A stretch of DNA of 14,462 nucleotides, taken from the NCBI GenBank assembly GCA_964617525.1, contig CAZTWG010000009.1:1-14462 (forward strand), read 5' to 3'. This document shows positions 1 to 14,462 of this stretch, piece after piece; the first letter of the stretch is position 1, and each line of letters begins with the position of its first letter. The notes beneath the pieces are model-generated. The model saw only the letters and a list, made by a program, of their open reading frames with translations, was not told where the DNA came from and did no database searches. A program made the translations under genes and the position numbers. Source of the stretch: an uncultured Gammaproteobacteria bacterium (GTDB lineage: Bacteria > Patescibacteriota > Patescibacteriia > UBA2591 > UBA6264).

Positions 1-105
1 GGTTTATAGATGTTGGAAGTCTACAGTTATGGTTTCTCATTTTTTTTGGTCAATTTTTTGCCAAATGAAAAAAATTGTTCTAAAATGCATTACTAAAGTG
101 CATTT

Positions 106-115
106 GGGGGGGGGG
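106..115. repeat. G10 homopolymer tract
   Basis: Ten consecutive G residues, followed by ctgtcccc. The tract forms codons GGG GGG GGG of a short + frame that is open from the window edge, has in-frame ATGs at 29 and 65, and stops at TGA 128-130. Confidence 0.9.
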
Positions 116-193
116 CTGTCCCCGAATTGAGCCAAGAGTTATCTACAGCTGCAACCAATTGACGAAAGATTTTAATCTGTTATAGTATTTGTA

Positions 194-250
194 AATTCTC
201 GGCCGGAGATTATGTGTACTCATAACTCCAATTTGGCGGAGAATTTTTTT
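194..250 (+). terminator. Rho-independent-type terminator (compound hairpin plus T-run) for a + strand transcript
   Basis: Outer stem aattctc (194-200) pairs with gagaatt (239-245). It encloses an inner hairpin ggag-a-ttatg / cataa-ctcc. A run of 7 T (244-250) follows on the + strand. Confidence 0.45.
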
Positions 251-656
251 ATTCTGGGAACACAGACATCAAATATTTTTTATTAGTTTTTTTATTTTCT
301 TTTATTTGAACGTAGAATAACTCTTTCTCTTTTGATAACCCAGTAAAACGGTGTAAAATCTCGGAATGGCGACAAGGATTCTCAAATGAAATTGGATCAT
401 TTTTTGAGTTTTTAATCAAATCTATAGCACAACCAAAATATTTTAATCTCCTTACTCTTTCTTTGAATGGCTTCTCAAACAGATGTTGCCAAAAAAAATC
501 AAAAAATATTTTTTGTTTATTGAAATAAGCTGATTTTATATATGGTCTACGTTTAGTTTTTGATTTTATTTGTTTAAATAAATCGTTTGCGCTTTTTCTA
601 ACCTCAGAATAACTAGTTCCAGAAAATTTTTTTATTTTTGTTGGATAAGGTATCAT
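249..656 (-). CDS. Hypothetical basic protein, 135 aa, no family recognised
   Basis: Intact ORF in the track with a Lys/Arg-rich composition. It has the same orientation as the upstream operon and is preceded by a GC-rich hairpin. I can assign no motif. Confidence 0.65.
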   Translation of the reverse strand: MIPYPTKIKKFSGTSYSEVRKSANDLFKQIKSKTKRRPYIKSAYFNKQKIFFDFFWQHLFEKPFKERVRRLKYFGCAIDLIKNSKNDPISFENPCRHSEILHRFTGLSKEKELFYVQIKENKKTNKKYLMSVFPE

Positions 657-684
657 AAATTTTTATTTCATGTCCTAATGCTTA

Positions 685-737
685 CCCCGTGGGAGCATAG
701 CGACTTACCTCGCCGGCATGCACAAGGCTTTACGGGG
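685..737 (-). other. GC-rich three-helix hairpin between the DUF1611 gene and the 135-aa gene
   Basis: Three nested stems: ccccgt (685-690)/acgggg (732-737), gcat (695-698)/atgc (718-721), and gcga (700-703)/tcgc (710-713) with loop cttacc. It overlaps the last codons of the 730.. CDS and is much more GC-rich than its surroundings. Confidence 0.4.
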
Positions 738-1833
738 TTCCCATGAATAAGTTCGTCCAGTCTTTTGGATAGCGGATTTGGTCTGTAGTCGGTAGCCCTG
801 TTTTTTCTTCTATATCTATTATTGCCCTTTTTGCTTCTTTGTCTGTCATTCCGCTTGTATTTAGAGCAATGGCTACTACTTTAGTGTTTAAAAATGAAGG
901 GATAATGGTTTTTTCCGCAAGATCAATTACAGTTTTTATGTCTGGAACCGGCAACAACGAACATCCTGTAATGCGTTTTCTTAATGGCCTATGGACTAAA
1001 ACTAAATGCGTTGGACATGCTCCGTGAATTAGTGCTATTGCTGTTGTAGAAAAAGCAGGATGAGACAAAGACCCTTGTCCTTCTATAAAATATATATCTG
1101 GATTTTTTTCTTTTTCTTTTTCTAAAATCATTTTTTCAACAGCCCCAGCCATAAAATCTCCTTCGCATTTATCAACGCTAATACCCCAGCCTTCAATCAT
1201 GATACTTGTTTGCCCAGTTGGGATTATACAAGTCTTATGTTTTTTGCTAGCCATTTTTGCTAATTCATAAGTTGTTGTTAATTTCCCAATTGCAGCATCT
1301 GTCCCTATTGTTAACACGATAGGTTTTTTTATCTTATATGTTTTACAGCTTGCGATTGGCAATTTTGTTGGTGGTATACGTGTTTCCCATATTTTACGAG
1401 AATTTTTCTTAGCTGCTTCAAGTATTTTCGGGTGCAAAGAAAGTGGCGTATGCATACCACTTACTAAATCAAAATCATTTTCCAAAGCCCAAGCCAAATC
1501 ATCAATAAAATTTTTAGGCATTTCGCCTCCCTTGGGAGCAATGCCTATCATTAATATACTTGCTGAAGTTTTAACCTTGGCCTCTTTGATTGTTTTGAAT
1601 ATTGGAATTTTTTTATTAGTATCTTTTAGTATTTTGGAAGTATATGTTTCTTCGCAAAAACTATCTACTATACCTACAATATCATATTCCGCGTATCGTA
1701 AAATCCCATCAGCCGTTTTTGGCCTACTGGGCATTGTTTTGCGAGATTCTAAGCCAAAAGAGTTTCCTGTGTAGATAAGGATTTTTTTGTTTTTTAAATC
1801 AATATGTTCATTGGCTAATGCATTGATATCCAT
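730..1833 (-). CDS. DUF1611 family protein (DgcN-like, P-loop-like GTDxxxGKxTT motif)
   Basis: The motif LTIGTDAAIGKLTTTYEL matches the GTDxxxGK(x)TT signature I recall for DUF1611, and the length is about 367 aa. The track start at 1869 is a TTG. The ATG at 1833 (MDINALANE...) is preferred and overlaps the mraY stop by 19 nt. Confidence 0.75.
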   Translation of the reverse strand: MDINALANEHIDLKNKKILIYTGNSFGLESRKTMPSRPKTADGILRYAEYDIVGIVDSFCEETYTSKILKDTNKKIPIFKTIKEAKVKTSASILMIGIAPKGGEMPKNFIDDLAWALENDFDLVSGMHTPLSLHPKILEAAKKNSRKIWETRIPPTKLPIASCKTYKIKKPIVLTIGTDAAIGKLTTTYELAKMASKKHKTCIIPTGQTSIMIEGWGISVDKCEGDFMAGAVEKMILEKEKEKNPDIYFIEGQGSLSHPAFSTTAIALIHGACPTHLVLVHRPLRKRITGCSLLPVPDIKTVIDLAEKTIIPSFLNTKVVAIALNTSGMTDKEAKRAIIDIEEKTGLPTTDQIRYPKDWTNLFMGTP

Positions 1834-2942
1834 AGACCTAAAAACATCATAAATAAATTGATAATCCAAAAACGCATTACTATTTTTTCCTCACTCCACC
1901 CCAAACATTCTAAATGATGATGCAGGGGGGCCATTTTGAATAAGCGTTTGCCCAGGATATGACGCCAGAATATTTGTAGAATCACAGAGATGGTCTCTGC
2001 AAAAAATATAAAACCAAAAAATGGGGTAATCAAAAGCCTATTTTGGGCAATAGCTGTCACGGCAAATAGAGCCCCCATGCTAAGAGAACCCACATCTCCC
2101 ATTTGAAAACGAGCTGGTTTAATATTGAAATAAATATAGGCGATTAGTGACCCAATAACACTAGCATTTAAAATGGCAAGGTAAGAATTATTTTGCAAAA
2201 GGCTGACGATAGCCAACCCGCAAAAGGCTGACAATAAAACGCCACCAGAAAGTCCATCTAGTCCGTCGGAAATATTTACGGCGTTAGCAAAGAACATCAC
2301 AGTAAAAATGACTATTGGTATCATCCAATATCCTAAATAAATTTCTCCGCTAAATGGTACCCAAATATAGAGCCATTGATTTCCTAACTTAAATACTATC
2401 CACCAAGCAGTGATAACTCCTGTCAAAAATTGAAGAACTATTTTTTCGTGAGGCAAAACGCCACGCGTAGGGTGAGAACTTAGAATACGAAAAGTATTTT
2501 TAAATAAAGTCCAGGGTAATGCAAATATTAACCAAAGGCGATAAGCTTTATTTTTGTGGCAGTGAATTAATTTTAAGGTTAACTTTAAAGATCTGCTTTT
2601 TCTTTTTTTCCCAAAAACATTTAAAATATCATCTATTCCTCCAAGCAATGCAGATAAACACATTACTCCTATAGGGACATAAGTGAATTTTTGCTCAAAA
2701 TTGAAGAGTAGTGTTACTATAAGAATTGTGATTATTATCAACAAACCTCCCATAATCGGCGTGCCCGTTTTGTTGGCACGTTGGTTGTTTGCTTTTAGCG
2801 ATGGGTCTAACTCCATTCTTCTCTGGATTTTTAACTTATAAAGCAAATGAATGATTAATGGAGCTAATACAAAAGCTATTAAACAAGAAAAAATAATAAA
2901 AAACAGAATAGTTGTTAATAAGCTTTGATAAAAAAGGTCCAT
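1815..2942 (-). CDS. mraY: Phospho-N-acetylmuramoyl-pentapeptide transferase MraY
   Basis: Hallmark motifs are present: KTGTPIMGG, GGIDD, NAVNISDGLDGLSGG, MGDVGSLSMGA and KMAPLHHHLE. The protein is polytopic and hydrophobic. Confidence 0.95.
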   Translation of the reverse strand: MDLFYQSLLTTILFFIIFSCLIAFVLAPLIIHLLYKLKIQRRMELDPSLKANNQRANKTGTPIMGGLLIIITILIVTLLFNFEQKFTYVPIGVMCLSALLGGIDDILNVFGKKRKSRSLKLTLKLIHCHKNKAYRLWLIFALPWTLFKNTFRILSSHPTRGVLPHEKIVLQFLTGVITAWWIVFKLGNQWLYIWVPFSGEIYLGYWMIPIVIFTVMFFANAVNISDGLDGLSGGVLLSAFCGLAIVSLLQNNSYLAILNASVIGSLIAYIYFNIKPARFQMGDVGSLSMGALFAVTAIAQNRLLITPFFGFIFFAETISVILQIFWRHILGKRLFKMAPLHHHLECLGWSEEKIVMRFWIINLFMMFLGLWISMH

Positions 2943-2945
2943 GTC

Positions 2946-3644
2946 TTAAAATTTTAAACGTCGAATAACTGTTTTCTCTTTTTTTATTTCTTTTCGCAAA
3001 TCTTCAAGAGAAATTTTTATTTCTTGTACCCCTGGACCACTATATCCTATTTTAGTTGGTCTAGGAGCATGTATAAGCGTTATATTTTGAACAACATTGT
3101 TTTTAATTTCTACACTACTCACCAAAAGGATATGTCTTGAATTATTGCGAATTACCATATCGCCAGGAAGGATTTTATTTAATTCTTTAATTTCCTGGCT
3201 ATTTTTATTGTTAGCTAATACTTTAACGCTGATATTTTCTATTGGTCGAAGTAAAGATATTAAATAACGAAAAGGGTTTTTCCAAAAAAAGACGATATGA
3301 ATTCTAGGGATAATATTTATTTGTTTTTTTTCTTTGTACTCTGATTTTAAGATGTATACCGCTAAAGCTGAACAATCTATCCCTAGATGGTGCTTGGTCA
3401 AAAGTTCATATAATTCTTTTTTTGATATTTTTTTTATATCAATATTTTCGCGCTGAGCAATTAGTTCTACTTCTTCGATAATCTCTTTTGCTGTTCCCTT
3501 CCCCAAAAACACGCGCAAACCAGCTTTAGTTTGAATGCGATTGATAAAATAGGGGCAGGCAATAGTTTTATTCCCAACTTCCATTTTAAAGTAAGAGTTA
3601 ATAGTTTGCTGAGCTGGAATTGATAAAGAAATTGTTTGGTTCAT
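2946..3644 (-). CDS. Hypothetical cytoplasmic protein with NlpC/P60-like Cys...His arrangement (GIDCSALAVYIL ... PGDMV..SRHILLV ... LIHA)
   Basis: Intact 232-aa ORF with 3-nt gaps to both neighbours and no signal peptide. The DCS motif, followed by PGD and a His-containing strand, resembles papain-fold amidases. The family assignment is tentative. Confidence 0.6.
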   Translation of the reverse strand: MNQTISLSIPAQQTINSYFKMEVGNKTIACPYFINRIQTKAGLRVFLGKGTAKEIIEEVELIAQRENIDIKKISKKELYELLTKHHLGIDCSALAVYILKSEYKEKKQINIIPRIHIVFFWKNPFRYLISLLRPIENISVKVLANNKNSQEIKELNKILPGDMVIRNNSRHILLVSSVEIKNNVVQNITLIHAPRPTKIGYSGPGVQEIKISLEDLRKEIKKEKTVIRRLKF

Positions 3645-3647
3645 ATT

Positions 3648-4853
3648 TTATCTACCTAATATTTTTATAATTTTTTGAGCATCTAAATTCCACTGATTGT
3701 GTTTTTTGATAAACCCATCTTTTTCCTTTCGGATAGAACAAATAATGTCATTGTGTTCTATAATGGTTGTTTCTGCTTCTTGTTTGTCGCAAGTCCAGTT
3801 TTGTTTTGGGTTAGAGAGCAGTTTTTTTAACTCCACGCGATTTTGCCCATTTTTTTTTCTTACTAAGATTTGCGCGCCTTGGCTTATCTCCTGCATTTTT
3901 GGATTATTGGTTGGTAGCGGGATGTCCAATAAAGCTGCAAAATGAGCTGTCATGATGGTTAACCCATTTCCTTGTTTTTGTTGGAAGATTGTTTCTATGC
4001 TTGCTGAAGCTGGCTGGCGAGCATTAATCTCAATCACAAACCAATTTTCTCCTGAACGGATAAAATCAATGCCGAACAGACCTTTCCATCCGTCTTTAAG
4101 CATTGCATTTCCTACCCTTTTTGTAATTTTTTTTATACTTTCTATGTCTTTCTTTGAAAGATTTTTTTTAGCATATGACCAATCATTGCCAATGGTCGCA
4201 AAAGGTAGATCGGTAAACTCTTTAAGCCCAGTTATTTGATAACTTGGATTTCCTAATAATATGCATCTTCCCCAAATGCAAACATTAAGTGTAAATGTTT
4301 GTCCTTCAATTAATTTTGAAAGTCGTAGAGGACGTTGAGGAAATTTCTTTTTTAATTTTTCCCAATCTTGCTTATCTTTAATTATTTGTGTTCCTTTCCC
4401 ACTATGGCTATGATTAAATTGACATATAAATGGTTTGCCTATTTTTTTTTCTAATTCTGAAAAGGAAATAGTTTTGGGAGTTTTGATAGCAATAGAAGGT
4501 AAGTATTCTGGAATGATTTTTTTCAACCATTGATACTGGCTTATTTTATTCTCATATTTTTCCGCTAAATGAAAATCAGGATTTAATAATACGACTCCCT
4601 TTTTTTTACTTGTTCTTTGTATTTTAGAATTGTTTTTAAAAACGATTATCATCCCCTTTGGAATATCTGTTGTTGCAATAATTTCAGCAGTATCTTTTAA
4701 CGGAATGGTTGTAATTATTTTATAATTTATTAATAGTTTTTCTATCCCTAGCGCTCGCTGTTTGTTGCGAGTGATGTATAAAAGAGGTTTGTTCTCAATT
4801 CTCTTGTTAATTTTATTAATGATTTGTTGATCTGTAATCATTTTATTTGACAA
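3648..4853 (-). CDS. ATP-grasp domain ligase, substrate unknown
   Basis: The C-terminal motif GLFGIDFIRSGENWFVIEINARQPAS is the typical ATP-grasp G.FG.DF...EIN.R signature. An upstream segment PFICQFNHSHSGKGTQII looks like a phosphate-binding loop. The start is TTG at 4853, with an alternative ATG at 4841. Confidence 0.8.
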   Translation of the reverse strand: MSNKMITDQQIINKINKRIENKPLLYITRNKQRALGIEKLLINYKIITTIPLKDTAEIIATTDIPKGMIIVFKNNSKIQRTSKKKGVVLLNPDFHLAEKYENKISQYQWLKKIIPEYLPSIAIKTPKTISFSELEKKIGKPFICQFNHSHSGKGTQIIKDKQDWEKLKKKFPQRPLRLSKLIEGQTFTLNVCIWGRCILLGNPSYQITGLKEFTDLPFATIGNDWSYAKKNLSKKDIESIKKITKRVGNAMLKDGWKGLFGIDFIRSGENWFVIEINARQPASASIETIFQQKQGNGLTIMTAHFAALLDIPLPTNNPKMQEISQGAQILVRKKNGQNRVELKKLLSNPKQNWTCDKQEAETTIIEHNDIICSIRKEKDGFIKKHNQWNLDAQKIIKILGR

Positions 4854-4872
4854 TTTTTAGTATGTAATAAAG

Positions 4873-4943
4873 TGGACCTAGGCAGAATCGAACTGCCATT
4901 TCTACGTTGCAAACGTAGTGTTCTACCATTAAACCATAGGCCC
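4873..4943 (-). tRNA. tRNA-Ala (anticodon UGC)
   Basis: The reverse complement GGGCCTATGGTTTAATGGTAGAACACTACGTTTGCAACGTAGAAATGGCAGTTCGATTCTGCCTAGGTCCA folds as a cloverleaf. The anticodon loop is TTTGCAA. It has the G3:U70 Ala identity pair, discriminator A, T-loop TTCGATT, and no encoded CCA. Confidence 0.9.
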
Positions 4944-4949
4944 GTATTA

Positions 4950-5189
4950 TTATGTAAATAGTTTTGCTACCCCTCCCATAATATCTTGCCAAATATTGCT
5001 GATTAAAAAAAGCCCTGCCATAATTACTGCTACTCCTATTAGTTTATAAAATAAATGGCTTCCCCCTTCATACTGAAGATGTTTTTCAGCCCAAGCGCTT
5101 CTTCCGAAAAATCTAAAAACTTTTTCTGATTTCCAAACAATCATGAATCCAACGGCAGTAATTAATATTCCGATAAATACTCTTAGCAT
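4950..5189 (-). CDS. Small membrane protein, 79 aa, two predicted hydrophobic helices
   Basis: Intact ORF with hydrophobic segments VFIGILITAVGFMIVW and LIGVAVIMAGLFLISNIW. It ends 6 nt upstream of tRNA-Ala. Confidence 0.6.
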   Translation of the reverse strand: MLRVFIGILITAVGFMIVWKSEKVFRFFGRSAWAEKHLQYEGGSHLFYKLIGVAVIMAGLFLISNIWQDIMGGVAKLFT

Positions 5190-5613
5190 ATTAGTTTTTT
5201 ATTTTTGTTTATTAAAATTAGAATCTCCCAGCTGAAGTAAATTTTATCATATTTTAATTCTCTGCCCTTTTTATTAAAAGTAGCCTTATAATATATACCA
5301 GAAGACTGTTTTGCCTGATTTAATAAACCAATGTCTCGCATTTCCGCAAAAACTATATCTATATCTATGCCACGCCCGCATTACTCTAAATAATTTATCT
5401 CGTTCCGGTATGCCTTGCATTTATTTTATTTCTGCTTACTTGTGTATCTTTGGCATTCTCAATAGTTACCGCCTGGCGGAAAATTTCTCGGATTGAATAT
5501 TTCTATATCTACTCATTTTTTAATTTCTTTAATTACTTGTTCTTTATTCATATTTCTATACTAATGCAATCAATCATCTTGTATGGTAAATTCCCTAAAA
5601 GATATTTCGAGCC

Positions 5614-5657
5614 CAAGTGGGCGTAGCAGGATTTGAACCTGCGACATCCACTTTATA
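5614..5657 (-). repeat. Exact extra copy of the tRNA-Ile 3' half (positions 34-73) plus 4-nt trailer
   Basis: 5614-5657 is identical to 5727-5770 (44/44 nt). Identity stops exactly at anticodon position 34 and after trailer CTTG. Confidence 0.9.
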
Positions 5658-5702
5658 TCAACAACTTCTAATATTATACATTATGGTTGTTGTTTGATAT
5701 AT

Positions 5703-5846
5703 CGATAACTACATTATTATAAATTTCAAGTGGGCGTAGCAGGATTTGAACCTGCGACATCCACTTTATAAGAGTGGCGCTCTGACCCCTGAGCTATACG
5801 CCCATATTTACGCCCACTTGAAATTGTAATAAAGAAGAAGTTATCG
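5703..5846. repeat. Long imperfect inverted repeat enclosing the body of the intact tRNA-Ile
   Basis: Three paired segments: 5722-5738 with 5809-5825 (17 bp, perfect), 5714-5719 with 5827-5832 (6 bp), and 5703-5710 with 5839-5846 (8 bp). All share one register and are separated by small internal loops. Confidence 0.8.
5731..5803 (-). tRNA. tRNA-Ile (anticodon UAU)
   Basis: The reverse complement GGGCGTATAGCTCAGGGGTCAGAGCGCCACTCTTATAAAGTGGATGTCGCAGGTTCAAATCCTGCTACGCCCA has a perfect 7-bp acceptor stem. The D stem is GCTC/GAGC, the anticodon stem CCACT/AGTGG, and the anticodon loop CTTATAA. The T arm is GCAGG-TTCAAAT-CCTGC, the discriminator is A, and no CCA is encoded. Confidence 0.9.
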
Positions 5847-5850
5847 CTAC

Positions 5851-5889
5851 AAGAGTGGCGCTCTGACCCCTGAGCTATACGCCCATATT
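5851..5889 (-). repeat. Exact extra copy of the tRNA-Ile 5' half (positions 1-34) plus 5-nt leader
   Basis: 5851-5889 is identical to 5770-5808 (39/39 nt). Identity stops at anticodon position 34 and 5 nt upstream of position 1. Confidence 0.9.
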
Positions 5890-5937
5890 CATTTAGAGGC
5901 TCGGCCTTCAATCTTTTTCAATATCTTGTAGTTTATT

Positions 5938-5965
5938 TATAATAACATTTTAAGACACAATGTCA
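5938..5965 (-). promoter_or_regulatory. Sigma70-like promoter candidate for the tRNA-Ile region
   Basis: On the minus strand: TTGACA (5965-5960), a 16-nt spacer ending in TGT, then TATATA (5943-5938), which gives an extended -10. It lies about 45 nt upstream of the outer 5' half copy. The AT-rich background raises the chance of a false match. Confidence 0.4.
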
Positions 5966-5977
5966 AAATATGTTTTT

Positions 5978-6006
5978 CTTGTTAAAATATATAATTTTGT
6001 TATAAT
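5978..6006 (+). promoter_or_regulatory. Sigma70-like promoter candidate for ruvB
   Basis: TTGTTA (5978-5983), a 17-nt spacer, then a perfect TATAAT (6001-6006). It lies about 57 nt upstream of the ruvB ATG at 6063. Confidence 0.4.
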
Positions 6007-6062
6007 AATATAAACATTAAGTTAAAGATAAATAATTTAGTTATTTTTTGATTTTAATCCTT

Positions 6063-7076
6063 ATGTCTAAAGCATCGCCAGAGAATATTATTAGTCAGGA
6101 AGAATTGCCAGAAGACAGTGGGGTTGATTTAACTTTACGTCCCAAGACGTTAGAAGAATTTATTGGACAGAAAAAATTAAAAGAAGGGCTTAAGATATTT
6201 ATCCAGGCAGCTAAGCAGAGGGGAGAACCGTTAGAGCATATATTATTTCAAGGTTCTCACGGTTTGGGCAAAACTACGCTTTCGCATATTATAGCTCACG
6301 AGATGGGGGTTAATCTTCAAATTACGTCTGGGCCAGCATTAGAAAGGGCTGGTGACTTGGCTGCTATTCTGACTAGCTTGCCAGAAGGTGGTATTTTGTT
6401 TATTGACGAAATACATCGTCTTAATAGACATATTGAAGAGATTCTTTATCCAGCTATGGAAGAGTGTGCTTTGGATATAATAGTAGGTAAGGGACCTAGC
6501 GCTAAGACCTTACGTTTAGATATTCCTCGTTTCACTTTAGTGGGCGCTACCACTAAACCAAGTTTAATATCTCCTCCGTTACGTGACCGTTTTGGGATGA
6601 CCTATCGTTTAAATTTTTATGAAAATTCAGAAATAGAAGATATTATTAAACGTTCATCTAGGATTTTAAAAATAAATTTAGAGCCCGAAACAGTTTCTGA
6701 GCTAGCTAGGCGTTCTCGCTTTACCCCTCGGATAGCTAATCGTTTGTTAAAAAGAACTAGAGATTTCGCTCAAGTAAGGGGAGAAAAGGTTGTTAAGGTT
6801 GCAACCCTTCTTAGTCTTTTAGATGTTTTGGGTATTGATAATTCTGGGCTTAGTTTTGTAGATCGCGAGATTCTTTCTTCTTTAATTAAAAAATTTGCTG
6901 GCGGGCCAGTAGGACTTAAAACTTTAGCAGCAAGCACTGGCGAAGACTTGGCAAGTATAGAGGAAATATATGAGCCTTACTTAATAAGGCTTGGCTTTCT
7001 AAATAGAACTCCTCGCGGGAGAACAGCGACAAAATTAGCATACCAGCATTTAAAAGATAATACTTTTACGGATTAA
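6063..7076 (+). CDS. ruvB: Holliday junction branch migration ATPase RuvB
   Basis: The N-terminal motif LRPKTLEEFIGQ and Walker A GSHGLGKTT are present. Walker B is ILFIDEIHRL and sensor 1 is LVGATT. The C-terminal winged helix ends PYLIRLGFLNRTPRGR. The ATG at 6063 is preferred over the TTG at 6048. Confidence 0.95.
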   Translation: MSKASPENIISQEELPEDSGVDLTLRPKTLEEFIGQKKLKEGLKIFIQAAKQRGEPLEHILFQGSHGLGKTTLSHIIAHEMGVNLQITSGPALERAGDLAAILTSLPEGGILFIDEIHRLNRHIEEILYPAMEECALDIIVGKGPSAKTLRLDIPRFTLVGATTKPSLISPPLRDRFGMTYRLNFYENSEIEDIIKRSSRILKINLEPETVSELARRSRFTPRIANRLLKRTRDFAQVRGEKVVKVATLLSLLDVLGIDNSGLSFVDREILSSLIKKFAGGPVGLKTLAASTGEDLASIEEIYEPYLIRLGFLNRTPRGRTATKLAYQHLKDNTFTD

Positions 7077-7087
7077 CATATTTTTTT

Positions 7088-8290
7088 ATGAAAACTATTA
7101 GCAAAAAACGAGCCATAACTCTAATCTTTGTGTTTTCTTTTCTTGGTTTTTTGATTGGAGTTTTTTTGAAGAACAATTTTATTACTTCTCCAAAAATAAT
7201 TATTTCTAACCAATCAGCAAGCAGTATCAACGAACAATTTGATGTTTCTTTATTCAAAAAAGTCTGGAATATGATTGAAGAAGATTATGTTGTGCAACCA
7301 ACTTCAGGGAAAGATTTGTTTTATGGTTCTTTAAAAGGGTTGGTAGAAGGTTTAAATGACCCTTATTCTGTTTTTTTAGAGCCAGAATCAGCTAAAAGAT
7401 TTTTAGATGATGTTTCTGGTAGTTTTGAGGGAGTGGGGATAGAGATTGGCGTCAAAGAAAATACATTAACAGTTATAGCTCCGTTGGATTATACTCCTGC
7501 TTTCCGAGCTGGTTTACGTTCAGGGGATAAAATTTATGCTATTGACGGCAAGAGTACTTTGGGTATGGGATTAGATGAAGCCGCACATTTGATTAGGGGC
7601 GAAAAGGGGACTAAAGTTGTTCTAACCATCTTAAGAAAATCAGAGGGAAAAACTAAAGATGTGGAGATTGTTCGCGATACTATTGATATTAAGTCAGTTT
7701 CTTGGGAGTTAAAAGGAGAGAATGATAAAATTGCTTATATTAAAATAACTCATTTTTCTGATGATACTTGGGGAGATTTTCAAAACATCGCTCAAGTTGC
7801 TTTAGCCTCTAACCCAAATGGTTTAATTTTGGATTTACGTAATAATCCTGGTGGATATATGGACACGGCAGTAAATATCGCTGGCTATTGGTTGGGGAAT
7901 GATGTAGTAGTTATTGCTAGAGACTCTAATAATAAAGATAAGGAATATAAATCGTCTGGTCCTAGATATTTTGACAATTTACCAACTATTATTTTAGTGA
8001 ATCAAGGATCTGCCTCTGCCTCGGAGATTTTAGCTGGAGCTATGCAGGATTATAAAAAGGCAACAGTTTTAGGCACTCAAACATTTGGCAAAGGCTCTGT
8101 TCAGGAATTAAAAAATTTAGCTGATGGCTCAGCGCTTAAACTTACTATTGCTAATTGGTATACACCGTTAAATCGTTCTTTTAATGAAGAAGGAATTACC
8201 CCAGACGTGGAGGTGGAAATAACAGAAGAGGATTATTTAGAAAATAAAGATCCCCAGTTGATTAGAGCTTTGGAAATTTTGAGTAAATAA
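7088..8290 (+). CDS. ctpA: S41 family carboxyl-terminal processing peptidase with N-terminal membrane anchor and PDZ domain
   Basis: The sequence shows GVGIEIG and a PDZ segment PAFRAGLRSGDKIYAIDG. It also shows LILDLRNNPGG, the catalytic Ser region VNQGSASASEILAGA, and GTQTFGKGSVQ. Confidence 0.9.
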   Translation: MKTISKKRAITLIFVFSFLGFLIGVFLKNNFITSPKIIISNQSASSINEQFDVSLFKKVWNMIEEDYVVQPTSGKDLFYGSLKGLVEGLNDPYSVFLEPESAKRFLDDVSGSFEGVGIEIGVKENTLTVIAPLDYTPAFRAGLRSGDKIYAIDGKSTLGMGLDEAAHLIRGEKGTKVVLTILRKSEGKTKDVEIVRDTIDIKSVSWELKGENDKIAYIKITHFSDDTWGDFQNIAQVALASNPNGLILDLRNNPGGYMDTAVNIAGYWLGNDVVVIARDSNNKDKEYKSSGPRYFDNLPTIILVNQGSASASEILAGAMQDYKKATVLGTQTFGKGSVQELKNLADGSALKLTIANWYTPLNRSFNEEGITPDVEVEITEEDYLENKDPQLIRALEILSK

Positions 8291-8292
8291 AA

Positions 8293-8319
8293 TCCCATGT
8301 TAATATTATTAACGTGGGA
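8293..8319. terminator. Bidirectional hairpin terminator between convergent ctpA and rpmA
   Basis: tcccatgttaata / tattaacgtggga forms a roughly 12-bp stem with one G:U pair. On the minus strand TTTTATTT follows; on the + strand a weaker ttatttgttt follows. Confidence 0.55.
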
Positions 8320-8346
8320 CGATTATTTGTTTGAATTTAAGAATAT

Positions 8347-8646
8347 TTATTTTTTCTTTTTTGCCAAAGAAGCATCCTTGACATTAACGTATTTTTTTAA
8401 ACGTAAACGACTGTCAAATCGGACAGCTTTTTTTTTGCTAAAGCAAACTACTCCATTCTTTAAGGAATAAAGTGTGTCATCTCTTCCTCGACGTACTCCT
8501 TCTCCTGGATGGAATCTAGTTCCTCTTTGCCTGACAATAATTGTTCCGGGTTTCACCCTTTCACCACCGAAAGCCTTAACTCCAAGTCTTTGTCCTTGAG
8601 AGTCACGGCCTAGAGATGTTGAACCACCTGCTTTTTTATGTGACAT
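8347..8646 (-). CDS. rpmA: 50S ribosomal protein L27
   Basis: [24 protein letters not shown]...[15 protein letters not shown] is the canonical L27 sequence. A Lys-rich tail follows. Confidence 0.95.
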
Positions 8647-8891
8647 ATTTACAATTTATATACACAACAAAATTAATACTGTTGCTTATCTTATTAATAT
8701 TTAATTATTCTATCATCTTTATAATTTATGTCAATTATTTATTTTTTAATTGTTTAACGTTATTGAGTATAGCGAACAATAAGGTTCTGCGAAAGTAGCT
8801 AGAATATTCTTGTGATATACTATCAATTTTTACTTTTATTGACAAAGAGTCCAATGAATTTAATTTTTAGGTGATTTAAAGATAAAAAATA

Positions 8892-9260
8892 ATGATTAAA
8901 AGGATTTTTCAAAATATTTTTGATATAGACTTTTGGAAAGAATCTAAAATTCGTTTTCCGATAATAGCTAGTTTAATTCTAAATATTTTTATTTGGCTTT
9001 ATATTATTTTTAATTTTTTGGGGGTTAAGGGTTTTGTTCCATTGCATTATAATATTTTTTCTGGCGTTGACACAATTGGTTCTTGGTCAAGATTATTTAT
9101 TCCTGTTTTATTTGGGTTTTTAATTTTAATCGTTAATTCAAGTTTGGCCTTTCATTTCTATTCTAGAGGGGAAAGAAGAATTGTTTTTGTTTTATTGAAT
9201 AGTTGTCTAACGTCTCATATAATTTTATTATTAGCTATTTTATTAATTGTTGGTTTTTAA
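8892..9260 (+). CDS. Hypothetical integral membrane protein, 122 aa
   Basis: Intact ORF with three or four hydrophobic segments. It ends 2 nt before the ATG of the SEDS gene. Confidence 0.55.
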   Translation: MIKRIFQNIFDIDFWKESKIRFPIIASLILNIFIWLYIIFNFLGVKGFVPLHYNIFSGVDTIGSWSRLFIPVLFGFLILIVNSSLAFHFYSRGERRIVFVLLNSCLTSHIILLLAILLIVGF

Positions 9261-9262
9261 CT

Positions 9263-10381
9263 ATGCCAAAGGAACATTTTAAAACTCACGCTCCTGATTA
9301 TTCTCTAATTTTTGGTTTTATTGTTTTGATTGTTTCGGGTCTTATAATGTTAACCTCCGCTAGTTATTTTATTGGTTGTCATAAGTTGAATAATTGTTAT
9401 TTTTATTTAAAACACCAGTTATTATATGGAATGCTTCCAGGATTAATTATTCTTTTTCTTTTGTCACATTTTAACTATCACAAACTTAAAAAAATAGCCG
9501 TACCTGTTCTAGTTGTGATAATTTTTCTTTTAATTTTAATCCTGCTCCCTCAATTTGGGGTTACTAGGGGTCAGTCGCAACGTTGGTTAAAGATAGGTGG
9601 TATTACTTTTCAGCCATCAGAGGCTATTAAATTAGCTTTTTTGCTCTTTTTGTCTGCATGGTTGTCTAAAAGACAGACAGATGTTAAGAGTTTCGGCAGG
9701 GTATTTATTCCCTTTGTTGCTTTGTTGACAATTGTTTCTCTTTTGATTATTCCTCAAAAAGATTTAAGCACATTAATAATAATAATTTCTTCTGCTTTTT
9801 CTATCTATTTTATGGCTGGAGCTCCTCTTTTGTATTGCGGTTATCTTTCTGCGGGTTTAACCTTAGTCGTGGCGCTTGCTATTAAATATCAGCCATATCG
9901 CTGGGAACGTTTTTTAGTTTTTTCTAAATCTTCAGATATAGATATTTTGGGAATTGGTTATCACGTAAATCAAGCACTTTCAGCTATTGTTTCTGGTGGA
10001 ATTTTTGGCAAAGGGCTAGGGCATTCTGCTCAAAAGATTTCTCGTCTTCCAGAAGTTATTAGTGATTCTATTTTTGCAGTTACAGCCGAAGAGTTGGGAT
10101 TTATTCTTACAGCATTTTTAGTAATTGTTTATTTTTTTGTTGCTTATCGTATTTTTAAGATTGCTTTTTTGTCTAGCGATAAATTTGGTAGAATTTTGGC
10201 GGGAGGGATTGGGGTTTGGTTTGTTCTGCAATCTTCTATTAATATGGGTGGCATGCTAGGGCTTATTCCTATGACGGGGGTACCTCTACCGTTTATGAGC
10301 TATGGGAGTTCTAATCTTATTGTTTTTTTAGCAGCTTTTGGAATTCTTATTAACATTTCAAAACAGACTAAAATTTGTTAA
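9263..10381 (+). CDS. SEDS family peptidoglycan glycosyltransferase (FtsW/RodA/SpoVE)
   Basis: The SEDS signature RWLKIGGITFQPSE is present, along with the motifs LPEVISDSIFAVTAEELG and PLPFMSYGSS, and about 10 TM segments. The ATG at 9263 (MPKEHF) is preferred over the track start at 9203, which overlaps the upstream gene. Confidence 0.9.
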   Translation: MPKEHFKTHAPDYSLIFGFIVLIVSGLIMLTSASYFIGCHKLNNCYFYLKHQLLYGMLPGLIILFLLSHFNYHKLKKIAVPVLVVIIFLLILILLPQFGVTRGQSQRWLKIGGITFQPSEAIKLAFLLFLSAWLSKRQTDVKSFGRVFIPFVALLTIVSLLIIPQKDLSTLIIIISSAFSIYFMAGAPLLYCGYLSAGLTLVVALAIKYQPYRWERFLVFSKSSDIDILGIGYHVNQALSAIVSGGIFGKGLGHSAQKISRLPEVISDSIFAVTAEELGFILTAFLVIVYFFVAYRIFKIAFLSSDKFGRILAGGIGVWFVLQSSINMGGMLGLIPMTGVPLPFMSYGSSNLIVFLAAFGILINISKQTKIC

Positions 10382-10412
10382 TATTTAGTTATACTATATT
10401 ATAGTTTTCGTT

Positions 10413-11543
10413 ATGAATGATAAAAGAATTAATTTAATTGACAGGGTCTATACTCCGCATCGTTCTGAGGAGGCTTATGCCAATCGCAATATCAAAAGAA
10501 AAAAGATTTGGCGGAATTTTAAGATACTATTTTTTCTTTTAATTTTTTTGAGTATTTTTTTCTCACAAGCTATTGTTTCTAAAAATAGCTTTTTAGGTAA
10601 TTTTGGAAAACTTTCTTTTTGGGAGGGAGTAGCAAAAATGGCTATCGGTAAAGATAAAATACTCAAAGGAGAATTGTCAGACAGGGTTAATATTTTAATT
10701 TTGGGTATGGGTGGGGCCCAACATGAAGGCCCTTATTTAACAGATTCTATTATTTTAGCCAGTATAAAACCTTCATCTCATCAAGTTGCTCTTTTGTCAA
10801 TCCCTCGTGATCTTTACGTGCCTATTCCTAAATATGGCTGGCAAAGAATTAACTTTGCAAACGCTTTGGGCGTAGCTCGCTCTAAAGATGGAGGGGAGTT
10901 AGCTAGCGAAGTGGTTAGTGATGTTTTGGATGTCCCCATCCATTATTGGGTTCGTGCGGATTTTCAAATTTTTAAAAAAATAATTGACGAATTAGGGGGG
11001 TTAGAAGTAGATGTGGATAAAAGTTTTGTGGACCATCAATTCCCTGGACTTAATTATCAATCTAGAACGGTTAGCTTTGAAGCTGGTTTACAGACAATGG
11101 ATGGGGATAGGGCCTTGCAATTTGTGCGCTCTAGACACGGAGGCAATGGAGAGAATTCTGACTTTGCTCGCAGCAAAAGACAGCAAAAAATTTTAATTGC
11201 TATTGCTAATAAAGTTTTAGACCAGAATATTTTAGCTAATCCTCAAAGAACGTTAAGTTTTTACAATATTCTTGAGAATAATATTAGTAGTAATTTAGAT
11301 GTTAGCCAAATGATTAGGCTGGCACGATTAGCCAGCTATACACCATTTGAAAATATTATTACCAAAGTTATTGAAATAGGTCCTGAAGGATTATTGGAAC
11401 AAACAATTATGGAAAATGGAGCCTATGTTTTAAAAACTAAGACTGGAGATTTTAAAGAATTAGCAAAATTAGCAAAAAATATTTTTTCAGTAGAAACTAT
11501 TCCAGAAGCCGAAAACTCACTTGGGGATCTAAACCCAAAATAG
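10413..11543 (+). CDS. LytR-CpsA-Psr (LCP) family cell-envelope phosphotransferase
   Basis: An N-terminal TM segment is followed by NILILGMGG, TDSIILASI, SIPRDLYV, GGLEVDV, and DGDRALQFVRSRH. Confidence 0.9.
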   Translation: MNDKRINLIDRVYTPHRSEEAYANRNIKRKKIWRNFKILFFLLIFLSIFFSQAIVSKNSFLGNFGKLSFWEGVAKMAIGKDKILKGELSDRVNILILGMGGAQHEGPYLTDSIILASIKPSSHQVALLSIPRDLYVPIPKYGWQRINFANALGVARSKDGGELASEVVSDVLDVPIHYWVRADFQIFKKIIDELGGLEVDVDKSFVDHQFPGLNYQSRTVSFEAGLQTMDGDRALQFVRSRHGGNGENSDFARSKRQQKILIAIANKVLDQNILANPQRTLSFYNILENNISSNLDVSQMIRLARLASYTPFENIITKVIEIGPEGLLEQTIMENGAYVLKTKTGDFKELAKLAKNIFSVETIPEAENSLGDLNPK

Positions 11544-11558
11544 ACTAATATTTTATTT

Positions 11559-12896
11559 ATGGTCAAAATTGCCTTAGTAGGACAAGCTAATGTTGGTAAG
11601 TCAACCTTATTTAATCGCTTAATATCTGAATCTAAAGCGATTACTTCTGATATTCCTGGGACTACGCGTGATAGAAATTATGGAGTTTGTGAATGGCGAG
11701 GAGAAGAAATTACTTTCATTGACACGGGTGGGTTGATTGAAGGGCAGGATATTTTTAAAAAAGAAGTAATTAAACATATCAATATTGCTATCGAAGAGTC
11801 TGATTTTATTTTCTTTATATTGGAAATCAAGTCACCAGATATTCCAATTTCTAATTTAGAAAGAGAAATAAGCCATTTGATTAAAAAATCAAAAAAACCT
11901 TGTTTTTTGATATTAAACAAGGCAGATAATCCAGCTAAAAGGGAGTGGGGCTTAAGCCCATATTGGTTGAAAATGGGATTAGGAGAACCCTTTTGCGTTT
12001 CCGCTCTTAATGGTAGTGGGGTTGGTGATTTATTAGATTATGTAACCGAACAAATAAAAGAAAAATCTTTGACATCGATAGATGACAATCAAGAGAAGTT
12101 GCCTTTGATTAAAGTAGCTATTATTGGCAAACCTAATGTGGGAAAATCAACTTTACTTAATTCTCTTTTGGGAGAAGAAAAAGTTATTGTTTCCTCCGTG
12201 TCTCACACTACGCGTGGACCACAGGACAGCTTATTAAGCGTAGGAGAAAATGATTTTCTTTTGATTGATACCGCTGGGATTCGACGTAAGGCAAGAATTA
12301 AAGCGGTCATTGAGAAAATTGGGGTTCGTCGTTCTCTAGCGATCATTGAACGCGCAGATATCATTTTAATGGTTATTGATATCGCTTCCTCTTTAAGCCA
12401 TCAGGATAAGGCTTTGGTTGATTTAATTATTAAAAAAGATAAAGGATTGATATTTGTTATCAATAAATGTGATTTGGTCCCTAGGCAAAAATTTAAAAGA
12501 GAAGACTTTGATCTTAATTTAGGTTCCTGGGCTCCAGCTATTTTTGTTTCTGCCAAGGAAGGAAAAAATGTTCAAGAGATATTTAGCTTGATTGTTAGAG
12601 TGCAAAAAAATTGTTTTCGCAGAATAACTGAACTAAAGTTAAATGAATTTTTGAGATCAACGGTGAAGAGGAAAAAACTTCCTTCTGATATTTGGGCAAA
12701 GGTTCATGCCATACAAACTGATGTTTGTCCTCCAGATTTTTTATTCTTAGCTCCTTCAATTGTTCTTAGACGGAAGTCTATTAATCCAGCTCAAATTAAT
12801 ATTATAGAGAAAGCGCTTAGAAGAAGATGGGATTTTGTTGGGACTCCTATTAAGATTACGCTAACAAATAAGTCGGGTAATCGGGTCCACGGGTAA
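11559..12896 (+). CDS. der: Ribosome-associated GTPase Der (EngA), tandem GTPase domains plus KH-like C-terminus
   Basis: There are two G domains. The first has GQANVGKSTLFNRL, DTGG and NKAD. The second has GKPNVGKSTLLNSL, DTAGIRRK and NKCD. Confidence 0.95.
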   Translation: MVKIALVGQANVGKSTLFNRLISESKAITSDIPGTTRDRNYGVCEWRGEEITFIDTGGLIEGQDIFKKEVIKHINIAIEESDFIFFILEIKSPDIPISNLEREISHLIKKSKKPCFLILNKADNPAKREWGLSPYWLKMGLGEPFCVSALNGSGVGDLLDYVTEQIKEKSLTSIDDNQEKLPLIKVAIIGKPNVGKSTLLNSLLGEEKVIVSSVSHTTRGPQDSLLSVGENDFLLIDTAGIRRKARIKAVIEKIGVRRSLAIIERADIILMVIDIASSLSHQDKALVDLIIKKDKGLIFVINKCDLVPRQKFKREDFDLNLGSWAPAIFVSAKEGKNVQEIFSLIVRVQKNCFRRITELKLNEFLRSTVKRKKLPSDIWAKVHAIQTDVCPPDFLFLAPSIVLRRKSINPAQINIIEKALRRRWDFVGTPIKITLTNKSGNRVHG

Positions 12897-12955
12897 TTGG
12901 GCAATCAAGCCCCCTAATTAACAAAGGCTCCAAGCGCCTAGTTAACCAATGTTAT

Positions 12956-13510
12956 ATGACTATAATTGTAGGTTTAGGTAATCCTGGTTCAAAATATCAA
13001 AAAACTCGCCACAATATTGGGCAAGTGATTTTGAAAAAATTTGCTAATAATTTTTATTTTCCAAAGTTTAAATTAGATAAAAATTTGCAAGCGCATATTT
13101 CTAAAAAGGACGATGTTTTGTTGGCTTTGCCTACTACTTTTATGAATGAATCAGGTGTCAGCGTAAAACGATTAGTCAAAAAAGATGACCAATTATCTAG
13201 CCTTTGGATAATCCATGATGATTTAGATTTAGATATAGGAAGGGTAAAAATATCTTTTAATAGCTCTTCAGCTGGGCACAAAGGAGTCCAATCAGTTATT
13301 GATAAATTGGGAAATAAAAATTTTGTTCGTTTTAGAATAGGAATATAAAAATTAGATACAAGTTTTGTTGATGTTAAAAAATTTGTTTTACAGAAATTTA
13401 ACAGAAAGGAAAAAAAGATTATTGATCAATCCATTGATTTAACGTGCGAGGAGATTAATTTTATGTTAGAGCAAGGTATAGAAAAAGCGCGTGCTAAATA
13501 TAATTCTTAA
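12956..13510 (+). pseudogene. pth: Peptidyl-tRNA hydrolase Pth interrupted by one in-frame TAA (13346-13348); same frame continues to TAA at 13508-13510
   Basis: The N-terminal part carries GLGNPG, TRHNIG, TTFMNESG, HDDLDL and RFRIGI, then the stop. The same frame continues KLDTSFVDVKKFVLQKFNRKEKKIIDQSID..., which aligns with the conserved C-terminal VLxKFxxxE segment. The total of 184 codons is a normal Pth length. Confidence 0.8.
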
Positions 13511-13515
13511 AAAAT

Positions 13516-13541
13516 GTGGCTCTTGTTTTAACAAGAGCCAC
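13516..13541. terminator. Hairpin terminator between convergent pth and the lipoprotein gene
   Basis: gtggctcttgtt / aacaagagccac gives a perfect stem of about 10-11 bp. On the minus strand ATTTTTT follows, so it suits the lipoprotein gene best. Confidence 0.6.
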
Positions 13542-13550
13542 TAAAGATTG

Positions 13551-13913
13551 CTAGTTTAGCTGAAAGTATGTTGTTGCTTCCAGCAATTCGTTTTCGTCAT
13601 TTCTAACCCTTACGGTTAGTTTCATCTTGTTTCCTCTCGAAAAAAATGCAGAAATAGTTTTTATTTTCCCTCTGCCGACATGTCCATCGTAAATTTCTAA
13701 ATATTCGTATCCAGATACTCGGCGGGAAATCTGGACATGAGCAGAGTTCCAGTTTTGGTTCTGAATCTCAATTTCCTGATTTTCAAAGTCAAAATGAACC
13801 TGAACGTTCAGTAGAATTATATCTTCGTTAGGGCCCAAAAGGTCCCAACGAGCACAACTGGAAAATAGTATTACGATCAAACCTATTACTAACAACGAAA
13901 ATAAATCTTTCAT
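13551..13913 (-). CDS. Small putative lipoprotein, 120 aa
   Basis: Signal peptide MKDLFSLLVIGLIVILFSSC carries a lipobox-like FSSC. A strong SD (AAGGAGGA) lies 7-8 nt upstream of the ATG. Confidence 0.7.
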   Translation of the reverse strand: MKDLFSLLVIGLIVILFSSCARWDLLGPNEDIILLNVQVHFDFENQEIEIQNQNWNSAHVQISRRVSGYEYLEIYDGHVGRGKIKTISAFFSRGNKMKLTVRVRNDENELLEATTYFQLN

Positions 13914-13951
13914 TTTTTGTTCCTCCTTTGAAAGAATTTTTTCTTCACTTT

Positions 13952-14053
13952 TCTATCTACCAGTGCAAGGCTTACGCTTGACAAGCAAGATCAACCTTGA
14001 CTTGTGGCTACTTCCCAGTTAGGAGGGATGACTGGTTTTGCCGCTGATAGACA
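13952..14053 (-). other. GC-rich structured leader or candidate small RNA upstream of the lipoprotein gene
   Basis: On the + strand, tctatc (13952-13957) pairs with gataga (14048-14053). actggt (14031-14036) can pair with either accagt (13959-13964) or ccagt (14015-14019). There is an internal hairpin acaag-caa/ttg-a-cttgt (13981-14007). On the minus strand the loop CATCCCTCCTA is complementary to the downstream SD. Confidence 0.3.
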
Positions 14054-14269
14054 GAAAGCTAAAGAAAACCGTAAGAACCGTTCTTTGTTAGCGCTTATAT
14101 TCAAAGTATTACAGATTTTGAGAATTTGTCAATGGGAGTTTTGATATTCTGCTCCAATCTTCCAATGTCTTTACCTGTGCATAACTTTTTTTAAAAATGT
14201 GTTATACTTTTAATACAACAAAATAATATTTTAATATTTTATAAATAAATAATATTTAAAAGTTATCTT

Positions 14270-14462
14270 ATGGAAAATAAACAAAATCATAAAAAAGGTT
14301 TTACTCTAATTGAACTTTTAGTTGTAGTCGCAATTATGGGTATGTTGGCGGCTTTAGCTGTTGTTTCTTTAAATAATGCTAGACAAAGAGCCAGAGACGC
14401 CAGACGTGTTTCTGATATTAAACAAATTCAGACCGCTTTAGAACTTTATTTTTTAGATAATG
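14270..14462 (+). CDS. Type IV pilin/pseudopilin-like protein, 5' partial (runs off the window)
   Basis: MENKQNHKKGFTLIELLVVVAIMGMLAALAV contains the prepilin cleavage/N-methylation motif G|FTLIEL followed by a hydrophobic helix. Confidence 0.85.
   Translation, partial: MENKQNHKKGFTLIELLVVVAIMGMLAALAVVSLNNARQRARDARRVSDIKQIQTALELYFLDN

Follow-up and report, generated by a model that had tools for sequence, protein, structure and literature searches.

The DNA analysed here, a stretch of 14,462 nt referred to below as the window, contains one complete and two partial copies of a tRNA-Ile(UAU) gene, arranged as an array on the minus strand together with a promoter-like sequence and several inverted repeats. 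By sequence comparison, the array recurs in many lineages related to this uncultured ultrasmall bacterium of the Patescibacteria. The spacer upstream of the complete gene is called s1 and the one downstream s2. The features, in their order on the minus strand, are as follows.

5939 to 5966, minus strand: sigma-70-like promoter, TTGACA-16-TATTAT, TG-extended, 11/12 match, in a block (TTGACAT...TATAAA) conserved in all relatives in the alignments.
5896 to 5908, minus strand: small GC hairpin of the 5' leader, preceding the outermost half by about 10 nt, listed as terminator-like on the plus strand.
5848 to 5889, minus strand: outer 5' half, consisting of the leader AATAT (5889-5885) and tRNA nt 1-37 (5884-5848), 41/42 identical to 5767-5808.
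5839 to 5847, minus strand: left end of the insert, IR-L GCGATAACT, complementary to 5702-5710.
5809 to 5825, minus strand: leader arm AATTTCAAGT with the decoy GGGCGTA, an exact 17-nt inverted copy of tRNA nt 66-73 plus trailer.
5731 to 5803, minus strand: inner tRNA-Ile(UAU), intact, 'E-type' (ARAGORN, Rfam), invariant among all strains.
5702 to 5730, minus strand: trailer, in which CTTGAAATT pairs with the leader arm, with IR-R AGTTATCGA (5702-5710) at its end.
5698 to 5701, minus strand: the TATA core repeated internally, with IR-R on one side and hairpin B on the other.
5658 to 5697, minus strand: hairpin B, TCAAACAAC...loop...GTTGTTGA, the right end of the insert.
5614 to 5657, minus strand: outer 3' half, tRNA nt 34-73 plus CTTG, 44/44 identity.
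5190 to 5613, minus strand: non-coding remnant (pseudogene) of an SLFN_AlbA_2 / HATPase_c_4 gene (BLASTP of frame 0 against the L245 ORF, E = 5e-12 and 6e-9).

The intact minus-strand gene in the middle of the array, already recognized in a preliminary description of this DNA, was called as tRNA-Ile(tat) by ARAGORN (5730-5803) and as tRNA by Rfam (5731-5803, 76.1 bits). ARAGORN in intron mode returned this inner gene only. The E-type tRNA has the acceptor sequence GGGCGTA, the anticodon arm CCACT-CTTATAA-AGTGG and no encoded CCA, and the inner copy at 5731-5803 is presumably the functional gene. The downstream partial copy is a direct repeat (5614-5657 and 5727-5770, 44/44). The upstream one, exact over the 39 nt first reported, extends to a full repeat of 42 nt (5767-5808 against 5848-5889, 41/42). 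A chance origin of exact repeats of 39-44 nt is impossible in 14.5 kb (approximately 4^-39 per position pair). When the two outer halves are joined, ARAGORN calls a tRNA-Ile(UAU), as had been proposed, and judged from the decay of such halves in relatives they are pseudogene remnants of an earlier, interrupted copy of this gene. Both partial copies had been said to break at the same nucleotide, T34 of the anticodon. This shared break proved to be strain-specific: the outer 5' copy of sister strains (L081-84, L090, L203) has the sequence CTTATA|G and reaches A37. The outer 5' half of the window carries an A35G change at 5850, and from this change and the sister copies that reach A37 it follows that the partial copies overlap by TATA (nt 34-37).

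The spacers (42 nt and 69 nt), which with the outer flanks had been said to share no similarity, hold inverted repeats. At its end s1 carries a 17/17 inverted copy of the tRNA 3' end and trailer (5809-5825 against 5722-5738), its start is a 9-nt inverted repeat of a site in s2, and the second half of s2 is a hairpin. The internal TATA copy lies within TATCGATATATCAAACAAC, the most sequence-conserved block of the element family, and the loop of hairpin B is polymorphic, with three haplotypes. The 44-nt repeats are separated by 69 nt, and no credible coding ORF is present, the overlapping frames of at most 61 aa running through the tRNA copies. The best promoter-like site does lie upstream of the outer 5' half (5966-5939, 11/12), and a scan of s1 found no internal promoter for the inner tRNA. 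The suggestion that all of the pieces are co-transcribed is plausible to this extent, in that the sole good promoter-like site is upstream and conserved in relatives. Relatives also have the leader hairpin at the same place with a different sequence (L091 AGAGGTTCGACCTCT, L245 GGACACTCGGTGTCC).

Downstream of the array, the 425 nt at 5190-5613 were considered as a decayed homing-endonuclease or integrase gene. This candidate was rejected, the segment being the remnant of an AlbA_2/HATPase_c_4 gene that is intact (474 aa, SLFN_AlbA_2 / HATPase_c_4) at the same place in L245. The same 3' flank is only about 20-35 nt long in L108, L091, L005, and L002. The remnant lies outside the insert and, on comparison of these loci, shows the 3' flank of the tRNA to be a variable islet. 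Pfam and NCBIfam searches of the ORFs of the window gave no recombinase, transposase, integrase, or endonuclease, in agreement with the earlier statement that no integrase or element-sized DNA lies between the repeats. Rfam searches of s1, s2, and the 425-nt flank, at the gathering threshold and with E-values up to 5, returned tRNA only and no other known RNA family, ribozyme, or intron.

All of the data are metagenome assemblies. The layout was found in at least seven independent ones, comprising NCBI MAGs, ENA MEGAHIT k141 contigs, and JGI contigs (L081-L085, L203, L217), which addresses the concern about an assembly artefact raised at the outset. Logan k=31 contigs stop inside the repeat, as is expected of a true repeat. 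Within the species of the window the outer 5' half is polymorphic at 3 of 42 positions and the inner tRNA at 0 of 73. Strain L090 lacks s2 and the outer 3' half, which fits a deletion between the 44-nt repeats; L091 has two units of 5' half plus s1 where L095 has one; and the outer 3' half of L100 is a chimera of the E type and the host type (see below), with the switch of type in the conserved T-loop. These changes are the dynamics expected of repeated halves.

The uninterrupted orthologous site whose comparison had been recommended was found in relatives: L108-111 have a clean single tRNA-Ile gene at the syntenic site. This host-type tRNA-Ile has the acceptor GGGCATG and the anticodon arm CTTGA/TCAAG, and genes closely related to it occupy the syntenic site in L116-119 and L002. 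In L112/L113, the same host-type allele is found as two halves with a unit of about 190 nt (s1, tRNA, and s2) between them, and the joined outer halves are again a tRNA-Ile(UAU) by ARAGORN. L245 and L221 are nested twice, in the order host5'-[s1a-E5'-[s1b-E-s2b]-E3'-s2a]-host3', and every junction in them is identical (CTTATA|GCGATAAC and GTTGTTGA|TATAA). The left junction CTTATA|GCGATAAC is the same in the independent events of L112, L245, and L221, and comparison of the empty site of L108 with the filled sites of L112 and L245 gives TATA as the junction duplication of the E family. Since both nested copies in L245 and L221 carry hairpin B, this hairpin is integral to the unit. In L245, each nested element moreover has a matching leader/trailer pair private to it.

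In L112, L245, L221, L210, L237, L231, and L238, the outer tRNA and the inner one represent different alleles. The outer halves of relatives show hairpin insertions in the D-loop or T-loop, degraded acceptor ends, truncations, and substitutions. Orthologous structures are found in species at 80-92% RuvB identity, and a RuvB tree places the uninvaded L108 beside the window lineage as its sister, within a clade of invaded lineages. The host halves of L245 equal the functional tRNA of L108 except for a hairpin insertion in the D-loop, and this identity and the placement of L108 argue for recent, repeated events. The relatives thus strengthen the original reading, in which about 193 nt, with a whole copy of the tRNA gene inside them, interrupt that gene at its anticodon loop. 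Of the nested duplication offered as one explanation, the nesting stands, in the form of a nested insertion, and the local duplication does not. For the window itself, which lacks host-type halves, the nesting history would be the one suggested by these relatives.

Unrelated inserts at the same nucleotide were found in other CPR lineages (L208, L210, L231/L238, L237). They follow the same plan of a leader arm, a whole tRNA-Ile(UAU), and a trailer arm, with an added 3' hairpin in the inserts of L208 and L238. The apparent junction duplication is AT in L238 and L231 and absent in L237, and the palindromic target blurs the boundaries. The ends of the inserts form inverted repeats to different degrees: 5/8 in the E family (GCGATAAC against GTTGTTGA), a perfect 6 nt in L238, and none in L208. 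A simple transposon with TIRs and a TSD, which would fit the E family, was rejected because it fails for L208 (no TIR) and L237 (no duplication). In L237 the outer tRNA, which encodes CCA, has kept an intact appearance. When masked flanks were scanned with a profile, partial copies were detected at 27 of 67 distinct tRNA-Ile(UAU) loci. Those upstream are all 5' fragments that end at profile position 22-37, mostly 33-37, and those downstream are all 3' fragments that start at 26-33, all but one of them at 32-33. Plain 3'-end tRNA fragments lie downstream at some CPR loci (L202, L223, L205, L207). In the window and 1.8 Mb of retrieved loci, the element motifs are confined to the tRNA-Ile locus, and within the data searched the element sequences occupy one chromosomal site in one clade only. 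At a different tRNA gene, in L228, a GIY-YIG ORF lies between a truncated and an intact tRNA-Gly.

The folding of the array was also analysed. In the helix of IR-L and IR-R, 93.8% of cells are paired. The leader-trailer helix, compared across eight elements, has 97.5% of cells paired and compensatory double changes in 5 of its 10 pairs, and the observed score of this pairing was reached by no shuffle. The middle of s1 is not complementary to the trailer. The predicted fold of the transcript is very stable (z = -6.7), and the leader arm forms the main helix in MFE folds; in the MFE fold, the 17-bp leader helix takes up the 3' acceptor strand of the tRNA, an arrangement that sits uneasily with tRNA maturation. 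In three families, the joined ends of the insert fold into one hairpin (z -7.5 to -9), which in the E family contains a bulged A and a G.A mismatch. This continuous hairpin of joined ends, as predicted, suggests a circular or single-stranded intermediate that is recognized by its structure. At the junctions the folds give a continuous helix or a three-way junction, as was also seen by inspection in L237 and L238. A bulge-helix-bulge (BHB) motif is absent from the exon-insert boundaries in these folds and, by inspection, in L237 and L238, and the BHB-intron model was rejected on this junction geometry.

We consider it likely that the locus is a nested 'tRNA-in-tRNA' gene, in which an ORF-less insert of about 190 nt sits in the anticodon loop of an older tRNA-Ile(UAU). 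The unit would be composed of the left arm (s1), a complete tRNA-Ile(UAU), the trailer, the internal TATA, and the terminal hairpin, and would have entered at the palindrome TTA|TAA (nt 34-37) in the anticodon loop of a pre-existing tRNA-Ile(UAU). The interrupted older copy would be left as dead outer 5' and 3' halves, and the inner tRNA would take over its function, transcribed from the resident promoter that lies ahead of the outer 5' half. In the window, the interrupted copy would already have been of the element's own tRNA type, so that the locus would correspond to the inner part of a Russian doll from which the outermost layers were deleted; these layers, namely the host-type halves with an outer s1 and s2, would be those still present in L245. 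The insert probably splits the only AUA-reading tRNA gene, and for this reason only inserts that bring a co-oriented replacement tRNA would survive, with the host dependent on them from then on. Much of the distribution may reflect an old insertion spread by ordinary homologous recombination.

What the sequences show is the insertion, its nesting, the precise recurrent junctions, the decay seen in the outer halves, and, among strains, deletions and duplications that run through the repeated halves. We infer in addition that a site-specific enzyme supplied in trans, one that recognises structure, mobilises the unit or did so in the past. Its substrate would probably be a circular or single-stranded form, in which the joined ends and the internal block of IR-R, TATA, and left side of hairpin B would make up one continuous duplex site. 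Candidates for this enzyme are HUH rolling-circle enzymes and tyrosine recombinases like those that act on integron attC or, as Xer, on CTXphi. Scans of viral contigs gave 3 matches to the s2 core, none to the element-type anticodon arm, and 78 to the left junction. Those inspected (the 3 and the 78) are chance-like and have no tRNA or s1-like flanks, and blastn against phage records gave generic tRNA similarity only. A viral or plasmid-like source of the element was rejected on these results. Neither the viral contigs nor the retrieved loci contained the unit in a free, circular, or ORF-bearing form. For a wider proposal we see about equal grounds for belief and disbelief: Patescibacteria would harbour an undescribed class of ORF-less, hairpin-bounded mobile tRNA genes of about 110-190 nt, targeted to the centre of the TTATAA palindrome in the anticodon loop, self-nesting, and mobilised by a host enzyme through a folded circular or single-stranded intermediate. 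The resident tRNA-Ile(UAU) would be killed and replaced by the copy in the unit, and re-invasion of the unit's own cargo would give rise to Russian-doll arrays. Analogous units may exist for other tRNAs.

Several alternatives were weighed against this nested insertion. Homing, which we regard as improbable, would have an endonuclease acting in trans cut TTA|TAA in an uninterrupted tRNA-Ile, and repair from an interrupted allele would then copy the insert and co-convert its flanks. Such a process finds a suitable target here, a perfect 6-bp palindrome unique to this anticodon loop and kept in the inner tRNA, where it would permit recursive nesting. The E/host chimeric 3' half of L100 resembles a co-conversion tract, and a GIY-YIG ORF is present at the analogous tRNA-Gly locus of L228. 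However, no endonuclease gene was found in or near any tRNA-Ile insert examined, the host halves of L112 are purely of the host type up to TATA, and homing neither needs nor explains the conserved two-hairpin architecture and its compensatory changes.

Tyrosine integrases classically cross over in the anticodon loops of tRNA genes, and the scar that an att site usually leaves is a 3' partial copy. The array could on these grounds be what two separate classical integrations left behind, each by an element with an integrase (phage, ICE, or island), and the variable islet in the 3' flank, the plain 3'-end fragments downstream at L202, L223, L205, and L207, and the direct repeat of the tRNA 3' segment that bounds the insert (44/44) point the same way. 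We nevertheless hold this to be unlikely. The DNA between the halves is constant in size, content, and exact ends across independent and nested events, an outcome not expected from random decay of large elements; what it bears is a complete tRNA and not a segment of att size; a 5' fragment and its 3' counterpart always add up to one tRNA; the 5' half is duplicated too and not just one side of the tRNA; and neither an integrase nor a remnant of one was found in the window or between the repeats. The idea of relics of repeated integration and excision, put forward in the preliminary description, holds only in a loose sense: one small size and one set of precise ends recur in several independent events, whereas decaying large islands with an integrase would not produce this.

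It is very unlikely that a local rearrangement, with no foreign DNA involved, produced the locus through slippage or template switching at the near-palindromic anticodon arm, which would have made both the halves and the inverted spacer. This origin accounts for s1 as an inverted, partly diverged copy of the tRNA 3' end and trailer, for the near-identity of the window's outer halves with the inner gene, and for the clustering of strain differences in the loop of hairpin B, which is typical of template switching at quasi-palindromes. However, the outer and inner alleles differ in the seven loci named above (L112, L245, L221, L210, L237, L231, L238), and the inner gene therefore came from elsewhere. 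Separate events also share identical junctions, and the s1 middle does not complement the trailer. Local rearrangement could be viable only for secondary events, such as the change in copy number of the 5' half and s1.

Still a little less credible is a functional RNA array, either a split or intron-containing tRNA, its outer halves being ligated once the insert has been removed, or a regulatory precursor whose half copies govern how the inner tRNA matures. The probable co-transcription of all pieces, the stable predicted transcript (z = -6.7) with a leader-trailer helix kept by compensatory changes, and the intact-looking outer tRNA of L237 with its encoded CCA would agree with a function, but in numerous lineages and strains the outer halves have decayed or disappeared, the fold at the junctions is a continuous helix or three-way junction and no bulge-helix-bulge, and Rfam gave no group I intron or ribozyme signal. 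Because outer and inner tRNAs share the anticodon, the outer one is redundant. The split-tRNA-like half transcripts once considered are likewise disfavoured, as the outer halves of relatives decay while the inner tRNA is invariant, and the junctions have no bulge-helix-bulge. An assembly artefact, that is, a chimeric walk through a repeated tRNA k-mer, is hardly conceivable: the repeats are short (39-44 nt) and some short-k assemblies do break there (L086, L087), but the structure comes from different assemblers and samples, the k of 141 far exceeds the repeat length, strain-specific SNPs lie inside it, and orthologous versions exist in species at 80-92% RuvB identity.

In the nested-insertion reading, the locus and its relatives form a living bacterial series of uninvaded genes, singly invaded genes, doubly and possibly triply nested ones, and decaying halves. 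As this series lies within closely related populations, the insertion mechanism and its consequences are testable. Should the unit be mobile, it would rank among the smallest known elements with a cargo and would be a vehicle for the horizontal replacement of tRNA alleles. It would also represent an unusual form of genetic addiction, in which an essential single-copy tRNA gene is destroyed and the element itself is the replacement. In CPR genomes, arrays of this kind yield tRNA pseudo-fragments, cause assemblies to break at the repeats, and may lead to misannotation.

In the limited literature searched, neither nested tRNA genes nor mini-insertions that bear a tRNA were found described for bacteria or CPR; the only related accounts concerned att scars and archaeal disrupted tRNAs. 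Integrative elements often target the anticodon loop, restore the gene with sequence that they carry, leave partial copies as direct repeats, and can stack when one site is used for integration repeatedly. These elements, which include phages, ICEs, islands, and the tycheposons that integrate at tRNA genes, share with the unit the tRNA target, gene restoration, partial direct repeats, and stacking. They differ in spanning kilobases, encoding their own integrase, and duplicating no more than an att-sized segment, normally of the 3' part, whereas the unit has about 110-190 nt and no ORF, brings a whole tRNA, leaves both halves behind, and nests in its own cargo. MITEs, Correia, RPE, and REP-like sequences resemble the unit as small, non-coding, hairpin-forming sequences that are found in genes and co-transcribed with them. 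MITEs, however, have many dispersed copies, sequence-conserved TIRs, and a fixed TSD, while the unit is found only at tRNA-Ile, its ends are not always inverted repeats (L208), and its junction duplication is 4, 2, or 0 nt. Group I introns and homing genes in bacterial tRNA genes are comparable in their anticodon-loop insertion, possible spread to uninterrupted alleles, and co-transcription; the unit, in contrast, has no ribozyme core (Rfam) and no endonuclease ORF, and the host gene is replaced rather than spliced.

Cassette-like and rolling-circle systems offer further parallels. Integron attC sites and CTXphi attP(+), the latter used by host XerCD, resemble the unit in conserving structure over sequence, in an imperfect hairpin with an extrahelical base, in a recombination point on one strand of a stem, in encoding no enzyme, and in a fixed orientation, all of which is a resemblance only. 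The left end of the unit pairs, as in a cassette, with an internal site just upstream of its own 3' hairpin. The integron attC consensus was nevertheless rejected as no fit for the E family: by inspection the R''/R' boxes (RYYYAAC / GTTRRRY) are unmet and only AAC...GTT triplets are present. The unit further differs in its tRNA cargo and in targeting an anticodon loop instead of attI or dif. Helitrons insert between A and T, and rolling-circle elements use single-strand intermediates and have captured host genes. Rolling-circle elements (IS91, ISCR, Helitrons) are like the unit in using a short specific site without target duplication and in their 3'-terminal hairpin, and unlike it in scale, which is far larger, and in their terminal motifs; no HUH transposase was found for the unit.

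The cause of anticodon-loop interruptions, seen as introns, split genes, and integration sites, is an old question, for which mobile elements have long been proposed. A class of mobile tRNA genes, if true, would provide a natural and ongoing route to tRNA genes split at the anticodon loop. For archaea, a model of tRNA-Thr disruption in Caldiarchaeum involves a 1.8-kb recombinase-encoding element, and a mobile element was proposed as the cause (PMC3293823). As in the array described here, archaeal disrupted tRNAs have their break in or near the anticodon loop and fragments beside a replacement gene (PMC3293823). The archaeal cases contain BHB introns that are cut by the splicing endonuclease, whereas the unit resides in a bacterial host, has no BHB, is flanked by decaying outer halves, and is an insert that is itself a tRNA gene.

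With ~33% G+C, the window represents bacterial chromosomal DNA of the Patescibacteria/CPR type, and the nearest public RuvB sequences come from Patescibacteria MAGs. Its genes are arranged as follows.

6048-7076, plus strand: ruvB
Plus strand: S41 protease, ftsW, lytR, der and pth
5731-5803, minus strand: intact tRNA-Ile(UAU), within the minus-strand tRNA-Ile array
4950-5189, minus strand: gene for a 79-aa membrane protein
Minus strand: tRNA-Ala and cell-envelope genes

The preliminary description of an intact tRNA-Ile(UAU) gene lying beside two partial copies of itself was borne out. ARAGORN and Rfam called a single copy at 5731-5803 (76 bits), and a repeat search recovered the 3' copy as an exact 44-nt direct repeat (5614-5657 = 5727-5770) spanning tRNA nt 34-73 and CTTG. 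The 39-nt exact 5' copy was found to be part of a 42-nt direct repeat with 41/42 identity (5767-5808 vs 5848-5889), which spans AATAT and nt 1-37. Repeats this long cannot have arisen by chance in 14.5 kb. Both copies had been read as breaking at T34; this did not hold, because sister strains have CTTATA|GCGAT in the outer 5' copy, which extends to A37, the window carrying A35G. TATA (nt 34-37) is the overlap of the two partial copies and the centre of TTATAA, a palindrome formed by this anticodon loop (C-U-UAU-A-A) only. As had been proposed, the outer halves of the window recreate a recognisable tRNA-Ile(UAU) when joined, and the same was found for the relatives' loci L112, L245, L231 and L237.

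Further features of the surroundings were recorded. The ruvB ORF predicted mechanically from TTG 6048 encodes 342 aa, a form absent from the public records searched; public assemblies give a 337-aa product starting 15 nt downstream (6063). The peptidyl-tRNA hydrolase ORF (12956-13348) has only 130 aa, aligns to Pfam positions 1-131 of 183, and may be truncated or frameshifted. At ~5000-6100 gene orientation switches from minus strand on the left to plus strand on the right, GC skew shifts from about -0.26/-0.13 to +0.23, and the cumulative curve is lowest at ~5500-6000; this could reflect plain divergent transcription or a nearby replication origin. A small hairpin in the tRNA leader (5896-5908) keeps its position in the relatives L091 and L245 with changed sequence (GAAGGCCGAGCCTC, AGAGGTTCGACCTCT and GGACACTCGGTGTCC in the window, L091 and L245, respectively), which suggests a conserved leader structure.

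An assembly artefact, the weakest explanation, is dismissed by independent assemblies that show the same layout with strain-level differences; the nested arrangement is real. Among public contigs, 16 encode the 79-aa protein; five that span the array (NCBI MAGs and ENA MEGAHIT assemblies, k = 141) have the order 5'half-s1-tRNA-s2-3'half, where s1 and s2 are the spacers flanking the inner tRNA. Two JGI contigs from a metagenome scan (L203 and L217) also carry it. Logan contigs (k = 31) end within the 3' repeat, as expected for a genuine repeat. Within the species, 3/42 positions of the outer 5' half are polymorphic, and s1 (44 nt), the inner tRNA (73 nt) and the outer 3' half (44 nt) do not vary. 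One public ENA contig (L085) opens (nt 1-35) with an adapter-like sequence, TAGTCTCGTGGGCTCGGAGATGTGTATAAGAGA, presumably a Nextera-type adapter, which would be contig-end contamination rather than biology.

Comparison of orthologous loci revealed uninterrupted tRNA-Ile genes. In distant relatives (L001, L002, L005 and L116; RuvB identity 65-70%) a single plain tRNA-Ile(UAU) lies between ruvB and the membrane-protein gene. The loci of closer relatives (RuvB identity 80-92%) were fetched via their RuvB proteins, and this clade was found to contain two types of tRNA-Ile(UAU).

Host type: acceptor GGGCATG, anticodon arm CTTGA-CTTATAA-TCAAG
E type (window): acceptor GGGCGTA, anticodon arm CCACT-CTTATAA-AGTGG

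The loci L108-111 (92% RuvB identity) have a clean host-type gene. In L112/L113 (80%), s1, the E-tRNA and s2 lie between the 5' and 3' halves of a host-type gene, with the left junction ...GACTTATA|GCGATAAC... and the right junction ...GTTGTTGA|TATAATCAAG...; this identifies the E-tRNA and its arms as an insert in the anticodon loop of the host gene. Double nesting is seen in L245 and L221, host5'-[s1a-E5'-[s1b-E-s2b]-E3'-s2a]-host3', and all four junctions are identical. Leader and trailer sequences match within each layer of L245, and in L221 the outer s2 is truncated. The E unit has thus inserted more than once, into its own cargo included. The window matches the two inner layers of a locus of this kind. 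Past the outer host 3' half, L245 carries an intact 474-aa SLFN_AlbA_2 + HATPase_c_4 gene (2121-3545, minus strand). In the same place the window has a heavily deleted, decayed form of this gene (5190-5613, minus strand), filling the 425 nt that separate the membrane-protein gene from the outer 3' half. The shared gene connects the two loci, implying that deletion removed the outer layers from the window. Other relatives have only 20-35 nt there, making the tRNA 3' flank a variable islet.

These comparisons support the earlier suggestion of a tRNA gene split at its anticodon by DNA holding a whole gene copy, an arrangement explained by the nested insertion of a small unit that carries a tRNA. 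The unit is discrete, has defined ends and occupies the anticodon loop of a tRNA-Ile(UAU) gene that predates it. Its spacers, first described as sharing no similarity, are in fact structured. s1 begins with GCGATAACT (the insert's left end, IR-L), complementary to AGTTATCGA in s2 (IR-R); at its other end, AATTTCAAGTGGGCGTA repeats the tRNA 3' end and trailer exactly, over 17 nt and in inverted orientation. In s2, AGTTATCGA is followed by a second TATA and then a terminal hairpin, B (TCAAACAAC...GTTGTTGA), that adjoins the outer 3' half. In an alignment of eight E-family elements, the 10-bp leader-trailer helix was paired in 97.5% of cells and had compensatory double changes in 5/10 pairs; 0/500 shuffles reached its covariation score and percent paired, and slid controls collapsed. 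The outer IR-L/IR-R helix (10 bp) is almost invariant, with a conserved G.A mismatch. As RNA, the window array is predicted to form a long hairpin followed by hairpin B (z = -6.7 and -7.8), the decoy GGGCGUA of s1 pairing with the 3' acceptor strand of the tRNA. By analogy with the RNase III stems of rRNA operons, the leader-trailer helix may act in processing of the inner pre-tRNA; alternatively, it may be part of a DNA site.

The array is also subject to turnover: after insertion the halves of the older gene decay, and as repeats they give rise to deletions and duplications. In strain L090, 5'half-s1-tRNA runs straight into the outer flank; s2 and the 3' half are missing, as a deletion between the 44-nt repeats would leave it. 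L091-94 have two copies of the 81-nt [5'half + s1] unit, and L095, of the same species, has one. In L100, the tRNA and s2 are followed by a 3' half whose type switches within the T-loop, from E to host; L099, with a RuvB protein identical to that of L100, has a lone E-type gene and a different right-hand neighbourhood. L115, with the same RuvB protein as L112, has an array of 5' fragments and then a terminal intact host-type gene. Outer halves of several lineages carry GC-rich hairpin insertions (20-60 nt) at the same D-loop position, and that of L245 a T-loop hairpin insertion. The RuvB tree places the uninvaded L108 as sister to the window lineage, inside a clade of invaded lineages. Leaving aside the D-loop hairpin insertion, the host halves of L245 equal the functional tRNA of L108; the host halves of L112 and the intact host gene of L115 have the same sequence. 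The tree and these matching halves suggest recent insertions rather than a single ancient event.

A ~20-nt GC-rich hairpin, CCTGCC[T/C]GCCGGTAGGCAGG, and its variants, at times tandem or longer, occupy the same D-loop position in several defunct 5' halves, host-type as well as E-type. The hairpin may represent a second, still smaller mobile hairpin family, and the insert arms of L237, a locus from another CPR lineage, resemble it with the tRNA in its loop. Its sites are listed below.

Outer halves (D-/T-loop): L091 ~2271-2290; L112 ~541-640; L115; L102; L245
Intergenic DNA of distant CPR genomes: L001 2861-2881; L024 ~3375-3395

A metagenome scan with the anticodon-arm 23-mer as query found 48 loci from many CPR lineages. 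At the same tRNA-Ile position, at least four unrelated inserts were found besides the E family.

L210: X-TATA-TCTTGCTCAT-tRNA-...ATGAGCAAGA-TATA-...
L231/L238: ...CTTAT-GACAGAAATTG-tRNA-CTCAATTTCTGTC-AT-hairpin-ATAAA...
L237: ...CTTA-CCCGCCTGCC...tRNA...GGCGGGCAGG-TAAAG..., outer tRNA still intact-looking
L208: unrelated arms, same plan

Their arms have no sequence in common, and all four follow one plan, in which a whole tRNA-Ile(UAU) is enclosed by complementary leader and trailer arms. At the 3' end, L208 and L238 clearly have an extra small hairpin, as in the E family. With annotated tRNAs masked, an nhmmer search of the flanks using a tRNA-Ile profile detected same-strand partial copies at 27/67 distinct loci. 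Upstream copies were all 5' fragments ending at profile positions 22-37 (mostly 33-37), and downstream copies were all 3' fragments starting at 26-33 (32-33 in all but one). A crude census of exact self-matches, biased because loci were fetched through tRNA-Ile and ruvB, gave upstream partial copies for 27/81 and downstream ones for 24/81 tRNA-Ile(UAU) genes, and none for 40 tRNA-Ala(UGC) genes.

Other tRNAs and fragments were also noted. An intact tRNA-Cys(GCA) in L240 (6180-6450, minus strand) has, on its upstream side, a copy of its nt 8-33 and a 22-nt spacer, and a decayed 3' half ~90 nt downstream, a nested-like arrangement breaking at nt 33/34. L228 (1177-1710) has a T-loop-truncated tRNA-Gly(GCC) copy, then a GIY-YIG ORF of ~80 aa whose 3' end overlaps the start of an intact tRNA-Gly; the interrupt-and-replace logic is the same, here with a candidate homing endonuclease. 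Some CPR loci (L202, L223, L205 and L207) have only downstream 3'-end or 3'-half fragments, 100-200 nt from the tRNA-Ile, resembling att-type scars of the classical kind. A common GC-rich sequence, TTCGACTCG(C)TTCGCTCGCTCA, comes after the fragment in L100 and L202.

As had been stated for an integrase between the repeats, no recombinase was found in the window and no ORF in the unit; we infer with moderate confidence that insertion is site-specific and catalysed in trans. More tentatively, the substrate could be a circular or single-stranded folded form. For three unrelated families, joining the insert ends (trailer arm, B and left arm) gives a sequence predicted to fold as one continuous hairpin (z from -7.5 to -9), with 20 perfectly paired bp in L208. 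By a conserved rule, the junction that a circle would contain is the reverse complement of the internal IR-R/core/B-left block, the most sequence-conserved portion of the E family (TATCGATATATCAAACAAC). In a folded substrate, pairing of the joined ends would turn GTTGTTGA-TATA-GCGATAAC into a duplex core site that includes a bulged base, following the same logic as integron attC sites and CTXphi attP(+), the latter used by host XerCD. One alternative is an HUH rolling-circle route, consistent with insertion between A and T and with the 3' hairpin. Another is homing via break repair at TTA|TAA, where the chimeric half of L100 would fit a co-conversion tract.

Selection would account for the constant orientation and the tRNA cargo, because splitting what is likely the only AUA decoder would be survivable only with a co-oriented replacement, which would be read from the resident promoter. 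According to PMC3575796, AUA reading in bacteria without tilS relies on tRNA-Ile(UAU).

The closest known systems are integrase-borne elements that integrate into and restore tRNA genes. Target and restoring logic are the same here, but the integrase, element-sized DNA and one-sided duplication that define those elements are lacking. Archaeal split/intron tRNAs, group I introns, MITEs and integron cassettes share some features with the unit, yet each differs from it in at least one defining respect. Full-text literature searches turned up no account of small tRNA-carrying insertions nested in tRNA genes of bacteria. The closest literature deals with tycheposons, with a recombinase element disrupting an archaeal tRNA-Thr (PMC3293823) and with integrations giving rise to tRNA fragments (PMC9897764). 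Set beside these systems, the unit looks like a new form of tRNA-targeting mobile DNA.
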